A stretch of 64,000 bases of DNA from an uncultured Candidatus Saccharibacteria bacterium (GTDB lineage Bacteria > Patescibacteriota > Andersenbacteria > UBA10190). Under the pieces are notes generated by a model. That model saw only the letters and a list, made by a program, of their open reading frames with translations, did not search any database and was not told the origin of the DNA. Made by a program: the position numbers and the translations under genes. Shown here one piece after another: positions 1 through 64,000 of the stretch (positions within the stretch are counted from its first letter, which is position 1; every line of letters starts with the position of its first letter). The DNA lies in the NCBI GenBank assembly GCA_964359735.1, contig CAYHTZ010000004.1:409-64408 (forward strand), in the 5' to 3' direction.

Positions 1-47
1 CTTAAAGGATGTGACTTGATCGCCACACCCGTGCAACAGACGGCTAG

Positions 48-1481
48 TTAGTCCAGGGCGCTTAAGTTTACCGCAAGTTGGTCTTCCCAAATAATTTCTG
101 GATAACTCTTTAGTATCTCCCGGACGTATTTTTTCCGTTGGTCGTAAGTTTCTTGATCTTTGGCTTCGAACTTTACCGTGATGTACGGCCCGTTCTGGGA
201 ATAGCGGAACACCATGGCGCCATCGGGGAAATCAGCGCGGACGCCGTCGTCTCCGGGGATGGTATTATTGTCAGTGATTTCCGCCTTGGGGAAATCCTTT
301 TTAAATTTCTGAGAGAGGTCTTCAATGACGAGAGCTTTCTTGTCATCCGGACAGCCAACCTTGATTTCAGGCGAGGAGATGTATTTTGGGAAGCTGGCGT
401 AGAGCTCGGCCAGCGACGTGTTTTTTTCGGAGAGGTATTCGAGGATGCGCAGGACAGCGTAGCTGCCATCATCGTGCCCATAGGCATTGTCGTTGAAGAA
501 AAAGTGACCAGAGAGCTCACCGCCGAAAGCAGCCTTTTCTTCCGCGATCTTTGCCTTGATGAAGGCGTGCCCTGTTTTCCAAATGATGGGGGTACCGCCA
601 TTTTGCTTGACGACTTCGCGGACCACCTGAGAGCAGAGGGTGTTGTAAATAATTTTTGAACCAGGAAAGCGCTCGAGGATTTCTTGGGCGAATATAGCCA
701 CGAGGACGTCATTCCAGAGCACATTCCCGTTGCCATCAACCACCCCAATGCGATCGCCGTCGCCGTCCATGGCGATACCAATATCGGCTTTTTCTTCTTT
801 CACCCATTCTGAGATTTGCTGCATGACTTCCGCGTCAGTAGGGTCGGGGGTACCGACAGGGAACGTGCCGTCCGGGACGGGGTTTTTCACGACTAAATCG
901 CAGCCCACTCGGTTTAAGATCTCTGTCACATATGGCCCGGTCGTGCCTTGGTGAGGGTCATATACGACTTTGAACCTTTTCTTAATTTGGACGCGCTTTA
1001 AGACATCAGCGAAGTAATCTTCGGTAACGTCACCTTTCGTGATAGTTCCTTTTTCGTCGGACTGAAAATAGTCATCATTTTCCATCATGCGGCGCATTTC
1101 TTGGACCTCCTCGGGGCCGGTGGTTTGCGAGAACCCAGTGGCCATTTTAAAGCCGTTGAAGTTGGCAGGGTTGTGTGAGGCGGTAATCATGACGCCGCCG
1201 TTGGTTTGGAAACGGTACTGGGCGTAATACATCATCTGAGTCATGACTTGGCCGATATCAATGATGTTAATACCCACATTAGTCATGCCTTGCATGAGCG
1301 CTGCTTGATAGGCCGGGCCGCTGGTGCGGACATCTCGGCCCACGACGGCGTGGCGAATTTTACGGCGCCGCAAGAGAGAGCCGTACGCGCGGCCTAAGGC
1401 TGCCACGATTTCCAGACTTAAATCTTTGTCTACGACGCCCCGGATGTCGTAGTTGCGAAACATGAATGGATTTACTTGCAT
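48..1481 (-). CDS. phosphoglucomutase/phosphomannomutase (alpha-D-phosphohexomutase)
   Basis: 477-aa ORF with the TASHNP active-site serine motif and the GIAMDGDGDR metal-binding loop typical of PGM/PMM. Confidence 0.85.
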   Translation of the reverse strand: MQVNPFMFRNYDIRGVVDKDLSLEIVAALGRAYGSLLRRRKIRHAVVGRDVRTSGPAYQAALMQGMTNVGINIIDIGQVMTQMMYYAQYRFQTNGGVMITASHNPANFNGFKMATGFSQTTGPEEVQEMRRMMENDDYFQSDEKGTITKGDVTEDYFADVLKRVQIKKRFKVVYDPHQGTTGPYVTEILNRVGCDLVVKNPVPDGTFPVGTPDPTDAEVMQQISEWVKEEKADIGIAMDGDGDRIGVVDGNGNVLWNDVLVAIFAQEILERFPGSKIIYNTLCSQVVREVVKQNGGTPIIWKTGHAFIKAKIAEEKAAFGGELSGHFFFNDNAYGHDDGSYAVLRILEYLSEKNTSLAELYASFPKYISSPEIKVGCPDDKKALVIEDLSQKFKKDFPKAEITDNNTIPGDDGVRADFPDGAMVFRYSQNGPYITVKFEAKDQETYDQRKKYVREILKSYPEIIWEDQLAVNLSALD

Positions 1482-1496
1482 AGTTGCTTCACCTTA

Positions 1497-2282
1497 TCAC
1501 GGGCTCTCGGCTTTGCGTAGAGCCTGAACGAGGGTTGCATGAATGTGAGGGTTGCTGATCAAGACATCACTTGTGCTCGTAGGATCTTTGAAGTTTGGCT
1601 GCCACAGGTTACCGGCAAAGTCGGTCACTTTCGCGCCGGCGGCTTCTGCAATCATGGCTCCCGCAATGGCGTCGTACAGCTTGCAGTCACTATTGAGGAA
1701 AGCATCGAGGTACCCACAGCCGACGTAGCATGCTTGGATAACGACAGATCCAAAAAGGCGGAGACTGCGTATGTGGGGAGTGAGGCCGCTATACAGATGT
1801 GTGTGCCGGGGGTGATTTACGGATCCGCGGCCCCAGGCGATCAGGCTTTGCTTGGCGTCCGGCGTAGTACTCGGTTGTATGGGCTTGCCGTTCAATGCGG
1901 CTTGGTCCTCACCTACCGTGAAGAGTTCGCCGGTTAATGGTAGGTGTACCGCTGCAGCTAAGGGCTGGTTTTGTTTTACGACAGCAATGGCTGTACAGAA
2001 AATACCTAGGTGGTGAAGGAAGTTAGCACTGCCGTCGAGGGGATCGATAATCCAAAGGTAATCAGACTTACTGGGCGAGGAGCCGGCTTCTTCGGAAAAA
2101 ATGGCGTGGTCGGGAAAGTGTTTCTTAATTATTTTGATAATGATTTTCTCTGCGGCCAGGTCTGCGTCACTCACCAAAGTATTATCAGGTTTCAGCTGAG
2201 CAATATGGGCTTTCTGGTACTCTTCCTGCAGCACTTCCCCGGCGGCTTTGGCGGCTTCGATGGCAACGTCTAGTTCTTTCAT
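1497..2282 (-). CDS. inositol monophosphatase family protein (SuhB/IMPase-like)
   Basis: WIIDPLDGSANF motif. The ORF track runs to 2351, but the likely start is the internal Met (MKELDVAIEAAKAAG), whose ATG is complemented at 2280-2282 just before the trpS stop. Confidence 0.75.
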   Translation of the reverse strand: MKELDVAIEAAKAAGEVLQEEYQKAHIAQLKPDNTLVSDADLAAEKIIIKIIKKHFPDHAIFSEEAGSSPSKSDYLWIIDPLDGSANFLHHLGIFCTAIAVVKQNQPLAAAVHLPLTGELFTVGEDQAALNGKPIQPSTTPDAKQSLIAWGRGSVNHPRHTHLYSGLTPHIRSLRLFGSVVIQACYVGCGYLDAFLNSDCKLYDAIAGAMIAEAAGAKVTDFAGNLWQPNFKDPTSTSDVLISNPHIHATLVQALRKAESP

Positions 2283-2283
2283 A

Positions 2284-3288
2284 CTAAACCTGCCTGCCGG
2301 CAGGCAGGCCCATCTTTTCCTTAGCATCTCGCAAAGTTTTATTGGCCACAATGGCGGCTTTGGCGCGGCCAGCTTCTAAAGTATCTCGCAAGTGTTTCTC
2401 GTCTTGGCGCAGTTCGGTATATTGCTCGCGGATAGGGGTGAGCTTTTCGACTAAGAGTTCCGCCAAAGCCTCTTTGAGTTCTTTGTAGCCCTTGCCCGAG
2501 AATTTTTTCTCGATGCCGGCAGGGGACTCATCGCTAAAAGCTTGATAGATGCGCAGCAAGTTTTTTACTGCGGGGCCACTCCTCTCAAAAGAAAATATGG
2601 GCTCTGTCTCGGTAGTGGCGCTCATGACTTTCTTGCGAATGGCATCGGGCTCATCCGTAATAGCCACGTACGTTTTTTCCCCGTCGCTCTTGCTCATTTT
2701 GCGTGTGGGATCGGCGAGGGACATAACGCGGGCGGCGTAGCTGCTCGCGAAGTAGCCGGGGAGGGTAAATGTTTCCCCAAAGCGATTGTTGAAACGCTGC
2801 GCGAGATCGCGCGTGAGCTCGACATGCTGTTTCTGGTCATCACCTACAGGTACCAAATGTGCGTGGTAGAGGAGAATATCGGCAGCCATGAGGACGGGGT
2901 AGGCGAAGATGCCGAAGGAGACGCTCTCTTTCTTAGCGGATTTATCTTTGAACTGTGTCATGCGGGTGAGCTCGCCGTATTGGGTGATGGTGGACAACAG
3001 CCAGGCGAGTTCAGTGTGGGCAGGAATGTGGGATTGTACAAAGAGAGTGGATTTCTTTGGGTCTACGCCGGCAGCCAGGTAAATGGCGGCGGCATTAAGA
3101 GTTCGGTCAGGAAGTTCCTTCGGGTCGTATTCCACGGTGATGGCGTGCTCATCCACAATGCAGTAGTAGGCAGTGTTGTTTTCTTGCAGTGCTACCCACT
3201 GCTTGAGCGCCCCTAAATAATTGCCGATGTGCAATGTGCCCGACGGCTGAATACCCGATAAAATTGTTTTACCGCTAGGGGTTTCCAT
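2284..3288 (-). CDS. trpS: tryptophan--tRNA ligase
   Basis: HIGNYLGA (HIGH-like) and KMSKS motifs; a class I aaRS of TrpRS length (334 aa). Confidence 0.9.
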   Translation of the reverse strand: METPSGKTILSGIQPSGTLHIGNYLGALKQWVALQENNTAYYCIVDEHAITVEYDPKELPDRTLNAAAIYLAAGVDPKKSTLFVQSHIPAHTELAWLLSTITQYGELTRMTQFKDKSAKKESVSFGIFAYPVLMAADILLYHAHLVPVGDDQKQHVELTRDLAQRFNNRFGETFTLPGYFASSYAARVMSLADPTRKMSKSDGEKTYVAITDEPDAIRKKVMSATTETEPIFSFERSGPAVKNLLRIYQAFSDESPAGIEKKFSGKGYKELKEALAELLVEKLTPIREQYTELRQDEKHLRDTLEAGRAKAAIVANKTLRDAKEKMGLPAGRQV

Positions 3289-3309
3289 GTATCTACCCTA
3301 GCGTTTTGC

Positions 3310-5289
3310 TTACACTTCGACAATAACGGGCAGCACCATGGGGCGACGCTCGGTGCGCTGGAAGAGGAACTGGCCGACGCTGTCACGCAAATTGTTCTTC
3401 ATCATGGACCAGTTGGGCTCGCCACGTCCGCGACCGGATTGTTTCTCAATAATCTGGCGGATTTTTTGCTGCGTATCTTTCACGAGTGCTTTTTGGTCTT
3501 TCATATAGACAAACCCGCGAGAGATCATATCTGGTTCGCCAATCACACGGCCGCTGCGGCCGTCCACCGTGGCGATCACGACGACCATACCGTCGGAGGC
3601 CAGGATTTGCCGATCGCGCAGGACCACGTTGCCAATATCACCCACGCCGAGGCCGTCTACCATCACATACTTAATTTCATACTTTTCACCGGAGAGGCGA
3701 ACCTTTTCCGGTGTGATTTCAACTACTTCCCCGTTTTGGGGGAGGAGAATACGGTTACGGTCCATGCCGTGCTGTACGGCGAGCTTAGCGTGTTCCGCAC
3801 GATGGCTGAAGTGCCCATGGGCGGGGACTAAGTACTTGGGCTGGGTAAGCTCGATCATGTGCATTAAATCGTCGCGATGGCCGTGGCCTCCGGAGTGAAT
3901 ATCCATCATTTTGTAGTGGTACACTTCGGCGCCTTGCTGGTAGATTTTGTCTTTGACGAGCTGCACTGACTGTTCGTTGCCGGGAATAACGGAAGAAGAA
4001 AAGATCACAACATCACCTGCCTGAAGTTCAAGTGTACGATGCTCGTTATTCACGAGGCGCATCAAGACAGCGTTATCTTCCCCTTGGGCACCGGTGCAGA
4101 GAACTACCACTTTGCCAGGGGGGAGTTTGTTGCTTTCCTCAGAAGTAATCATGGTTTCTTTACGGAAATCCATGAAGCCAATTTCTTTGGCGATTTCGAT
4201 GTTCGTTTTCATGGAGAAGCCTTCGATGGCCACTTTACGGCCGTGGCGCTCGGCCACGGAGATCATTTGCTGCAAGCGGTCGATCATGGAAGAGAAGGTA
4301 GCCGCAATGATGCGTTGATTGGGGTGAGCAGCGAAAAGTTTGTCCAGGTTATTTTCAACAACAGATTCGGAGATAGAGTGGCCTTCGCGTTCGGAGCCGG
4401 TGGAATCGGCGTACAGAACACTGACGCCTTGTTTGCCGATTTGTTGCAAGTGCTCCTCGTCGGCGGGATGGTCGTTGACAGGGTGGTTATCGAATTTAAA
4501 ATCACCAGTAAAGGCGATGGAGCCGGCCGGCGAGCGGATTACCACACCAAAAGAGTTAGGCACGGAGTGGTTCACATGGAATGTTTCTACTTCGAGCTCT
4601 CCTAGGCGGAATTTTTCTTTGGTCTTCACTATGTTTACTTTGGGCTTGGCGTATTGCGGAAATTCTGCTTGGCGTTTTTGAACGAGCATCATGGTGAACT
4701 GGGAACCGTAAATAGGAGGGTTGCCGAGTTTCGGCAGTAAGTGAGGTACGCCACCGAAGTGGTCGTAGTGGGCGTGGGTAATAATGACGCCTTTAATGTT
4801 TTTTTCCTTGCCGGCGAGCGGACTGATATCGGGGATAACGTAATCGATGCCGTACATGTTCTCGTTGGGGAACATAAGGCCAAGGTCGACGACCACAATG
4901 TCATTCTTGTATTCCACGGCGGCGGCATTGCGGCCGATTTCTTCCAGCCCGCCCAAGGGAATTAAATACATGGCATCGGGGTTGCGGGGAGGCTGCTTTA
5001 AGGAAGGCACATCCAGCGGCCGGGTAGAACCGAAGGGAGTGCCGGTTGCTCGGCCCCGCCCGCGTCCAGGACCGCGGCCACCACGCCCGCGTCCGCCGCT
5101 GGGGCGGCCACTACTGCGGCCGCGCGGAGGACGACTGGCCGGCTGCGGACTTTGAGGCTTCGCAGCAGCATGACCGGGTGATGCTTGTCTGCGGGTACCG
5201 GAAACAGTGGGCTTACGAATAGGGGGAGGCGGAGGAGGCCCCGCCTTCGCCAAGGCTACGGCGGGCAGGGGCGGCTTCTGATCAGTCAT
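3310..5289 (-). CDS. rnj: ribonuclease J (metallo-beta-lactamase/beta-CASP) with an N-terminal Pro/Arg/Gly-rich disordered extension
   Basis: THAHYDHFGG beta-lactamase motif and a beta-CASP region. The first ~100 aa are low-complexity (PPPPPP, then RGRSSGRPSGGRGRGGRGPGRGRGR). Confidence 0.85.
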   Translation of the reverse strand: MTDQKPPLPAVALAKAGPPPPPPIRKPTVSGTRRQASPGHAAAKPQSPQPASRPPRGRSSGRPSGGRGRGGRGPGRGRGRATGTPFGSTRPLDVPSLKQPPRNPDAMYLIPLGGLEEIGRNAAAVEYKNDIVVVDLGLMFPNENMYGIDYVIPDISPLAGKEKNIKGVIITHAHYDHFGGVPHLLPKLGNPPIYGSQFTMMLVQKRQAEFPQYAKPKVNIVKTKEKFRLGELEVETFHVNHSVPNSFGVVIRSPAGSIAFTGDFKFDNHPVNDHPADEEHLQQIGKQGVSVLYADSTGSEREGHSISESVVENNLDKLFAAHPNQRIIAATFSSMIDRLQQMISVAERHGRKVAIEGFSMKTNIEIAKEIGFMDFRKETMITSEESNKLPPGKVVVLCTGAQGEDNAVLMRLVNNEHRTLELQAGDVVIFSSSVIPGNEQSVQLVKDKIYQQGAEVYHYKMMDIHSGGHGHRDDLMHMIELTQPKYLVPAHGHFSHRAEHAKLAVQHGMDRNRILLPQNGEVVEITPEKVRLSGEKYEIKYVMVDGLGVGDIGNVVLRDRQILASDGMVVVIATVDGRSGRVIGEPDMISRGFVYMKDQKALVKDTQQKIRQIIEKQSGRGRGEPNWSMMKNNLRDSVGQFLFQRTERRPMVLPVIVEV

Positions 5290-5549
5290 AACTATTCAAT
5301 TGTGTTGAAACTTAGGATATTAAACTTGAATTATCAGGCGCGACAGAAGGGAAAGGTAACGCAAAGTTCGTCACGAACCACTCTGTTGTAAAATCCGGAA
5401 GGGACTGCGCTGAGTTAATCTCCTAGGATTATAGCAAGTTGGCAAAAAATGTCAAATTTCTCTACGATATGGGCGATGGGGACCCCGCACCAGAAGCTCG
5501 CTTCGATACGGGGCAGGTGTGGTGGAATTAGGGTCCCGGTAGGGTGCAT

Positions 5550-5632
5550 GGGGACGTGGCGGAACTGGTAGACGCGCACGCTTCAGGAGCGTGTGAGTAA
5601 CCCTCGTGAGAGTTCGATTCTCTCCGTCCCCA
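5550..5632 (+). tRNA. tRNA-Leu (anticodon CAG), type II with a long variable arm
   Basis: Cloverleaf read by hand: acceptor GGGGACG/CGTCCCC, anticodon stem CACGC/GCGTG, loop TTCAGGA, T-loop TTCGATT. The layout closely matches E. coli tRNA-Leu(CAG). CCA is not encoded. Confidence 0.85.
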
Positions 5633-5635
5633 CAT

Positions 5636-7129
5636 ATGAGTTATTATCGCAATCTGCGGTTCACCAAGAAAGGCCGGTGGGCTACCTATCCAGCGGACGC
5701 AGAGTTGTGGCATACGGACCATACGTCGCGCTACTTTGAAGACCATTTTGGGCTGTGGAGAGAAATATTAGCGGTCTGTATTGTCGGCAAAGAAAAAGAG
5801 GAAGAGCAGCACATGTATGTGCCGGAGTCTTTTGTAGAGAAGTTGCATGCACGGATCCAAGAGCTGACTGCCCAAGACCCCAAGGGTATGGAGAAATTGT
5901 TTATCCCATTCTACGCCAGTAAAGAGGCAGCCAAGAGAGAAATTCCTCAGATCAACCCGCCTGACCTCTCGAAAGTTTCAGGTGGGGAGCTAGCTGATAT
6001 CTATCTCGAGAACCGCGATCAAGCTCACCGCATTGTGATTTACGATCAGTTCACGTGGCTGGCGGAGGATTATTGGCCGCCTCTCATGGATGAGGTGCTG
6101 GTGGGGAAAATGAAACTTACAAAAGACTCGGAGGAGTACAATACAGTCCTTTTTGCGTTGATTAAGCCACGTGAAATATCAACCACACTAGAGGAAAAAC
6201 GCGAACTCATTGAAGAGACTCTCAAGATCCAGCAAGGGGCACGGACGGTCGAGGTGGCCGCCGAGCGCTTAGCCCACGATTTCGGCTGGATGCCGGTGCT
6301 TGCCTTTGGTGTGCCTTGGAACGCCGAGAGGTATGAGAGTGAGCTCAAAGACACCCTCACGCGGGAGACGAGCGCGCTTGAGAGAGAGCTAGCAGAACTT
6401 AAGAATTATACACAGATTCGCGACCGGGATATCGTAGGGATTGTGAAGAAATACGACATCAGCCCAGAAGACTTGCAGGTGTTTGTTGATTTTGGCTTGG
6501 CCATTGATACCCGGAATGAAGCGGAATACGTAGCATCCGTGGCTGGGTTCTACCTCTTGCCTATCTACGACGAGATGGTGAAGAGGTTCAAGATTTCCAT
6601 CAATGAGCTGAGAACACTGCTTGAGGATGAGATGGTGGCGTGTCTGCGGGGCGAGGCGGACCCTCGCGCAGTTCTCAAAAGTAAAGGGCGCATCATAGCC
6701 TGGGGGCTCGATGGGGAGAAGAAAGAGCGAGTTAATTTCTCGCCTGGGGAAGGCGAAGAAGTGTTTACGTATGTGGAATCTCAACAAAAGGCCGGTAAGG
6801 CTCAGGCTACGTATCTGACGCGAGGGATTACTGCCAATAAAGGCAAGGCGCGGGGCAAAGCGCGGCTTGTTCCCAACCCGAGTGATAACCACAAGGTAAA
6901 ACAGGGAGACATATTGATCGCGTATTCAACGATGGTGGATAACCTGCCGGCCATGAAAAACGCTTCGGCGATTGTGACCGAATCAGGCGGGATCACGTGT
7001 CATGCTGCCGTAGTATCGCGGGAATTTGGCATTCCCTGCATCGTGAGCATGAAAAATGCCATGAGCGATTTTAAGGATGGGGAAATGGTAGAGGTGGATG
7101 CGGACGCGGGGCTTGTGCGCCGGGTATGA
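5636..7129 (+). CDS. PEP-utilizing-enzyme mobile (phospho-His swivel) domain protein with a novel helical N-terminal domain
   Basis: The C-terminal ~100 aa carry GGITCHAAVVSREFGIPCIV (catalytic His in TCHAA). The N-terminal ~400 aa has no ATP-grasp glycine loops. The ORF-track start at 5606 overlaps the tRNA, so the first ATG after the tRNA (5636) is used. It is a paralog of 23742..25190. Confidence 0.7.
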   Translation: MSYYRNLRFTKKGRWATYPADAELWHTDHTSRYFEDHFGLWREILAVCIVGKEKEEEQHMYVPESFVEKLHARIQELTAQDPKGMEKLFIPFYASKEAAKREIPQINPPDLSKVSGGELADIYLENRDQAHRIVIYDQFTWLAEDYWPPLMDEVLVGKMKLTKDSEEYNTVLFALIKPREISTTLEEKRELIEETLKIQQGARTVEVAAERLAHDFGWMPVLAFGVPWNAERYESELKDTLTRETSALERELAELKNYTQIRDRDIVGIVKKYDISPEDLQVFVDFGLAIDTRNEAEYVASVAGFYLLPIYDEMVKRFKISINELRTLLEDEMVACLRGEADPRAVLKSKGRIIAWGLDGEKKERVNFSPGEGEEVFTYVESQQKAGKAQATYLTRGITANKGKARGKARLVPNPSDNHKVKQGDILIAYSTMVDNLPAMKNASAIVTESGGITCHAAVVSREFGIPCIVSMKNAMSDFKDGEMVEVDADAGLVRRV

Positions 7130-7380
7130 GCGAAGATTGGAAAGAGGTCGATGGCAAGCTCAGGGCCATGTTTGAATTCCCTGATTTCGCCGCGGCAATG
7201 GTGTTTGTGAACAAGGTGGCAGCGGCTGCAGAGAAAGCCAATCACCACCCGGATATTCTCATTCACTACAATAAGGTAGGCATGGAACTCTGGACCCATT
7301 CGGAGGGGAAAGTCACAGACAAAGACCGCCAGCTCGCCGAGAAAATTTCTCAATTGTTTACCGTGGGTCGTCGAGGGTGA
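7126..7380 (+). CDS. pterin-4a-carbinolamine dehydratase (PCD/DCoH)
   Basis: 84 aa with the E-x-HHPD signature (AEKANHHPDILIHY). It is translationally coupled (ATGA overlap) to the upstream PEP-utilizer gene. Confidence 0.85.
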   Translation: MSEDWKEVDGKLRAMFEFPDFAAAMVFVNKVAAAAEKANHHPDILIHYNKVGMELWTHSEGKVTDKDRQLAEKISQLFTVGRRG

Positions 7381-8092
7381 CGTGTTGGTTATGAAAGTGG
7401 TACACGTTTAGGAGACGAACGTAGCTGAAAATTCCTTTGAAAAGACCGTGGTGCGCAAAGCGGCGGCCAGAAGCAACGACGGGCGTGTCTGTAATCATTT
7501 TGATGCGACCGTGGGCTTTGACTCTCAGCGCAAGCTCGGCATCTTCAAATGCAGTTAGCTTGTGATCGAACCCTCCGCTGACTTGGTACACCTCTTTACG
7601 GATGGCGAAATTTGAACCGGTGAGCCAGGGGGTGCCGTAGACGCGGGCAAACGCGCGCATAGCGACCGATTGGATAGTATTAATGGTAGAGTTTCCGAGC
7701 TGGCTTAGATCGCGAACTTGGCACGTGCCGCTGACTGCGGCAAAAGACTTGTCGGAAAGATGGGCGAGGAGGGATGAGAGCCAGTGGGGAGGAATGATGA
7801 CGTCGGCGTCTGTCGAAAATACAATGCCGCCTTGTGCATGGTCAAAGCCGGCGGCGCGCGCGGCACCGCGGCCTTTGTGTGGCTCATCTACCACAACCAG
7901 GTTGAGCTTGCCTTGGTACTGCTGCGCGACTTCGCGGGTACGGTCGGTAGAGGCGTTATTCACTACGATTACTTCAAAAGGATCTGAGGTAATTTGCTTC
8001 GTGAGCGACTCGAGTGTTGCGCCCAACATTTCCTCCTCGTTGTAGGCAGGAATAACAACTGAGGTAGAGACGTGGTTAGATATCGCCGGCAA
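7358..8092 (-). CDS. glycosyltransferase family 2
   Basis: VVIPAYNEE...VIVVNNASTDRT N-terminal GT-A signature. Confidence 0.8.
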   Translation of the reverse strand: MPAISNHVSTSVVIPAYNEEEMLGATLESLTKQITSDPFEVIVVNNASTDRTREVAQQYQGKLNLVVVDEPHKGRGAARAAGFDHAQGGIVFSTDADVIIPPHWLSSLLAHLSDKSFAAVSGTCQVRDLSQLGNSTINTIQSVAMRAFARVYGTPWLTGSNFAIRKEVYQVSGGFDHKLTAFEDAELALRVKAHGRIKMITDTPVVASGRRFAHHGLFKGIFSYVRLLNVYHFHNQHVTLDDPR

Positions 8093-9098
8093 CCTCTTTG
8101 AGCTTAGCCTTGAGGGATTCCACTCCTTCTACGGGAACTGGGTCAATACCATACTCGAGGGCGAGGAAGTACGTTGTCCAGAGGCCGAGTGTCACTGTAT
8201 ACATAAGTTTTTCGAGAAGGGTTGTGCCTTCAACATTCACGTGTTCCACGGTAACGCCCCAATCGCGATAGAGTCCCGTAGTGACTTCTATGCGAGCGCG
8301 GTTTCTGGGGTGATCATCTTTGTCTCGCAGGGTGAGGACGAAAAACTGGTTCGGGTTTTTCATTTCTTTGAGCTTGCTGAACCCAAGCATTTCGTTGTGG
8401 TTCATTTCGGGGAATGTATTCCAGAACGCAGGGTACTTGGCATTCTCATTGGTTTGGATTTTGAAGTTCTTTGTGGCAAAGCCAAGCGCGTCGGTAGAAA
8501 GGTACACAGCAGTTTTGCCTTTGATTTTTTGGGCCAGCTCTTTGCCGGGGGCTTCGAGGAGTGGAGCCTTCTCGATTAAGACCTTTTCGACGCGGCGTAA
8601 GTCTTCATCAATGTTTTCGACGAGCCCGCTGTTACGCAACGCCGCATAAATGCCAGCGAAAGCTGCGAATAATGTGTGGCGCGGTTGCATGTCGGTATAG
8701 TCAATTTTAATGAACGGGGTGCCGTCGCGCTGGGCCAATTCTTGTAACTTCCCCCCCGAGGCGCTCACCAGGAGCGGCCGGCTTTCGCGCTGGGCCAAGG
8801 CATAGCCAGTGAGAGGCTCTTCGGTGTTCCCCGAGTAAGAGCTCGCGATAACGAGGGGCTTCACCAGCCCCATGTGGGCAAGATAGGTAGTGGGGAGGTC
8901 GTAATTGCGGTGAACGTAGAGAGGGACATTGCTGATGCCTAACGCGTTGAGGAGGTCTCCGGGATGGCCGGAGCCGCCCATACCGGCCAACACAATGGAA
9001 TCAACTTTCCCTTCGACTTTGACGTCCTTATTTACCTCCAGCGAGTGTCCAATTTGCTGAGGGGAGGCCAGAATGACCTCGCGCATATCTTGTGGCAT
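8076..9098 (-). CDS. bifunctional phosphoglucose/phosphomannose isomerase (SIS domain)
   Basis: VLAGMGGSGHPGDL SIS-domain motif, and the length and layout of archaeal-type PGI/PMI. Confidence 0.7.
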   Translation of the reverse strand: MPQDMREVILASPQQIGHSLEVNKDVKVEGKVDSIVLAGMGGSGHPGDLLNALGISNVPLYVHRNYDLPTTYLAHMGLVKPLVIASSYSGNTEEPLTGYALAQRESRPLLVSASGGKLQELAQRDGTPFIKIDYTDMQPRHTLFAAFAGIYAALRNSGLVENIDEDLRRVEKVLIEKAPLLEAPGKELAQKIKGKTAVYLSTDALGFATKNFKIQTNENAKYPAFWNTFPEMNHNEMLGFSKLKEMKNPNQFFVLTLRDKDDHPRNRARIEVTTGLYRDWGVTVEHVNVEGTTLLEKLMYTVTLGLWTTYFLALEYGIDPVPVEGVESLKAKLKEVAGDI

Positions 9099-9143
9099 AG
9101 GGCAAGTGTAGGAAGTTATCTCACGCGAGACAAGCCGTGTCCT

Positions 9144-9554
9144 CTACTTTTTGGGGCATTGTCGGAACTGCCAGCCACAGTGGCCATCGGGGAAACGTAC
9201 ACATGCTGGGCCGCCAATTGTTCCGTCGGCGCAGTAAAAGTTAGGCGCTCCTGGAAACGGCCGAGGACACTCCGTCTGCAGATTGCATGGCTTCCCCGTG
9301 ATTGCGGTGGGCGCGGGTGGGGTACTAGGTTGAGGTGTGATCGTGGGATAGGTAAAGAGATTAATGAAGGTGCGAGGGACAGGAACAGCGCTGAACGTAG
9401 CGGGGCGGGGGAGCCAATTCATGACGAAATTAATAAATGTTTTGGGGGCGGGGACGTTGTAGAATGGCTGGCTTTGGGCTGCAAGAGCAGGTACAGCGAG
9501 GGTACTCGCGGCCAGCGCGAGCGAAAAAATCAGAAAACTTTTGGGAGATGTCAT
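9144..9554 (-). CDS. small secreted Cys-rich protein with an internal tandem repeat
   Basis: N-terminal signal peptide (LIFSLALAASTLAVPALAAQS). Imperfect repeat PAPKTFINFVMNWLPRPATF / PVPRTFINLFTYPTITP. Six Cys in the last 45 aa. Confidence 0.45.
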   Translation of the reverse strand: MTSPKSFLIFSLALAASTLAVPALAAQSQPFYNVPAPKTFINFVMNWLPRPATFSAVPVPRTFINLFTYPTITPQPSTPPAPTAITGKPCNLQTECPRPFPGAPNFYCADGTIGGPACVRFPDGHCGWQFRQCPKK

Positions 9555-9611
9555 ATTGATACGCGCTGTAGTTTACATCGAAAATCCTTCGCAGTCAAGG
9601 GTTACAGATTT

Positions 9612-11309
9612 TTAGGATTCTTTCCAGATGCGCTGGGTGCGGACGTGCCAGGCCTCCACGTGGTTAAAGCGGGAAGCGGGCAGATCTCCATAATGTATTT
9701 CTACCCCGCGCACTTTGCCTTTCTGAGCGAAAAGGTAATACGGGCGGTAGAGAATGACGGCCGGATTGAGGTCAAGAATTTTTTCTTGAAATTCAATGTA
9801 TTTCTCACGGCGCTTGCCCGCATCGGGTTCCTTGCGCGCCTCTTCCAGGAGTTTATCTACGGCTTGGTCTTTGAAGAGGGCGAGGTTGAGTCCTGGGCTC
9901 CTTGTTTGCGTGGAGTGCCAGAACGGGTACGGGTCGGGCTGAGCCGGCAGGATTTCACCGAAGAGGAGGACTTCATAATCGCGCGGACGCACAGCGGTTT
10001 GCTGAATGGTGCCAGCGCCTAAGCTTTCAATTTCGGTTTCAACGCCGATCTTGAGCCACTGCTGCTGAATGAGCTCGGCGGTGCGGATGTATTCCGGCCA
10101 ATCGGTGGTCGTAATTTTCAGATGCAGGCGCTTGTTTTCTTTTTCCCGGATGCCGTCGCCGTCGGCATCTTTCCAGCCGGTATCTTCCAGATTCTGTTTG
10201 GCGGCGTCGGGGTTGTACGCGGGGTTGCCGAATTCTTCATGGTAGGCGAAGACTCCCGGCGGAATGGGGAGGTGGAGGACATCGGCTTCGCTGCCTAAGG
10301 CTTCCTTCACAATGGTTTCCCGGTCGGTGGCCAGCGCCAGCGACGAGCGCAACCCCGCATCCGCGAGAAGCTCATTTTTATTTTGATTAAAGAAGAGGGC
10401 GAAGTACTGCGGAATGAGTAAGCGGTGGACGTTATAGGAAGCGCGCCACTTCACGTCGTTCGCGAGCTGCAGCGGCAAGAAGCTCACGCCATCGACTTGG
10501 CTCGAGAGCAGCGCCTGCATAGCTTCCTCGTGAGTGGGATAGAAGAGGAAATCGATTTCATCCAGGTACGGTTGTTGCTGGTAATAACGGTCATTGCGCA
10601 CCAGCGTGACGCCGGTGATATCACCCGTTTTGCGGCGAGTGGTAATTTCAGAGAATTTGAACGCGCCAGTGCCCACGGGCTTTAAGATTTGCTCGGCCAG
10701 GGAGGTGTTCTTCGGGGGAATGTCTTCCCAGACATGCTGGGGAGCGATGCCCACCGTGAGGCTGTTGAGGAAGAGAGCGTACGGCTGCTGGAGCGTGAAG
10801 CGGACGGTGTAGTCATCCACTTTTTCAACCTCCACTCCTTGAAAAGATGAGAGCAGGGGAGAAGCGTAGTCAGGCGTTTGAATGCTGCGGATCGTAAAGA
10901 TGACATCGTCAGCGTTAAACGCCTCGCCATCGTGCCAGACGACATCGCTGCGGAGTTTCACCGTGTAGGTTTTTTGATCGGGGGAGATTTCGTAGCCAGC
11001 GGCCAGGTCATTTTCGAGCTCAAGATTCCGATTGAGTTTAACCAGGGAGGAATATACGAGGCGGGTGATGTCGAGATCCAGGTCGCTGGTGGAGGCCAGG
11101 ATGGGGTTCAAGTGGCGAGGTTGCCCCACGGCGGCTTCGCGGTAGACGCCGCCGGTCTGGGGTACGACGGTGGTGTTGCGGCCAATGTACCCAGTGATAC
11201 TGAGGATAGCTGAGATGAGCAAGACAATGCCTAGGGTAGCAAACGCAGCCCGCTCGCGGACGGTCATCTGAAACCAGAGGGAGCGCAGACGTTCAGGAAC
11301 GAACTTCAT
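9612..11309 (-). CDS. ABC transporter substrate-binding protein, family 5 (peptide/nickel type), membrane-anchored
   Basis: 565 aa with an N-terminal TM helix, then an SBP_bac_5-like fold. No permease or ATPase gene is adjacent. Confidence 0.65.
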   Translation of the reverse strand: MKFVPERLRSLWFQMTVRERAAFATLGIVLLISAILSITGYIGRNTTVVPQTGGVYREAAVGQPRHLNPILASTSDLDLDITRLVYSSLVKLNRNLELENDLAAGYEISPDQKTYTVKLRSDVVWHDGEAFNADDVIFTIRSIQTPDYASPLLSSFQGVEVEKVDDYTVRFTLQQPYALFLNSLTVGIAPQHVWEDIPPKNTSLAEQILKPVGTGAFKFSEITTRRKTGDITGVTLVRNDRYYQQQPYLDEIDFLFYPTHEEAMQALLSSQVDGVSFLPLQLANDVKWRASYNVHRLLIPQYFALFFNQNKNELLADAGLRSSLALATDRETIVKEALGSEADVLHLPIPPGVFAYHEEFGNPAYNPDAAKQNLEDTGWKDADGDGIREKENKRLHLKITTTDWPEYIRTAELIQQQWLKIGVETEIESLGAGTIQQTAVRPRDYEVLLFGEILPAQPDPYPFWHSTQTRSPGLNLALFKDQAVDKLLEEARKEPDAGKRREKYIEFQEKILDLNPAVILYRPYYLFAQKGKVRGVEIHYGDLPASRFNHVEAWHVRTQRIWKES

Positions 11310-11833
11310 GAGGTGAGATTAATAAGATTTTCCCTCCAACGCGAGGTGATGCCGTAGTCGTAATAGAGAGGAGGGCTATTAGCGCAAAGGAGGGTATTCC
11401 GCTCCTTGTTTTGATCTTGTTCAAGGATGGCGTAAAGCTCGAAGACGGCTGGGCTTCTTTTCCAATAGAAATAATCATATATTCGGTCCCACTTCGCTGA
11501 AGCTTCGCGGGGCTGCTGACCCGCTAGCGGGTCAGCAGGAAATGGCTTCGCTTCATTGCCGTACTTATTGTTCTGCTGGCGTAAGGCTAGCTCAATTTGG
11601 TCGCGCACAGTCGTATTCTTCGGATCATTTAAGAGGCCGCACCACGAAGTATTTTCATAGGGCGGGACAGTGCCGTGAAGTTCCCGCGCGAAGAACAGGC
11701 TTTGCTCAACATCAGCTAGATGGTGTTTGCGAATGGTATCGCGCGCTTGTTCACTTGCTCGGTTCAACAGAAACACGCCTCCCAAGATAGTGATGACTAC
11801 GCCGAACACGAGCGGCAGTTGGGAAGACCTCAT
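11306..11833 (-). CDS. hypothetical membrane-anchored protein
   Basis: A single N-terminal TM helix and no recognisable domain. Its stop overlaps the start of the SBP gene. Confidence 0.4.
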   Translation of the reverse strand: MRSSQLPLVFGVVITILGGVFLLNRASEQARDTIRKHHLADVEQSLFFARELHGTVPPYENTSWCGLLNDPKNTTVRDQIELALRQQNNKYGNEAKPFPADPLAGQQPREASAKWDRIYDYFYWKRSPAVFELYAILEQDQNKERNTLLCANSPPLYYDYGITSRWRENLINLTS

Positions 11834-11839
11834 CGGAGA

Positions 11840-12055
11840 TCACCTTATGAATAGGTGGGCAAAGGCAATGAGAATAAACAGAACAGCCGTGACAATGGTT
11901 CCCTGGAAGATGCGCTTTTCCCCTCCCCGGCGTACGTAGAATCCTTCGGCTCCGCCGCCGAAAGCGCTCCCTAAGCCTGCGGAGCGGCTCTGCATGAGAA
12001 TCAGGGCGGTTAGCACTACACTTACGATGATTAAGATGATATTAAGCCAAAGCAT
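11840..12055 (-). CDS. secG: preprotein translocase subunit SecG
   Basis: 71 aa, two TM helices flanking a Gly-rich loop (SAGLGSAFGGGAEG...RRGGEK), the classic SecG pattern. Confidence 0.7.
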   Translation of the reverse strand: MLWLNIILIIVSVVLTALILMQSRSAGLGSAFGGGAEGFYVRRGGEKRIFQGTIVTAVLFILIAFAHLFIR

Positions 12056-12118
12056 ATGTTCTATAACTTTACCACAGTACTGACCGTTACCTTCCCCGTC
12101 AACCGTTGACCGGGGTGG

Positions 12119-14035
12119 CTAAAGATAGTCTTGTAAAGCGGCAGTTTTGGACTTGCCTATGGTCTGCTCGAGCTCTTCCCGGCTGGCGCCGCGGATGTTT
12201 TGTACAGAACCAAAACGCTGGAGCAATTGCTTTTTTGTTTTCGGTCCGATCCCAGGAATATCATCGAGCAGGGAGCGCGTGGCGCGCTTATTGCGAAGCA
12301 GCCGATGGTAGGAAATGGTAAACCGGTGGGCTTCATCGCGCATACGCTGAATCAAGAATAGGGCATCGGAGTTGTAAGGGAGGCGAACGGGAGTTTTTTG
12401 CCCAGGCACGAAAATTTCTTCCTCCCGCTTCGCCAGGGCAATGACTGGGACCTGGACATTCAACTCTTCAAGGACACTTTTGGCGGAAGAAAGCTGGCCT
12501 TTGCCGCCATCGATGATGACCAGGTCCGGCAGGCGCCAGTCGGGGTGGCGGCCGCCGAAACGGCGGGTGAGAGCTTCGCGAATGGCAGCAAAATCGTCGG
12601 GCTTAGGCGGAGATGCGCCCTCCACATCGGTGGGCGACTGCTGAGGCAGCAGTCGGAATTTGCGGTACTGGGAGCGGTTAGGCTTGCCGCCTTCGAAGAC
12701 CACCATGGAGGCGGTGGGCAGGGTACCCTGTATATTGTAAATATCGTTGGTTTCGACCCGCCACTTCGGGGGGCCCGCCGATGGGGCGGGTTCGACTCCA
12801 ACTGCTCGGAAAAGTTCCTCGGTAGCTTTTTGCAGGCGAGTGTCGCTTTCGAATTGGATTTCTTCTTGTCGCAGCAATTCTTTGGCATTCATTTCCCCCA
12901 TTTCGAGAAGTTGGCGCTTCTTACCGCGCTCGGGCTTCGTTAAGGTAGGCGGGGACTCTCCATTAATCCACCGCGCGAGGGCAACTTCATCACTTAATGC
13001 CTCCGGGACATAAATAACTTTGGGAATGTCTTGAGCGACGCTGTAGTACTGCAAGATAAATTGGCGCAGGGTGTCGGCGAGAGGCGTCTCCGAGCGATGC
13101 TGGAGTAAAAACGTTTGCTTGCCCAAGAGCTTCCCCTCGCGAACTTGGAACACATTGGCGGCGCTGCGCGTACTGGCGCGGGCGAGGCTCACGGCATCAA
13201 ATGATTCTTTGGTGGGGAGGAAAACTTTCTGGGTGCCTTCGAGGCGCTCGATAGCTTGCAGCTGGTCGCGGAAGGTGGCGGCGCGTTCGTAGTGACCCTC
13301 CTGTGCGGCTGCCTCCATGCCGGCACGAAGGGTGCGCATAATTTCTTCGCGCTGGCCGGAGAGGAAACGGATGACGTTTTGAATGTTCTGGAGATACTGC
13401 TCATGCACCTCATCCGGTCGCTGACGACCGGCTTCTCCTTCGTAAGGAGAAGCACCTCTCCTTGAGAAGGAGAGGTCGTCTGCTTTTGAGGTGGGTGAGG
13501 TAAACAGCGGATGCGGAAATATAATATCGTGCGGGGAATCTTTTTCGCCTTTATATGGAAATAGTCTGCGGAGTAAACGAAGCGTAGAGCGCACAGACTG
13601 AGAGGAAGAATACGGCCCGAAGTAACGCGCACCATCGCGGTTCACGCGCCGGACAGGAAAAACGCGCGGGTATTCTTCGTTGGTCGTGATTTTAATGAAG
13701 AGGTAGTATTTATCGTCGCGCAGCACCACGTTGTAGGGCGGCTGGCGTTTGCGGATGAGATTGGCTTCGAGAACCAGCGCTTCGGTTTCGTTATCGGTAG
13801 AGATGGTTTCAATGCTCTTGATGAGCTTCACCATTTGCTGCTTGGCAGCATCAAGGGAAGCGAGCGGACGGAAGTACGATCGCACGCGGGCAGAAAGCCT
13901 TTTGGCTTTGCCCACGTAGAGAATGCCTCCCTGGGCGTCTTTATAGATGTAGATGCCAGGGGTCGTGGGCAAGGCGGCGAGTTGTTCGGTGACCTTCACG
14001 CCAGCGAGCATACTGCTCTTAGCGTTGCCCCACAA
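12119..14035 (-). CDS. uvrC: excinuclease ABC subunit C
   Basis: N-terminal GIY-YIG ([21 protein letters not shown]), a UvrBC-interaction region and C-terminal HhH. The true start may be the internal Met a few codons in. Confidence 0.9.
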
Positions 14036-14061
14036 GCAAATTTCCCGTATACTGCCCGTTT

Positions 14062-16932
14062 ATGGCTAGTGAAATCGTTATCAAAGGGGCGCGGGTACAT
14101 AATCTCAAAAATATTTCTCTGACTATCCCGCGGGATAAGCTCATTGTCTTCACTGGCCTTTCCGGCTCGGGGAAATCTTCGCTGGCGTTCGACACACTCT
14201 ACGCAGAAGGGCAAAGGAGATACGTAGAAAGCCTTTCGGCCTACGCCCGGCAGTTCTTGGGGCTCATGGACAAACCTGATGTCGACCAGATCGACGGTTT
14301 GTCTCCAGCGATTTCGATAGACCAGAAATCCACTACGCGCAATCCGCGGTCTACAGTAGGGACGGTTACAGAAATTTATGATTACTTGCGTCTACTGTTC
14401 GCTCGTGTAGGAGTACCCCATTGCCCCCAGTGCGGAAGGCCGATTGAGCGTCAGTCCGTGAAGCAGATGGCGCAACAGGTGTTGGAGCTGCCGAAAGATA
14501 CACGCATCTTGATTTTGGCGCCGCTGGTACGGGATCGTAAGGGAGAACATAAAGATGTCATTCGCGAGGCGAAGCTGGCTGGGTATGCGCGGGTGAGAGT
14601 TGACGGCACCGTGTATAGCATGGAAGAGGCAGAAGATTTGCGGCTGGATCGGCAGAAGCGGCACAGCGTGGAAGTGGTAGTCGATCGTTATTTCCTGGAA
14701 GAAAAACCTGACCGGCCGAGGTTGACAGATTCTTTGGAGACGGCACTGCGGCTCGGTAATGGATTGGTAGTCGTACAGAATCTGGAAACAAAAGAAGATA
14801 AGCTGTACTCGGAAGCGTTCGCCTGCCCGGTGGACGGCATCAGCATTCCGGCGTTAGAGCCGAGAGATTTTTCTTTCAACTCGCCACATGGCGCGTGCGC
14901 CGATTGTACGGGGTTGGGAAGCAAGCAAGAGATTGACCCGGATTTAGTGATACCGAACCGCAAGTTGAGTTTGGCAGAAGGAGCAGTCAAGCCTTGGAGT
15001 AAATCGGGCAGGAGCCGATGGTATGACCGGCTGCTCGCCGCACTTTCGCATGAGCTTGGATTCTCAATGGAGGTGCCGGTCTCTCGCCTCTCCGCTGCTC
15101 ACGTGAAAGCGATTTTGTACGGAGAAAATATTCCCATCTCCATCCGCACGCGCGGGGGTATGTGGGAGACGACTTACGAAGGCGTCGTGCCGCAGCTCTT
15201 TCGGCGGTACAAAGAAACTGAATCAGATTACACCCGCGCGGAGATTGAGCAGTTCATGGTAGAGAGGCCGTGCCCGACGTGCCAGGGAAGGCGGCTTAAG
15301 CCAGCGCCATTGGCCGTCACCATAGCGAATAAAAACATACACGCGGTGGTGAGCTTAGCTATTGATGAGACGTTGGGGTTCTTTAAAAACCTGCAGAGCC
15401 CCCAGCCTTCGCGTAAAGCTTCCACCTTCGCTAAAGCTTCGGTGGACAAGTCGGCCGGGCTCACTACTCAACAGCATGTTATCGCCAAGCAAATTTTGAA
15501 AGAAATTGTGGCGCGACTTACCTTCCTGCAAGATGTCGGGCTCTCGTATCTGACACTGGACCGCCGAGCCGGCACCTTAGCCGGGGGAGAAGCGCAGCGT
15601 ATCCGCTTGGCGACACAGATTGGGTCGGGCTTAGTGGGCGTGCTCTACATTTTAGATGAGCCTTCGATCGGCCTTCACCAGCGGGATAACAGCAAGCTTA
15701 TCCAGACGCTGCTGCGGCTGCGCGACATGGGCAACACGGTGGTAGTGGTGGAGCATGATGAGGAGACAATCCGCAGCGCCGACCAAGTGGTGGACATCGG
15801 GCCAGGGGCGGGCGATCACGGCGGCAAAGTTATTTTCCAAGGTACGCCCAAGCAGCTCAATCACAGCAGCACGCTTACCGGTAAATATCTTTCGGGGAAA
15901 CTTTCCATACGCACCCCGCGGCAGTACCGCCCGGGCCACGGCCAGAAGATCACGGTGGTAGGTGCGAGCGAGCATAACTTGCGTGATGTGACAGTGGATA
16001 TTCCGCTGGGGACGTTTACGTGTGTCACTGGGGTCTCTGGTTCAGGGAAATCTACCCTAATTAATGATGTACTTTCCAAAGTATTAGCGCGCGAGTTTCA
16101 CCGCGCGAAGGTTGTACCCGGGGAACACAAAGCGGTGAAAGGTCTGGAACACTTGGATAAGGTTATCACTATTGACCAGTCGCCTATCGGCCGCACCCCG
16201 CGCAGCAACCCTGCCACCTACACGGGGCTCTTTACTCCCATTCGGGAGCTCTTTGCTTCAACGGAGGAGGCCAAAGTGCGCGGGTATAAAGCGGGGAGAT
16301 TTTCTTTCAATGTGAAGGGAGGGCGCTGCGAGACGTGCCAAGGAGACGGCGTGCTTAAAATAGAAATGCACTTCTTGCCCGATGTATACGTGGAGTGTGA
16401 TGAGTGCCATGGCAAGCGCTACAACGCCGAGGCGCTGGAGATAGAGTGGAAGGGTGTCAATATTTCCGATGTGCTCGAGATGACAGTCGAGAGCGCGCTT
16501 AAATTCTTCCAGGCGCTCCCTAGCATTCGCGATAAATTGCAGACATTAAATGATGTGGGCTTAGGCTACATACACTTGGGACAGCCGGCGACGACACTTT
16601 CGGGAGGGGAAGCGCAGCGCATTAAACTGGCCACCGAACTTTCACGGCGCGCTACAGGGAAGACGCTCTACATTTTGGACGAGCCCACGACGGGCCTTCA
16701 CTTCGATGACGTGCGGCGCCTCCTAGCTGTGCTGCAAGAGCTGGTGGATAAGGGGAATACCGTGCTCATTATCGAGCACAATCTAGACGTCATAAAATCG
16801 GCGGACTACATTATTGATCTTGGGCCCGATGGCGGCGGCGCAGGCGGCAGAATTGTGGCCACCGGCACGCCCAACGAAGTCGCCAAAGTAAGAGAAAGCT
16901 ATACCGGGCAGTACCTCAAGAAGGTGTTATAG
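14062..16932 (+). CDS. uvrA: excinuclease ABC subunit A
   Basis: 956 aa with two ABC ATPase modules ([20 protein letters not shown]), zinc-finger Cys clusters and LSGGE signatures. Confidence 0.95.
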
Positions 16933-18701
16933 TGGGGTTGATGGACAGAAAGCTGCTTTGGTTTGGGCTGGCGGTGTTTGGAGTGGTAGTGGTGGCGATA
17001 GGGTATCGGTTTTACGATCTGCAAAATTACCCGTCGGGGCTTTTTCCGGATGTGGCCGCGAATGGGGAAGATGCGCTCAATATATTAAACGGAGATTATC
17101 GGCCCTTTTTTGAGCGCGGCAACGGTAGGGAAGGGCTTCTGTTCTACCTGGACGCGCTGGCAATCAAATATCACGGCGTAGGCGTGTGGCAGATGTACGT
17201 GCCAACGGCAGTGATCGGCGTCCTGACGGTGATTGCTATATATTTTGCGACGCAGTCATTCTTCGGTAGGCTAGCGGGGGTACTGGCTGGCCTCTTTGCG
17301 GCCACCAGCGCCTGGCACGTGACCATCTCGCGGACTGGTTTTCGCGCGATACTCGCTCCCCTATTCCTGGCTGCTTTCACGGCGTTTGTTGGTTATGCCA
17401 TTGCCTCAGCGAAAGATCGTAAAGTGAAAGCTTCCTATATGTATGCGGTGCTGGCCGGTATTTCGTTCGCCGGAGGGTTCTACTCGTACATTGCGTACCG
17501 AGCCATGATCGGCGTGGTGTTGGGAATAGTGGTACTCCTCTTGCTGGCCTCAGCTCATAAGAAAGTTGGCTTCCCGCATTTTCGCCGCTACGGCGGGCAA
17601 ATGGTGGCTGGGTTGCTCTCTGCGCTCGTGGTATTGGCTCCGCTGGCAGGCTACTTTTTCCAACACCCGGAAGCGTTTATGGGGCGGGCAGGGCAAGTGT
17701 CAATTTTCAACCCTGATTTGCAGCGGCAGGTGGGAGTGGGGTCCCCTGCGGAGGCGCTGGTGTATTCCACGCGAGAATCTTTGAAAGGGTTTTTCGTGGG
17801 TGATGGCGACGGCAACTGGCGCCATAGCGTGGCTGGCTACCCGCTCCTTAATCCCCTGGTTGGCTTGCTCTTTTTATTTGGATTCGCCTGGACGCTGGGA
17901 GGAACAGTAGGGGTGCTTTGGAGATTTTCCCATGGGGAAGAGGTTCACTTAGGTATGGTCTACCCCTATTTACTCCTCCTGTTCGTTGGCATGCTCCTGC
18001 CAGTGGTAACAACGGCAGAGGGTATTCCTCATGGGCTGCGCAGCCTGGGGATGTTCTTCCCTATTATGGTGCTGGCGGGTACAGCCGGAGCGGTGGTCGT
18101 TCACTGGATACAACGGAGGCTGACATCAGAGCTGATGCGGAGCGTGGGGTATGGGTTAGTGGCGGGAGCGCTAATCATAGCGAGCGTGTACGATGGCGCG
18201 TTGTACTTCTTCGTCGCGCGCAACACAGCCCCCGCACACGCGGCGTACCGAGCCGATCTCACCGAAGTGACCAAATTCTTAACTGACTGGCGCCAGCAAA
18301 ACCCAGGCAGCCCACGTCCCTACCTTGTTTTAGATGCTTTCTCTGCAGAGGTGGTCCATTTCTTACAACATGAAATTCACCCCGATGGATCTACTGCCCC
18401 GCCACCACACGGTCCCCTTACTCCCGACGCTCACCCAGATGCAGCGCAGCACATCTATACCCTGCTGAAGCCCGAAGTTAGCCATGAAGTAGAGTTGGCA
18501 GCGGGGGAAGTGATCGTGTTCACGCAATCTACTCTCTCTGACGCCAGCCGTTACGCGGCTACTCACCCGGGCGTGGAGGTAGTGGAATCGCGCGCCAATC
18601 GATTTGGACAGGAAATCATGCGGGTGTACCGCGCAGCCGACGCTGCGCTGCGCCCGGCGCCGTCGGCGCCTGCGGAACCTGCCTTTGATTTAGATGCCTA
18701 A
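16932..18701 (+). CDS. GT-C family glycosyltransferase (PMT/ArnT-like, GT39/GT83-type)
   Basis: Polytopic membrane protein with the N-terminal loop and TM architecture of dolichyl/undecaprenyl-phosphate-sugar-dependent transferases. The start (GTG 16932 or ATG 16941) overlaps the uvrA stop. Confidence 0.65.
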   Translation: MGLMDRKLLWFGLAVFGVVVVAIGYRFYDLQNYPSGLFPDVAANGEDALNILNGDYRPFFERGNGREGLLFYLDALAIKYHGVGVWQMYVPTAVIGVLTVIAIYFATQSFFGRLAGVLAGLFAATSAWHVTISRTGFRAILAPLFLAAFTAFVGYAIASAKDRKVKASYMYAVLAGISFAGGFYSYIAYRAMIGVVLGIVVLLLLASAHKKVGFPHFRRYGGQMVAGLLSALVVLAPLAGYFFQHPEAFMGRAGQVSIFNPDLQRQVGVGSPAEALVYSTRESLKGFFVGDGDGNWRHSVAGYPLLNPLVGLLFLFGFAWTLGGTVGVLWRFSHGEEVHLGMVYPYLLLLFVGMLLPVVTTAEGIPHGLRSLGMFFPIMVLAGTAGAVVVHWIQRRLTSELMRSVGYGLVAGALIIASVYDGALYFFVARNTAPAHAAYRADLTEVTKFLTDWRQQNPGSPRPYLVLDAFSAEVVHFLQHEIHPDGSTAPPPHGPLTPDAHPDAAQHIYTLLKPEVSHEVELAAGEVIVFTQSTLSDASRYAATHPGVEVVESRANRFGQEIMRVYRAADAALRPAPSAPAEPAFDLDA

Positions 18702-19677
18702 TTCTCTCGAGCAATCGATCTTCAACACGGTGCGGTACTTTGCTTTGTTTGATATGCCCGTTACGGCGGTACAGATTTGGCGGGCTCTGGTGTTAGACAG
18801 GGATCCGCCAGCTGGCGGAGACAGCCGCTTGCGCTGGCAGGGGCAACACTTGCCCAAACTTTCTGAGGTGAGGAGGCTCCTCGGAACTTCTGCCTGGCTG
18901 CAGCAAAGGTTGGGAACTGCGTGGGGGTATTTTTTTCTGCGCGGTAAGGAAGAAAGTGTGCGGCGGAGGTTGAATCGGCATGTCATTGCCCAGCACAAGT
19001 GGAGGCTCACGCGAAAGTTGGCCAAGTACTTAGCTCTGGTTCCCTGTGTGCGCATGATTGCTGGTTCAGGTTCGCTGGCGCTATCGAACACGCGGCCGAG
19101 CAGCGACCTGGACATGTTCGTGATTGTAAGAGGCGGTAGAATTTGGACCACGCGCCTGTTGCTCCTGCTGGTAGCCCAGCTCCTCGGGCGGCGGCGTAAA
19201 TATTGGGACCGGCAAGCGCCAGATAGATTGTGTTTCAACCATTTCATTACGGATACGGAACTGACTATGCCGGCCGCCGTACGCAACCTGTACACAGCCG
19301 TGGCTTACTCCCACCTTGTTCCCCTATTCGGGGTACGAATGTGGAGCCGGTTTGAAGCAGCCAACGGCGCCTGGATACGAAACTTCTTAATGTACCCGGA
19401 TACCCCTCCCCTACTGCCTAAACAAGGAGTGGCTCTCCCCTTTTGGGTGCGCGAGCTAAAGAATTTTTTTGAGGAAATGCTGTTGGAGCCCTTGGGAGAA
19501 TTTTTGGAGCGCTCAGCCGAGAAGCGACAACGACGCGCCATTCGCGAACATACCCAGCCGGGGAGAAGCGGGAGAGTGGCGATCTCTCCGACAGAGCTGG
19601 CATTTCACCCCGACTCCCGCGTGCCGGATATTTTGAGCCAGTTCGCGCAAGACGCTGGACAGAAAACTTTGCTCTAG
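18694..19677 (+). CDS. hypothetical protein with a possible minimal nucleotidyltransferase-like motif
   Basis: GSGSLALSNTRPSSDLDMFV resembles the GS...D.D signature of pol-beta-type nucleotidyltransferases. Overlaps the upstream GT-C gene. Confidence 0.35.
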   Translation: MPNSLEQSIFNTVRYFALFDMPVTAVQIWRALVLDRDPPAGGDSRLRWQGQHLPKLSEVRRLLGTSAWLQQRLGTAWGYFFLRGKEESVRRRLNRHVIAQHKWRLTRKLAKYLALVPCVRMIAGSGSLALSNTRPSSDLDMFVIVRGGRIWTTRLLLLLVAQLLGRRRKYWDRQAPDRLCFNHFITDTELTMPAAVRNLYTAVAYSHLVPLFGVRMWSRFEAANGAWIRNFLMYPDTPPLLPKQGVALPFWVRELKNFFEEMLLEPLGEFLERSAEKRQRRAIREHTQPGRSGRVAISPTELAFHPDSRVPDILSQFAQDAGQKTLL

Positions 19678-19700
19678 GCTTTCTCTGGAAGCAGTAAAGC

Positions 19701-19729
19701 TTGCAATTTAGCAGTCACTGCGGTAGATT
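19701..19729 (+). promoter_or_regulatory. sigma-70-like promoter for groES-groEL (TTGCAA -35, 17-nt spacer, TAGATT -10)
   Basis: Hexamers read directly at 19701-19706 and 19724-19729. The promoter overlaps the CIRCE-like inverted repeat. Confidence 0.4.
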
Positions 19730-19734
19730 GCTAA
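19708..19734 (+). promoter_or_regulatory. degenerate CIRCE (HrcA operator) inverted repeat TTAGCAGTC-N9-GATTGCTAA
   Basis: One mismatch per half-site relative to the canonical TTAGCACTC-N9-GAGTGCTAA, about 35 nt upstream of groES. Confidence 0.5.
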
Positions 19735-19769
19735 ATCATACTCATTCTTAACTCTGTATAGAGCATTTT

Positions 19770-21735
<1,966 letters not shown>

Positions 21736-21757
21736 CCCTGGGCGCGGGGTTTGTGTT

Positions 21758-22153
21758 TTGCGGGAGAGACGGTATCCTCGAAGTATGGTAGATGATGCTA
21801 AGCCTTCTCCAGAAGCGAAACCAGCGCGAGCACCAGTGCTCGCGGGGGAGCCGGTTGTAGATGTGAGCGATGAGAATCTGGCAGCCGCCTTTTCCTATAT
21901 CGGTTTTTTGGTCTTGATACCCTTGTTTACCCGCAAGCATGACCCGTATGTCCACTTTCACGCCAAGCAGGGACTGGTGATTTTCATTGGGGAAGTGGTG
22001 GCGGTGATTGCAGCGCAGTGGGTGGGGGTAGTCGGCGGGCTGCTCTTTGTATTGCTTCTGATTGCCAGTGTGATCGGCCTCATACAATCTCTTCAAGGCA
22101 AACGGTTTCGAATACCCGGCATAGCTGAGCTCACAGACAAGTTCAACATCTAG
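21758..22153 (+). CDS. DUF4870-family small membrane protein
   Basis: FSYIGFLVLIPLF...HAKQGLVIFI pattern. Paralogous to 53940..54269. Confidence 0.55.
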   Translation: MRERRYPRSMVDDAKPSPEAKPARAPVLAGEPVVDVSDENLAAAFSYIGFLVLIPLFTRKHDPYVHFHAKQGLVIFIGEVVAVIAAQWVGVVGGLLFVLLLIASVIGLIQSLQGKRFRIPGIAELTDKFNI

Positions 22154-22176
22154 GTTGCCGTGCTACAATTCTCGGT

Positions 22177-23613
22177 ATGACGGAGAAGGTCGTAAACCGT
22201 ACCAAAATTGTTTGCACCATTGGTCCGGCTTCGAGTGCAAAAAGCACGCTCAAGCAAATGATTGACGCGGGGATGGATGTGGCGCGGATTAATTTTTCCC
22301 ACGCTGACCAGGATAAGAATCTGGAGCTCATGGAGACGGTGAGAGCAGCGGCGAAGGAGTCCGGGAAAGAGGTGGCCATCCTTCAGGATTTGCAGGGGCC
22401 GAAGATCCGGGTGGGGGCGCTGCCTGGGGAAGGATTAGATTTAGTGGAGGGCAGCTTCGTGAAGATACGCGCGGGGGCTGTTCAAGCCGAGCATGGGGTC
22501 ATTCCTACTCCCTATGAACGTCTCGCTCAGGACGTCAGGCGCGGGGATAGGATTCTCATTGCTGATGGCACGCGTGAGCTTGAGGTGGTCGCGCGGTCTG
22601 GGCAGGTGATAACGGCCAAAGTGCTTTTAGGGGGAAGAGTTATTTCGCATAAAGGTATTAATGTACCCACGCGTACGCTCTCGGCGGAGGCGCTGACGGA
22701 TAAAGATGAAGAGGATTTGGCCTTTGGTCTTAAACACAATATTGATTTTGTGGCGATGTCCTTTGTCCGGACCGCTCAGGATGTGCAGTTACTTAAGAAG
22801 AAAATAAAAAAATACTTGCCCGAAGATGCCGAGCCGCCCCAGATAATCGTGAAGATCGAAAAACATGAGGCGTTGGAACATTTCGATGAGATTTTAGACG
22901 AGACGGACGCAGTGATGATTGCGCGGGGAGATTTAGGGCTCGAGACCCAAGCAACACTGGTGCCGATCCGACAAAAAGAGCTGATCGCGAAGTGCGTTGT
23001 GGCCGGGAAGCCAGTGATTACGGCGACGGAGATGTTGGGTTCGATGGAGAATAACCCCCGCCCGACCCGCGCGGAGGTGAGCGATGTAGCCAATGCGGTC
23101 ATCGACCACTCGGACGCGGTGATGCTCTCGGGCGAGACAGCGAACGGCCGGTACCCCTTGCGAGCAGTGGCCACTATGGCAGAGATTATTGAAAACACGG
23201 AGGTATCACCGCTGGATGATTTGCATCCTCACAAAGATGCCACCGGAGAGTCGGTTCCCTTTGCGGTCGCGGCGGGGGCAGTGGAACTGGCCCGGCACGT
23301 GGATGCCGCGGCGATACTGGTGACTACCCACTCAGGATATTCGGCGCGGGGGGTGGCGCGCTTTCGGGCAGAGCGGCCAGTGTTTGCGGCTACGGATAGC
23401 CCGCGCGTCTCGCACCAACTCTTGCTCTCATGGGGAGTAGTGCCGATTCTGATACAAGGGTACGGCCAGCCGGAGCAGATGACGCACTCGGCTCTTGACC
23501 ATCTGCATAAGCAAAAAAGAATCAAGAAAGGCGACCGAGTAGTGGGGGTCTCAGGCCTCGCTCGCTCTGAAGGCGGTTTTGACTCAGGCGTCCGCGTCGT
23601 GGAGGTTGCCTGA
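22177..23613 (+). CDS. pyk: pyruvate kinase
   Basis: TKIVCTIGPAS N-terminus and MIARGDLG active-site region; 478 aa. Confidence 0.9.
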   Translation: MTEKVVNRTKIVCTIGPASSAKSTLKQMIDAGMDVARINFSHADQDKNLELMETVRAAAKESGKEVAILQDLQGPKIRVGALPGEGLDLVEGSFVKIRAGAVQAEHGVIPTPYERLAQDVRRGDRILIADGTRELEVVARSGQVITAKVLLGGRVISHKGINVPTRTLSAEALTDKDEEDLAFGLKHNIDFVAMSFVRTAQDVQLLKKKIKKYLPEDAEPPQIIVKIEKHEALEHFDEILDETDAVMIARGDLGLETQATLVPIRQKELIAKCVVAGKPVITATEMLGSMENNPRPTRAEVSDVANAVIDHSDAVMLSGETANGRYPLRAVATMAEIIENTEVSPLDDLHPHKDATGESVPFAVAAGAVELARHVDAAAILVTTHSGYSARGVARFRAERPVFAATDSPRVSHQLLLSWGVVPILIQGYGQPEQMTHSALDHLHKQKRIKKGDRVVGVSGLARSEGGFDSGVRVVEVA

Positions 23614-23643
23614 GTCCAGGATTTTCTGCATAGTGAGCGCTGA

Positions 23644-23730
23644 GGTGGGGTGCGAGAGTGGTTTAATCGGGCAGTCTTGAAAACTGCTGTGGGTTAACGC
23701 CCACCGTGAGTTCGAATCTCACCCCCACCG
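23644..23730 (+). tRNA. tRNA-Ser (anticodon TGA), type II
   Basis: Acceptor GGTGGGG/CCCCACC, anticodon arm GCAGT-CTTGAAA-ACTGC, long variable arm TGTGGGTTAACGCCCACC, T-arm GTGAG-TTCGAAT-CTCAC. The layout matches E. coli tRNA-Ser(UGA). Confidence 0.8.
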
Positions 23731-23741
23731 CCGAAGGTCCT

Positions 23742-25190
23742 ATGACTAAAAACAATTGGGATATATACGAGAGGATTTATAGCAGTCACTGGTTTTTGAC
23801 AAGTTATAACGCCCAAGGTTTTGTCTTTGACTTCCCTGCCATGGGCGGCGGCAGCTTCATGACCCAAGCCGTGTACGTTATGGAGAAGGGCATGTGTCGC
23901 TATATATTCGACAGCGACGAATTCGAGCGGGCTGCGCAGTATACATCAGATCGTCTAATCAATGATGATAAATGGCGGGAGAATGTTTACCAGAACATTA
24001 ATTTGTACACGAGGCGGTATTTTGCGGCAGGTGAGAGATTACGAAAAACCCCTCTGGATACTCTTTCCCATGGAGAACTTGTGAAGATCGTTAGAGAGAT
24101 TATCCCTTTGCAACACTATCACCAAGTGTATAGTGTGCTGGCTAACGGCGTGGTGCTTGATGGGAGGAATCACTTGTCAGATAGGATTCGAGAGGAGTTA
24201 CGCTCTCTCATGGGAAGTCCAGATGACTTTGACGAGCAATGGTCTCTTCTTTCCCAGTCCGCCAAGATGAGTTTGAGGCAGCGCAAGGAACATGCTATCG
24301 CTCAGCTTGCCAGTGAGAGCAAAGTAACTTCCCGGGTAGTAGAGAGGAAGCTTCGCAACTTACATCAGAAGTACTGTTGGCTGGATTACAATAATATGGG
24401 CCCGGCGGCCTCATTTGAGAAGTTTGAGCAGGAGCTGGCGGAAGCTCGCAGCCAGAATAAGAACATTACTCTCAAAGAGGAACTCAAGGCTCTCAGAAAA
24501 AAACAGATCGATCTGATGCGCCGATTGAGAATCAGCCAGCGTGGGAAATTTCTCATTCGATTAGCGCAAGGAGTAATTTGGCAAAAAGGGTATCGCAAAG
24601 ATATGCAATATCACGGGTTTTATTGTTACGAAAATCTTTTTAGGGAATTGGCGCGCAGGCAAAACACCCCAGACTGGCAATCATTCTCGTATCTTTTTCC
24701 TTGGGAAGTGGTGCGTCACGTTCTTACCGGAAGTCATTCAGTGAAAGAACTCAATGAACGGCGAGAGTACTCTTGCTTGGTTGTGCGGAAAACAGGTCTG
24801 GAGGTTAAGGTGGGAAAGGCAGCGCAAGCGTTTGTAAAGGGCTTAGGGCTGCGGGAGGATTTCTCCACCATGACAGAAGCTAAAGGACAGTGTGCATATG
24901 CGGGCAAGGTCCGAGGAACAGTGAAAATTATTCAAACTCCGGCGGATATGGAGAAGATGAACGCTGGAGACGTTTTGGTTTCCCAGGCTACCAGCCCTGA
25001 CTTACTCTCGGCAATGAAGCGAGCGGGAGCGATTGTTACCAATACCGGCGGACTCATTTGCCATGCGGCGATTACTTCTCGTGAACTCAAAATACCGTGT
25101 ATTGTGGGGACCGCTAAAGCCACCTTGATCTTTAAGGATGGGGATCAGGTCGAAGTTGATGCCACCCACGGGCGTATAAGAAAGTTATGA
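23742..25190 (+). CDS. PEP-utilizing-enzyme mobile (phospho-His swivel) domain protein, paralog of 5636..7129
   Basis: C-terminal GGLICHAAITSRELKIPCIV. The N-terminal domain aligns with the first paralog (e.g. LDTLSHGEL vs LSKVSGGEL; CWLDYNNMGP...EKFEQEL vs GWMPVLAFGVPW...ERYESEL). The start is moved to the first Met clear of the tRNA. Confidence 0.7.
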   Translation: MTKNNWDIYERIYSSHWFLTSYNAQGFVFDFPAMGGGSFMTQAVYVMEKGMCRYIFDSDEFERAAQYTSDRLINDDKWRENVYQNINLYTRRYFAAGERLRKTPLDTLSHGELVKIVREIIPLQHYHQVYSVLANGVVLDGRNHLSDRIREELRSLMGSPDDFDEQWSLLSQSAKMSLRQRKEHAIAQLASESKVTSRVVERKLRNLHQKYCWLDYNNMGPAASFEKFEQELAEARSQNKNITLKEELKALRKKQIDLMRRLRISQRGKFLIRLAQGVIWQKGYRKDMQYHGFYCYENLFRELARRQNTPDWQSFSYLFPWEVVRHVLTGSHSVKELNERREYSCLVVRKTGLEVKVGKAAQAFVKGLGLREDFSTMTEAKGQCAYAGKVRGTVKIIQTPADMEKMNAGDVLVSQATSPDLLSAMKRAGAIVTNTGGLICHAAITSRELKIPCIVGTAKATLIFKDGDQVEVDATHGRIRKL

Positions 25191-25849
25191 GCAAGATCAA
25201 GGCAGTTATTTACGATGTGGACGACCTGATGGTTGATTCATACGCGTTGCATGTGGAGGCGTCGGAGAAAGCACTCGAACGGTACGGTCACAGATTCGAT
25301 GAGCTGCCCGAGGAGCTGCGGTCACACTTTGTGGGGAGACGGGTGATCGATAATTTGAAGGACACGGTGGCGTACCTCAAGCTCGATGTTGACCCTGAAG
25401 TCATGTATCAAGAACGATTGGCGCTTTTTCATAGACTCGTCCGCGAGAAACTTGAAGCCAGGCCGGGGCTGCAAGAATCCATGACGCTTTTCCGCAGGCA
25501 CAACTTGCGTCTCGCAATTGCTTCATCGGGGGCGGGGGAGTACCTCGATGCAGTGCTGGAAAAGTTTAACCTCGCCGGGTACTTCGAAGTGATTATCTCC
25601 GGCGGGGATGTGCAAAAGGGGAAGCCTGACCCCGAAACTTATTTGGTGGCTGTGCAGAAGCTGGGGCTTACCCCAGCTGAATGCCTGGTCCTGGAAGATG
25701 CCAAGAACGGTGTAGAGTCGGCAAAAGCGGCGGGTTGTAAATGTATCGCCATACGCAACCCAAACACTCCAGTTCAAGACCACTCGGGGGCGGACAAAGT
25801 TCTTAATTCTCTCAGCGACGTTACCATTGAGATGGTGGAGTCGTTGTAA
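25187..25849 (+). CDS. HAD-IA family hydrolase (beta-phosphoglucomutase-like phosphatase)
   Basis: DxD motif IYDVDDLMVDS, later K...GKPDP and a DAKNG motif IV. The start overlaps the stop of the upstream PEP-utilizer paralog. Confidence 0.75.
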   Translation: MSKIKAVIYDVDDLMVDSYALHVEASEKALERYGHRFDELPEELRSHFVGRRVIDNLKDTVAYLKLDVDPEVMYQERLALFHRLVREKLEARPGLQESMTLFRRHNLRLAIASSGAGEYLDAVLEKFNLAGYFEVIISGGDVQKGKPDPETYLVAVQKLGLTPAECLVLEDAKNGVESAKAAGCKCIAIRNPNTPVQDHSGADKVLNSLSDVTIEMVESL

Positions 25850-25853
25850 AAAT

Positions 25854-26174
25854 TTACTCTGGCCAGAAGATGAGAGCGAGTGCAACCACTCCCAAACCGA
25901 TGCCGACCATTTGCACGCGGGTCAAGACTTCCTTGTAGAAGATGACGCCAATCACAAATGAGAGAACTGCCGAAGTAACGTAGAAGACCATAGCGCCTTT
26001 CGTCAAGCCCGAGCCGGCGCGGATGGCGCCCAGCCAAAAAGCGTTGGCAATGATGTAACAAGAAATGCCGGCTACCCAGTATGGCCAAGTGCCGCGGATT
26101 GAGTATTCTTTGGAGAATATGTCAGCCACTGCCTCAAAACCGATAAGGAGAGCCAACAAGGGTATCCAGCTCAT
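25854..26174 (-). CDS. small 4-TM transporter (SMR/DMT-superfamily-like)
   Basis: 106 aa and four predicted TM helices, at the length of SMR/EamA half-transporters. Confidence 0.55.
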   Translation of the reverse strand: MSWIPLLALLIGFEAVADIFSKEYSIRGTWPYWVAGISCYIIANAFWLGAIRAGSGLTKGAMVFYVTSAVLSFVIGVIFYKEVLTRVQMVGIGLGVVALALIFWPE

Positions 26175-26218
26175 GGGGTTATATTATCCTGAAATTGTAC
26201 TTTGAATAATTTTGTCTG

Positions 26219-26245
26219 AAAAAACCGGCGCTAGGCGCCGGTTTT
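26219..26245 (-). terminator. rho-independent terminator (bidirectional-capable): AAAAAACCGGCGC-TAG-GCGCCGGTTTT
   Basis: 7-bp GC stem and 3-nt loop flanked by an A-run and a T-run. It lies immediately downstream of the minus-strand DUF2795 gene. Confidence 0.8.
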
Positions 26246-26265
26246 AAAGAGAGTTAGTGTTCGAT

Positions 26266-26502
26266 CTACATGCCGAGTGCTTTCTCCACCTCTTCCGCGG
26301 AGTTATAGGTGCCCTCAGGAAGATTATCCATAAACCATTTCTTGTCTTCGGCGGTGAAATCTGACATGCCGTTACAGGCGGCAACGAGATCTGCCTTTGT
26401 AGCAGGGTAACCCACATGTTCTTTCAAGTGCTGCTTCGCTCCAGCCATATTTTTCATCATACGGATCACCTCCTTGCAGTTAGTCTTTCTTGACTGTACC
26501 AA
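26266..26502 (-). CDS. DUF2795 family small protein
   Basis: HLKEHVGYPATKADLVAACNG...LPEGTYNSAEEVEKALG matches the DUF2795 pattern. The true start is probably one of the internal Met codons (about 60-64 aa product). Confidence 0.65.
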   Translation of the reverse strand: MVQSRKTNCKEVIRMMKNMAGAKQHLKEHVGYPATKADLVAACNGMSDFTAEDKKWFMDNLPEGTYNSAEEVEKALGM

Positions 26503-26579
26503 TGTTGGAGTGCCTAGCGCAAGGATGTGGCAAGTTCCTTCTTGAATCCGATGACCAGTTTGAGTATGCTCAGATACTT

Positions 26580-27455
26580 ATGCCAGAACTTCCTGAAGTG
26601 GAAACTATTCGTCGAGGGCTGGTGCAGCGTGTCCTGAAAAAGAAAATCCGGGGGGTAGAAATCCGCGCGGAGAAGGTGGTGAAGAATGACCCGAAAGAAT
26701 TTATTCGCACGCTTACGGGGAACACATTCACCAAGATCGATCGACGAGGAAAGCTCCTTATTTTACACCTCCGGGGTGTAAAGCGGGCGGAAAAGCCGCG
26801 ATTTCTATTAATCCATATGAAACTCACTGGCCAGCTCATTTACCAGCAAGGGGAAACGTTGGTAGCGGGTGGGCACTATGCTCCTTCCTTGGCACACCCA
26901 CTGCCGCACCGGCATACGCGCGTTATCTTTGAATTTGCCGATGGTTCGCGCCTGTTTTTCAATGATTTACGTAAATTTGGTGTCCTCAAGATTGTTGATA
27001 GAGCAGCGCGAGATTTGGTGTTGGCGGCGTACGGCGTCGAGCCCTTATCACGCGAGTTTACGTGGGAGCGGTTTCAGAAGGCGTTAGGGAGGCGGCAAGC
27101 ACCGCTGAAAGCGGTGCTCCTGAATCAAGCGCTGATTGCGGGGTTGGGGAATATTTACGTGGATGAGGTGGCCTGGCACGCGCGCGTGAGCCCCAGCCGC
27201 CGCGTAGCGCGTCTGACCGAGACGGAGCGCAAAAATCTTTTCCGGGCGATACCCAAAGTTCTGATCGAGGCTATTGCCTGGGGCGGCACAACATTCCGGC
27301 ATTTTCGTAATTCTCAGGGCAAGGAGGGCAATTACAGCGACCGCCTGCGTGCGTATGGAAGAAGTAGGAAGGCCTGCCGGCGATGCGGGGGAGTTATGGT
27401 ACGCACAACGGTGGCGCAACGCGGCACCACATATTGTCCCAGGTGTCAGAAGTGA
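26580..27455 (+). CDS. mutM: formamidopyrimidine-DNA glycosylase (Fpg/MutM)
   Basis: Starts MPELPEVETIRRGL (catalytic Pro2-Glu3). The C-terminal zinc finger is CRRCGG...YCPRCQK. The ORF track extends 5' to 26490, but MPELPEV is the conserved N-terminus. Confidence 0.85.
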   Translation: MPELPEVETIRRGLVQRVLKKKIRGVEIRAEKVVKNDPKEFIRTLTGNTFTKIDRRGKLLILHLRGVKRAEKPRFLLIHMKLTGQLIYQQGETLVAGGHYAPSLAHPLPHRHTRVIFEFADGSRLFFNDLRKFGVLKIVDRAARDLVLAAYGVEPLSREFTWERFQKALGRRQAPLKAVLLNQALIAGLGNIYVDEVAWHARVSPSRRVARLTETERKNLFRAIPKVLIEAIAWGGTTFRHFRNSQGKEGNYSDRLRAYGRSRKACRRCGGVMVRTTVAQRGTTYCPRCQK

Positions 27456-27468
27456 TAGGCTAGAAATA

Positions 27469-27999
27469 ATGGTGATGTTCGTTCGCAAGAAAGCGGCAAG
27501 ATTTTGGGCATGGTATGAGCGCTATTATGTTCTCAATGTCGGTATAGCCGTGGTCCTATTTCTGTGGCAGCTAGTGCATTTGTACTGGCTGGGAGCCGAT
27601 GTGATTGCGCAGCGGCTTACAGAAACAAGTTTTTTCCCGTTGAACGCGTTTTGGCGCACGTTGATTGTCTTGGTGGATTATTCAGAAATTCCGGCAATTA
27701 TTACGACGTCTCTGGTGTACATTAATGAACTGCGTAAACAGTTTCGATGGAACCCGCTGATCTTGCTTCTCATGCTCAATTCCCAGTGGCTGCATTTGTT
27801 CTGGATTACGGATGAGTTTGTGATCCATACATTTTTGGGTGAGCCACATGGCGGCACAGTGCTTCCGGTGTGGCTGGCGTGGGTTGCGATTCTGATTGAT
27901 TATTTAGAATTACCCGTTATCTTTGACATTGTGCGCCGCCTACTCCGGGCGCTGCGCCAAGGGTCAGGGTTAGAATTTATTCGTAAGGAAATGAGATGA
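27469..27999 (+). CDS. hypothetical polytopic membrane protein
   Basis: About 176 aa with multiple hydrophobic helices. The start is placed at the Met after the fpg stop. No domain recognised. Confidence 0.4.
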   Translation: MVMFVRKKAARFWAWYERYYVLNVGIAVVLFLWQLVHLYWLGADVIAQRLTETSFFPLNAFWRTLIVLVDYSEIPAIITTSLVYINELRKQFRWNPLILLLMLNSQWLHLFWITDEFVIHTFLGEPHGGTVLPVWLAWVAILIDYLELPVIFDIVRRLLRALRQGSGLEFIRKEMR

Positions 28000-28262
28000 A
28001 ACATGTAAGCATGATAGTCAAGGGAGACGTGCAGGGAGTTAATTTTCGCGCTCGGGTGAGGGAGAAGGCTAGGCAATTGGGCCTGACTGGTTTTGTGAAA
28101 AACATGAGCGACGGCACGGTATATATAGAAGCGGAAGGCGACGAATCTGCTATCGAGCGGTTCGTTGACTGGTGTCGGCAAGACCCCGGTTCCTCCCGGG
28201 TGGATGACGTGCGTGTGCACGAAGGAGTGCCTAAAGGATACACAGACTTTACGATTCGCTGA
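27996..28262 (+). CDS. acylphosphatase
   Basis: VKGDVQGVNFRARVREKARQLGLTGFVKN matches the acylphosphatase signature (V.G.VQGV.FR). Confidence 0.85.
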   Translation: MKHVSMIVKGDVQGVNFRARVREKARQLGLTGFVKNMSDGTVYIEAEGDESAIERFVDWCRQDPGSSRVDDVRVHEGVPKGYTDFTIR

Positions 28263-28274
28263 CGCCCTGGCGAC

Positions 28275-28709
28275 ATGAAACTCACGAGCCCGGCTTTTGA
28301 AAACGGAGAGGAAATTCCGGCGAAATATACTTGTAATGGTGAAGATGTTAGCCCGCCGCTGACGTTTTCGGATATATCTGCTGAAGCTAAGAGTTTAGTC
28401 CTCATACTGGACGACCCAGATGCGCCGGCGGGGGTGTGGGACCATTGGATTATATATGATATGCCACCGGATACGCGGGAAGTGCCTGAGGCCGCTGAAC
28501 CATGTGGGGTTCAGGGCAGAGGCACGAGCGGCAGTCTTGGGTACCAAGGTCCGTGCCCGCCGGATGGTGAACATCGCTATTTCTTCAAGCTTTATGCACT
28601 CGGTACCGTGTTGCGGCTGCCGGCCGGGGCGACCAAGGCCGACGTTGAAAGGGCAATGGAGGGCCATATTCTAGAGCAGGCGGAGCTCATGGGACGCTAC
28701 GCCCAGTGA
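28275..28709 (+). CDS. YbhB/YbcL-family PEBP (Raf-kinase-inhibitor-like) protein
   Basis: SPAFENGEEIP...LILDDPDAP...GVWDHWIIYD is the PEBP signature. ATGA overlap with the downstream gene. Confidence 0.85.
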   Translation: MKLTSPAFENGEEIPAKYTCNGEDVSPPLTFSDISAEAKSLVLILDDPDAPAGVWDHWIIYDMPPDTREVPEAAEPCGVQGRGTSGSLGYQGPCPPDGEHRYFFKLYALGTVLRLPAGATKADVERAMEGHILEQAELMGRYAQ

Positions 28710-30040
28710 AAATGTCTCAGGTTCTTCCACGAGCGCTGGATAACGTTTGGTACGAGGAGCTGCGCGGCTGCCGTGTGGCCTTGGCTCACTACCATTTTGC
28801 GAGCGCTATCGCTGAGTTTGCGGAAGAGCGGGGAAAATTCTTGGCTGGGACAGTGCGTAACCCAGCGTTGAAGTTTTACCGGCTGGATCTTGCGCGCTGC
28901 CAGGCTCAGCAGGATAGTTTGCATCGTCTTAAGGAGCGGATGGAGCGGATGGAACACCACCCGATTGTGAAGCGTCTATACCTGGCGAAGCTGGATGAGT
29001 ACTTGGCCCACGTGGGCATGATGATGGCGGCGGCTCAGGTCGATATGGGCCGGTTCGCTCATTTTGCGCGCATTGCGTATGGAACTCCCTCGCCGACTGT
29101 TTTTCAACAGGATTTGTACGAGATTAGAACTAAGGTGGAAGAGGCACTGTACTCCGGTGCACCGAATGCCGTGGCGGCCGCCCAGGCATTGCTGGCAGAT
29201 TTACCCTCGCTCACAACGGCAGAAAGCCCGAAGAGCGGAGTTGAATCGGGCCTCTTAGCAACTGTACGGGCATGGGTTACTCACGAGTATGCAGCACTCT
29301 TACCACCCCCGCGCGAAGGACAGTTAGAGACGGCAGAGCTTTCGGATTTGTTCAGACAGGCGTTGGTAAGCGTTGGGGCGGGTGATTGGCAAATCGTGAT
29401 TGACACGGTGACAAGCCGGCAGTCGATTAGTGTTCAATCTATGCACCAACGGGTTCGTATTCCGATCTCACGTCAAGTTTCAGGGGCTGAGCTCGGGCGT
29501 CTGCTTGTTCACGAGGTAGGAACTCACGTGGTCCGAAGGATCCGCGGCAATCTGGCACCACTGCGCCTGTTGGCGAGGGGCCTGGACCACTACGAGCGAG
29601 GTGAAGAAGGTATTGCTACCGTGTATGAGCAAGGCTTGAGCGGGTCCGTCAGTGACTACGATCGACTGGCTAGCCACCTGGCTGTCTGTCTGGCATTAGG
29701 TTTGGATGGTAAGCCACGTGACTTCCGAGATGTATTCGAAATTTTAGTACGGTACTACTCCTTGGTTGGGCTCTCTAAGGCGGATCTTTCTCAAGTATCA
29801 GAACGGGCGCGGGAGCAGGCTTGGAGACGCTGTGTGCGGGTGTTCCGGGGAACCGATTATAGGAGTCCTGGGATTTGTTTCCCTCGAGATTACTTGTACC
29901 GGGAGGGCAACACCTTGATATGGGAGCTGTTGAAAGACGATTTCCGGTGGCTTGATCGGTTTCCTATTGGCAAGTACGACCCAGCGAATCGAGAACACGT
30001 GGAAGCGTTACGCGGTCTGGGAATTCTGCCGGCTGCTTGA
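28706..30040 (+). CDS. DUF1704 / MATCAP-like putative metallocarboxypeptidase (HExxxH...QEGLA-motif family)
   Basis: HEVGTH at aa 269-274, followed 26 aa later by EEGIA, a close variant of the family's conserved QEGLA. Length of 444 aa is typical of the family. Confidence 0.55.
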   Translation: MKMSQVLPRALDNVWYEELRGCRVALAHYHFASAIAEFAEERGKFLAGTVRNPALKFYRLDLARCQAQQDSLHRLKERMERMEHHPIVKRLYLAKLDEYLAHVGMMMAAAQVDMGRFAHFARIAYGTPSPTVFQQDLYEIRTKVEEALYSGAPNAVAAAQALLADLPSLTTAESPKSGVESGLLATVRAWVTHEYAALLPPPREGQLETAELSDLFRQALVSVGAGDWQIVIDTVTSRQSISVQSMHQRVRIPISRQVSGAELGRLLVHEVGTHVVRRIRGNLAPLRLLARGLDHYERGEEGIATVYEQGLSGSVSDYDRLASHLAVCLALGLDGKPRDFRDVFEILVRYYSLVGLSKADLSQVSERAREQAWRRCVRVFRGTDYRSPGICFPRDYLYREGNTLIWELLKDDFRWLDRFPIGKYDPANREHVEALRGLGILPAA

Positions 30041-30084
30041 CGTTCTCGGTCCCCACGTGGTGAGATGAGAACGGATTTTTTATT
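30041..30084 (+). terminator. terminator/attenuator-like hairpin CGTTCTC-N19-GAGAACG followed by GATTTTTTATT
   Basis: 7-bp stem with a large loop (containing the CCACGTGG palindrome) and a U-run, between the MATCAP-like gene and the ATP-grasp gene. Confidence 0.4.
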
Positions 30085-30099
30085 ACGACCTGACGTCAT

Positions 30100-30966
30100 A
30101 TGGCATTTTATTATATTGATAACGAGTTTGGCCTGCGCGCCCGCCTGCTGGCGGAGGCGAGCCGCAAGGCGGGGGTAGAGTTTGTTCAGGTTCGCCCCGA
30201 TGAGTTTGATAACACGCAGATTCCAAACCTTACTCGCTCGGATTTTCTGTACCGGGGCGTAGCGAAGCATGATTGTCCAACAGCAGTAATTGTAGAGCGA
30301 CTCTTGCTGAACGACAGTGTCACCACATTTTATAATTCTCCTGAGATCGGGCGGGGAACAAGACTAGGTTCGTTCGTTATTCACAGCAGCGCTGGTATAC
30401 CTATTCCTAAGACCGTGTGGTCACTCACGCGGGATACGTCTGTTCTGAAACGGTATGTGGACTACCTAGGTGGATTTCCTGTTGTTATCAAGGTTCTGAA
30501 TTCAAGCCGCGGGGCCGGCGTGATGCGCGCTGATTCCTGGCAGAGTTTAGTTTCCCTCAACGATTACTTGCTGCGCAGTGATCAGGTGTTTGTCCTGCGT
30601 GAATTTATCGATGTGGGCGTGCCGGCGCATTCGTGTCGAGCAGTGGTGTTGGGAGGCCAGGTAACAGTTGCCTACCGCATGCAGCAACCGGAAGGCGACG
30701 ATTTTCGCTCCAATGCGGGCAAGCGGCTGCGGCAGCGGACTCTTCTTACCTTAATCGAGCAAGAGCAAGCAACTATGATCCTGAGTGTCGAGTCACTGGG
30801 CTTGGAGCTAGGGGCGGTGGATTTCGCCTACACTGCAGAAGGTAGGCTTGTCGTATTCGAAGTAAATTTCCCTTTTGCTTTTGGGTCAGTTCTCACCAAG
30901 CTTCAGTACGACCTGCCTGGCGCGATGGTCGCGTACTTGCAGAAGAAAAGTTCGTGGCAGGCGTGA
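30100..30966 (+). CDS. ATP-grasp family ligase (RimK/LysX-like amidoligase)
   Basis: GGFPVVIKVLNSSRGAGV (K..G.GV ATP loop), EFIDVG...R.VV.GG, and VDFAYTAEGRLVVFEVN (Mg-binding D/E/N); 288 aa. Confidence 0.7.
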   Translation: MAFYYIDNEFGLRARLLAEASRKAGVEFVQVRPDEFDNTQIPNLTRSDFLYRGVAKHDCPTAVIVERLLLNDSVTTFYNSPEIGRGTRLGSFVIHSSAGIPIPKTVWSLTRDTSVLKRYVDYLGGFPVVIKVLNSSRGAGVMRADSWQSLVSLNDYLLRSDQVFVLREFIDVGVPAHSCRAVVLGGQVTVAYRMQQPEGDDFRSNAGKRLRQRTLLTLIEQEQATMILSVESLGLELGAVDFAYTAEGRLVVFEVNFPFAFGSVLTKLQYDLPGAMVAYLQKKSSWQA

Positions 30967-30967
30967 T

Positions 30968-31522
30968 ATGAGCTACCCTTCGCCGCTAGCATTGCAGCTT
31001 CCCCTTGAACCGTACGAGGTGAGAGAGGGCTACTACAAATTCGGCACGCGCGTACGCAGCCGCGTGATACTTTCTGCGCGGCACTTGGGGGACGATTTAG
31101 TTGTGGCGGCGGTAACCCTGGTGCTAGCATTTGGCGAGGGCTTGTTAGTTTGGGCTGGGGTGCGGGCGGGGAGCAAAGAGACACGTAATTGGGGAGGGCT
31201 CGTGGTCTTGGCTCACCAACGTAAAGATTTTGAAAAAGGACGCGACATCCCGGAGACATTTTATTCCGTATATGGGCATATGAAGGATTTGACGGTGAAG
31301 GTGAAAGACACGGCAGCCGCAGGGCAACAGCTCGGAGTGGTAGCGCCAGGGGAGACGCCCGAAAACGGCTGGTGGAAGATTGCTCATTTACATTTTGCCA
31401 TTTATGTGGGGGCATGGACGGGAGAAATTTTGCCGGGGTATAAGCGGCCGTTTGACGGGCGGACAAAAATGAAGTGGTGGCGGGATCCGAAACCATTCAT
31501 CGAGGAATACAATAAAGGCTAG
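30968..31522 (+). CDS. M23/LytM-family peptidase domain protein
   Basis: HLGDD (HxxxD) and KIAHLHFAIY (HxH) motifs at M23 spacing, and the intervening pattern matches the M23 consensus. Uses the ATG at 30968, 1 nt after the ATP-grasp stop. Confidence 0.6.
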   Translation: MSYPSPLALQLPLEPYEVREGYYKFGTRVRSRVILSARHLGDDLVVAAVTLVLAFGEGLLVWAGVRAGSKETRNWGGLVVLAHQRKDFEKGRDIPETFYSVYGHMKDLTVKVKDTAAAGQQLGVVAPGETPENGWWKIAHLHFAIYVGAWTGEILPGYKRPFDGRTKMKWWRDPKPFIEEYNKG

Positions 31523-31555
31523 AAGCTACGAGCTAAAAGCTATAAGCTAGTTTGT

Positions 31556-33337
31556 ATGGCTGGTGAAACAGACCTTGTTAAAGAGCGCCTCGATTTGGCC
31601 GATGTGATCGGCGAGTACGTGCCCTTAAAACGCACGGGTGCACACTTTAAGGGCTTGTGCCCTTTTCACCAAGAGAAAACGCCGTCGTTTATCGTGAGCC
31701 CAGAGAAAGGAATTTGGCATTGTTTTGGGTGCGGTAAAGGCGGGGATGTATTTGTTTTTATTCAGGAGATAGAAGGAGTAGCTTTTCCGGAAGCCTTGAA
31801 GCAATTGGCAGAGCGTGCCGGAGTGCCCATTCGACGCACTTCGTTTGCTCAGGGCAAAGAGTCTCAGAGCAAAAAACAGAGACTCTTTGAAGTGTTGGGT
31901 CTGGCGGCGAAGTTTTACCATGCGGTGCTGATGCAGCACGAAGCGGGCAGGCGCGCGCAGGCGTACTTAGCGGAACGGGGAGTACGGGAAGAAACGATGC
32001 GGGAGTTTGAACTGGGGTATGCACCGATGCGCTGGGATACGGTGCAGAAGTTTTTGCAGAAGAAAGGGTTCTCTGTAGAAGAGATGATACAAGCCGGGCT
32101 GGTGGGAGCAGGGCAGGGGGGAAAATTCTACGACCGGTTTCGAGGACGGATTATGTTTCCCGTCACCGACGTGCAAGGCAGAATCGTTGCCTTTGGGGGG
32201 CGCATTGTGCCTTGGCACGCTACTGGAGAGGAAGGCAAGTACATTAATTCGCCCGAGACGGCTTTGTATGAAAAACGCAAGACAGTCTATAACCTATCGC
32301 GCGCGAAAGCAGTGCTCCGGGGCGGGGGAGCTGGCATTGTGGTAGAGGGATATATGGATGTGGTGATGCTGGCTCAGGGGGGAGTGAAGAATGTGGTGGC
32401 GACGAGCGGGACAGCGTTTACGACAGAACATATACAGCAGCTCGGCCGGTACACGAAGACATTGCATTTTGCCTTTGATGCGGATGCAGCGGGGAGCGCT
32501 GCCACCGTGGGGGCCACCGAATCAGCGCTCGATGCCGGGATGCGAGTGGCCACGCTGGTGCTGCCCGCTGGCGAAGACCCGGCGGACATAGCAGCGAAGC
32601 GCCCCCAGCAAGTTCAGGAGATATTTTCTAAGCCGAGATCGCTCATCTCAGTGTTACTGGAGCGTATGGATAGCGAGGAGGATGGGCGTCTCGCGGAGGA
32701 ACATGTCGAAACTTTGCTGCCGCTGCTGACGCGAGTGCATAATGTGGTGCTCAAGGGAGAGATGGTGCGAGAGATAGCCGAGCGGTTGACAATTCCTGAA
32801 AGTGATGTGGTGCGCAGACTATCACAACCCTCGCGCCGCATTCAACCTATCCATACAGTAGGGCAAGAGGTGCAGTATCAAGGGGACCCTCTTAGCAACG
32901 CGGAGCGAGTATTGCTTGGAATTATGGTCATCAGTCCATCGGCCCGAGAAATGCTTTGGGGAAATCTCCGCGGGGAACTCTTCGTTGACGGCCGTTTGCG
33001 GGAGCTGTATAACACAATGCATAATCTGGCACAAAAGGACATGAACTGGGCGCGCGCGGGAGAGGAGGAGCTGGTTGCTGCTTTGACAAGCCAGCAGCAG
33101 CCTTTGGTGCAGGCTGTATCAGTATTGGCTCATGAAGCTCTGGATAGGTCGGGAGCCGGCGCCGCGGCTGAGGCACAGGTGCTCACGCGAGCGCTGCAGC
33201 GGCGCTACCTTTCCGGGCACCTCAAAGAAATTCAGACCAAGCTGGTGACGGCGCCGGAGGCGGAAAAGCAAGGCATTCTGAAACAATTTCAAGGGGTCGC
33301 GGAAGAACTTTCGGCAGTGACGTCTCAGGAGGGTTAA
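31556..33337 (+). CDS. dnaG: DNA primase
   Basis: Zinc-ribbon [11 protein letters not shown]...HCFGCG, and a Toprim region (EGYMDVV). Confidence 0.9.
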
Positions 33338-33341
33338 CTAT

Positions 33342-34580
33342 ATGGCACACTCGCGTTCCCGTGTTCGTCATCGTAAGGCCGTTAAGCGCTCGCGGCCAGC
33401 TGCCCGCAAAGGCGGGCGCTCGGCTAGCCGCTCGCGGGGCGGGCGGGGAGGCAGGCGGGCAAAGATCGACCCCCAGATGGTTTTGACTTCGGAGCTGGTG
33501 ATTGCGCTCTTGCGCAAGGGGCTCCAGGCAGGGTTTGTCACTGAGGAAGAAATTTTGTATGCGTTGCCCAATGTTGAAGAGAACTTGGACGCGCTGGAAT
33601 CCATGTATAACGAGTTGGAGAACCAAGGCATACGCATCACTGCGGCGCAGGATAGCCTTATTTCTTACGACATGCCGGATAAGCTGCCCACTAAACGGGC
33701 AGCGCGCCGCGAGAAAGACAGACCGCTCGATAATGTGATTGATGTCAGTAATATTTCGGATGATTCGGTGCAAATGTATTTACGCGAGATTGGGAAAGTG
33801 GCGCTCTTAACCGCGGATGAGGAAGTGGAGCTGGCGAAGCGTATTGAGCAAGGCGATAACGAAGCGCGCAAGCGCCTGGCGGAAGCGAACTTGCGCTTGG
33901 TAGTATCCATTGCCAAGAAATACACCGGGCGCAAGAATTTGTCGCTGCTGGATTTAATTCAGGAAGGCAACTTGGGACTCTTCCGTGCCGTGGAAAAGTT
34001 CGATTACCGCAAAGGCTATAAGTTTTCTACGTACGGCACGTGGTGGATCCGCCAAGCAATCACGCGGGCCTTGGCTGACCAATCCCGCACTATCCGCATC
34101 CCCGTGCACATGGTGGAGACGATTAATAAGTTTACGCAGGTACAGCGGCGCTTACTGCAGGACTTAGGGCGAGACCCCCTGCCAGAGGAGATCGCGTCCG
34201 AGATGGAACTGCCGGTAGAGAAGATTCGGCACATTATGAAAATTTCCCAGGAGACCGTGTCCATTGACGCCTCAGTAGGAGATGATGAAGAGGATTCCAC
34301 GCTGAAAGATTTCATTGAAGATGAGGAAACCATTACGCCGGGGCAGGCGGCCGCGCGGCAGATTTTGCAAGAACATGTGCGGGAAATTTTGGCGGACCTC
34401 ACCCCGCGGGAGCAGAAGATTTTGGAAATGCGGTTCGGGCTGACCGACGGGCTCAATCACACGCTGGAAGAAGTCGGCCGGGAATTCGAAGTTACCCGTG
34501 AGCGTATTCGGCAGATCGAGGCCAAGGCGCTGGAAAAAATCCGCGAACACATGAAACTCAAGAAACTCCGTGATTATTAA
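33342..34580 (+). CDS. rpoD: RNA polymerase sigma-70 factor RpoD with an Arg-rich N-terminal extension
   Basis: Regions 1.2-4 are present ([24 protein letters not shown], region 4 HTH). The first ~45 aa are Arg/Gly-rich ([11 protein letters not shown]). Confidence 0.9.
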
Positions 34581-34595
34581 TGCAGCCGGGGGGTT

Positions 34596-35282
34596 ATGAG
34601 ATACGTGGGAATTATTTCGGTAGTGGTAATTGTGGTGGTGTTGGGGGCAATTGCGTATATACTTCTTCCATATGGAGACGTGGCTCAGCATCGTCTATCC
34701 TCGCCAGCGCCAACTGACAACACGCTGCCTTTTCCACCGGGAGCACAACTAGAGATGGCTGATATTGACCCCATAGACACCGACGTCGCTGTTACCTTGA
34801 AGACTACCCAGGGCGATATTCAGCTACTCCTTCACGGGACAGACGCGCCTATCACGGTGGGGAATTTCGTTAAGCTGGCCGAGGAAGATTTCTACGACAG
34901 CACTGTGTTTCACCGCGTGATTCCTGACTTTATGATTCAAGGAGGCGACCCAGAGGGCAACGGTACCGGCGGGCCGGGGTATGAATTTGGAGATGAGATC
35001 AACTCACGCAAGATTGTGCGCGGGTCGGTGGCGATGGCAAATTCCGGGCCCAGCACGAATGGGAGCCAGTTCTTCATTGTGACGGCTGCGACCACGCTGC
35101 ATTTAGATGGCCGGCATACGAATTTTGGTGAGGTGACATCGGGGATGGATATTGTGGATGCCATTTCGAAATTACCAACGGGTGCGAACGATAAACCATT
35201 AGAATCAGTGACGATTACCGACGTAGTCGTTCACAATGTGTCAAAAGTCACTCCCGAAGCCGCTGCGCTGAAGATTGAATAG
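34596..35282 (+). CDS. cyclophilin-type peptidyl-prolyl cis-trans isomerase, membrane-anchored
   Basis: HRVIPDFMIQGGDPEGNGTGGPGY and NSGPSTNGSQFFI signatures, with an N-terminal TM helix. Confidence 0.85.
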   Translation: MRYVGIISVVVIVVVLGAIAYILLPYGDVAQHRLSSPAPTDNTLPFPPGAQLEMADIDPIDTDVAVTLKTTQGDIQLLLHGTDAPITVGNFVKLAEEDFYDSTVFHRVIPDFMIQGGDPEGNGTGGPGYEFGDEINSRKIVRGSVAMANSGPSTNGSQFFIVTAATTLHLDGRHTNFGEVTSGMDIVDAISKLPTGANDKPLESVTITDVVVHNVSKVTPEAAALKIE

Positions 35283-35300
35283 CCTTTCGGTGTTGTTATT

Positions 35301-35555
35301 TTACCGATGAATGCAGCCGACCCAGCAACAAGGTCTGCGCATTCCGCCTTTAAGCTTTGAGAGTGCCTTCTCGATACGGATACCCCTCGTCTCAGCTTTT
35401 TTGCCAGATATAACCCAGCAGATCCACTCATTGCGCGCCAGCGGCGTAAGGCTCTCCCAAGCTGCTAGTGCTTTTGGGTCAGAAGTTAAAGCCTCTCGCA
35501 AATCCGCTGGCAGCCTGTGTACCGTACCCGTGGCGATTTCTTTTTTGGCCATCAA
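35301..35555 (-). CDS. YdeI/OmpD-associated family protein, C-terminal-domain-only (possible remnant)
   Basis: 84 aa matching only the C-terminal part of the YdeI family (LPADLREAL...AWESLTPLARNEWICWV). Compare the full-length paralog at 54737..55318. Confidence 0.5.
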   Translation of the reverse strand: MMAKKEIATGTVHRLPADLREALTSDPKALAAWESLTPLARNEWICWVISGKKAETRGIRIEKALSKLKGGMRRPCCWVGCIHR

Positions 35556-35651
35556 TTTATTTTACACTTTTGCTCCCGGGGCAGGACGACTACCGAACCA
35601 AAGTAATGTCATACAAAAAGCATATCTGGAGGTCGGATCATGGTAGACTAC

Positions 35652-36569
35652 TCACCTAGGGAGATTCCGGAAGTTAATCCGTCGGAGAAGGAAAGGATCG
35701 ACGCCTGGAATATTCTCTCCTGGATCAGTTGTCGACGCGCTCAGGAAACCTACTTGCTCGACAAGGTCACGAATTTCCCGGGTGACATGACCGTAGGGGT
35801 ACGCGAAGTGGAAGGGTTCCATGTCGAGATTTTCGGCAAGGTCTCGACGGCCGCCTTCAACCTCCTCGCGTATTACCTCTGGGGACTTGATTTGTGGAAG
35901 ACTGGGGTGGGTTCGCGTATGCGAGCCAATGGTGAATCCCACTCGCGCAAGTTCCTTGATCTCTACCCAGCGTAGGTAGCGAAAGCGAGGGTCGGTGGCC
36001 GCGTAGTGTTCAATATCTCTTATGCTAACCCCCAGCTGTCTATGGAGCTTCTCCCGCTGTTCTCGCTCGAGAGCGCGAGGCAGGAGACGGAGGGCTGCCT
36101 TCGCTCTCTTCATTGCAATTGCTCGCTCCTTCGTCGTGCGGCAGGAGAGTATGCCAGCGCCACAATCAGAGAGGTCTACCGCGGACGCCCGCGTTAGACG
36201 GAAAGCGATCTCTGTCGCGTTGAAGTGCGTCGTCGGTCCTTCGACCATACCGCTCATGACGTAGAGCGTGGCTGGAATGGCGAGCTCGCGGATGATCGGG
36301 AGAGCACATGTGAGGACACCCGAAAATCCGTCGTCGAACGTGACGGCGCATGCGCGGGGAATTCGGATGCCGGCTTTCAGGGCGGTGACGATCGCCTGGA
36401 TGGAAATGACCTCCCAGTGTCGTCGGAGATATTTCATCTGCCGTCGGAACTCCGCTGCAGTCGTACGGCCCCCGTCGATTTGGTCAAAGGGATCCAGCGT
36501 CTTATTCACGAGGACGTCGTGGTATATGAGAATAGTCATTGCAGGAGAATTCTGTAGCAGTCCTTCCAC
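35652..36569 (-). CDS. polysaccharide deacetylase (NodB homology domain)
   Basis: TILIYHDV...AVTFDDGF NodB motifs 1 and 2. Confidence 0.8.
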   Translation of the reverse strand: MEGLLQNSPAMTILIYHDVLVNKTLDPFDQIDGGRTTAAEFRRQMKYLRRHWEVISIQAIVTALKAGIRIPRACAVTFDDGFSGVLTCALPIIRELAIPATLYVMSGMVEGPTTHFNATEIAFRLTRASAVDLSDCGAGILSCRTTKERAIAMKRAKAALRLLPRALEREQREKLHRQLGVSIRDIEHYAATDPRFRYLRWVEIKELARVGFTIGSHTRTHPSLPQIKSPEVIREEVEGGRRDLAENLDMEPFHFAYPYGHVTREIRDLVEQVGFLSASTTDPGENIPGVDPFLLRRINFRNLPR

Positions 36570-37690
36570 TGCGCATACTCGCGCTCATGGGTAAACTCGC
36601 GCGCGATACGGTCCTGTGCGCGGTGCGCGCATTCGCTCGCGAGGGACTGATGTTGGAGCACATACTGTACCTTCTCAACGATAGCGTTGGGGTGCGGATC
36701 AGAGAGCAGGAAGCCATCCACGCCGTCGGTGATCATGTCCCGGATACCGCCGACTGCCGCCGCGATCACCGGAACGCCACTGGCTAATCCTTCGAGAACC
36801 TTGTTCGGGGAACCGTCGGCGACCGAGGGGAAGACAAGGACGTCGCAGGAGCGGAGATACCCCATAACGCTCTCGTGTGGCACCCAGCCGGTAATGACGA
36901 TATGGTCTCTGCAGGCCAGCGACGACAGTCGCTTTTGGAAGTAGAGAGCTTCCTGTTTCCAGAACTCTCCGACAAGGAGGAGAGTCTGAACCTCTGGGTA
37001 CAGCTGTTCGAAAGCAGTGAGCAACTGGTCGGTGCCGGCAACGCGCCAGAGGTTCGCGCACATGCCCAGGATTGGGTGCGGACGTGATGGGAGCGCGACC
37101 GGCAGTTTGGAGAATTCACTCCAGTCGAAGCTATTGGGGATGGCAAACGTTGGACACCGGATTGCAAAGAGGCTTGCGCCCAGACGTCGCGCCTCTTCAT
37201 TATTGAACGTGCAGATCTTGGCGCCCTCCGCCGCGAGGCGGTTGGCGGCCAGTTCGTCGGCAAACGTTTCCAGCGTAAAGTCCGTGCCGCGGAAGGATAG
37301 CATGTATGGGATTCCCGTTGTCTCCGCAGCGTATCGAACAACGAGGCCGACCTTCCCGTGTGCGCCAAAGCAATGGAGTGCCGAGATGTCATGCTCATGA
37401 ATCAAGCGGATAAGGAGCTGCGCACGCATGTAGAGCTCCAACCGGTTCGTGTGTTCGGTAGCAAGATCGGTGGTAAAGACATGGGTACAGTCAATTTCAT
37501 CGCCAACATGGTCAATGCGCCCGGCCCAGTCTTCCGCTCGGTCCGACCTATGGAAGAGGATCGTCTGAACGTTGTATTCCTTACTGATAATGATGCTGTG
37601 TCGGCGCGCAGAAAGCACCTTACCGCTGATTGCGCCATCGTCACGCGTGACTACGGCGATGCGGGGACGTTTGTCCGTAGTCTGTCCCAT
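36536..37690 (-). CDS. glycosyltransferase family 4 (GT-B)
   Basis: C-terminal VFPSVADGSPNKVLEGLASGVPVIA is the GT4 E-x7-E region. Confidence 0.8.
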   Translation of the reverse strand: MGQTTDKRPRIAVVTRDDGAISGKVLSARRHSIIISKEYNVQTILFHRSDRAEDWAGRIDHVGDEIDCTHVFTTDLATEHTNRLELYMRAQLLIRLIHEHDISALHCFGAHGKVGLVVRYAAETTGIPYMLSFRGTDFTLETFADELAANRLAAEGAKICTFNNEEARRLGASLFAIRCPTFAIPNSFDWSEFSKLPVALPSRPHPILGMCANLWRVAGTDQLLTAFEQLYPEVQTLLLVGEFWKQEALYFQKRLSSLACRDHIVITGWVPHESVMGYLRSCDVLVFPSVADGSPNKVLEGLASGVPVIAAAVGGIRDMITDGVDGFLLSDPHPNAIVEKVQYVLQHQSLASECAHRAQDRIAREFTHEREYAQWKDCYRILLQ

Positions 37691-37852
37691 GCGAAAAAGG
37701 TAGCACGCTTAGTCACCATATAGAACAAGTACATTGAGAAGTGGATGCCCGTAGTGCCCTGTCCCAATGCGCACAATACATTCCGTTTGTCTATTCTCTA
37801 TATATCCTAGTACACTAATAAATTGTGGTTCCGATGAAATAACTCGGTTCCT

Positions 37853-38599
37853 ATGAGTTCCTCAGCTCAAGGTCTGCTCTATTGCGTTTCCGGCTATGAC
37901 GATTACCTCCTCGAATGTATCGGCTCTATTCAATCTGCGCGGGAGTATTGCCCGCATTTAGCCATCTGTGTAGTTTCCGATCTGGAGGAAGGAACCGATA
38001 CGTTAAAGCGCTATGCGGATGAGTTAATCTTGATGGAGCCTCCGGATGAGTGGTTCGTCCCTTGGGGAGCAGGATTGCTACAAAAAATCAAAGCGCTACA
38101 AAAGAGTCCCTTTGAGCGGACTTTATACCTCGATACGGATACCCGCATACTGAGCTCGGACGTAGAAAGGATATTTGAAAAATTGGAATATGCGGACATC
38201 GCCATGATTGAGGCAACTCCTTCGCAGAGCGTATCTCGGAAGCTGTATGGCCGCTTTATGTACAATACCGGCGTGGTCGCTTTTAGAAACACCCGGCCCG
38301 TTAAGGAGCTTTTGACTGCATGGGAAGTCCTCCATGTTAGGCATCTCCGGGCAATACGTGAGGGTAGGGAAGATTCATTCCCCTATGTCTCCCATCTGAC
38401 CTCGATACGCGATAAGCAGGACTTGCTTCAAAATGATCAGCTGGCCTTGGCCTTACTTTGCCCTCATGAGGGTAAAGGCGAAGTCAGGGTCGAGGTGCTT
38501 GCACCCTTATGGAATTGGCGTCCTAATGAGCTGCCCAAGCGAAGAGGCGTCTATATTCATCACGCCCGTATTTATAAGAAGAAACGCTGGGCAAAATAA
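37853..38599 (+). CDS. putative GT8-like / nucleotide-diphospho-sugar transferase
   Basis: LYLDTDT (DxD) and YNTGVVAFRN resemble the GT8 retaining-transferase motifs. Confidence 0.45.
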   Translation: MSSSAQGLLYCVSGYDDYLLECIGSIQSAREYCPHLAICVVSDLEEGTDTLKRYADELILMEPPDEWFVPWGAGLLQKIKALQKSPFERTLYLDTDTRILSSDVERIFEKLEYADIAMIEATPSQSVSRKLYGRFMYNTGVVAFRNTRPVKELLTAWEVLHVRHLRAIREGREDSFPYVSHLTSIRDKQDLLQNDQLALALLCPHEGKGEVRVEVLAPLWNWRPNELPKRRGVYIHHARIYKKKRWAK

Positions 38600-38649
38600 C
38601 CGGTTCCCTGCCTGAACGAACGTAATACATGGGCGAAGTCATCTGATTG

Positions 38650-38721
38650 CTCCCGGGGTCGGATTCGAACCGACGACCATCACCTTAACAGGGTGTTGCT
38701 CTGCCGCTGAGCTACCCGGGA
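38650..38721 (-). tRNA. tRNA-Asn (anticodon GTT)
   Basis: The reverse complement reads TCCCGGG-TA-GCTCAGCGGCAGAGC-A-ACACC-CTGTTAA-GGTGA-TGGTC-GTCGG-TTCGAAT-CCGAC-CCCGGGA-G. U33 and A37 are present and the anticodon is GTT. Confidence 0.75.
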
Positions 38722-38726
38722 ATAAG

Positions 38727-38753
38727 TAAAAACGCAGGCAATCTGCGTTTTTG
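38727..38753 (-). terminator. rho-independent terminator AAAAACGCAG-GCAAT-CTGCGTTTTT
   Basis: A perfect 7-bp stem with a 5-nt loop and a T-run on the minus strand, immediately downstream of the stop of the 38787..39470 gene. Confidence 0.75.
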
Positions 38754-38786
38754 CATTGTGGCCAAAATGTGGCCTAATTGCAAGGA

Positions 38787-39470
38787 TCAGGAATTGCAAT
38801 ACTGGCTTTGCGTGCCTTCTTTGCCGGCGGGCAGGGAGCGCAAGTAGGTAGCGTCGCTCCCTGGTAAATAATCGAAGAAGCAGAGGCCACTTTTGCTATC
38901 GGGATCTGCGCTGTACAAGCCGAAGTCGACGAAGACATTTGAGGCGGAGATGCCGACGGAGTGGGAAATTTCTTCTCCTGCTTTTACTTCAACTACGTCA
39001 GTAATATTCGTGGTGCGGCTGTCATTCGGTTTGGCAGGCGGTAAGTTTTTAAGAGCCTCAGCGAGCTTGGGCGAAAGGGTGCGCAGGTGATCAAAGCGGA
39101 AACTTAAACCACATGGAGAAGAGAAAAAGAGTAGGTATTGCTCTTCACCTTGTTCCAAATACCGGCTGGCGTCGGTTAAGCGGGCGTCAAGGGGAGCGCG
39201 AACAGAAACGTCTTCTGGCCGGCTAGCGTCAAAGCGAAATCCGCCATGAGCGCGGAAGCCATCACCGCGCACTTGCCCGGGCCAGAGCATGGCGGTGACA
39301 AGCGACGCGTCGACGGGAGTGGTGAGGGTGAGCGGGCTGGGGCAGTTGGCGCTAGCGCTTGGGGCGCTGGTTGTTGGCTGACTCTTTTGTCTTACAGCAA
39401 CAAGAAAGCCAGTGCCGCCCACGGCTGCAATTCCAACAAGGATAGCGGCGAGAATTCCCCGGTTGATCAT
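38787..39470 (-). CDS. hypothetical secreted/membrane-anchored protein
   Basis: N-terminal TM/signal segment. No recognisable domain. Confidence 0.4.
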   Translation of the reverse strand: MINRGILAAILVGIAAVGGTGFLVAVRQKSQPTTSAPSASANCPSPLTLTTPVDASLVTAMLWPGQVRGDGFRAHGGFRFDASRPEDVSVRAPLDARLTDASRYLEQGEEQYLLFFSSPCGLSFRFDHLRTLSPKLAEALKNLPPAKPNDSRTTNITDVVEVKAGEEISHSVGISASNVFVDFGLYSADPDSKSGLCFFDYLPGSDATYLRSLPAGKEGTQSQYCNS

Positions 39471-40144
39471 TACAGTGTAGTTGCCCTGTCAAAAAACTCC
39501 CGCATTTGCGTGCCAAGTTTTCGTTTGCCATCGGGGCTGCTTAGGTGGCAGCCGTCCTTGGCCGTGTCTATCGGGGTCATGGGCCCTAAAACGGGACCGG
39601 GGAGAACATCACCATTGTTTGTATCTAACTGTTCTACCAACTCCTTGGCTTTTTCCAAGCCCCAAGTTCCCGTGATTTCGCAAACGCCGTCGGTATAGTC
39701 GGCCAGCGCGGAGACATAGATAGTCGTACCCGGGATTCGATTCCGAACTTGCGCGAGGATGGCTGCGGTGTGTTCATAGCTGGTTCCCCTTTCATTGTCG
39801 CGTATGCATAACTGCCACCAAATGGTTTTGGTGTTGGGGTATTGCGCGAGGAGTTCATCAAAAACATCCCAATATTTGTTTCCGGCATCTGCCTGCCTTG
39901 CCCAATCCAGCACGGCTCCGGAATCGTAGCGCTTGTCGTAGCTCCACATCTTGGTGCCGCCCAGGTAGTGGTAGCCCTCGACTGTTTCGCGGGTATTGGA
40001 ACAGCCAATGTAGCCGATGGAAACTTCGGCTGGCGGAGGTGTCGGCGAGCTTTCAAAAAACCTTTCAGCAATGTTTTTCCGAAAAAACAGGGCGCTGGCT
40101 AGCACAGCCAGCGCAATCAGGCTGAGAACGATTGCGCTTTTCAC
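39470..40144 (-). CDS. hypothetical secreted/membrane-anchored protein
   Basis: N-terminal TM/signal segment. No recognisable domain. Start/stop overlap with the downstream gene. Confidence 0.4.
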   Translation of the reverse strand: MKSAIVLSLIALAVLASALFFRKNIAERFFESSPTPPPAEVSIGYIGCSNTRETVEGYHYLGGTKMWSYDKRYDSGAVLDWARQADAGNKYWDVFDELLAQYPNTKTIWWQLCIRDNERGTSYEHTAAILAQVRNRIPGTTIYVSALADYTDGVCEITGTWGLEKAKELVEQLDTNNGDVLPGPVLGPMTPIDTAKDGCHLSSPDGKRKLGTQMREFFDRATTL

Positions 40145-40404
40145 AGGGAAATTATACCTTACGGATTTTAGGCATCACAACCCCTAATAATTGAAGAGTG
40201 AGAGGCGGGGGCAGGAATTACTAAAAGATTCCCCGAATGAGAATGGAGCGTTTTAGTGGTAAGGTTAATGTTAGCGAAAATTGAGGGAACTCTCCGAAAA
40301 ACACCAAAGGGACATTTTTCCGCTTTTTGGCGAAGTGAAGAGAGTGAATGCCGCTCCTAGGATGGCATTAGGGTATAATACGCTTTGGATAGAATGGCTA
40401 AGTT

Positions 40405-40776
40405 ATGAAATTGAAACTCCTTTTATTTCTAATACTAGTTTGTGGCGTATTAGTTGTGGTAGGCCTACATTTTCTATATTTCCTAACTGGTGTGGAGGAT
40501 GATGATTCCTCCTACCTGCCGGGCATGGTCATGGTCTTTTTTAAGCGCGATGTGAGCGAAGAAAGGATGCAGCAGGTTATCGACGAGGTGGTGGAAAAAG
40601 TTAGTGGACGAGCCACGTTGCGAATTTGGGGCTATGACGCAAATATAGGAGCACCCGCTCACTACTATGATATTCATGCGCAAGTTGGCAGGGAAGATGA
40701 AACTATCCGATTTTTGAACAAGTTTCCGGAAGTTGAGGATGCGCAGAGATACAGAAAACCGATCGACATAAGATAA
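40405..40776 (+). CDS. hypothetical small membrane-anchored protein (AT-rich gene)
   Basis: 123 aa with an N-terminal TM helix. Codon usage is visibly more AT-rich than its neighbours. A TATAAT box at 40374-40379 lies upstream. Confidence 0.35.
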   Translation: MKLKLLLFLILVCGVLVVVGLHFLYFLTGVEDDDSSYLPGMVMVFFKRDVSEERMQQVIDEVVEKVSGRATLRIWGYDANIGAPAHYYDIHAQVGREDETIRFLNKFPEVEDAQRYRKPIDIR

Positions 40777-40890
40777 GAACTGGCCCGCAGTGTGTGGAAA
40801 GAAATAGGCCTCAATGATTTTGTCGATAACGTTCATGAAATATCGCCTCTTTTTATTGCGTGTATAATCATAATACTCTAGAGTACATTT

Positions 40891-41172
40891 ATGAATCCCG
40901 TTGTCCACTTTGAAATGCCGAGTGTGGATAAGAAGCAAATGCACAAGAAAAGGGGCGCTATCAACGGCGGGTTTTTTCAGAAAGGGAAAGAAGGAACTAT
41001 TCCTCACGTCGTGATTTCGGTGGGCAACTTGAACAAACACATGGCGACGGTTAAGAAGTCAGGCGGGAAGGTTTTGGGCAAGCCGATGGATATTCCCGGC
41101 ATTGGGATGTTTGTGATGTTCAAAGATACTGAGGGCAACCGCGTCGGTATGCTGCAGCCCACAAAGATGTAA
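40891..41172 (+). CDS. VOC (glyoxalase-fold) family protein, short variant
   Basis: MNPVVHFEMP... and GKPMDIPGIGMFVMFKDTEGNRVGMLQ match the small VOC family, but about 30 aa of the first beta-alpha-beta unit appear to be missing. Confidence 0.55.
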   Translation: MNPVVHFEMPSVDKKQMHKKRGAINGGFFQKGKEGTIPHVVISVGNLNKHMATVKKSGGKVLGKPMDIPGIGMFVMFKDTEGNRVGMLQPTKM

Positions 41173-41173
41173 T

Positions 41174-41569
41174 ATGGCAGCTCGACCCAAAGGCAAATAC
41201 GTTGATGGTTTTGTCTTGGTAGTACCTAAGAAGCGGGTGGCTGAGTACCGCAAAATGGCGCAAAAAGCAGCGAAAGTGTGGAAAAAGTATGGAGCGCTGG
41301 ATTATAAGGAGTGCATGGGCGGTGACCTCCGGCCGAAAGGTATGGGAGGACCGAAGCCTCTTTCATTTTTAAAGATGGCCAAAGCTAGGGCGAATGAAAC
41401 GGTCTGGTTTTCTTTCATTGTGTACAAGTCGAAGAAGCACCGCGACGAGGTGAATGCGAAAGTCATGAAGGACCCGGTTATGAACGACCCAAAATGGAAA
41501 AATATGCCCATGCCGTTCGACATGAAGCGCATGGCCTACGGAGGGTTCAAGACAATCGTTGAGGCATAA
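41174..41569 (+). CDS. DUF1428 family protein
   Basis: YVDGFVLVVPKKRVAEYRKMA...VWFSFIVYKSKKHRDEVNAKVMKDP matches DUF1428 along the full length. Confidence 0.7.
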   Translation: MAARPKGKYVDGFVLVVPKKRVAEYRKMAQKAAKVWKKYGALDYKECMGGDLRPKGMGGPKPLSFLKMAKARANETVWFSFIVYKSKKHRDEVNAKVMKDPVMNDPKWKNMPMPFDMKRMAYGGFKTIVEA

Positions 41570-41620
41570 ATGGGTTGGGGGAGAGCACAAAGACTGTTGT
41601 CTATGTGCTAACCTGAGTTT

Positions 41621-42184
41621 GTGAGCAAAAGAGCGATCATAGTTCATTGTTGGAGTGGATATCCTGAGTATTGCTGGTATCCATACGTAAAAAGGGAACT
41701 TGAATCTAGGGATTTCCGGGTGGAAGTACCGGCTTTTCCGGAGACAGACGCACCAAAAGAAAATCTCTGGGTTCCTAAGCTTGCTGAAATTGTAGAGCAG
41801 CCGGATAAGGATCTATATCTCATTGGTCATAGCATTGGTTGTATTACGATTTTGAGATACTTAGAGACTTTGCAGCCCGGTGACAAAATTGGCGGCGCTG
41901 TGATGGTGGCAGGTTTTACGGATGATTTGGGATATGAAGAACTAGCCAACTTCTTTACTAAGCCTATTAACTTTGAAGGGATCAAAAACCATTGCCCGAA
42001 ATTTGTAGGTATATTTTCTGACAACGACCCGTATGTACCACTGAAATTTACTGATGTATATAAGGAAAAACTGGGAGCCGAAATCATTATCAAACACAAC
42101 ATGGGGCATTTTTCTGGGCCGGCCGATAAAGAAGAAAGTTGTGTTGAACTTCCAGATGTGGTGAATGCAGTAAGTTCTTTATGA
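41621..42184 (+). CDS. RBBP9/YdeN-family alpha/beta serine hydrolase
   Basis: IIVHCWSGYPE...LIGHSIGC (nucleophile elbow) at the family length (187 aa). The gene is markedly AT-rich relative to the window. Confidence 0.75.
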   Translation: MSKRAIIVHCWSGYPEYCWYPYVKRELESRDFRVEVPAFPETDAPKENLWVPKLAEIVEQPDKDLYLIGHSIGCITILRYLETLQPGDKIGGAVMVAGFTDDLGYEELANFFTKPINFEGIKNHCPKFVGIFSDNDPYVPLKFTDVYKEKLGAEIIIKHNMGHFSGPADKEESCVELPDVVNAVSSL

Positions 42185-42238
42185 CCCCGAAAATCTTTCT
42201 CAGCATTGCGGGAGCGATTCAAAACTAGCTAGATTCTT

Positions 42239-42532
42239 GTGTCTAGCTATTACATTTACATTTTGCGATGCCGCGACAGCTCGCTGTACACCGGCTGGAC
42301 GAACGACATAAACAAGCGAGTCGCACAACACAACGCAGGGAAGGGGGCCAAATATACTCGCTCGCGACTGCCGGTGACATTGGTTTACCGCGAAGAATTT
42401 TTGTCTCAAGAAAAGGCTATGCGGCGAGAACGCAAGATCAAAATGCTTTCACGCGAGGAAAAGCTTCACTTGGTGACAAAAGATACGAGCTCGTATATCA
42501 TAATGAAACGCGGTCGATTTAAGAAACGGTAG
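42239..42532 (+). CDS. GIY-YIG nuclease family protein
   Basis: [28 protein letters not shown] is the GIY-YIG core. It has a GTG start. Confidence 0.8.
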
Positions 42533-42573
42533 CTCGTTTCTAAACAATTTCATTGACATAACTCATTAGTATT

Positions 42574-42771
42574 ATGAATGGAACAATCAAAACACTGACG
42601 GATCGAGGGTTTGGGTTCATCTCCCGCGAAGGCGAAGAGAAGGATCTTTTCTTTCACTCCAAGGAATTGCAAGGTGTAACATTCGACGAACTCAAAGTCG
42701 GCGATGCGGTTACCTTTGAAATTACCGAAGGCCCCAAAGGCCCAGCCGCCACCAACGTGGCCCGCGCTTAG
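42574..42771 (+). CDS. cold-shock protein (CspA family)
   Basis: GTIKTLTDRGFGFISREGEEKDLFFH contains the RNP1 (GFGFI) and RNP2 motifs. Confidence 0.9.
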   Translation: MNGTIKTLTDRGFGFISREGEEKDLFFHSKELQGVTFDELKVGDAVTFEITEGPKGPAATNVARA

Positions 42772-42776
42772 AGGAG

Positions 42777-43031
42777 CTAGGAAAGGTGCTGGGAGACCAG
42801 CTTGGTCATTTCGAACATGCTTACCGTCTCTTTGCCGCCGAAGACCTTCTTCAACTTCTCGTCGGCGTTGATGTTGCGCTTGTTTTGGGAATCCTGCAGG
42901 CCGTTTTTCTTGATGTATTCCCACAACTTCTTCACTACTTCTGAACGGGGCATGGGGCCCGGACCGACTACCGCCGCGAGATCAGCGCTGATCGTCATCG
43001 GCTTCATAAACGCTGCATTCGATTTTGCCAT
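42777..43031 (-). CDS. SWIB/MDM2 domain protein
   Basis: ISADLAAVVG...MPRSEVVKKLWEYIKKNGLQD is the typical SWIB pattern; 84 aa. Confidence 0.75.
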   Translation of the reverse strand: MAKSNAAFMKPMTISADLAAVVGPGPMPRSEVVKKLWEYIKKNGLQDSQNKRNINADEKLKKVFGGKETVSMFEMTKLVSQHLS

Positions 43032-43151
43032 ACGTTAAAAATTATTGTTAAATCCCTCTCGCTGATATTCTACCACCTTCTCCCCTAAAATGCGCAATGG
43101 GGAAAACTCTGATCGGTCGCATGGGTGCCGTTGGCACTGAATTAGGCTATT

Positions 43152-44042
43152 ATGGATGGACTTATGCCATCCAGGCTTCAAAAGTTGCTATTGCAGAACC
43201 GGGGAGTAGTGGAGAAACTGGCTCCCGGCATGGCCACTAGTTACTTAGTGGCGAAGAATCCAATCACTCTGAGCGATCTCACGTATGAGACTACGTACGC
43301 GAACTCGTATGCGCTTATTTCCGAGAAAAAGTCCGAGTACTTTCGGAAAGTGATGGGACGCATGCAAGCCTACATTGGCGCAGGGCCCATTGGGCCGAAT
43401 AAGTATTGGGAATACCCATGGATCACCGCCAACCTCCGCTTGGAGAGAGGCATGTCGCTGCTGGATGCCGGCTGCGGCACGTCCGCGTTGCAGTATTTGC
43501 TTTCGCACGCCGGGGTGAGGGTGCACGGCATTGACCCGAACGAAGATGTGGGCTGGCATGGCATTGATAGGCAGCTGGCAAAACGGTTTGAGTGCGACAT
43601 TGAGTACCGTAAAGAGGGGATCGAAAATATTAGCTACGAAGACAATACGTTCGACCGCGTGGTGTGCGCTTCTGTGATAGAACATTGCCGCGCTACACAT
43701 GTAGAAAATGAAGCTATGACGCCGCAGACGGAGGTGGACCGGGCGCTGCAGCGGCGCATGATGGAAGAGATGGTGCGGGTATTGAAGCCCGGCGGGATAT
43801 TGGTCCTGACAACAGATCTTAACATCCCGCGCAACAGTTCTCTTTTGGAAGCAAACGTAAATGTCTACAACCTCATTTCCACCCCGGGGGTGGAAATGGT
43901 GGGTAATAAATGCCCGGAGCCGTTTTACGGCGAGGAAGGATTTTTGGTAGAAAAGGTCATCGCGAACGGCGACATTGATATTTCCAATTACCAAGACGCC
44001 TTGCAAACCTCGCTAGGGGTTACACTGCGAAAAGTTAGCTAA
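43152..44042 (+). CDS. class I SAM-dependent methyltransferase
   Basis: Motif I LLDAGCGTSAL and later VLKPGGILVL. Confidence 0.7.
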   Translation: MDGLMPSRLQKLLLQNRGVVEKLAPGMATSYLVAKNPITLSDLTYETTYANSYALISEKKSEYFRKVMGRMQAYIGAGPIGPNKYWEYPWITANLRLERGMSLLDAGCGTSALQYLLSHAGVRVHGIDPNEDVGWHGIDRQLAKRFECDIEYRKEGIENISYEDNTFDRVVCASVIEHCRATHVENEAMTPQTEVDRALQRRMMEEMVRVLKPGGILVLTTDLNIPRNSSLLEANVNVYNLISTPGVEMVGNKCPEPFYGEEGFLVEKVIANGDIDISNYQDALQTSLGVTLRKVS

Positions 44043-45159
44043 ATAATTCTTGCGGATCGCGCCAAACAGAAAGCTCTTCTATTCTGGGAACATAGCCGCG
44101 TAGGTTGAAGGTAGCACTATTCATGACAGCAAAATGAAGATGTTTTCTCTCTTGGTCGGTTTCCGTGGTGCCACCCTCTCCTAGTATGCCAATCGTATCT
44201 CCGGCTGCGACTTTACTACCCACGCTTAGCAGGCTCGAGGGTTTTAAATGTCCATAAATAGCAGCAACTTTTTCTTTATCTACTTCGTGCTCAATGGCAA
44301 CGACTCCGCCGTACCCTTCTGCTCTGCGGGAGACGCGGACGATGCCGGGTGCGATGGCATGGACAGTGACATCTTCTGCGACGTCGCCATATTCCACGTC
44401 GATACCGGTGTGGTAGCCAGTGAACCGTTCAGGGGAAACGGGAGAGTTCTTGGGCGTAATGTAGATGCCAAATGGTTTTTTCGTGATGCGTTGTTTGAAC
44501 TGCGCGACTGGTTCTATGAGTGACGTATTTCCCTTACTTGTGATTTGAAGCGACTGGAGAAAGTTTTCATAAGTCTCTTCAGAAAGGTCCGGCCGCTTGG
44601 CAATGACGTAAAATATGGACGGATTGCGATCAGAAACACGGATATCGGTCACAATGTGCCGTTCGCTGCGCCAAGAAGGCTGGGAAGGAAAGTCAGCTAC
44701 GCTGGTCTTCTTTTCGATCTCGTAGCGAATGGCAGGGTGGTTGTTTATGGTTAGGGATTCGCGCGAGTGAATTGTCACGGTTGAGAGAGTCAGGAAATCA
44801 TTGGAAGAGAAGTGCCGAATGAATATTTGGGACTTCTCCAAATTGTTTGTACCCGAAACCGCAGGGTCATAGAACAAGATGGATTCAATGGCCGGCACAG
44901 ACTCTGTCTGCCAAGTTTCGGGAATCTCAGCAGAAAACGTGAACTCGCTGGCAGCGCCCTTGATATCCTGGGCCGCGATAGTTTTTGTTGTTTTGGTTGT
45001 CTTGGGCTCAGTAACTTTTGGAATAGGCGAAAAAGATTCTGTACGAGTTACTGGAGGAGAATTTGCATCCGGCGAGGAAGATTGCCGCCCAATAATTACT
45101 GTGCCCACAGCCAGCAGGGCGATAAGGGCGATGATAATGGCTATAAAGCGGGCTGACAT
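44035..45159 (-). CDS. M23 family metallopeptidase, membrane-anchored
   Basis: GYHTGIDVEYGD (HxxxD) and KHLHFAV (HxH), with an N-terminal TM helix. Confidence 0.8.
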   Translation of the reverse strand: MSARFIAIIIALIALLAVGTVIIGRQSSSPDANSPPVTRTESFSPIPKVTEPKTTKTTKTIAAQDIKGAASEFTFSAEIPETWQTESVPAIESILFYDPAVSGTNNLEKSQIFIRHFSSNDFLTLSTVTIHSRESLTINNHPAIRYEIEKKTSVADFPSQPSWRSERHIVTDIRVSDRNPSIFYVIAKRPDLSEETYENFLQSLQITSKGNTSLIEPVAQFKQRITKKPFGIYITPKNSPVSPERFTGYHTGIDVEYGDVAEDVTVHAIAPGIVRVSRRAEGYGGVVAIEHEVDKEKVAAIYGHLKPSSLLSVGSKVAAGDTIGILGEGGTTETDQERKHLHFAVMNSATFNLRGYVPRIEELSVWRDPQELFS

Positions 45160-46235
45160 CAGCCGAACGTGAAGGTAAAGGCTTTGAGGCCAGGGGATTC
45201 CACAATGAGTTCGAGCGTGTGTTCGCCGGCGGTGGGGTTTTGGACCAGGGTGTAAAGTCCGTCTTGTTGAACAGTAATTTCCTGATCGAGCAGCTTGCCA
45301 TCTTGTTTAATTGAAACAGTGACAGGCTTTTCACTTGAAGCAACCATGTATACCTCTTTGGCTTGGTAGCGAAAGATGATAGAGGCCGGACTTGATGTAT
45401 TTTCTGCGTATTCAGGTTGAATGTCCCATTGACCGACCAGAAAAAGCTGATTCAGCGGAGTTTTTTCTGGAGCTGTAAAGGTTTGAGTCCCGCGTGTGCC
45501 TGGGGTGCCATTGCTTAACAGCTCATTGCGCAATGAACCGAAGTACACTTCGGGGCTGCCGACATCAGCGCTGCGAGTGGTAGCACCACTTGGTTGCGCG
45601 AAGTCGCGGATGATCGACTCGCTGGTGCCTAGGTGCTGGGCACGTTCCTCCAAAAGCTCTTGAATCTTCTGTTCGGTTTCCTCATACGCGCCTTCGCCGA
45701 TGTGGTCGTAGACGATGTAGCCATCGATATCGACCAGGTATTTTCTGGGCCAATAGCGGTTGCCGTACGCCTTCCAGGTGGCGTAGTCATTGTCGAGCAC
45801 AACGGGATACTTGATGTTGTACTTGTCCACGGCGGTTTGAACATTTTCCGGCAGCTGCTCAAATTCGAACTCCGGCGTGTGGATGCCGATGATAGTTAAG
45901 CCTCGGTCGTGGTATTTTTCATGCCAGGCGTTGAGATAGGGCAGGGTGCGCTGGCAGTTGATGCAGCTGTACGTCCAGAAATCAACCATGATGACTTGTT
46001 TGCCGACCAGGTCTTGCAGCTTGAGGGGGTCGGTATTGATGAACCCGGAGGGGTTTACAATTTCCTTGGCTTTCTCAAATTTCTGATCTTTTTCATTCAT
46101 GGGCATGTCGCGGGGGGTGAGCTCAGTGACGCTCGTGGCCGCTTCTCGCCCGGGTTTGGATGATTCAAGGTAGTAAATACCGGCGCCGATCAAAAGGAGC
46201 ACTATAACGAGCGTGAGGATCTTCCGAGGTTTCAT
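45159..46235 (-). CDS. TlpA/ResA-like thiol-disulfide oxidoreductase with a C-terminal beta-rich extension (DipZ C-terminal-like)
   Basis: An N-terminal TM helix, then a thioredoxin fold with WTYSCINCQ (CxxC), then about 170 aa of extra beta-rich sequence. A 4-nt overlap with ccdA upstream. Confidence 0.7.
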   Translation of the reverse strand: MKPRKILTLVIVLLLIGAGIYYLESSKPGREAATSVTELTPRDMPMNEKDQKFEKAKEIVNPSGFINTDPLKLQDLVGKQVIMVDFWTYSCINCQRTLPYLNAWHEKYHDRGLTIIGIHTPEFEFEQLPENVQTAVDKYNIKYPVVLDNDYATWKAYGNRYWPRKYLVDIDGYIVYDHIGEGAYEETEQKIQELLEERAQHLGTSESIIRDFAQPSGATTRSADVGSPEVYFGSLRNELLSNGTPGTRGTQTFTAPEKTPLNQLFLVGQWDIQPEYAENTSSPASIIFRYQAKEVYMVASSEKPVTVSIKQDGKLLDQEITVQQDGLYTLVQNPTAGEHTLELIVESPGLKAFTFTFG

Positions 46236-46945
46236 TCCATTTGCAGCAAAACACGGTTGAGCAATTCGAAACTAGCAATGCGGTTCAGAGTTTGCGTGAA
46301 AATGAGGATACCAAGAATGATGAGCAGTACGCCGAAGAAACGGTTGATCCAGACAGCCCAATTGGCGTAGCGGCTAATGAGGCGGGAAGCTTCGGTGGTG
46401 AAGAGCCCCACCAGCAAGAACGGCAGGCCGAAGCCGGCTGAGTAGGAAAGAAGCAGCGTGAAAGCGATGCCGGGTTGGGTGGCAGCGAGCCCTAGGATGG
46501 CGCCCAGCACAGCGCCTACGCATGGAGTCCAGCCGGCAGCAAAGGCGGCGCCGAACACGAAGGAGGTGGCGTAACGGGACTTGAATTTAGATTTGACATT
46601 GAGCTTATGTTCGCGGTCCAAGAAAGGAATCTTAATCAGCCCGACGAGGTAGAGGCCGAACACAATAATGAGTACGCCGCCGATTCGGGAGAGCCAGATT
46701 TGCACGTCGTAGGCTATCGCTGAGAGCAAGGTGTTGAGCAGCACGCCTAAGGCAGCGAAGACTAGGCCGAAGCCGAGTACGAAGAAAATACTATTTAGGA
46801 AGATTTCTTTGCGCTTCGATTTTTCATCGCCGACCGAAGCGCCGGCTAAGTAGGCAAGGTACCCGGGAATGAGCGGCAGAACACAGGGCGAGAGAAAGGA
46901 GACAAGCCCTGCCAGGAAAGAGACAACGAGGGGAATGTTGGTCAT
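46232..46945 (-). CDS. ccdA: cytochrome c-type biogenesis / disulfide-transfer membrane protein CcdA (DsbD beta-domain family)
   Basis: FLAGLVSFLSPCVLPLIPGYL with a second Cys in GWTPCVGAVLG; six TM helices. Confidence 0.85.
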   Translation of the reverse strand: MTNIPLVVSFLAGLVSFLSPCVLPLIPGYLAYLAGASVGDEKSKRKEIFLNSIFFVLGFGLVFAALGVLLNTLLSAIAYDVQIWLSRIGGVLIIVFGLYLVGLIKIPFLDREHKLNVKSKFKSRYATSFVFGAAFAAGWTPCVGAVLGAILGLAATQPGIAFTLLLSYSAGFGLPFLLVGLFTTEASRLISRYANWAVWINRFFGVLLIILGILIFTQTLNRIASFELLNRVLLQME

Positions 46946-46948
46946 TAC

Positions 46949-47554
46949 CTAGGTAGCGCCGTTTATTTCAGTGAGGTATCGCTGCTTATCCCAGGTTTCG
47001 GGGGACTTCAAGATCTGCTGGCCATTTCTGAGAAATACTTTGGTGTGCTGGTAGCCAATACCGTGTTCACGCGCTAAGGCAACTTCGTCTGGATCCGTAT
47101 CGCTGTCGTTATAATTCACCCGAAAGCCAATGGCTTGGTCGGTCGTTAATTCGTTGAAGGCAGATTGCATGACGGGGAACTCCACAGCGCAATTCGGACA
47201 CCAATTAGCATAGAAGTAAAGCACTACCAGTTTGTCGGAGGCTTTGGCCGCCTCAAAGTCGGCTTTGGTGAAATCAAGTAATGGAGATAATTTTCCCGCT
47301 AACATGACACCCGAATGCTGCATCATGCCCGTGACTTCATCTTTCATCATCGCCTCATCCTTCTTCACCATGGTGTCCTCTTCTGTCTTTACCATCATGT
47401 CGTTCTTGGCCATATTGGCGTCCTCCATGGCTTTCTGGGTAGCGGGAGCGCGGGTGGCGAAGTAGTAGGCCACACCAGCACCGATGACGACTGCCGCCAC
47501 GATGATAACAGTAGCGGCAGTGGCGAGGCCGCGCTCAAGGGAAGGGTTCTTCAT
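46949..47554 (-). CDS. membrane-anchored thioredoxin-like protein
   Basis: An N-terminal TM helix and YFYANWCPNC CxxC thioredoxin motif. Confidence 0.7.
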   Translation of the reverse strand: MKNPSLERGLATAATVIIVAAVVIGAGVAYYFATRAPATQKAMEDANMAKNDMMVKTEEDTMVKKDEAMMKDEVTGMMQHSGVMLAGKLSPLLDFTKADFEAAKASDKLVVLYFYANWCPNCAVEFPVMQSAFNELTTDQAIGFRVNYNDSDTDPDEVALAREHGIGYQHTKVFLRNGQQILKSPETWDKQRYLTEINGAT

Positions 47555-47627
47555 AGGTTCTTGTAGTGAAGAGTAAAGATATCCTTAAGTATAAACTGTG
47601 GTAAAAGAATGTAAAGTGAACTTTACA

Positions 47628-47993
47628 TTACAATTTTGTTCTGCCGTAGGCTCGCGCGGCCAGCTTGGCTATGACCATACCGCCCAAGGCCACGGGCAGC
47701 CAAGGATCTAAATTGTGTTGCAACCCCTGCACGGCAATGCCGAGGAGCAGAATACCGGCGCCAACCAAGAAGGCAACGCGGCCAGCGAGGAGGCGGTGAA
47801 GATTCTCGCGTTCGTCCTGGGGCTTTTCTTTCCAGATGAAACTCAGCCAAATCAGCACCAGCACGACAATACCGCACAAGAGTAGCATGGCGGCAGCGGA
47901 GGGCATGTAGAATCCAAATGGATTCAAATGGAATACCAGCAGCACGATGAGTACTACACCGACGATTAATTCTTTGAAGTCGTCATTTTTCAT
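47628..47993 (-). CDS. hypothetical small membrane protein (3 TM), cotranscribed with the XRE regulator
   Basis: 121 aa, three hydrophobic helices. Overlaps the upstream HTH gene by 11 nt. Confidence 0.45.
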   Translation of the reverse strand: MKNDDFKELIVGVVLIVLLVFHLNPFGFYMPSAAAMLLLCGIVVLVLIWLSFIWKEKPQDERENLHRLLAGRVAFLVGAGILLLGIAVQGLQHNLDPWLPVALGGMVIAKLAARAYGRTKL

Positions 47994-48198
47994 AGCTCAT
48001 TTTAAATATATCCTGAACTTCCCGGCGAAAAAACTTGGCGATTTTCATAGCAAGCAGCAGCGAGGGAATGTATTGGCCCTTTTCGATGGCAATGACGGTT
48101 TGCCGCGTTACGCCCACACTATCGGCCAAGGCCTGCTGGGTCAGGCCGGCCTTTTCGCGCAACAGAGAGACCGTATTGAGAATGGTTTCTTTTTTCAT
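47983..48198 (-). CDS. XRE/Cro-family helix-turn-helix transcriptional regulator
   Basis: LREKAGLTQQALADSVGVTRQTVIAIEKG is the canonical HTH_XRE; 71 aa. Confidence 0.8.
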   Translation of the reverse strand: MKKETILNTVSLLREKAGLTQQALADSVGVTRQTVIAIEKGQYIPSLLLAMKIAKFFRREVQDIFKMSYEK

Positions 48199-48290
48199 GA
48201 GGGCAATAGCTCAACCTACTGCACAGTAAGCAGAATGTAAAGTATTCTTTACATAGGTTTGACAGGGTTGTGCTGTCATAGTACACAGAA

Positions 48291-48986
48291 ATGATGAATG
48301 AGCGGGGAGCAATTTTGCCGATAGTGATTGTCCTGGTAGTAGTGGTGGCGGCCATCGGTGGCGCGGCCTGGTATTACTCTCAGAATCGAGCGGTAGTGGC
48401 GCCGGAAACTACACCTACGCCAGTGGTAGGCACTGTCAGCCCGTCTCCTGTTTCTCCTACTCCGGTAGCTCAAGGGAATACGTTTAGTGGGAAGGTTGCC
48501 GACCTTTTGAAACAAGGCCAGAATCTTACCTGCACCTTTCAGCGGGCAGATGCCACAGGCACAATCAGCGGCACGGTGTACGTGGCCGGGGAAGGGCAGC
48601 GACTCAAGGGAGATTTCAACGTGCAGCAATCAGGCAGCACCGGTGTGACGGGACACGTGATGCGCGAAGCGCAAACGATGTATGTGTGGTCGGATCAGCT
48701 TCCCCAGGGAACGAAATTCACCATTGTGGAAGAGTCTCCTGCCCCCGTGGCCAGCGACACCTCGGAGCAGTTTGCGGAGCAAAGTTTCAATTACACGTGT
48801 CTACCATGGGTGGTAGACCAAAGTGTGTTCACGCTTCCTACGGATAAGCAATTTGTGGATGTATCGGCGCAGCTGCAGCCGCTCCAGGGCGCTGCTACGT
48901 CTACCCCCACTGCTCAGCAGTGTGCTTCCTGTAATCAGTTACAAGAACCCGGGAAATCCCAGTGTCTCCAAGCTCTGGGGTGCTAA
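48291..48986 (+). CDS. hypothetical membrane-anchored secreted protein with paired Cys
   Basis: An N-terminal TM helix, a Pro/Thr-rich linker and several Cys pairs (CTF, YTC, CASC, CLQALGC). Confidence 0.4.
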   Translation: MMNERGAILPIVIVLVVVVAAIGGAAWYYSQNRAVVAPETTPTPVVGTVSPSPVSPTPVAQGNTFSGKVADLLKQGQNLTCTFQRADATGTISGTVYVAGEGQRLKGDFNVQQSGSTGVTGHVMREAQTMYVWSDQLPQGTKFTIVEESPAPVASDTSEQFAEQSFNYTCLPWVVDQSVFTLPTDKQFVDVSAQLQPLQGAATSTPTAQQCASCNQLQEPGKSQCLQALGC

Positions 48987-49017
48987 ATCCCTCATTTTGT
49001 GGTAGTATTCTAGGTAG

Positions 49018-49632
49018 ATGAATAATCCTCCTCTTCAACAGCAACCGCGTGTCCCTATTGTTCCGCCGCTAGCTGCAAGAGACCGGCGGTGGTACTGGAT
49101 GAGCATTGGGTTTGTGATCGGTCTGGTAGTAGGCCTTCTCATTGCTTGGCTGTTCTCGGCGTTTCGGGGGGAAGAGGCAGCCCCTGTAGCCACGGGTACC
49201 CCTTCGCCGACACCAACCTCTACTTCAACTCCTCGGCCTACGCCCTCGCCAACTCCGACAGCTACGGTTAACCCGGCTGATTGGACATTCGAAGTACTGA
49301 ACGGTTCGGGCGTGGCGGGAGCGGCGGCTAGAGCAGGGGATGTACTGCGCGAGCGGGGCTATACAGTATCACGGGTGGGAAATGCAGAAGAAACTAACTT
49401 TGAGAAAACTCAACTACTGGTTTCTTCGGAGCGATCTGCTGCCGCGCAGGCGCTGGTCGCAGACCTCAAAGAAGCTGGCTTTCCTGTGACCGAGTTTGAT
49501 GCCACCCTCGACAGCACCGCCGTTACGGCGCGGCTCACGGTTGGCAAGGATTGGACTCCACCGACAACATCGCCTACTACTTCTCCGACAACCTCACCGA
49601 AGGCTTCGCCTACGGCAACGCCGAAACCCTAG
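49018..49632 (+). CDS. LytR C-terminal (LytR_C) domain protein, membrane-anchored
   Basis: A TM helix, a Pro/Thr-rich linker, then WTFEVLNGSGVAGAAARAGDVLRERGYTV...GNAEE typical of LytR_C. Confidence 0.6.
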   Translation: MNNPPLQQQPRVPIVPPLAARDRRWYWMSIGFVIGLVVGLLIAWLFSAFRGEEAAPVATGTPSPTPTSTSTPRPTPSPTPTATVNPADWTFEVLNGSGVAGAAARAGDVLRERGYTVSRVGNAEETNFEKTQLLVSSERSAAAQALVADLKEAGFPVTEFDATLDSTAVTARLTVGKDWTPPTTSPTTSPTTSPKASPTATPKP

Positions 49633-50426
49633 TTAGATACCACACCTTCGTTCTGGTAGGCAGCTGGTAGTTCTTGTCCGAGTGCTCCTTTAATGTCTAC
49701 CTCGACTAACTCGGTACGCTGTTCGCTCGTCCTATCGGGTGGGTTAGGCAAATCAACTTCCAGGGCTGTACCTCCAACTTCTTTGCAGTGATACTTGTGC
49801 GCGGTGGCGGTAAACAGGGGGCTGTACTCAAAGACCTTCACACAGTTCTTGAACGTGCCGGCGGGAACGGCGACGGTTTCAGTGACTGACTCAATGCGAG
49901 CAGCGTCTTCTGCCACACCAGCGTAATATTCTTGTCGGTATTCCAGGCCAGCTTTAGGGTTTCCGGAGAACCAGATGCCGGGCTTCGCGCCGTCTACGCC
50001 GCCTATCCAAGCGCCTTCATGGTCCTTAATTTTTCCGTTTTCATAATTATCAACGTCTTCGCCGAAGTACCAGACATCGCCCGTCATTTTATTTTGTGCC
50101 ACGTAATCGCGTGTGTCTTCCACTATCTCGCCATTTACGTACACGCGGTCCCAATACACCAGTGTTTTCACGCCCATAACGTCCTTGGTCCAGCCGGGCA
50201 CAAGAATTTCAATCCGTTCAGGCCCTTCAGGTGTCTGCGCCTCATACACCATCTTCTTGCCAATCGGTATGGAGAAGTAAGGGTTATCCACAGTGGCGGT
50301 GAAATCGGTCGGGCTAATTTGCGGGTTGTAGTCTGCCACCTCAGCTGGCTTCTTGGCTCGGCCCAGGGCGACTACAAGAATAATTACCCCTACAACTGCA
50401 ATCCCAATCGCGATTTTCTTATTCAT
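49629..50426 (-). CDS. hypothetical membrane-anchored exported protein
   Basis: Start set at the internal Met (MNKKIAIGIAVVGVIILVVALG) preceding the TM helix; the ORF track extends to 50579. Confidence 0.45.
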   Translation of the reverse strand: MNKKIAIGIAVVGVIILVVALGRAKKPAEVADYNPQISPTDFTATVDNPYFSIPIGKKMVYEAQTPEGPERIEILVPGWTKDVMGVKTLVYWDRVYVNGEIVEDTRDYVAQNKMTGDVWYFGEDVDNYENGKIKDHEGAWIGGVDGAKPGIWFSGNPKAGLEYRQEYYAGVAEDAARIESVTETVAVPAGTFKNCVKVFEYSPLFTATAHKYHCKEVGGTALEVDLPNPPDRTSEQRTELVEVDIKGALGQELPAAYQNEGVVSN

Positions 50427-50552
50427 TGTTCCTTTCCAGCATATCACGCTTGCTATACAAGTACATCGCGGCCGCCAACACCGCGACGCCTTCAAGCCGA
50501 AGTAGCCGTTTAACCATACGTTGTTTTGGCGGTCACGATGCCATAGTATCAT

Positions 50553-51023
50553 GTGGTTATGACCCCCGGTCGTTTTCACCTCGTTTCAGCGGTGCATCTC
50601 TTCCTGGTACGGCCGGATAATCACATTCTATTGTTGCGCCGCTACAATACTGGCTATGAAGATGGCAACTACAGCGTGGTGGCGGGACATTTAGAGGGAG
50701 GCGAGCCGGTTCGGAGCGCAGCAGCGCGAGAGGCAAAGGAAGAAGCGGGTATCGATATTAAACCGCACCATCTCTCCATCGCTCATGTTATGCATAGAGT
50801 GACTGATCACGAAAAGATTGATTGGTTCTTTGTTGCAGATCAGTGGCGGGGAGAAGTAATAAATGGCGAACCTGCCAAATGCGATGACCTTTCCTGGTTC
50901 CCGCTGGACCACCTTCCAGAAAACACAATCCCTTATATAAAATCGGCTATAGAGAGTTGGCAGGGCGGAGTTGTTTTTTCAGAGTTCGGCTGGGAGAAAG
51001 TTTATGCTGGCTCAACGCGCTGA
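50553..51023 (+). CDS. NUDIX hydrolase
   Basis: Nudix box GHLEGGEPVRSAAAREAKEEAGI. Confidence 0.8.
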   Translation: MVMTPGRFHLVSAVHLFLVRPDNHILLLRRYNTGYEDGNYSVVAGHLEGGEPVRSAAAREAKEEAGIDIKPHHLSIAHVMHRVTDHEKIDWFFVADQWRGEVINGEPAKCDDLSWFPLDHLPENTIPYIKSAIESWQGGVVFSEFGWEKVYAGSTR

Positions 51024-51129
51024 GTATTATTTTTTACTCCTATATTACGTAATATAGTAGTGTTTGGTTCTGAGCCCGAAGTGAGAGCAGATGGATTTCT
51101 TGAGGAGCATGTAAGCCAAGAAGTCTTGA

Positions 51130-51807
51130 TTATGTAGTGCGTTGCTTTTCGTCGGCGCGGACGGTCGCACGGGTGAAGGTGCGTTTACGCCCCAGGCCGA
51201 AGAGGGAAAAGACAATGGCGGCAGCTACAACAATACAGATGACGTTGATGAAAAAGATGAGTAGGCCGTTACTCAAGATATCCCAACTGAATTGCGAGGC
51301 ACCGACGCCGGCAGTGGCCAGCGGAGGAACCAAGGAGAGAGCGATGGATACTCCCGGCAGCATGCTGCCTAAACTTTTTTTCAGGTTGCCAAAGGCGGCG
51401 GCGAGGCCGGCCAAGAAGGCGACAAAAATGATGCCGGGCGCGTAAAGCTCGCTGGCCATGGTTTCTAGGATATTGTTATTGGGCGCAATGGCGGGGTGGA
51501 AGAGCAAACCTAAAAGTACGCCGACACCCAGCGCGCAGCCGACGGCAATAAAGAGAGTGAGCAAAGAGCGGGCGATCAACGTGGGCCCGCGGATGACGAG
51601 GCCAAGAGCCAGGGTGAGCACGGGGTAGAGTACGGGCGCGATCAACATACTGCCGATGAGAACAGGAGTATCATCCAGGATCACACCAAAGGAAGCAATG
51701 GCAATAGCGAGAGTCACCATGAGAAAGAAATCATACCGCGGCGAGCTTTGGCGGATGAGCTCTGCGATGGCGTTTTCCTTGGCTGGCTGAGAAAGGGTGT
51801 TAGGCAT
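51130..51807 (-). CDS. DUF389-like hydrophobic-domain membrane protein
   Basis: Polytopic, with the FGVILDDTPVLIGSMLIAP pattern reminiscent of the DUF389/TIGR00341 family. Confidence 0.5.
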   Translation of the reverse strand: MPNTLSQPAKENAIAELIRQSSPRYDFFLMVTLAIAIASFGVILDDTPVLIGSMLIAPVLYPVLTLALGLVIRGPTLIARSLLTLFIAVGCALGVGVLLGLLFHPAIAPNNNILETMASELYAPGIIFVAFLAGLAAAFGNLKKSLGSMLPGVSIALSLVPPLATAGVGASQFSWDILSNGLLIFFINVICIVVAAAIVFSLFGLGRKRTFTRATVRADEKQRTT

Positions 51808-51864
51808 TTTTGTATAGTTGGGTAGCTTCCTGCTTTGATTGTATACTGTTCATAAGTAGAAATC

Positions 51865-52779
51865 ATGAAACTCGCATCTTTCATTGGGCTGAGCTTTGCA
51901 GTTTTTTTAGGAACAATGCCGGTCGTAGTCGCAGCGCAATTAGCTGACGCGGATGCAGACACGGTGCCGGATACTTCAGAAGCGAGTACGGCAGATACTG
52001 ATGGTGATGGCCTTACCAACAATGTAGACGCTGATGATGACGGCGATAGCGTGCCGACCAGTGAGGAAGATGTTTCCACGACTGGCGAAGCGCTGACCAC
52101 AGATTCAGACGGAGACGTTGTTCCGGATTATTTAGACCCGAATGATGACAACGACAGCACCGTGACAGTCGAGGAGACGTCAACCGCTGACAGTGACAGT
52201 GATACCGTACCCGACTATTTGGAGTCAGACAATGCGGATACGGATGGTGATGGCATAGTTAATGAACAAGACCCGGACGATGATGGAGATGGTGTGCCTA
52301 CGAGCCATGAACTTTCTGACGACGCTGAGGGCATTGTTGAGGAAGATACGGACCACGACGGGCTGCCCGACTTTCTCGATGCGGATGATGACAACGATGG
52401 CACGGCCACGGCACAGGAAGATGGTGATACGGATGAGGATGGTATACCTAATTATTTAGAATCGGGTGACCAGGACACGGATAGCGATGGCATTTCGAAT
52501 CCTGAGGATAATGATGATGATGGGGATGGCGTACTGACGGTACGCGAGCATGAGGCAGAGTCGATCGTGGAGGAGGTCCAAGAATTCATTGAGGAGATTA
52601 GGGGTGGGGGAGGCAGCGACGCCTACGATTATTTGGACGATGATGTTGACGCAGATGGTGTTCCAAGCTACCTCGACGCAGATGAGACCAAAGCGGCTAC
52701 TGATGTATCAATTGTGCGTCTCTCAGTAGCTGCGGTAATTACGGTTGTGTTAGTGTCTATCATCTGGTTCGTGTTTTGA
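51865..52779 (+). CDS. exported thrombospondin type-3 (TSP3) calcium-binding repeat protein with a C-terminal TM anchor
   Basis: A signal peptide, then at least six D-x-D-x-DG-x-x-D/N repeats ([63 protein letters not shown], and others), and a C-terminal hydrophobic helix. Confidence 0.65.
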
Positions 52780-52828
52780 TTCTGCGGCGGACTAGTTTTC
52801 AGCTTGACGCAGGTGGTAGAGTGCAAAT

Positions 52829-53197
52829 ATGGACGACGATCAAAGGCAGCAATATGTGGTTGCGAATGAGCGGGTGAGTTCAGAGGTCAATGAGTTGTAT
52901 TTGATTCATTCTTCGTTTTTGCTGGCGAATACGGGGTTTTTGGCCGCGTTGGTGTTTAAGGGTTTTGCGGAAAATAACATAGTGCCCCTGGTTGGCGTAG
53001 TGCTATCGGCCATGTGGTTTTTAGCGCTGCATCACCAGTATCGCTACAAGAACTACTGGGCGGAAGCAGTACGCAAGCTAGAGGCGCCAGGCGGAGTATG
53101 GAATAAGGCGCCAAAAAATTCGTTTTCTCTCATGGTAACCCTGTATCTGGTGCCAATCCTCTTTGCCCTAGCGTGGTTGTATATCTTGATTTCTTGA
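52829..53197 (+). CDS. hypothetical small membrane protein
   Basis: 122 aa, three predicted TM helices. Confidence 0.4.
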   Translation: MDDDQRQQYVVANERVSSEVNELYLIHSSFLLANTGFLAALVFKGFAENNIVPLVGVVLSAMWFLALHHQYRYKNYWAEAVRKLEAPGGVWNKAPKNSFSLMVTLYLVPILFALAWLYILIS

Positions 53198-53200
53198 TCC

Positions 53201-53893
53201 GTGAGAAAACAGCAGAAAATTTGGTTAGAGGAGCATGTAAGTAAGGGGGCGCTGCCGACGATGGCGGATGCGGAGCCAGCGGTTGAGGTGGTGATGTTCG
53301 CAGACTGGCTCAAAGAGAGAAATATTTTGCCGCCGGCGAAGGTCATTGATATTGGCTGCGGCAAGGGGCGCCATGCGGTATACATGGCGTCACTGGGGTA
53401 TCAAGTGTACGCGATGGATTACATCGAGGCGGCGGTTGAGGCTGCGAAGAAGTTAGCGGAGCTGAAGGTTGTTGCTGGCAAGATTACATTCCAAGTAGCC
53501 GCAATTGATAGGGAGTGGCCATTTGAGGACAACTTTTTTGATATCGCGATTGATTCCTTTTCATCAGTCGACATTGAAACGAGACAAGGAAGGGAAGTAT
53601 ATCGAGATGAGATGATGAGAACCTTGGAGCCAGGCGGATGTGCATTGGTACGAGCGGCCTCCACTGAAGACGAGTGGGAAAAGGAATTGATTGCGAAAAG
53701 CCCGGGGAAGGAACTGAACAGCACCTACTGGCCGCAAACAGGGAAGTTTCAGAAAGATTATGACGAAGCGGAGTTACGGGAATTTTACAAAGATTTTGAA
53801 ATTCTTGAGCTGAGAACGATTACAAAGCCTACCTCAAAGTTAGGAAGAAATTATACGGCCACCAACTTCTGGGTGGTTCTGCGAAAGAGATAG
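53201..53893 (+). CDS. class I SAM-dependent methyltransferase
   Basis: Motif I VIDIGCGKGRH and post-I acidic residue AMDYIE. Confidence 0.7.
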   Translation: MRKQQKIWLEEHVSKGALPTMADAEPAVEVVMFADWLKERNILPPAKVIDIGCGKGRHAVYMASLGYQVYAMDYIEAAVEAAKKLAELKVVAGKITFQVAAIDREWPFEDNFFDIAIDSFSSVDIETRQGREVYRDEMMRTLEPGGCALVRAASTEDEWEKELIAKSPGKELNSTYWPQTGKFQKDYDEAELREFYKDFEILELRTITKPTSKLGRNYTATNFWVVLRKR

Positions 53894-53939
53894 TAGAGAG
53901 CGGGCTAGACAAGCGCCAGGCAGGTGATACGCTAGGGAT

Positions 53940-54269
53940 ATGGAAGCTCCAAAGACACCAACGGTAGGATCGGACAATACGAAGATCTTAGCGATCGTGG
54001 GGTATATTATTCCTGTCCTGTTCTTCATCCCACTGATTACGGAAGCGAAGAATAACCCATTTGCGAAGTTTCACGCCAATCAACAGTTAACCCTTCTGAT
54101 TTGGTACGTAATTGGCAATGTGGTGGTGATCATTCCAGTTTTGGGTTGGATTGCCTCGCCTATTATGTGGGTGATCGGTGTGGTTTTGGCAATTATCGGA
54201 ATTATTAACGCGGCCGGCGGAACTATGAAACGCTTGCCGATTATTGGAAGGTACGAGCTGCTGAAGTAG
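53940..54269 (+). CDS. DUF4870-family small membrane protein
   Basis: KILAIVGYIIPVLFFIPLI...HANQQL. Paralogous to 21758..22153. Confidence 0.55.
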   Translation: MEAPKTPTVGSDNTKILAIVGYIIPVLFFIPLITEAKNNPFAKFHANQQLTLLIWYVIGNVVVIIPVLGWIASPIMWVIGVVLAIIGIINAAGGTMKRLPIIGRYELLK

Positions 54270-54272
54270 CGG

Positions 54273-54740
54273 ATGGCTCGAGTTCAGGAAGGCAGCAGAG
54301 AGGATTTACGACGGGGAGTCGATTTCATTGGCGTGTGCTGCGTGTTTTGGTGCCACGATGGCAAGGGAAAAGTGTTGTTGCATAAACGCAGTGCCGCGTG
54401 TCGGGACGAGCAGGGCGCGTGGGATGTTGGCAGTGGGGCAATGGAGTTCGGCGAAGATTTTGAGAGCGCGGTGCGGCGAGAGCTGAAAGAGGAGTACTGT
54501 GTAGAGCCCTTGGAAATAAAATTCTTGGTGGCAGACAACGTGCGGCGCGCGAGTGATGGTAAAAACACACATTGGGTAGCGCTTCGGTTTGCAGTGCTTG
54601 TAGATTCAAAAAAAGTGAAGATTGGCGACCCAAAGGGGATGGATGAAATTGGCTGGTTTACGCCGGACAATTTGCCTTCCCCGCTTCACAGCCAATTCAG
54701 GCGGCATTACGAGTTTGTAAAGAAGGCGGGAATCTTGTGA
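54273..54740 (+). CDS. NUDIX hydrolase
   Basis: Nudix box GAMEFGEDFESAVRRELKEEYCV. Confidence 0.8.
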   Translation: MARVQEGSREDLRRGVDFIGVCCVFWCHDGKGKVLLHKRSAACRDEQGAWDVGSGAMEFGEDFESAVRRELKEEYCVEPLEIKFLVADNVRRASDGKNTHWVALRFAVLVDSKKVKIGDPKGMDEIGWFTPDNLPSPLHSQFRRHYEFVKKAGIL

Positions 54741-55318
54741 AATTGGGGAAAACGTTCTACGCGAAAGATCGGAAGGCGTGGCGGAAGTGGTTAGAAAAAA
54801 ATCATGCTAAAGCAAAAGAGATTTGGCTGATTTACTACAAACAACATATGGGCAAGCCGCGGGTGCCGTACGCGGAGGCGGTGGAAGAAGCGCTGTGCTT
54901 CGGGTGGATCGATAGCACGGTGAAGAGCATTAATAAAGATTCCTTCGCGCAGCGATTTTCCCCACGCAAAAGCAAGAGCGCGTGGTCGCAGCCGAATATT
55001 GAGCGCATGAAGCGGCTGAAAAAGCAGGGATTAATGGCACCTGCGGGGTTGGCAGCTTTCCAGCAAGGAAGCCCCACTTCGCCAAGGCTACGCGGGGTGA
55101 GCGAGCTCAAAATTACACCTGATATTTTGAAAGCGTTGAAAGCCGATAAAGAAGTGTGGAAGAATTTTCAGAAATTCCCGGGGTCGTATAAGAGAGTGCG
55201 AATAGCCTACATCGAAAGTCAGCGCCGGCACGGGAGAGAAGCCTTCCAGAGAAGTTTGCGAAACTTTATCAAGAAAACTAAAGCGAACAAGAAGTTTGCG
55301 TTTGGCGGAGTACAATAG
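54737..55318 (+). CDS. YdeI/OmpD-associated family protein (full length)
   Basis: WRKWLEKNHAKAKEIWLIYYKQHMGKP...AVEEALCFGWIDS is the family's conserved N-terminal half, and the C-terminal half is also present. Confidence 0.7.
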   Translation: MKLGKTFYAKDRKAWRKWLEKNHAKAKEIWLIYYKQHMGKPRVPYAEAVEEALCFGWIDSTVKSINKDSFAQRFSPRKSKSAWSQPNIERMKRLKKQGLMAPAGLAAFQQGSPTSPRLRGVSELKITPDILKALKADKEVWKNFQKFPGSYKRVRIAYIESQRRHGREAFQRSLRNFIKKTKANKKFAFGGVQ

Positions 55319-55332
55319 AATCAAGGGAAAAG

Positions 55333-55842
55333 ATGCTTACTGAAGACGAAAAAGATTTTTTGGCGAGAATTCCAGACGACAAGATTGTAAAAGTCATGTC
55401 TTTGGATCCGCACACAAATGACGTGGCTGAAGATATTATCGCGTCGATAAGGGCGGAGTATCCCGATGTTAAAGCAGTGCATATGGGAGCCACAGGACTT
55501 GGGATATCGGGCCAAGGTGATGTTGACATATATGTTTTGGCAAATCGGGGAAAGTTTTCCTCTTTTCTGCCAGGCTTAGTTGATCTCTTTGGTAAGCCGA
55601 CGAAAGAGAAACCAGATTCTATAACTTGGGAATTTCTCGAGGATGGGTTTCAGGTGACAGTGTATCTTGCAAACGCGAATTCCGAAGCTATGAGGCGGCA
55701 ATTGGTAGTGTTCAACACACTTAAAAGTAACCCAGTGTTACTTCAGGAATATGCAGTGTTGAAAGAGTCCATGAGTGGCAAGTCCTACCGAGAATATCAA
55801 CGAGTCAAGTACGAGTTTTATCATCGGATTTTAGAGAAATAG
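55333..55842 (+). CDS. GrpB-family (UPF0157) nucleotidyltransferase-fold protein
   Basis: HMGATGLGISGQGDVDIYV and a C-terminal NPVLLQEYAVLKESM resemble GrpB. Confidence 0.6.
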   Translation: MLTEDEKDFLARIPDDKIVKVMSLDPHTNDVAEDIIASIRAEYPDVKAVHMGATGLGISGQGDVDIYVLANRGKFSSFLPGLVDLFGKPTKEKPDSITWEFLEDGFQVTVYLANANSEAMRRQLVVFNTLKSNPVLLQEYAVLKESMSGKSYREYQRVKYEFYHRILEK

Positions 55843-55857
55843 GCTTAGGACTTTTTA

Positions 55858-55881
55858 CTCCCATATGACGTCATATGGGAG
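55858..55881 (+). repeat. perfect 24-bp palindrome CTCCCATATGACGTCATATGGGAG (possible bidirectional terminator hairpin or operator)
   Basis: Read directly, between the convergent grpB-like and quinone-oxidoreductase genes. It contains a 13-mer also found at 30091-30103. Confidence 0.6.
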
Positions 55882-55935
55882 TGTTTCTATCTCGGTAAAA
55901 GTCGGTTCCACACGGGGTGTGGAATTGGGGAATAT

Positions 55936-56862
55936 TTAGTTCTCTCTTACCTGGATTACCACTTTCCCGCGGGGATGGCCGGTCTGGAGATAGGTGAGGG
56001 CTTCGCCGGCTTCCTCCAGAGGAAAAATCTTGTCGATATGAACTTTGATGGTTCCTTGGTCAACTAGTGCGGCTAGTTTTTCTAGGCGCTCGGTGGTGAC
56101 GCGCGTGTTTTGGGCGATGGCAGTTGCCCCTTGTTGCTTCATGAGAGCTTCGTTGGGCTGCTCAATCATAGAGACAACCACGCCGCCCTTTTTCAAAACT
56201 TGGAAGGAACGTGCGTATGTTTCGCCACCCACGGTGTCAAATACAGCGTCATAGTTTTGGACAACTTCTTCGAAGCGTTGCTTTTTATAATCAATAGCCT
56301 CATCGGCGCCGAGTTCTTTTACGTAGGTGAGCTCGTCTCCGGTAGCGGTGGTGGCGACGTAGGCACCGATGTGCTTGGCCACTTGAATGGCCATGGTACC
56401 GATACCCCCGGCGCCGCCGTGGATAAGAATCTCTTGGCCGGCGGAGAGTTGCATGTGTTCGGTTAGCACCTGGAGCGCGCTTACTCCCGTGAGAGGTATG
56501 GCAGCAGCTTCAAGGTGGCTTACCGCTTTAGGCTTCCTTGCAATGCTCTTGGTGGGAGCTAAAGCAAATTCGGCGAATGAACCCGACCCGCCGCCCACGA
56601 CGATGGCTTGGCCATACACTTCCTCGCCGGTTTCGACTGCCACGCCAGAAAAATCTCCGCCTAGGGTGGCAGGGAACGTAAGCGCGATTACGCTCTGCAT
56701 GTACCCTTCGCGCAGTTTCCAATCAAAAGGGTTAACTCCAGCGGCATGGACTTTGACGACAATCTTTCCCTTCTCAGGAACAGGCGGGGGTGCGTCGGGG
56801 TTGATCTCGACTGCATCAGCGCCGTATCGATTAATCTGAGCTGCTTTCATAGTTTTATTCAT
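55936..56862 (-). CDS. NADPH:quinone oxidoreductase / zinc-type alcohol dehydrogenase-like (MDR superfamily)
   Basis: MKAAQINRYGADAVEIN...GKIVVKVHAAGVNPFDWK and the Rossmann GAGGIG motif. Confidence 0.85.
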   Translation of the reverse strand: MNKTMKAAQINRYGADAVEINPDAPPPVPEKGKIVVKVHAAGVNPFDWKLREGYMQSVIALTFPATLGGDFSGVAVETGEEVYGQAIVVGGGSGSFAEFALAPTKSIARKPKAVSHLEAAAIPLTGVSALQVLTEHMQLSAGQEILIHGGAGGIGTMAIQVAKHIGAYVATTATGDELTYVKELGADEAIDYKKQRFEEVVQNYDAVFDTVGGETYARSFQVLKKGGVVVSMIEQPNEALMKQQGATAIAQNTRVTTERLEKLAALVDQGTIKVHIDKIFPLEEAGEALTYLQTGHPRGKVVIQVREN

Positions 56863-57139
56863 CTTGAGTTCTCTTTTGAATCTTAATGGCTTTACCCTGG
56901 ATAAGCGCCTCAGACACTTTTTTATAGGCAGAAGAGAGAATGCGCTGGAACGTGCTTTGAGAAATTCTCATCTCGGCCGCAGCCTCAGTTTGGTCAAGGT
57001 TCTGGATGTTTTTTAACCGCAAGGCCTCGGCTTCTTCGGGAGTAATCTCAACAACTTCGGCTCGAGACTTTCCTTCTGGGGTAAAAGAGTCAAATTCCGG
57101 GCAAAAGCAGATGCGACAGTATTTTCGGGGGCGAGTCAT
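56855..57139 (-). CDS. DUF134 (UPF0251) family putative DNA-binding protein
   Basis: MTRPRKYCRI...FTPEG...LEE.EALRL...LDQTEAAAEMRISQSTFQRIL matches the DUF134 consensus along its length. Confidence 0.7.
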   Translation of the reverse strand: MTRPRKYCRICFCPEFDSFTPEGKSRAEVVEITPEEAEALRLKNIQNLDQTEAAAEMRISQSTFQRILSSAYKKVSEALIQGKAIKIQKRTQDE

Positions 57140-57202
57140 AAAATGTTTGGTAGCCCCGCACCCTTTGAAGAAGGATGCGGGGCGGCTGCTTAAGGCAGCG
57201 CG

Positions 57203-57361
57203 TTAGGCTTTGGCCTTCAAGGATTCTCTGACTTCTTTGATCTCTTCGAGTTGTTCTTGAAGGGCCTTCTCGTATTTGTCTAGGGCCTTGAGTTTGTCTT
57301 CTTTCGTCCACTCTCTCATACCCCAGCCTGGTCCGCAGTTGCACATGCCGTAGTGATACAT
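57203..57361 (-). CDS. unannotated 52-aa ORF, DUF5320-like (Cys/Gly/Trp N-terminus plus coiled-coil tail)
   Basis: Manual translation of the minus strand gives MYHYGMCNCGPGWGMREWTKEDKLKALDKYEKALQEQLEEIKEVRESLKAKA. It lies 63 nt upstream of the DUF134 gene on the same strand and is below the ORF-track length cut-off. There is no strong SD. Confidence 0.35.
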   Translation of the reverse strand: MYHYGMCNCGPGWGMREWTKEDKLKALDKYEKALQEQLEEIKEVRESLKAKA

Positions 57362-57457
57362 AGGTAAAGGAAGGAATTAATGATGTAATATCGACCTTTA
57401 CCTAATGAATATATACCCGAAACTAGAAGGCGCAAGGGAATTTGGTATACTTTCGCT

Positions 57458-58657
57458 ATGAAGCGAAGTTGGCTGTGGGTGGGTGCAGTGTTACTGGTGG
57501 CAGCGGTTGGGTTGGGATGGGCGGTTAGGCAGTGGGGTGGCCGGGTGAATGGTATATCTAAGCAAGTTTTTGACCCGAGTGGCGGCAAGTGCCAGGGCAA
57601 AGGGCTAGTGATGTTTGGAACGTCTGTCTTCGAGCTCAAAAAGCTGGCTACCATTTTGCCGATGGGAGGGATGATTTATGACCACGTGACGCCCATTGAC
57701 CATGGCTACATGTTTGGGGTGGGAACGCCGAATATTCCGCCGGATACGTTTGGGATCTACGCTCCGGCGAACGGGTACGTGGTGGAAATGGCGCGCATGT
57801 TGCGTGGTGGTAAGGAAACGTTTGTGGACCATATCTTAACTATCGAATTTTCCTGCACGCACTACCTCCACCTTTCGAATATGTCGAGCTTTGCGCCGCG
57901 TCTTATTCAAGAGGCAGGGGTAGTGGTGCCCAATTCCACGCGACCGGTGCGCATTCCGGTGCGCGAAGGGGAACTCATTGCGCGCACAGGGCCGTACGGT
58001 ATTGACGTCTATGTGTGGGATAAAGATGTGAAATTAACGGGCTACATTGTGCCGGAACATTACAACGCCGAAAGCTGGAAATTGCATTCGGCAGATTTCT
58101 TCAATTATGTGAAGGAGCCGTTGAAGAGCCAATTACTTGCGAAGAATTTACGTCAAGCGAGCCCGCGCTTCGGGAAAATTGATTATGACATTGACGGGAA
58201 ACTCATTGGCAACTGGTTTAAGGTGGGGACGTACGGTTATGCGGGCAGACCCCCGAGTGAGCCGGGCGGTGGCGATTACTGGCGAGGTCACCTGGCGTTT
58301 GCGCCCGATTACCTTGACACCACGGGCTTTGTGGTCTCAATTGGCAATTGGCAGGGTCAACCTAAGCAGTTTGCAGTGAAAGGCAATACTCCCCACCCTA
58401 AAAACATCTCGGTGTCATCAGGGGTAGTGAAGTATGAACTCGTTCAGCCAGACCATGTTGTGGCCAGTACCGGGGAATTCTGGGACCGGCGTACGTACGT
58501 GAAAGGCTTGCGCTTTACACCAAATGAGCGAGCTTTTGGAGGGGTTCTCTTGGTGCAGCTTGTTGCCCCGCGGCAGCTCAAAATTGAAATGTTCCCTGGC
58601 AAAGCGGCGAATCAGGTTTCTGGGTTTAGCCAGGCGGCAATTATGTATGAGCGCTAG
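57458..58657 (+). CDS. hypothetical exported protein (N-terminal TM anchor)
   Basis: 399 aa, no recognised domain. Its 3' end overlaps the msrA start by 11 nt. Confidence 0.45.
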   Translation: MKRSWLWVGAVLLVAAVGLGWAVRQWGGRVNGISKQVFDPSGGKCQGKGLVMFGTSVFELKKLATILPMGGMIYDHVTPIDHGYMFGVGTPNIPPDTFGIYAPANGYVVEMARMLRGGKETFVDHILTIEFSCTHYLHLSNMSSFAPRLIQEAGVVVPNSTRPVRIPVREGELIARTGPYGIDVYVWDKDVKLTGYIVPEHYNAESWKLHSADFFNYVKEPLKSQLLAKNLRQASPRFGKIDYDIDGKLIGNWFKVGTYGYAGRPPSEPGGGDYWRGHLAFAPDYLDTTGFVVSIGNWQGQPKQFAVKGNTPHPKNISVSSGVVKYELVQPDHVVASTGEFWDRRTYVKGLRFTPNERAFGGVLLVQLVAPRQLKIEMFPGKAANQVSGFSQAAIMYER

Positions 58658-59204
58658 GGAAACAGCAGTATTTGGTGGCGGGTGCTTCTGGTGTACAGAG
58701 GCGGTACTCAAGCAGCTCAAAGGAGTGGTTGATGTTACACCTGGCTATGCGGGTGGGCATCCGCCAGCTGGCGGAGAGCACCCTATCTATGGGCAAGTCT
58801 CATCGGGGAAAACCGGCCATGCGGAGGTGGTGAAAATTGAGTTTGATCCGAATGTAATTTCATACCGAGACTTGCTGACGGTCTTTTTTGCCTCGCACGA
58901 CCCCACCACGCCAGATCGGCAGGGAGCAGATGTAGGTTCGCAATACCGATCGATGATTCTCACAACCAGTGATGAGCAGCGGCAACAAGCAGAGGATTTT
59001 ATTCAAGAAATTAATACTTCAGACATGGAAGGAGAGGAAGTAGTTACAGAGGTTAAGCCGTTCGATAAGTTTTATGAGGCCGAAGAAGAGCACAAAGACT
59101 TCTATGACAAGAACAAATATACTGGCTATTCATTATTTGTGATCAACCCTAAACTAAAAAAGGTGCGGGAGAAGTTTAAAGATTTAATCAAGGAGAAATT
59201 ATGA
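58647..59204 (+). CDS. msrA: peptide-methionine (S)-S-oxide reductase MsrA
   Basis: GGGCFWCTEAV active-site motif. The start is placed at the internal Met of the longer ORF-track frame. Confidence 0.9.
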   Translation: MSARETAVFGGGCFWCTEAVLKQLKGVVDVTPGYAGGHPPAGGEHPIYGQVSSGKTGHAEVVKIEFDPNVISYRDLLTVFFASHDPTTPDRQGADVGSQYRSMILTTSDEQRQQAEDFIQEINTSDMEGEEVVTEVKPFDKFYEAEEEHKDFYDKNKYTGYSLFVINPKLKKVREKFKDLIKEKL

Positions 59205-59581
59205 ACAATATGAAGGCAGATGACGAATTATCACCAGAACTGCGGCACGTGGCGCGGGAGGGTGGCACAGAGGCGCCGTACACGGGGAAGTATGTGCATA
59301 CAAAAGAAAAGGGCATGTACAAATGCGCGGTGTGCGGCACCGAGCTTTTCTCTTCGGATACGAAGTTTGAGTCCGGCACTGGTTGGCCATCTTTTACAGA
59401 GCCGGCGAACTTGGAGCACATCAAGCTGCGCGATGACACCAGCCATGGCATGAAGCGAACGGAAGTTGTGTGCAAAACCTGTGGTGCACATTTAGGACAT
59501 GTATTTGATGATGGGCCGGTGGAAGCTGGAGGTAAGCGCTATTGTATTAATTCCGTTTGCTTAGATTTGCAGCAATCTTGA
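59201..59581 (+). CDS. msrB: peptide-methionine (R)-S-oxide reductase MsrB
   Basis: Zinc-binding CxxC pairs (CAVCG, CKTCG) and GWPSF plus the catalytic Cys region. Confidence 0.9.
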   Translation: MNNMKADDELSPELRHVAREGGTEAPYTGKYVHTKEKGMYKCAVCGTELFSSDTKFESGTGWPSFTEPANLEHIKLRDDTSHGMKRTEVVCKTCGAHLGHVFDDGPVEAGGKRYCINSVCLDLQQS

Positions 59582-59595
59582 CCAGCAGGGGAAAG

Positions 59596-59624
59596 TTGAC
59601 AGGAAATGAAATTTAGTCTATCTT
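59596..59624 (+). promoter_or_regulatory. sigma-70-like promoter of the DEAD-box helicase gene (TTGACA -35, 17-nt spacer, TATCTT -10)
   Basis: A perfect -35 hexamer at 59596-59601 and -10 at 59619-59624, about 100 nt upstream of the ATG. Confidence 0.5.
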
Positions 59625-59643
59625 TAATGAATTCATTCATTTA

Positions 59644-59721
59644 GTAGGTCGCGCAGGAGCGTGACCTACCAGACTCGACCTTACGACACAGTATCTGTGA
59701 CCAAAAGTAATCGGGTCACAG
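59644..59721 (+). other. structured 5' leader with two hairpins; the second sequesters the SD
   Basis: Hairpin 1 is GTAGGTCGCG/CGTGACCTAC (59644-59669). Hairpin 2 is CTGTGACC/GGTCACAG (59695-59721), and its 3' arm overlaps the AGGA SD 5 nt before the ATG at 59728. Confidence 0.5.
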
Positions 59722-59727
59722 GATACT

Positions 59728-61008
59728 ATGGTGAACTCTCAACCTGCAGGGGATGCGCTTTTTTCTCGTATGGGGCTTTCGCCTCAGCTTTTAGGCGTGA
59801 TTTCCGCACTCAAGTTTACGGTGCCCACGCCGATTCAGGCTCGAGCCATACCTGTCGCAGTGACCGGCAAAGACGTGATTGGCATCGCCCAAACGGGCAC
59901 CGGCAAAACGTTGGCGTTTCTGCTGCCCATGCTGCAAGCCTTGAAAGGTAGCAATAGACAAGGGCTTATTGTAGTGCCGACGCGTGAGTTGGCAGCGCAA
60001 GTGGAAGAGCAGCTGTACGACATTGGGGAAAGTTTGGGAGTACGCCAAGCACTTTTGATTGGCGGGGCATCAATGGGCAAACAAATCAGTGACATCCGCC
60101 GTTTTCCCAACGTGATTATCGGTACCCCGGGCCGTATTCTTGACCACATGAAGCAGAGGACGCTTACGTTGAATAACGTGAAAGTACTGGTGCTAGACGA
60201 AGCGGATCGGATGCTGGATATGGGATTTGCCCCGCAAATTAGAAGCATTTTGGAACAGGTGCCGCGCGAGAGGCAGACAATGCTTTTTTCGGCGACTATG
60301 CCGCCAGAAATTGCAACCATGGCGGCTCGGCACATGAAGACCCCCGTACGGGTGGAGGTAGCACGCGCGGGGAGCGTAGCCGAGTGCGTGAACCAGAAAT
60401 TATTTGTTGTGCCTCGCGATCAGAAGAATAGTTTGCTGGATAAGCTGCTCAGTGATTACACTGGCGCGGTGCTCGTATTTTCCCGCACCAAGTATGGTGC
60501 CCAGAAAGTTTGCCGCCTGGTACGAGGCATGAACCACTCGGCGGCGGAGATACATTCTAACTTGTCGCAATCGCAGCGCCGGCGTTCGCTGGCTGGATTT
60601 AAATCCGGAGCCTACCGTGTGCTGGTGGCAACGGATATTGCTGCGCGCGGGATTGATGTGGCGGACATCGAGTTAGTGATTAACTATGATTTACCAGATA
60701 AGGCCGATGATTACATCCACCGCGTGGGCCGTACGGGCCGGGCAGGGAAAGCCGGGCAGGCAATATCGTTTGTGACACCGGACCAGCAGGGTAAAATTCG
60801 GGAAATTGAGCGGGCGTTGCGCTTTGCCCTACCCGTCTCCCCGCTGCCAAGCTCTTCTCTCAAGCAGGCAGCAAGAACTTCACCAGAGAGGCGGCCGCGA
60901 GCGTTTCGACGGGTAGAATTTGCTCGTCCCAATTCTGGGCCAGCAAGACAAAAAGGCCCCGCCTTCGCCGAGGCTTCGGCGGGCAGGCGTATCCGCGTTC
61001 ACCGCTAG
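59728..61008 (+). CDS. DEAD-box ATP-dependent RNA helicase with an Arg-rich C-terminal tail
   Basis: Q-motif, AQTGTGKT (motif I), DEAD ([13 protein letters not shown]), SAT, and [10 protein letters not shown] (motif VI). Confidence 0.9.
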
Positions 61009-61019
61009 CAGAGTTTGGT

Positions 61020-62840
61020 ATGGAACCAAAGATTCGCAACGTAGCGATCATTGCCCATGTTGACCATGGGAAAACGACGTTGGTAGATGCATTACTGAAA
61101 CAGTCAGAGTCGTTCCGAACTAAAGAAGATACGGGAAATTTGATCATGGATTCGAATGAGCTAGAGCGCGAGCGAGGCATTACGATTTTCTCCAAAAATG
61201 CTTCCGTACGTTATCAGGGATATAAGATCAACATCATCGATACCCCCGGGCACGCGGATTTCGGCGGAGAGGTAGAGCGCGTTCTGAGCCTCGCTGACGG
61301 GGTGCTGCTCTTAGTAGATGCGAAAGACGGCCCCATGCCCCAAACCAAGTTCGTGCTGAAAAAAGCGCTGGAGGCGGGGCATAAGGTAATTGTGGTGATT
61401 AATAAAATTGACGTACCACAGGCAAGGCCAGCCTGGGTGTTGGATCAAACGTTTAGTTTGTTTGTGGACTTAGGCGCCAGTGAAGAGCAGGCTGAGTTTC
61501 CGGTGCTCTATGCTTCGGCTATTCAAGGTAAAGCAGGATTGACTGCCGATTTATCTGCCATGGTCAACATCGCGCCAATGTTTGAGGCGATTGTAGAGCA
61601 TATTCCGCCGCCACAGGTAAAGGAAGCGCCCATGCAAATGTTAGTTGTTAACGTGGCCTACGATTCTTACAAAGGGCAGATCGCGATCGGCCGGCTGACA
61701 TCCAGCTCTTTGCGCAAGGGCCAGCCGGTGATGCGTATTCAAGCCGATGGTACACAGGTGCCGGCTAAGGTCACGGCGGTGATGGTATTCGATGGGCTGA
61801 GCCGCGTGGAGGTAGAGGAAGTTGCCGCTGGCGATGTAGTAGCAGTGGCAGGAATCGAGAACATAAAAATTGGCGAGACAATCGCTGATGCGGAGAGGCC
61901 AGTGGCGCTGCCCACTATTGCAATTGAGGAGCCAACGGTGAAAATGAGTTTCTCGGTGAACACCTCGCCTTTTGCAGGAGACGAAGGCGGGTTTTCTACA
62001 GCCAGGCATTTAAGGAACCGTTTAGCGCAGGAAGTATTAGCGGACGTGGCGCTTAAGGTAGAGCCCATAGCCGGGTCGGATTCGGCCTTTACCGTTTCGG
62101 GCCGCGGCGAGCTTCACTTGGCTATTCTCATTGAAAAAATGCTGCGTGAGGGCTACGAGTTTCAAGTGGGGAAGCCAGAGGTGATTTTCAAGGAAGAGAA
62201 CGGTAAAACCCTAGAGCCGTTTGAGGATGTGTATTTGGAATGCCCGGAGGCAAGCGCGGGAACTGTAATTGAGAAAATGGGGCAGCGCCGGGCCGACATG
62301 AAAGATATGAAAGTACAACAGGGAACGGCCAAGATGCATTGGCTCGTTTCCACGCGCGGGCTGATTGGGTACCGCTCGGAATACCTCACGGATACGCGAG
62401 GCGAAGGTATTATGAATACTCTTTTTCATGGCTATTTACCGGAGGCGGGTAACGTGCGCCAGGGCGAGCACGGGTCGCTGGTGGCGTATGAGACGGGGGA
62501 GAGCAGGATGTACGGGCTGCTCTCGGCGCAGGGGCGGGGGAAACTATTCATTGGCCCTGGAGTGAAGGTGTACGAGGGTATGATCGTGGGGCAAAATTCA
62601 CGTGCGGAAGATATTGATGTGAATGTGTGCAAGGAGAAACAGCTTTCCAATATGCGTTCCAAGGGCGAGGGGGTGTCGGAACACTTCAACGTGCCCGTGA
62701 CACTGAGCCTGGAGGAGGCGATTGAATACTTAGGCGACGACGAGCTCTTAGAAGTAACGCCGAAGAACCTACGCCTTAGGAAAATGTATCTTTCTAAACA
62801 CGACCGCAAGCGAGCTCGGAGTAAGGCCTCGACAGACTAG
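61020..62840 (+). CDS. typA: translational GTPase TypA/BipA
   Basis: [21 protein letters not shown]1 motif, [12 protein letters not shown]. Length and layout match TypA. Confidence 0.9.
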
Positions 62841-62858
62841 TTAGTACATAGGTGTACA

Positions 62859-63455
62859 TTGAGGAATATGCAGGCTCTTCTTCTAGATATGGACGGCGTG
62901 GTTGTTACGGGAGAGGATTTCGCCGATTGCTTGAAGCGGGATTTGGGATTAACGCGGGAGGACACCAAAGATTTTTTCACGGGAGTTTTTCGAGACTGCC
63001 AGATGGGAAAGGCAGATTTGAAAAAGAAGATTGCCCCTTACCTTTCCACATGGGGATGGAAGAAGAGTGTGGATGAGTTCTTAGAATACTGGTTTACCTC
63101 TCATAGCCGAACTGACGAGCAGTTGCTGAGGTATGTTCAGGAACTTCGAGCTAAAAAGACTCTTTGCTACTTGGTAGGTAACCAAGAAAAGTATCGAGCA
63201 GAGTACCTCGGAGAGGTCGTTGGATTAAGAAAATCTTTTGATGGCGTTTTTGTTTCAGCCGAGGTGGGGTACCTCAAAGAAGATCAAAGATTTTTTGAGC
63301 ACGTTTTGCGCGAGTTGCGTCTTCCACCTGCTGCAGTATTGCATTTTGATGATTCAGAGCGTTGTGTAGCAAGTGCTCAGGCAGCTGGCATTCGGGCGCA
63401 CTTGTACACCGGGTATCAGGACTTCGTTCAGGAAACCGAGAACTTCGTCTCTTGA
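62859..63455 (+). CDS. HAD family hydrolase
   Basis: LLLDMDGVVV DxDG motif I and a C-terminal HFDDSE motif IV. Confidence 0.7.
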   Translation: MRNMQALLLDMDGVVVTGEDFADCLKRDLGLTREDTKDFFTGVFRDCQMGKADLKKKIAPYLSTWGWKKSVDEFLEYWFTSHSRTDEQLLRYVQELRAKKTLCYLVGNQEKYRAEYLGEVVGLRKSFDGVFVSAEVGYLKEDQRFFEHVLRELRLPPAAVLHFDDSERCVASAQAAGIRAHLYTGYQDFVQETENFVS

Positions 63456-63466
63456 ACAACGCTGAT

Positions 63467-63949
63467 CTAGTGAGTCGGGGCGGGGAGGGCTGTGAAGAGT
63501 TGCACGTGGGTAGCTGAGCCGAAGGGGCCAGGGTCCGCGCCGTGGGTTTGACCATCGCTGTGGTAAGCAAGGGCTACGACGGTCAGAGTTTTCTCGTCGC
63601 TGGGTTGCAAGGGAGGAAGCGCTAGGTTGAACGTGGCGTTGCCACGAGCATTTGCTCGCAAGGTGTTTTGCGAGCCGTCGGCTTTACCGCAAGGGTAGTC
63701 GGTGATGATAGGCTTCGGAGGCAGCTTCACCCGGGAGCACCACATGGTGTAGAGACCGCCCGGAACCAGCTTTTGAAACCTTGCGGAAAGAAAAGCTTTG
63801 TCCCCAGCGACGATGTATCTCCCGCTGCCAGTGCCGGCCAGCCATTCTCCTAAGGTAAAGCCTAGCGCCTCGCCGCGTGAGAAGGGCCCCAGCGGTTTGG
63901 CGGTAACTTTGAATGGATCATGAGGGATTGGCACGTACGACATATACAC
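63467..63949 (-). CDS. hypothetical protein
   Basis: 160-aa minus-strand ORF with coding-like composition and no recognised domain. Confidence 0.35.
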   Translation of the reverse strand: MYMSYVPIPHDPFKVTAKPLGPFSRGEALGFTLGEWLAGTGSGRYIVAGDKAFLSARFQKLVPGGLYTMWCSRVKLPPKPIITDYPCGKADGSQNTLRANARGNATFNLALPPLQPSDEKTLTVVALAYHSDGQTHGADPGPFGSATHVQLFTALPAPTH

Positions 63950-64000
63950 TTGCTTACCAAGGTTCGGTGCGTGTTGTGCATCTTTTACGTCGACACGGAC

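Follow-up and report, generated by a model that had tools for sequence, protein, structure and literature searches.

The gene studied here lies in a window of 64 kb (the whole stretch of DNA analyzed) and encodes what is probably the substrate-binding and phospho-histidine swivel subunit (H-type) of a split, ATP-dependent dikinase that resembles rifampin phosphotransferase (RPH). The chemistry is drawn by analogy with characterized enzymes. A role as catalytic, substrate-binding subunit is more likely than one as passive carrier. Most likely, the enzyme type is a known one and the family to which the protein belongs, here called F1, is previously undescribed.

The gene and its surroundings

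The target region has the following features, all on the + strand.

5550..5632, +, tRNA-Leu(CAG) (Rfam RF00005, 55.7 bits; ARAGORN end 5633)
5636..7129, +, target CDS, family F1, 497 aa (ORF list, ~490-aa orthologue family, AlphaFold, Foldseek)
5636..6790, +, N-terminal domain, aa 1-385, mostly helical; predicted substrate-binding domain
6512..6529, +, RNEAEY motif, aa 293-298 (conserved columns, translation)
6824..7126, +, phospho-histidine swivel domain, aa ~397-497 (PF00391, PDB sequence matches)
6983..7021, +, swivel motif SGGITCHAAVVSR (translation)
7126..7380, +, pterin-4a-carbinolamine dehydratase-like gene, 84 aa (Pfam PF01329, E 4.1e-26)

The ATG at 5636 is backed by the N-termini of orthologues and by the NCBI annotation of an identical protein (P0001), which begins MSYYRN. 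Given where the tRNA-Leu ends, the ATG starts at the fourth nucleotide after the tRNA, with CAT as the spacer; no CCA is encoded at the 3′-end of the tRNA. At the other end of the gene, the stop codon shares an ATGA overlap with the start of the dehydratase gene. Both junctions had been pointed out in the initial annotation and both are borne out, the first by ARAGORN, Rfam and the ORF coordinates, and the second by the sequence and the PF01329 match. They are present at the target and are not kept among 44 related loci. Only two of these have a same-strand tRNA less than 200 nt upstream (~170 nt in L004 and ~60 nt in L028), and hence abutment to a tRNA is not a feature of the family. We also reject the dehydratase as a conserved functional partner: a homologue is found within 10 kb in one of the 44 loci. 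The GC content around the target is uniform (0.52-0.54), which lends no support to a genomic island beside the tRNA. PADLOC, which covers anti-phage defense systems, gave no match to the target, to a second paralogue in the window or to an ATP-grasp.

A swivel domain preceded by a helical domain

The C-terminal part of the protein is a swivel domain of PEP-utilizing enzymes, as had been recognized at the outset. PF00391 (PEP-utilizers mobile domain) is the sole Pfam match in the protein (aa 422-492, E 1.4e-23). The catalytic motif is intact: GGITCHAA is found at 6986-7009, and the codon of the catalytic histidine, His456, at 7001-7003, within GGITCHAAVVSRE. The histidine is retained in all 124 full swivel domains compared. 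As residue 456 of 497, it lies within ~50 residues of the C-terminus, as is typical of H-type subunits. In sequence, the swivel is nearest to that of PEP synthase (PpsA): PEP synthase swivel domains are its PDB sequence matches (E 1e-21), the PEP synthase models TIGR01418 and PRK06464 score best, and both proteins have GGxTCHAA with Thr two residues before the histidine (His-2), in keeping with the pattern GGxT[SC]HAA.

The likeness to PEP synthase stops at the swivel. In Pfam, the target has neither the ATP-grasp domain PPDK_N (PF01326) nor the TIM barrel PEP-utilizers_C (PF02896), which agrees with the earlier view that both catalytic domains are missing and that the protein is neither PEP synthase nor PPDK. 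The NCBIfam and PDB sequence matches are confined to aa ~383-497, and the NCBIfam scores are all far under the family cut-offs: 103.6 and 114.2 bits for the PEP synthase models (cut-offs 739.75 and 598, respectively), 52 bits for a swivel-only match to the RPH model NF041857 RIF_Ptrans_rph (cut-off 999), and a weak, swivel-limited 31 bits for the Enzyme I model TIGR01417 (cut-off 341.7). Unlike PEP synthase, the target has no PEP/pyruvate TIM barrel, carries its swivel at the C-terminus rather than centrally, and uses another second substrate-binding domain. The hallmarks of PTS Enzyme I, an HPr-binding helical subdomain in the swivel and a C-terminal PEP-binding domain, are also absent from the target. 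The usual automatic labels "PEP-utilizing enzyme" and "pyruvate, water dikinase" would be misleading in metabolic reconstructions, where they suggest PEP synthesis for gluconeogenesis.

The rest of the protein, aa 1-385, has no sequence match in Pfam, NCBIfam or PDB, and none of the RPH, PRK06241 and PRK08296 sequence models matches the N-domain, that of fused orthologues included. Structure prediction had been proposed as a check on the N-terminus. The AlphaFold model is confident (pLDDT 94.8 for the full-length protein and also for the N-domain modeled by itself), and its N-domain is mostly helical with two small β-sheets. When the full-length model was compared with PDB by Foldseek, the best matches were six RPH-Lm entries (E 1.6e-13 to 7.1e-11 over 558-615 columns), with a TMq of 0.50-0.52, except for the two entries of a G527Y mutant (0.34). 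Structures that match the swivel only gave a TMq of ~0.2, and EI N-domain structures 0.16. With the N-domain alone, a probability of 1.0 was reached only by the six RPH-Lm entries (E 6e-4 to 4e-3, TMq 0.39-0.46, 12% identity), the next PDB match being at E 0.26. RPH-Lm (PDB 5FBS, 5FBT, 5FBU, 5HV1; PMC4844700) is the only solved structure that resembles the N-domain in this search. In the predicted model, as in RPH, a fold of the RIF-binding type lies directly ahead of the swivel. By these matches, which are modest, the N-domain is a remote fold relative of the rifampin-binding domain of RPH, and its predicted fold is not new. The initial picture of a novel domain of ~400 helical residues of unknown fold survives in part: the domain is helical in the model and unrecognized by sequence, whereas an unknown fold is not supported, given the remote RPH match. 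The target differs from RPH-Lm in having no ATP-grasp, and nothing suggests a rifamycin as its substrate.

The N-domain is also conserved. The F1 orthologues, which are ~490 aa long and found in Patescibacteria, are 35-63% identical in this domain, and 41 columns are invariant among 56 full-length sequences. Most of the invariant residues in the domain have polar side chains (Arg, Glu, Asp, Gln and Ser/Thr). The RNEAEY motif is kept in >90% of the 56 members and is invariant in a 19-sequence alignment of N-domains. Its arginine, Arg293, is a candidate for phosphate handling by analogy with RPH-Lm, where Arg666 sits 159 aa before His825 (PMC4844700). An arginine ~160 aa upstream of the catalytic histidine is common to the two proteins, and in most modules and paralogues one is found ~155-163 aa ahead of the swivel histidine. 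The maintenance of F1 across lineages, together with its polar invariant residues, is a hint that the substrate is a common metabolite, as opposed to a xenobiotic peculiar to one lineage.

The probable ATP-grasp partner and the presumed reaction

The most recurrent non-paralogous neighbor across the 44 related loci is a PPDK_N ATP-grasp, which is found within 10 kb in 12 of them. In three loci (L019, L035 and L041) the two form one reading frame, with the ATP-grasp ahead of the orthologue; the other nine have a stand-alone or partial ATP-grasp gene, the complete ones of ~311 aa. At L037, it is a separate gene directly downstream of the orthologue. The fusions (P0068 of 1159 aa, P0069 of 829 aa, and the ORFs of 818 aa at L041 and 1602 aa at L019) have the order PPDK_N, F1-type N-domain and swivel, which is also the order of ATP-grasp, substrate-binding domain and swivel in RPH-Lm. 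PEP synthase models score best for the ATP-grasp of the fused orthologues as well. In a profile search, each of the 120 top-scoring relatives of the ATP-grasp has a length of 310-354 aa and PF01326 as its sole domain, and they are mostly from Patescibacteria where the source names the organism. No protein of the target's MAG (AAB538_*) is among these best 120 matches. The 64-kb window, which is part of an 83,651-bp NCBI contig, has no PPDK_N gene by tblastn with two PPDK_N queries or by hmmsearch (E<=1) with an HMM derived from sequences of the loci. For this reason, the partner of the target itself can only be inferred from its relatives, and the ATP-grasp gene would lie elsewhere in the target's genome.

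The chemistry envisaged is modeled on RPH, HpeHI and PpsAB. The separately encoded ATP-grasp protein (PPDK_N only, ~311 aa) would bind ATP, and His456 of the swivel would attack the β-phosphate; an interface with the histidine beside the β-phosphate is reported for HpeH:HpeI. The γ-phosphate would leave as Pi, generating phospho-His456 and AMP. The swivel would then swing back to the target's own N-terminal helical domain, where the phosphate would be handed to the bound substrate, probably to a hydroxyl of a small molecule. The net reaction would be substrate + ATP + H2O → substrate-P + AMP + Pi. As to which substrate, the conserved neighbors in the 44 related loci give no indication.

Two-component dikinases have been characterized in Rhodococcus (HpeHI), Corynebacterium (CreHI) and Thauera (the phenylphosphate synthase PpsAB; PMC12167813). 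The resemblance to the target is in the design: the H or A subunit has an RPH-like substrate-binding domain and then a C-terminal swivel, with the catalytic histidine near the C-terminus, the ATP-grasp resides on a separate subunit (for the target, a prediction made from its relatives), and the flow of phosphate from ATP to histidine to substrate is presumably common to all. The target differs in being shorter (497 aa vs. ~600-640 aa) and in sharing with PEP synthase the Thr at His-2, which is Met in the others. The substrate-binding domains of HpeH, CreH and PpsA are ~45% identical among themselves, whereas the N-domain of the target has no detectable sequence similarity to them, judged via the PRK08296 models, which align with aa ~384-495 only. 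The latter are ~600-aa "hypothetical protein" models with the swivel at the C-terminus, and we take them to represent PpsA-like proteins. A single-chain version of the design is seen in the prodiginine ligases PigC, RedH and HapC and in other PRK06241 "PEP synthase-like" enzymes, in which an ATP-grasp is followed by a middle domain and, at the C-terminus, a swivel. With ATP, these fused enzymes of secondary-metabolite clusters activate an oxygen of a small molecule. The target matches them in the swivel only (57-63 bits vs. cut-offs of 1300-1350).

Other readings of the protein need to be considered. The initial annotation suggested a phosphocarrier or regulatory module. In such a module, a partner resembling Enzyme I or PEP synthase would load His456 with phosphate from PEP, and the N-domain would serve as a sensor or docking site rather than a catalytic one. 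A swivel closest to those of PEP synthases would fit such a module, as would the retained Thr at His-2, a residue that is regulatory in PEP synthase (PMC12167813), and a 64-kb window without an ATP-grasp. We nevertheless find this reading unlikely: no family of PEP-binding or TIM-barrel proteins recurs in at least three of the 44 loci, and the N-domain, with its invariant polar motifs, looks like a catalytic domain that binds a substrate. What holds of the proposal is that the protein must work with a partner; the only recurrent one is an ATP-grasp, nearby or even fused to orthologues, and not a PEP-dependent or Enzyme-I-like protein.

The chance is slim, too, that the protein is a phosphotransferase that does without an ATP-grasp altogether, His456 shuttling phosphate between phosphorylated and unphosphorylated substrates. 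There is a precedent, in that HpeH alone can move phosphate from 4-phosphoacetophenone to acetovanillone (PMC12167813), and besides the lack of an ATP-grasp in the window, the gene stands alone at many related loci. Yet that lack covers just 64 kb of the genome, stand-alone ATP-grasps are plentiful in the same lineages, and their fusion or adjacency throughout the family favors an ATP-driven cycle. Finally, a divergent PEP synthase or PPDK with a hidden ATP-grasp or PEP-binding domain, or a decaying remnant of one, is very improbable even though the top NCBIfam and PDB sequence matches are PEP synthases: the Pfam, NCBIfam and PDB sequence and profile searches and the helical, RPH-like model leave no room in the N-terminus for a concealed ATP-grasp or TIM barrel, the matches reach 104-114 bits against cut-offs of 598-740, the family is well conserved, and the fused orthologues carry a genuine, separate PPDK_N ahead of the N-domain.

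Multiplication of the predicted H-type subunits

The split dikinase, if this is what the target belongs to, appears to have multiplied its substrate-binding subunits in Patescibacteria. Many orthologues belong to tandem arrays, the largest with 12 paralogues within 21 kb of a genome of roughly 1 Mb, and no locus has more than one complete ATP-grasp gene. The array paralogues are 48-58% identical in their swivels and 27-29% in their N-domains, as would be expected if all dock to one ATP-grasp and bind different substrates. The split RPH-like dikinases characterized to date are all 1:1 pairs that phosphorylate phenolics, encoded in aromatic-catabolism clusters (HpeHI, CreHI and PpsAB), whereas the target's group, in Patescibacteria, often has many H-type paralogues per ATP-grasp and an N-domain that is unrecognizable by sequence. 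The literature searched had no description of such a system in Patescibacteria.

We tentatively entertain, at somewhat less than even confidence, a one-to-many kinase system in some Patescibacteria (MAGs labeled Doudnabacteria, Magasanikbacteria and Falkowbacteria). A single, highly conserved ATP-grasp would charge the swivel histidines of as many as twelve diverged subunits for substrate binding, present in tandem arrays or in fused chains of 1600-2300 aa, and provide these very small genomes with a broad panel of ATP-driven phosphorylations by which host-derived or environmental compounds could be scavenged or neutralized. The target would belong to the most conserved module (F1); its N-domain would define a new sequence family, and its substrate may be a common metabolite. 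So large an investment in ATP-to-AMP kinases by host-dependent organisms of minimal metabolism would offer a lead as to which compounds they import, keep or detoxify.

The window itself has a second H-type paralogue, in the following setting.

23644..23732, +, tRNA-Ser(UGA) (ARAGORN; Rfam end 23729)
23742..25190, +, second H-type paralogue, 482 aa, divergent N-domain and swivel with GGLICHAA (ORF; PF00391, E 1.3e-22)
25187..25849, +, HAD-family hydrolase, 220 aa (Pfam HAD_2, E 6.5e-32)

This paralogue begins 9 nt after the tRNA-Ser and is 29% identical over ~476 aa to the array paralogues of L001. Direct profile comparison of its N-domain with that of F1 was not significant (hhalign E 0.044), and the two are connected only via intermediate paralogues. 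Its stop is overlapped by the start of the HAD hydrolase gene. HAD genes also adjoin such arrays in four related loci (L001, L018, L021 and L033).

The swivel domain and the N-terminal domain

The only Pfam domain in the target is the C-terminal mobile domain of PEP-utilizers (PF00391, aa 422-492, E 1.4e-23), as the initial annotation had described it. The coding features concerned are as follows.

5636-7129, + strand: target CDS, 497 aa (from the first ATG of the ORF)
6983-7021, + strand: swivel motif SGGITCHAAVVSR (translation)
7001-7003, + strand: codon of His456, within SGGITCHAAVVSR

Searches of NCBIfam and PDB sequences, whether with the target alone or with a 56-sequence profile, match aa ~383-497 only, and the target scores far under family cut-offs (PEP synthase, 104-114 bits vs. 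598-740; rifampin phosphotransferase, RPH, 52 vs. 999). By their curated models, the target lies outside the PEP synthase, PPDK, RPH, PigC and Enzyme I families, and on sequence comparison its family has no counterpart in Pfam or NCBIfam. With the PRK08296 models, which we take to represent PpsA-like proteins, similarity is in the swivel only. A search with aa 1-385 returned 67 proteins, nearly all of 475-525 aa with PF00391 only and mostly from Patescibacteria where the source names the organism.

An AlphaFold2 model of the target, built from 56 family members (pLDDT 94.8, pTM 0.92), has residues 1-385 mostly helical with two small sheets, a low-confidence linker (388-394) and then the swivel. 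In Foldseek against the PDB, the top matches of the full-length model are six entries for the rifampin phosphotransferase RPH-Lm (E 1.6e-13 to 7.1e-11, 558-615 aligned columns), with TMq of 0.50-0.52 for four and 0.34 for the two G527Y-mutant entries; proteins sharing just the swivel reach ~0.2. The N-domain modelled alone (pLDDT 94.8) reaches probability 1.0 with these six entries only (12% identity, TMq 0.39-0.46, E 6e-4 to 4e-3), and the match that follows is at E 0.26. The fold previously called unknown is thus, as modelled, remotely RPH-like. Because the query is helical and the full-length match continues collinearly through the C-terminal swivel, it appears to be the central rifampin-binding domain of RPH that is matched, and not the alpha/beta ATP-grasp.

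ATP-grasp partners and module arrays in relatives

A search of 1.84 billion representative proteins with an N-domain profile (E<=1e-3) found 483 representatives, most of 470-530 aa. Some of these representatives are fusions: in P0068 (1159 aa), P0069 (829 aa), P0081 (820 aa) and P0131 (789 aa) a PPDK_N ATP-grasp is followed by the N-domain and the swivel, the order found in RPH, and P0167 (2309 aa) combines a single PPDK_N with four swivels. In fused orthologues, RPH and PRK06241 models pick up the ATP-grasp and the swivel but leave the N-domain unmatched.

We scanned 44 related loci, 41 from reference genomes and three from exact look-ups. A PPDK_N ATP-grasp lies within 10 kb in 12 of the 44 (ten complete, the other two frameshifted or cut at a contig edge), a lower bound since contig ends cut many loci. 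L019, L035 and L041 carry it as an in-frame fusion with the window gene's orthologue; the fused ORF has 818 aa in L041 and 1602 aa in L019 (9035-13840), where one PPDK_N is joined to three swivel modules. In L037 the ATP-grasp gene directly follows the orthologue. When all neighbouring ORFs were clustered, the ATP-grasp was the most recurrent non-paralogous neighbour, after which came an ECF-type sigma factor (in 5 loci) and a HAD hydrolase (in 4); clusters common to at least three loci included no PEP-binding protein. The early reading of the target was partly right, in that it would work with a partner; its reading as a possible phosphocarrier or regulator is not supported, since among neighbours shared by at least three of the 44 loci it is an ATP-grasp, not a PEP-binding protein, that recurs, in some loci as a fusion. 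The 120 best-scoring relatives of this ATP-grasp are all 310-354 aa long (most 311-312 aa) with PF01326 only, and mostly come from Patescibacteria where the source names the organism.

The family of the window gene (F1) usually occurs among paralogues: the 44 loci and the window hold 129 swivel-domain matches, many in tandem same-strand arrays.

L031:524-21138: 12 modules
L011:635-15269: 9 modules, headed by one stand-alone ATP-grasp gene (635-1603)
L034:897-12846: 8 modules
L007, L018, L021, L032: 7 modules each

Complete ATP-grasp genes number at most one per locus. In the first three arrays the N-domains differ greatly between modules, and within arrays swivels are 48-58% identical vs. 27-29% for N-domains. 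The N-domains of 122 modules form 52 clusters at >=150 bits, and F1, with 39 members, far exceeds every other cluster, a count biased by retrieval of the loci with F1. The catalytic His is kept in all 124 full-length swivel domains, and in most modules an Arg precedes it by 155-163 residues. In F1 this is Arg293, in a D-x-RNEAEY motif, conserved in >90% of 56 family members and invariant in a 19-sequence N-domain alignment. By spacing, not by alignment, it would correspond to the phosphate-binding Arg666 of RPH-Lm, 159 residues ahead of His825 (PMC4844700).

Lone swivel genes of 107-111 aa that retain the His lie upstream of a stand-alone ATP-grasp gene in L001 (13594-13929), L021 (14402-14722) and L032 (9307-9627). 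In L021 and L032 the swivel gene runs into the start of the ATP-grasp gene; in L001 an opposite-strand 203-aa gene intervenes. Some family members (P0034; L012; L008, L011, L017, L022 and L028; L040) are in MAGs labelled archaeon, Woesearchaeota, Gammaproteobacteria or Planctomycetota. Such labels probably reflect mis-binning or mislabelling of Patescibacteria contigs; horizontal transfer is the less likely reading.

A proposed phosphotransfer cycle

In RPH, the ATP-grasp pyrophosphorylates the swivel His from ATP, the gamma-phosphate is hydrolysed, and the swivel delivers the beta-phosphate to the substrate bound by the central domain (PMC4844700). The two-component dikinases HpeHI, CreHI and PpsAB follow an RPH-like cycle in which the ATP-grasp is a protein of its own; in HpeHI this is HpeI, and HpeH is the subunit that combines a RIF-binding-like domain with the swivel. 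Changing the His to Gln abolishes activity, and HpeH without its partner can transfer phosphate from substrate to substrate (PMC12167813).

The target has the anatomy of such an H subunit, which is also that of the C-terminal two-thirds of RPH, with an intact His motif, and its orthologues are fused to or adjoin an ATP-grasp. From these observed features of anatomy and genomic linkage we propose, by analogy, an RPH/HpeHI-like cycle. The ATP-grasp protein would use ATP to phosphorylate His456, which would pass the phosphate to a substrate bound in the N-domain, with release of AMP and Pi. As no PPDK_N was found within the 64-kb window, the partner would be encoded elsewhere in this genome. The target swivel and the family's ATP-grasp are closer to PEP synthase than to RPH; at His-2 the target has Thr, as does PEP synthase, whereas RPH and HpeH have Met (PMC12167813).

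Within a known kind of enzyme, the target represents a new sequence family and, at the level of the system, a new variant. The main interest lies in the apparent service of many modules by one ATP-grasp in streamlined genomes, and in what the modules may phosphorylate. A limited literature search, weak evidence of absence, found nothing on this family or its arrays in Patescibacteria.

Genomic setting in the window

The target adjoins a tRNA gene and overlaps the gene that follows, as first noted.

5550-5632/5633, + strand: tRNA-Leu(CAG) (ARAGORN; Rfam RF00005, 55.7 bits)
start overlapping the target stop as ATGA, + strand: pterin-4a-carbinolamine dehydratase, 84 aa (Pfam, sequence)

Three bases, CAT, separate the tRNA end, which encodes no CCA, from the ATG at 5636 (junction within window 5633-5638). 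This start is backed by orthologue alignment from the ATG on (W15, W25, F34 and F38 conserved), and NCBI annotation of the identical, partial protein likewise begins MSYYRN; a GTG at 5606, giving a longer ORF in the ORF list, falls within the tRNA. Since the gap is too short for a promoter (or a Shine-Dalgarno) and a weak promoter-like site precedes the tRNA (5439-5468), the target is probably co-transcribed with tRNA-Leu, whose 3' processing would yield a nearly leaderless mRNA. The abutment is not conserved: a tRNA on the same strand, no more than 200 nt upstream, is present in just two of the 44 related loci, L004 and L028. Nor is the dehydratase a conserved neighbour in the related-locus scan.

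The window has a second, divergent module.

22177-23613: pyruvate kinase, just upstream of the tRNA
23644-23729 (Rfam), + strand: tRNA-Ser(UGA) (ARAGORN anticodon TGA)
23742-25190, + strand: N-domain and swivel (PF00391, E 1.3e-22)
25187-25849, + strand: HAD hydrolase, overlapped by the module

The module begins 9 nt after the tRNA, so both swivel genes of the window directly follow a tRNA gene. Rfam places this tRNA in its tRNA-Sec model (50.8 bits vs. a cut-off of 47); it is probably a Ser tRNA with a long arm and not one for selenocysteine.

GC content gives no sign of a genomic island near the target, and its neighbours are housekeeping genes (phosphomannomutase, inositol monophosphatase, TrpRS, RNase J, GT2 glycosyltransferase, a PGI-like SIS protein, UvrA/UvrC, GroEL and pyruvate kinase). 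A perfect 12/12 sigma-70-type promoter match (5428-5455, -; TTGACA, 16 nt, TATAAT, upstream TG) precedes the gene of RNase J (3310-5289, -). Its product has an N-terminal extension of ~100 aa rich in Pro, Gly and Arg (PPPPPPIRK...GRGRGGRGPGRGRGR) that falls outside the Pfam-matched core.

Follow-up and report, generated by a model that had tools for sequence, protein, structure and literature searches.

The Copy 2 Locus

The gene under study, here called copy 2, lies in a 64-kb window, meaning the whole 64,000-nt stretch of DNA that was analyzed. It sits between a tRNA gene and a hydrolase gene, with pyruvate kinase (pyk) farther upstream. The features of the locus are as follows, together with a tRNA that lies farther along the window.

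22177..23613, + strand: pyk, pyruvate kinase (Pfam PF00224, PK, and PF02887, PK_C), 30 nt 5' of the tRNA-Ser
23644..23732, + strand: tRNA-Ser(UGA), type II, long variable arm, CCA not encoded (ARAGORN, anticodon tga)
23733..23737, + strand: GAAGG Shine-Dalgarno sequence, 4 nt 5' of the copy 2 ATG and inside the 9-nt spacer (read from the sequence)
23742..25190, + strand: copy 2, an intact ORF of 482 aa
23742..24866, + strand: N-terminal, mostly helical domain of copy 2, residues 1-375, homologous to the rifampin-binding (second-substrate) domain of rifampin phosphotransferase (RPH) and of HpeH-type subunits
24585..24599, + strand: near-invariant K282-G-Y-R285-K286 motif (conservation in the family alignment; HMM alignment to 5fbs)
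24879..25190, + strand: C-terminal phosphohistidine swivel domain (PEP-utilizers, PF00391; Pfam E 1.3e-22, residues 407-477)
25062..25064, + strand: codon of the catalytic His441, in the motif T-N-T-G-G-L-I-C-H
25187..25849, + strand: HAD-IA/beta-PGM (beta-phosphoglucomutase)-family hydrolase (Pfam HAD_2, 6.5e-32)
38649..38721, − strand: tRNA-Asn (ARAGORN)

The ATG at 23742 is assigned as the start codon because the N-terminus, MTKNNWDIYERIYSSHWFL, agrees with the start consensus of 95 homologs, MxxxxEIFERxYxxHWFL. The gap from the tRNA to this ATG is 9 nt counted from the ARAGORN end or 11 nt counted from the discriminator base. The spacer reads CC-GAAGG-TCCT and contains the Shine-Dalgarno sequence and nothing more. 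At the other end, the start codon of the HAD gene overlaps the TGA stop of copy 2 as ATGA, as checked in the sequence. The arrangement described in the first-pass annotation, with copy 2 directly after tRNA-Ser(UGA), 3' of pyk on the same strand and overlapping the HAD gene, is thus borne out by ARAGORN, Pfam and the sequence itself; only the 12-nt distance given there for the tRNA is replaced by the 9 or 11 nt above. The HAD hydrolase scores 126 bits against TIGR02009, which is under the model cutoff.

The tRNA has the anticodon loop CT-TGA-AA and, on inspection, an acceptor stem of 7 bp. Rfam assigns it as tRNA-Sec (50.8 bits, cutoff 47); we reject this assignment as a cross-match, since the anticodon reads TGA rather than TCA and in view of the acceptor-stem length. 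It is one of three tRNAs that ARAGORN finds in the window. A promoter and terminator scan over 21.6–26.4 kb gave hits at chance level only, and the GC content shows merely a mild dip over 24–27 kb.

The Paralog, Copy 1

A second gene of the same two-domain layout lies nearer the start of the window, and it too directly follows a tRNA.

5550..5633, + strand: tRNA-Leu(CAG), abutting copy 1 (ARAGORN; Rfam RF00005 at 55.7 bits)
5636..7129, + strand: copy 1, the paralog, 497 aa
7126..7380, + strand: pterin-4a-carbinolamine dehydratase (PCD), 84 aa (Pfam PF01329 at 4.1e-26)

The ATG of copy 1 falls 2 nt past the end of the tRNA-Leu, and conservation with its orthologs runs from residue 3 onward. The PCD gene is ATGA-coupled to copy 1 in the sequence. 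The two copies are therefore confirmed to be as first described, each adjacent to a tRNA and each coupled to a small enzyme, HAD in one case and PCD in the other.

That the copies also align in their N-terminal domains had been proposed from the sequence by eye. BLASTP of copy 2 against copy 1 is confined to the C-terminal 102 aa, at 48% identity (6e-29), with no significant N-terminal alignment, so the claim does not stand in that pairwise check. It does stand in profile comparisons. An HMM built from copy 2 residues 1-375 and homologs matches copy 1 with an E value of 4e-19, and hhalign of the N-domains of both clades gives 99.7% probability and an E value of 1.2e-26 over 331 columns, pairing LSKVSGGEL with LDTLSHGEL and GWMPVLAFGVPWNAERYESEL with CWLDYNNMGPAASFEKFEQEL. 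Since profile methods align what BLASTP alone misses, the paralogy is upheld across the N-domain, and on this evidence we regard the two as true paralogs.

Domains, Fold and Motifs

Pfam recognizes PF00391 alone in copy 2, with no ATP-grasp domain in the polypeptide. The swivel motif is GGLICHAAITSRELKIPCIV, in which T433-N-T-G-G-L-I-C-H441 fits the pattern T/S-x-x-G-G-x-x-x-H defined for this domain (PMC12167813). His441 is invariant in a 96-sequence family alignment and aligns to the catalytic His825 of RPH.

The remainder of the protein also relates to RPH. An AlphaFold2 (AF2) model built on the 96-sequence alignment has a pLDDT of 95.3 and a pTM of 0.91. A Foldseek search of the PDB with this model places RPH-Lm structures in all six top ranks, with E values from 1.7e-13 to 1.5e-11 and about 560 columns aligned; lower matches to pyruvate kinase, PPDK and Enzyme I come through the swivel domain only. 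In the model, the second-substrate domain of copy 2 adopts what appears to be the RPH rifampin-binding-domain fold. The sequence profiles find the same relationship. Positions 232-485 of the 96-sequence profile align to residues 625-866 of Listeria RPH with an E value of 2.6e-27, and the NCBIfam models of RIF_Ptrans_rph and of the 'PEP synthase-like' PRK06241 group align copy 2 from residue 217 (217-479 for RIF_Ptrans_rph). The profile homology thereby reaches 150 residues beyond the swivel domain on its N-terminal side, entering the rifampin-binding domain of RPH. Because both the AF2 model and the sequence profiles match RPH, the N-domain cannot be called novel, as it had been at first; it is, as predicted by fold and profile, an RPH-type substrate-binding domain and no new fold.

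In RPH, Arg666, Glu667 and Lys670 were assigned to the second phosphotransfer by mutagenesis (PMC4844700). The K282-G-Y-R285-K286 motif of copy 2 falls on the RPH segment G-Y-R666-E667-Y-P-K670, with a register that is uncertain by 3 residues. Glu667 is not conserved in the copy 2 family, where Gly or Lys stands opposite it, according to the register chosen. Within its own family, copy 2 keeps all 51 of the 51 columns conserved at 90% or more, the catalytic His441 included.

Comparison with Known Phosphotransfer Enzymes

RPH-Lm (PDB 5FBS/5FBT/5FBU and 5HV1) is the best structural match to copy 2 over both domains, and the homology spans RPH 625-866, including His825 and the Arg666/Lys670 region. 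Copy 2 differs in the absence of ATP-grasp, in the lack of conservation at Glu667, and in an overall identity of only about 15–17%. The fused relatives P0072 and P0125–P0129 have the complete three-domain RPH architecture. The rifamycin-inactivating phosphotransferase models were rejected as an identification for copy 2 (NF041857 and NF000283, with scores of 58.4 bits where the cutoff is 999 and 44.5 bits where it is 1700, and no ATP-grasp), and nothing suggests that rifamycin is the substrate.

HpeHI, CreHI and PpsAB divide the RPH architecture between two proteins; these systems come from Rhodococcus rhodochrous, Corynebacterium glutamicum and, as phenylphosphate synthase, Thauera aromatica, respectively. 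The H component consists of a rifampin-binding-like domain and a swivel domain; ATP-grasp makes up a protein of its own, the I component (PMC12167813), often encoded by a neighboring gene. Copy 2 is like HpeH, CreH and PpsA in having a rifampin-binding-like domain followed by a C-terminal His swivel domain, in lacking ATP-grasp, and in the T/S-x-x-G-G-x-x-x-H motif. It is unlike them in belonging to a family whose taxa (Patescibacteria and DPANN archaea) and gene contexts are unrelated to aromatic catabolism, and in having no ATP-grasp gene within 64 kb. It is also shorter, at about 480 aa, than the PRK08296-type NCBIfam models (about 570–630 positions), which align to it over the swivel domain only.

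PEP synthase (PEPS) and pyruvate phosphate dikinase (PPDK) resemble copy 2 in a homologous swivel domain, at 48–55% identity for those of PEPS, and in ping-pong chemistry through a phosphohistidine, but in copy 2 the swivel domain is C-terminal rather than central and the N-domain has a different fold. Identification as either enzyme was rejected, copy 2 having by Pfam neither PPDK_N nor the PEP/pyruvate TIM barrel; the PEPS equivalog models score 99–112 bits against cutoffs of 598–740, through the swivel domain only. PTS Enzyme I was likewise rejected, with a match to residues 431-479 only at 27.9 bits against a cutoff of 341.7. The prodigiosin-type ligases PigC, RedH and HapC belong to the RPH-like superfamily and share the C-terminal swivel domain (the only part matched by NCBIfam), but they are fused three-domain enzymes of about 880 aa from pigment gene clusters, and no similarity to copy 2 was detected beyond the swivel domain. 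The copy 2 swivel domain also resembles the extra C-terminal domain of the Geobacillus and Staphylococcus pyruvate kinases (2e28, 3t05).

Relatives and Their Gene Neighborhoods

Orthologs of copy 2 are found in Patescibacteria and DPANN archaea at 45–66% identity. All are about 480 aa and carry the label 'PEP-utilizing enzyme'. A fragmented MAG of Patescibacteria supplies two partial proteins at 100% identity, AAB538_00725 and AAB538_04185. Scanning metagenomes for close orthologs of copy 2 yielded 6 loci only, and a scan of genome contigs returned mostly generic swivel-domain matches. The N-domain alone recovers 449 representatives (50%-identity clusters, E ≤ 1e-3) among 1.84 billion proteins. 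Our literature searches found no paper describing the Patescibacteria/DPANN family.

The same-strand neighbors of copy 2 and its orthologs were compared at eleven distinct loci.

L004, L088, L090, L092 and L095, same strand: PPDK_N gene directly 5' or 3', often with a 4-nt overlap or a few nt between
L001 and L094, same strand: NUDIX neighbor
L086, same strand: His_Phos_1 neighbor
L091, same strand: nucleotidyltransferase neighbor
L087, same strand: a 317-aa ORF without a Pfam match as neighbor
Copy 2 locus of the window, same strand: tRNA upstream, HAD downstream

The link to PPDK_N also takes the form of fusion. PPDK_N forms a single polypeptide with a copy 2 ortholog in P0072 (801 aa). The copy 2 orthologs that have PPDK_N adjacent or fused are 47–61% identical to copy 2. 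The closest relatives of copy 1 (38–62% identity) include at least nine fusions of about 820–850 aa with an N-terminal PPDK_N, the fusion junction corresponding to copy-1 residue 3. Patescibacteria abound in standalone PPDK_N proteins of 312–320 aa, which are highly conserved there. Such genes lie within clusters of at least five swivel genes in a complete Falkowbacteria genome and on a 922-kb contig, and these clusters include genes of HAD, His_Phos_1-like or acylphosphatase type as well. Tandem arrays occur among more distant relatives, one of them, on a Nealsonbacteria contig (L011), with about 11 copies in 21 kb. There are giant ORFs too: L025, 470..11755, spans 3761 aa and combines a single PPDK_N with eight swivel domains. 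A PPDK_N ATP-grasp gene or domain is thus the family's recurrent partner, one that the first-pass annotation had not foreseen. Unfused orthologs without a neighboring ATP-grasp are common in other genomes as well.

The pyk, HAD and PCD genes do not recur in this way. A phmmer search for them near family members at about 95 other loci was essentially negative, with pyk within 10 kb of a family member at just one of those loci. By Pfam, 70 immediate same-strand neighbors of family genes at other loci include the following.

PEP-utilizers (further divergent paralogs): 13 of 70 neighbors
His_Phos_1: 3 of 70 neighbors
NUDIX: 2 of 70 neighbors
HD: 2 of 70 neighbors

HAD is absent from the 25 most frequent neighbor families listed for these 70. 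The first-pass suggestion of a conserved pyk-tRNA-swivel-HAD module therefore falls: elsewhere among the eleven ortholog loci and at the roughly 95 related loci, the neighbors are other genes. By this comparison the pyk-tRNA-HAD setting looks peculiar to the genome of copy 2, and it should not be taken for a functional module. The recurrence of phosphohydrolases beside family genes is weakly suggestive of a functional link.

The Proposed ATP-Grasp Partner

No PPDK_N ATP-grasp gene was found in the 64-kb window, and no PEP/pyruvate TIM-barrel (PEPS C-terminal) domain, with profile HMMs run at --max over all six frames. Nor was a pseudogene remnant of either domain found in the window, by these profiles or by tblastn with 10 fused-form N-termini. 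It follows that the partner is either elsewhere in the genome or absent. Since PPDK_N occurs within 10 kb at just 16 of 50 related loci, unlinked partners appear normal in this family. We infer that an ATP-grasp partner is likely encoded elsewhere in the genome, beyond the window, and that a single such protein would serve both paralogs.

The tRNA Junctions

The spacings from tRNA to gene are unusually tight. For 32 tRNAs in related loci, the next same-strand ORF starts at least 16 nt away and mostly more than 40 nt away; here, the distances are 2 and 9 nt. These leave no room for a private promoter, and so transcription would have to run through the tRNA. Co-transcription of a paralog with its tRNA, raised earlier as one of two possibilities, was a reasonable proposal, and for both copies the spacing would make it nearly unavoidable. 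After 3' processing of the tRNA-Leu, the copy-1 mRNA would have a leader of at most 3 nt.

The other possibility was a recombination scar. No att-like direct repeats of the tRNA 3' ends were found downstream of either paralog, and integration is not supported because these are absent. No integrase was seen in the ORF lists around either copy, of which a minority of the ORFs was scanned against Pfam. The junctions are not a family trait: a same-strand tRNA directly 5' occurs at none of about 100 family ORFs elsewhere, and of two copy-1 orthologs, one lies 143 nt downstream of a different tRNA, while the other lacks such a tRNA. By a naive estimate of our own, made post hoc and not as tool output, the chance of both copies abutting tRNAs is about 0.002.

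Interpretation

Copy 2 probably functions as an H-type component in a two-component, RPH-like dikinase for small molecules, supplying the substrate domain and the phosphohistidine swivel. We favor this because of the fold, the catalytic His, the phosphotransfer motif, the linkage and fusion of orthologs to PPDK_N, and the precedent of HpeHI, CreHI and PpsAB. In the mechanism that we propose, a separate I-type ATP-grasp (PPDK_N) protein would bind ATP and pass its beta-phosphate to His441, with release of AMP and Pi. The phosphorylated swivel domain would then swing back to its own helical N-domain, where the K282/R285/K286 motif would position the phosphoryl group so that a small molecule could accept it on a hydroxyl. 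The Hpe pathway dephosphorylates its intermediate at a later stage (PMC12167813); by analogy, the overlapping HAD phosphatase may conceivably remove the phosphate later in the pathway. The points that weigh against a two-component enzyme are the window without PPDK_N, the linkage at only 16 of the 50 loci, and the unconserved Glu667.

The first of these points also suits an enzyme that works without ATP-grasp, as an orphan H component exchanging phosphoryl groups between a phospho-metabolite and an acceptor. There is a precedent in that HpeH alone transfers phosphate from 4-phosphoacetophenone to acetovanillone (PMC12167813), and the phosphohydrolases that recur beside family genes (His_Phos_1, NUDIX and HD; HAD and acylphosphatase in clusters; HAD here) would fit as well. 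Glycolytic phospho-compounds produced in the vicinity of pyk might serve as donors, and the coupled HAD hydrolase might pull the reaction forward. We nevertheless think this improbable, given the repeated linkage or fusion of PPDK_N to orthologs and close relatives, given that the adjacency of pyk and HAD is not conserved, and given that copy 2 has no PEP-binding domain to charge the His from PEP. The missing partner could also be read as a loss, both copies being decaying remnants of a fused or operon-linked dikinase whose ATP-grasp part disappeared as rearrangements placed tRNAs 5' of them, so that neither gene would now be functional; in relatives, the ATP-grasp domain or gene does occupy the place where the tRNAs abut both copies. 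Yet both ORFs are full length and translationally coupled to intact 3' genes, unfused orthologs with no ATP-grasp beside them are common elsewhere, and the searches for a pseudogene remnant came up empty. Retention of all 51 highly conserved columns and of the catalytic His in copy 2 argues against decay, which we consider very unlikely, and upholds the original view of a conserved phosphotransfer protein rather than a decayed PEP synthase.

We give hardly any credence to the idea that copy 2 is tied to its neighbors, either regulating or partnering pyruvate kinase, as the PEP-utilizer-like C-terminal domain of Bacillus-type pyruvate kinases might do, or acting on the adjacent tRNA. The resemblance of its swivel domain to the extra domain of 2e28 and 3t05 could be cited for the former, and for the latter the position of both paralogs right after tRNAs, at spacings tighter than those of the 32 tRNAs and with the low naive chance given above. 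Elsewhere in the family, however, none of the roughly 100 ORFs has a same-strand tRNA directly 5', pyk is not linked, and the N-domain has a small-molecule-binding fold.

Beyond the preferred assignment of copy 2 as an H component, a broader and distinctly more tentative possibility is that Patescibacteria and DPANN archaea carry a combinatorial phosphorylation system. One highly conserved ATP-grasp 'charger' would serve a large set of fast-diverging, substrate-specific modules, each a binding domain with a His swivel, that trap or detoxify small molecules derived from the host or community. The modules might be encoded singly and scattered, like the two copies here, or be arrayed in tandem, about 11 genes at most, or be joined behind one ATP-grasp in a single polypeptide, up to eight at a time. 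Phosphohydrolases might be the downstream partners, and here the transcripts might be punctuated by tRNAs, with an essentially leaderless mRNA for copy 1.

Significance

By predicted structure and sequence profile, copy 2 probably belongs to the RPH-like two-component small-molecule dikinases, a known class to which it would add a new and uncharacterized protein; its subfamily is strikingly expanded in Patescibacteria and DPANN archaea. In these genomes, such proteins carry the generic labels 'PEP-utilizing enzyme' or 'phosphoenolpyruvate synthase', and metabolic reconstructions may therefore wrongly infer gluconeogenic PEP synthesis. That inference is corrected once the proteins are recognized as H-type components of RPH-like dikinases. 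They point instead to a large, uncharacterized set of small-molecule phosphorylating enzymes in ultra-small bacteria and archaea of otherwise minimal metabolism, and the substrates could be informative about the scavenging or detoxification of compounds by these symbionts.

tRNA junctions of the two window copies

The genes discussed in the window are the following.
5636..7129 (+), copy 1, 497 aa, RPH-like binding domain and swivel paralog of copy 2, directly 3' of tRNA-Leu
7126..7380, pterin-4a-carbinolamine dehydratase (DCoH-like, PF01329), 84 aa
23644..23729, tRNA-Ser(UGA)
23742..25190 (+), copy 2, 482 aa, RPH-like binding domain and C-terminal His swivel (PEP-utilizers) domain
25187..25849 (+), HAD gene, overlapping the stop codon of copy 2

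The tRNA-Leu upstream of copy 1 has no encoded CCA, and the copy 1 ATG (5636) lies 2 nt past the tRNA end, 3 nt past the discriminator base. No Shine–Dalgarno sequence is present at this junction (5625..5640). As predicted from this junction, the copy 1 mRNA would be essentially leaderless after tRNA-Leu 3' processing, a mode of release that resembles the "tRNA punctuation" of mitochondria. At its other end, copy 1 is translationally coupled through ATGA to the dehydratase. For a dikinase subunit such a partner is unusual, and no dehydratase of this kind was seen adjoining family relatives at the related loci.

An Rfam search at the gathering threshold matched the tRNA upstream of copy 2 to tRNA-Sec (RF01852; 50.8 bits, cutoff 47). 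The anticodon loop CT-TGA-AA and the 7-bp acceptor stem rule this out and identify tRNA-Ser(UGA); the match is therefore a cross-match of a tRNA with a long variable arm.

Tandem arrays and giant reading frames

Related loci in other genomes (L-numbers) show the family multiplied in two ways. At L010, L011, L018, L020, L026, L098 (Falkowbacteria CP066698.1) and L099, highly divergent paralogs are arranged in tandem, about 11 of them in 21 kb of Nealsonbacteria MHMM01000017.1 (L011, 1..21452) and 8 each at L018, L020 and L026. Some arrays include one standalone gene for PPDK_N, the ATP-grasp domain that is the putative phosphate charger, with HAD, His_Phos_1-like or acylphosphatase genes. At five loci, giant unbroken frames encode a single N-terminal PPDK_N followed by several modules of RPH-like binding domain plus swivel.

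Giant frames with PPDK_N and multiple modules
L013, 384..4319
L025, 470..11755, Woesearchaeota contig JAFGGS010000004.1, 3761 aa, one PPDK_N and 8 PEP-utilizers domains
L030, 1..8814
L040, 3968..8167
L045, 5549..11533

No description of this "one charger, many modules" architecture was found in the literature searched.

Orthologs of copy 2 and probable horizontal transfer

Two frames without any Pfam match are tightly coupled to copy 2 orthologs and are possible additional partners of the dikinase system: 317 aa at L087 (9045..9998) and 341 aa, cut by the contig end, at L088 (7446..8468). The related protein P0085, 392 aa long and encoded on a contig of 1581 bp, joins an N-terminal PF13271 (DUF4062) to a fragment of the family N-domain that shares 55% identity with residues 84-311 of copy 2. 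Either the domains have truly been shuffled or this short contig is chimeric.

GC content is 0.49-0.50 across 24001..27000 (copy 2 with its HAD neighbour and the next small genes) versus 0.53-0.57 in the flanks, a mild dip that could reflect an older horizontal acquisition. Both Patescibacteria and DPANN archaea, the latter under the record titles Nanoarchaeota and Altiarchaeota, carry orthologs that share 47-61% identity with copy 2. The contexts of these orthologs are bacterial at L001, L086 and L094 and of archaeal type at L004 and L095, the latter with eIF-6, Spt5 and L35Ae as neighbours. Judged from sequence, this distribution implies inter-domain horizontal transfer of the copy 2 gene.

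Follow-up and report, generated by a model that had tools for sequence, protein, structure and literature searches.

Directly upstream of dnaG and rpoD in the 64-kb window (the whole stretch of DNA that was analysed, which comes from one of the tiny-genome Patescibacteria) lie four open reading frames on the + strand, at the positions where a first-pass annotation, made from the letters alone, had placed them. In order, these encode a YbhB-type PEBP protein of 144 aa without a signal peptide (28275-28709); a MATCAP/DUF1704-family gluzincin of 444 aa, predicted to be a cytoplasmic zinc carboxypeptidase (28706-30040); a predicted RimK-clade ATP-grasp amino-acid ligase of 288 aa (30100-30966); and a small M23 metallopeptidase, likewise lacking a signal peptide and 184 aa long from its ATG (30968-31522). 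The second and third form the core of the system proposed below, whilst the M23 gene adjoins it and most likely stands outside; the ORFs of dnaG (31556-33337, +) and rpoD (33342-34580, +) make up a conserved downstream block and serve as context only. All four domain assignments of the annotation (PF08014, PF08443, PF01551 and PF01161) score above the Pfam gathering threshold, the PEBP protein reaching 144 bits against PF01161 PBP, and none of the four proteins matched a PADLOC defence-system model. At the first junction, the PEBP stop codon (TGA, 28707-28709) overlaps the GTG start of the MATCAP-like gene at 28706, with a further in-frame ATG at 28712: the coupling overlap described earlier is real, its sequence being GTGA instead of ATGA. 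At the last, a single nucleotide separates the ATP-grasp stop from the M23 start. The one intergenic gap of any size in the array is the 59-nt spacer between the MATCAP-like and ligase genes (30041-30099, +), which holds a terminator-like hairpin (30041-30073) and a U6 run (30076-30081) of doubtful function. This hairpin had been thought to set the relative expression of its neighbours; it is present, but its folding energy (dG -13.8 kcal/mol) is on par with that of shuffled sequence (z -0.5), for which reason a role as regulator or terminator was rejected, and a terminator scan did not call it.

The 444-aa protein matches PF08014 MATCAP at 73.8 bits (Pfam cutoff 27), which sustains the placing of 28706..30040 in DUF1704. 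Its HEVGTH (aa 269-274) and EEGIA (beginning at aa 300) stand where they had been read and align to HEIGTH and EEGLA of 7z5g; H269, E270, H274 and E301 are invariant across the 12 homologues aligned. The fold is that of MATCAP, with M32 carboxypeptidases and ACE as the next-best peptidase folds, and the protein belongs to a large Patescibacteria clade of ~764 clusters at 50% identity (E up to 1e-30). It falls short of the TIGR02421 QEGLA equivalog (68.5 against a cutoff of 338.65), and differs from the proteobacterial QEGLA proteins in having EEGIA and in its length of 444 rather than ~620 aa. The human relatives, MATCAP1/TMCP1 (KIAA0895L) and TMCP2 (KIAA0895), are tubulin-tail metallocarboxypeptidases with ~20% identity to the window protein, which, unlike them, is bacterial, has no tubulin to act upon and carries a predicted activity only; across its ~200-residue N-terminal helical region only a short motif aligns, and weakly. 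Single-sequence searches place human MATCAP at E 0.022 from the window protein and at E 0.045 from a proteobacterial QEGLA protein, an equal distance, so that a special closeness to the eukaryotic enzyme was rejected. MATCAP was recognised as a tubulin-tail carboxypeptidase only in 2022-2023, and a search of the literature on DUF1704, QEGLA and COG3930 returned gene tables only, with no biochemical study of bacterial members. As carboxypeptidases, TMCP1 and TMCP2 take Tyr and Glu off C-termini, TMCP1 being the KIAA0895L product whose structure was solved as MATCAP (PMC10499314). The window protein is probably a zinc carboxypeptidase that removes amino acids from peptide ends, and both it and the ligase are predicted to be cytoplasmic.

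The ligase scores 56 bits against PF08443 RimK (Pfam cutoff 21) and retains the ATP/Mg residues of a RimK-like ATP-grasp domain, with K131, G138, G140, D201-F202-R203, D241, E254 and N256 invariant among 23 homologues. Its glycine-rich loop, given earlier as GSRGAGV, reads SSRGAGV. In a profile search of the PDB the best matches were RimK structures (4iwx/5zct, E ~3e-35), against a weak E ~6e-7 for Ddl; an AF2 model (pLDDT 92.7) gave RimK 5zct as its top Foldseek match (TM 0.83), and RimK, LysX and ArgX as its best structural matches overall. Under the TIGR00768 / PRK10446 models, it remains below both the RimK-family cutoff (64.1 versus 143.4) and the S6-ligase cutoff (55.7 versus 331), and the RimK_N Pfam model found no match. 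Nor did the TTL model PF03133, at E up to 0.1. By sequence and fold the enzyme thus belongs to the RimK clade rather than the TTL clade: the annotation was correct in calling it an ATP-grasp ligase and overstated its kinship with tubulin tyrosine ligase. The likeness to TTL/TTLL and their opposing detyrosinases and deglutamylases concerns the arrangement, an ATP-grasp ligase set against a carboxypeptidase on a C-terminal tail, together with the carboxypeptidase family (MATCAP) common to both, and not the ligase, whose nearest kin are RimK, LysX and ArgX.

That the two enzymes act together is argued foremost by the company their families keep elsewhere. A link between DUF1704 and ATP-grasp proteins may, reportedly, already have been described by Iyer et al. 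in 2009 in connection with amidoligases. Among 71 species-level Patescibacteria loci carrying the window's MATCAP-like clade, 35 hold an ATP-grasp gene, which lies no more than three genes away in 33, on the same strand in 27 and directly adjacent in 10, so that the adjacency proposed for the window does recur in related genomes. ATP-grasp ORFs account for 76 of 1067 genes in these loci versus 4 of 616 in control Patescibacteria loci (odds ratio 11.7, Fisher p 1.7e-11, a statistic that ignores shared ancestry), and the link persists although gene order varies widely. Homologues of the window ligase adjoin MATCAP-family genes in two loci (L081 and L171) and occur within multi-ligase operons in five (L081, L082, L171, L172 and L174). 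Indeed, most relatives of this ligase reside in Rlo-like operons beside cell-envelope genes, in the order 7TM_transglut, ATPgrasp_ST fused to a RimB-like protease, one to three RimK-like ligases, a MATCAP-like gene and, usually, PBP1A; in Saccharibacteria the MATCAP-like gene adjoins canonical RimK and RimB. Outside the phylum, alpha-proteobacterial plasmids bring together FGase, QEGLA(DUF1704) and an ATP-grasp 'glutathione synthetase', with an ATP-grasp gene adjacent in five of six plasmid loci, and in V. vulnificus VV2_1203 (COG3930) adjoins VV2_1204 (COG0189) (PMC3091676). These proteobacterial (TIGR02421) clusters thus set the same peptidase family next to an ATP-grasp ligase, as the window does; the window pair differs in lacking an N-formylglutamate amidohydrolase partner, and its ligase has no significant similarity to the proteobacterial ATP-grasp protein (BLASTP E 8.8). 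The pairing recurs in many bacteria, and a functional link between MATCAP/DUF1704-family peptidases and ATP-grasp ligases is supported.

The reading we prefer, with moderate confidence, is that ligase and MATCAP-like protein form an opposing cytoplasmic pair, a minimal add/trim module acting on an oligopeptide or on a tail of amino acids at a C-terminus. The RimK-clade ligase would spend ATP on activating a free carboxylate, which, to judge from RimK, would be the alpha-carboxylate at the C-terminus of a protein or peptide, and would then attach an alpha-amino acid, possibly repeatedly; the MATCAP-family zinc enzyme would take C-terminal residues off again, and in doing so determine how long the added tail or oligopeptide becomes, or recycle it. 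We infer here the identity of the amino acid, that of the acceptor and the antagonism of the two enzymes. There is precedent in RpsF, whose C-terminus receives Glu from RimK and loses it again through RimB (PMC11957791). The logic of a C-terminal ligase with a dedicated hydrolase is shared with the window, whose ligase is closest to RimK, but whose hydrolase is a gluzincin where RimB is a retropepsin, and which holds neither rpsF nor rimB. The second point of comparison is RloABC of Pseudomonas (a 7TM inactive transglutaminase, an ATP-grasp protein and a retropepsin-like protease), since relatives of the window genes are embedded with PF14402 and a PF14397-PF05618 fusion; the window itself has no RloA-, RloB- or RloC-type gene (PF14402, PF14397 and PF05618 were not found in the 64 kb). 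In the accessible part of the report on RloABC, 96% of RloB sequence matches fall in Proteobacteria and no MATCAP-family member is mentioned (PMC11957051). The window pair may be a stripped-down form of the multi-ligase Rlo-like operons that other Patescibacteria carry, and these operons suggest that a tubulin-like protein is a less likely acceptor than a small non-ribosomal peptide or a precursor related to the envelope.

The systematic linkage of a large Patescibacteria MATCAP-like clade to RimK-type C-terminal ligases and Rlo-like multi-ligase operons offers a hypothesis on the function of bacterial DUF1704 proteins, on the product of Rlo-type ligase operons (without which Pseudomonas is altered in cell shape and antibiotic tolerance) and on how the eukaryotic cycle of adding to and trimming protein tails evolved. 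Of this pairing, the window presents the simplest, two-gene version, suited to reconstitution. Several observations nevertheless count against the module. Firstly, whilst the linkage claimed for ligase and carboxypeptidase recurs in Patescibacteria and Proteobacteria, the closest relatives do not consistently carry both genes, one having the ligase alone (L080) and another the MATCAP-like gene alone (L036). Secondly, roughly one in two MATCAP-like loci lacks an ATP-grasp gene within 8 kb, the peptidase gene lying, for example, beside recR or inside the dcw cluster, and in the window itself the gap and hairpin split the pair. Thirdly, phmmer searches with Patescibacteria queries found no 7TM_transglut, ATPgrasp_ST, RimB-like or S6 (rpsF) gene in the 64-kb window.

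A less probable reading is chance neighbourhood, in which the junction between fpg and M23 collects unrelated accessory genes, and ligase and peptidase would serve different substrates. The slot upstream of M23 does vary among relatives, holding fpg, PEBP, ATP-grasp or MATCAP-like genes in differing combinations and also a membrane protein, an acylphosphatase or an AAA/DUF4143 gene. Ligase and MATCAP-like gene each occur in it without the other: the nearest relative (L080) reads membrane protein-PEBP-ligase-M23, and L036 has the MATCAP-like gene, an AAA/DUF4143 gene and then M23. The 59-nt gap with its hairpin and U-run points the same way, as does the distance of the MATCAP-like protein from its homologues, none of which exceeds 39% identity, against up to 71% for M23. 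However, in other genomes these two families occur together far more often than chance allows, in varied gene orders and across two phyla, which makes an accidental adjacency in the window unlikely.

The add/trim pair might instead work on proteins, RimK-type ligase and MATCAP-family peptidase of Patescibacteria reversibly attaching and detaching amino acids at the C-terminus of a cellular protein, for instance a ribosomal or division protein. This we consider distinctly improbable; were it true, it would represent a bacterial precursor to the eukaryotic tubulin-tail code, the carboxypeptidase family having already been partnered with a C-terminal ligase by the time eukaryotes recruited it to tubulin. 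Alternatively, the MATCAP-like enzyme could trim peptidoglycan stem or other envelope peptides in the cytoplasm, with the ATP-grasp protein adding an amino acid in the manner of Ddl or a branch ligase, and M23 as the matching peptidase. MATCAP-like genes do have envelope genes for neighbours: PBP1A follows directly in ~19 of the 71 loci, LCP-family genes (L052 and L068) and GT4, YdjC and GNAT genes also occur beside them, and in L003 ftsW and murG of the dcw cluster lie on either side. M23 is a peptidoglycan-peptidase family, and in Pseudomonas cell shape and osmotic tolerance are affected when the related RloABC operon is lost, according to the accessible part of that report (PMC11957051). 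Such precursor editing is nonetheless an improbable account of the window, where no envelope genes flank the pair, where the ligase is nearest to RimK, LysX and ArgX with Ddl far behind, and where M23 is only weakly linked to the pair; the MATCAP family, moreover, has no known peptidoglycan activity.

The annotation had also counted M23 as a system member and treated the coupling to PEBP as a feature of it. The M23 protein itself is sound (PF01551 Peptidase_M23, 36.7 bits, Pfam cutoff 28.7), with HxxxD and HxH intact (H39, D43, H104, H140 and H142 invariant in 28 homologues) and close homologues at 45-71% identity. Together with dnaG and rpoD it is kept in all close relatives (synteny in L036, L080 and L087-L104), with or without ligase and MATCAP-like gene, whilst distant members of its family have unrelated neighbours. 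A three-enzyme system, in which ligase, MATCAP-like protein and M23 share one substrate, M23 being a second hydrolase (e.g. an endopeptidase) and PEBP a coupled regulator, could draw on the 1-nt junction; on M23 lacking a signal peptide and therefore sharing the compartment; on an ATP-grasp gene that abuts or overlaps M23 from directly upstream in three other loci, of the window subtype in L080 and L101 and of a 'grasp3' subtype in L089; on L107, where M23 and a MATCAP-like gene are 1.3 kb apart; and on the return of PEBP before ATP-grasp/M23 in L080 and before M23 in L104, whose ATP-grasp gene lies beyond rpoD. It is the least probable reading, as, among ~15 loci with upstream sequence, ATP-grasp directly precedes M23 in only four and a MATCAP-like gene lies near it in only two distinct arrangements (the window included in each count), fpg immediately precedes M23 in five loci, and M23 abuts whichever gene lies before it at gaps of ~18-170 nt, a spacing to be expected where a genome is compact. 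A window-type M23 occurs in just one of the 71 MATCAP-like loci (L036) and PEBP in none, and both were rejected as general partners of the MATCAP-like peptidase. M23 is probably a mere neighbour, fixed instead to dnaG-rpoD, and PEBP a local neighbour of the MATCAP-like gene and at best a candidate member; both would adjoin the pair because of the way genes are arranged here, the slot that separates fpg from the fixed M23-dnaG-rpoD block being variable in content.

The ORF list bears out a same-strand gene array, part of which the first-pass annotation described: on the forward (+) strand, fpg (26490-27455) is followed by a multi-pass membrane protein of 175 aa that matches no Pfam model (27472-27999), an acylphosphatase (27996-28262), the 144-aa PEBP (28275-28709), the 444-aa MATCAP-like gluzincin (28706-30040), the 288-aa ligase (30100-30966) and the 184-aa M23 peptidase (30968-31522), with dnaG, rpoD and a cyclophilin gene 3' of the last. 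The domain calls hold equally: PEBP (Pfam PBP), the MATCAP-like protein (DUF1704 family; MATCAP PF08014, 73.8 bits), the ligase (RimK-like ATP-grasp, 56 bits) and M23 (Peptidase_M23, 36.7 bits) all score above Pfam gathering scores, and an N-terminal hydrophobic segment is absent from all four of these soluble proteins. As claimed, 1 nt separates the ligase stop from the start codon (ATG) of M23. The names of homologues and the titles of their loci point to an organism of the Patescibacteria (CPR).

Membership at domain level is limited to the MATCAP and RimK-like families. No NCBIfam match comes near its equivalog or subfamily cutoff (QEGLA model: MATCAP-like 68.5 vs 338.65; rimK_fam model: ligase 64.1 vs 143.4); the two proteins do not qualify as QEGLA, RimK-family or S6-ligase members, nor does the 64-kb window qualify as an RloABC locus. 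Across 23 homologues of the ligase, the residues that characterise active ATP-grasp enzymes do not vary. The solved structures closest to its family profile are RimK (E ~3e-35), then ArgX and LysX, with Ddl a weak match, and its predicted model (pLDDT 92.7) superposes on RimK with a TM of 0.83. The ligase is thus a RimK-clade enzyme, not a RimK orthologue. The pair is like TTL(L)/MATCAP in outline; the proposed analogy with the tubulin cycle goes beyond the evidence, as the ligase has no TTL-family match in Pfam.

Scanning one genome per species yielded 71 MATCAP-like loci, labelled Patescibacteria almost throughout, around a dozen being MAG records titled otherwise (Gammaproteobacteria, Bdellovibrionales, Micavibrio). 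An ATP-grasp gene is present in 35 of the 71, lying no more than three genes from the MATCAP-like gene in 33 (same strand in 27, directly adjacent in 10). ATP-grasp ORFs make up 76/1067 genes in these loci versus 4/616 in M23-anchored control loci, likewise from Patescibacteria (odds ratio 11.7, p 1.7e-11, without phylogeny correction). Neighbour clustering revealed a recurrent operon in which 7TM_transglut (PF14402) is followed by a fusion of ATPgrasp_ST (PF14397) with a RimB-like protease (PF05618), then by 1-3 RimK-like ligases, optional GT4/GNAT/YdjC genes, the MATCAP-like gene and PBP1A; it is carried by L040, L043 (3300-11500), L059, L062, L079 and ~20 other loci. This arrangement resembles RloABC of Pseudomonas; according to a preprint, 96% of the sequence hits to RloB come from Proteobacteria (PMC11957051). 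In Saccharibacteria the MATCAP-like gene is instead accompanied by canonical RimK and RimB, and two gene orders occur. At L003:3425-8886, a MATCAP-like homologue (P0004) sits between ftsW and murG inside a division/cell-wall cluster, a few genes upstream of ftsA-ftsZ.

Of ten contexts viewed from the ligase side, three (the window, L081 and L171) have an adjoining MATCAP-family gene. Five contain a multi-ligase operon, and three show the M23-dnaG arrangement. At L171:5158-11305, two MATCAP-family genes in a row, of 500 aa and 355 aa and with faint Pfam hits, break a run of ATP-grasp genes that includes the window type, and DUF192 lies downstream; DUF192 occurs near RimK again in L006 and L081.

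Beyond Patescibacteria, the annotation of alpha-proteobacterial plasmids shows a triad (L165:2977-6721, L166:1534-5231) made up of N-formylglutamate amidohydrolase, a ~620-aa QEGLA (DUF1704) protein and an ATP-grasp labelled 'glutathione synthetase'. An ATP-grasp gene is adjacent in 5/6 plasmid loci, and L167 holds a degraded copy of this triad. A V. vulnificus gene table likewise shows COG3930 adjoining COG0189 (PMC3091676). The notion that the adjacency is conserved nowhere therefore clearly fails, and the MATCAP/DUF1704-ATP-grasp link is real at family level. ATP-grasp and peptidase neighbourhoods are an already known theme, and the proteobacterial adjacency is already visible in public annotation; a literature search, with the key 2009 survey outside its scope, found no paper analysing it. 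The observation of the pair is sound and makes bacterial MATCAP relatives accessible to testing.

A putative two-enzyme add/trim module is the reading with the best support: the RimK-clade ligase would add amino acids to a C-terminal carboxylate, and the MATCAP-family enzyme would take them off again. Its logic is like that of RimK-RimB, the demonstrated bacterial precedent (PMC11957791). In relatives, both families occur inside Rlo-like multi-ligase operons beside PBP1A, LCP and glycosyltransferase genes, and loss of RloABC in Pseudomonas alters cell shape and osmotic tolerance (PMC11957051); these points make a small peptide or an envelope-related molecule a somewhat likelier acceptor than a protein tail. 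The 64-kb window contains no 7TM, RimB or rpsF genes, and so offers no acceptor clue.

Inclusion of M23 in a three-enzyme system outruns the evidence. M23 homologues are far better conserved (45-71% identity), dnaG and rpoD lie 3' of M23 wherever the sequence of a close relative extends far enough, and more distant members of its family have unrelated neighbour genes; M23 therefore appears to belong to the dnaG-rpoD block and not to the ligase/peptidase module. In this lineage (window 26490-34580; L088, L092, L096, L099, L102, L080, L101, L089, L104 and L036) a small M23 peptidase lacking a signal peptide lies immediately 5' of dnaG-rpoD, and the accessory genes at the fpg-M23 junction differ between relatives. 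The locus of the closest ligase homologue (L080; 54% identity) reads membrane protein-PEBP-ligase-M23-dnaG-rpoD and lacks the MATCAP-like gene, L036 (Andersenbacteria) has MATCAP-like, an AAA_14/DUF4143 ATPase and M23-dnaG-rpoD in order and lacks the ligase, and fpg lies directly 5' of M23 in five relatives; the window's 3.5 kb from fpg to M23 thus fills a lineage-variable slot. In three loci besides the window, ATP-grasp genes of two subtypes abut M23, and a weaker link between ligase and M23 may therefore exist. The L036 ATPase (9425-10555), which has an HTH domain, fills the position of the window ligase between MATCAP-like and M23, and its family also occurs 3' of MATCAP-like in L079. The 175-aa membrane protein is 67% identical to the gene in L080's equivalent position.

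The PEBP gene does overlap the start of the predicted carboxypeptidase gene, by GTGA and not the ATGA originally read. As the yeast PEBP Tfs1 inhibits carboxypeptidase Y, a regulatory role is conceivable, although L080 and L104 have PEBP but no MATCAP-like gene beside it. The hairpin suggested to set expression between MATCAP-like and the ligase is statistically indistinguishable from chance. Elsewhere in the window (23706-25849), a 494-aa ORF, whose C-terminal end is a PEP-utilising-enzyme-like mobile domain motif (GGLICHAAITSRE), is followed by a HAD-type hydrolase.
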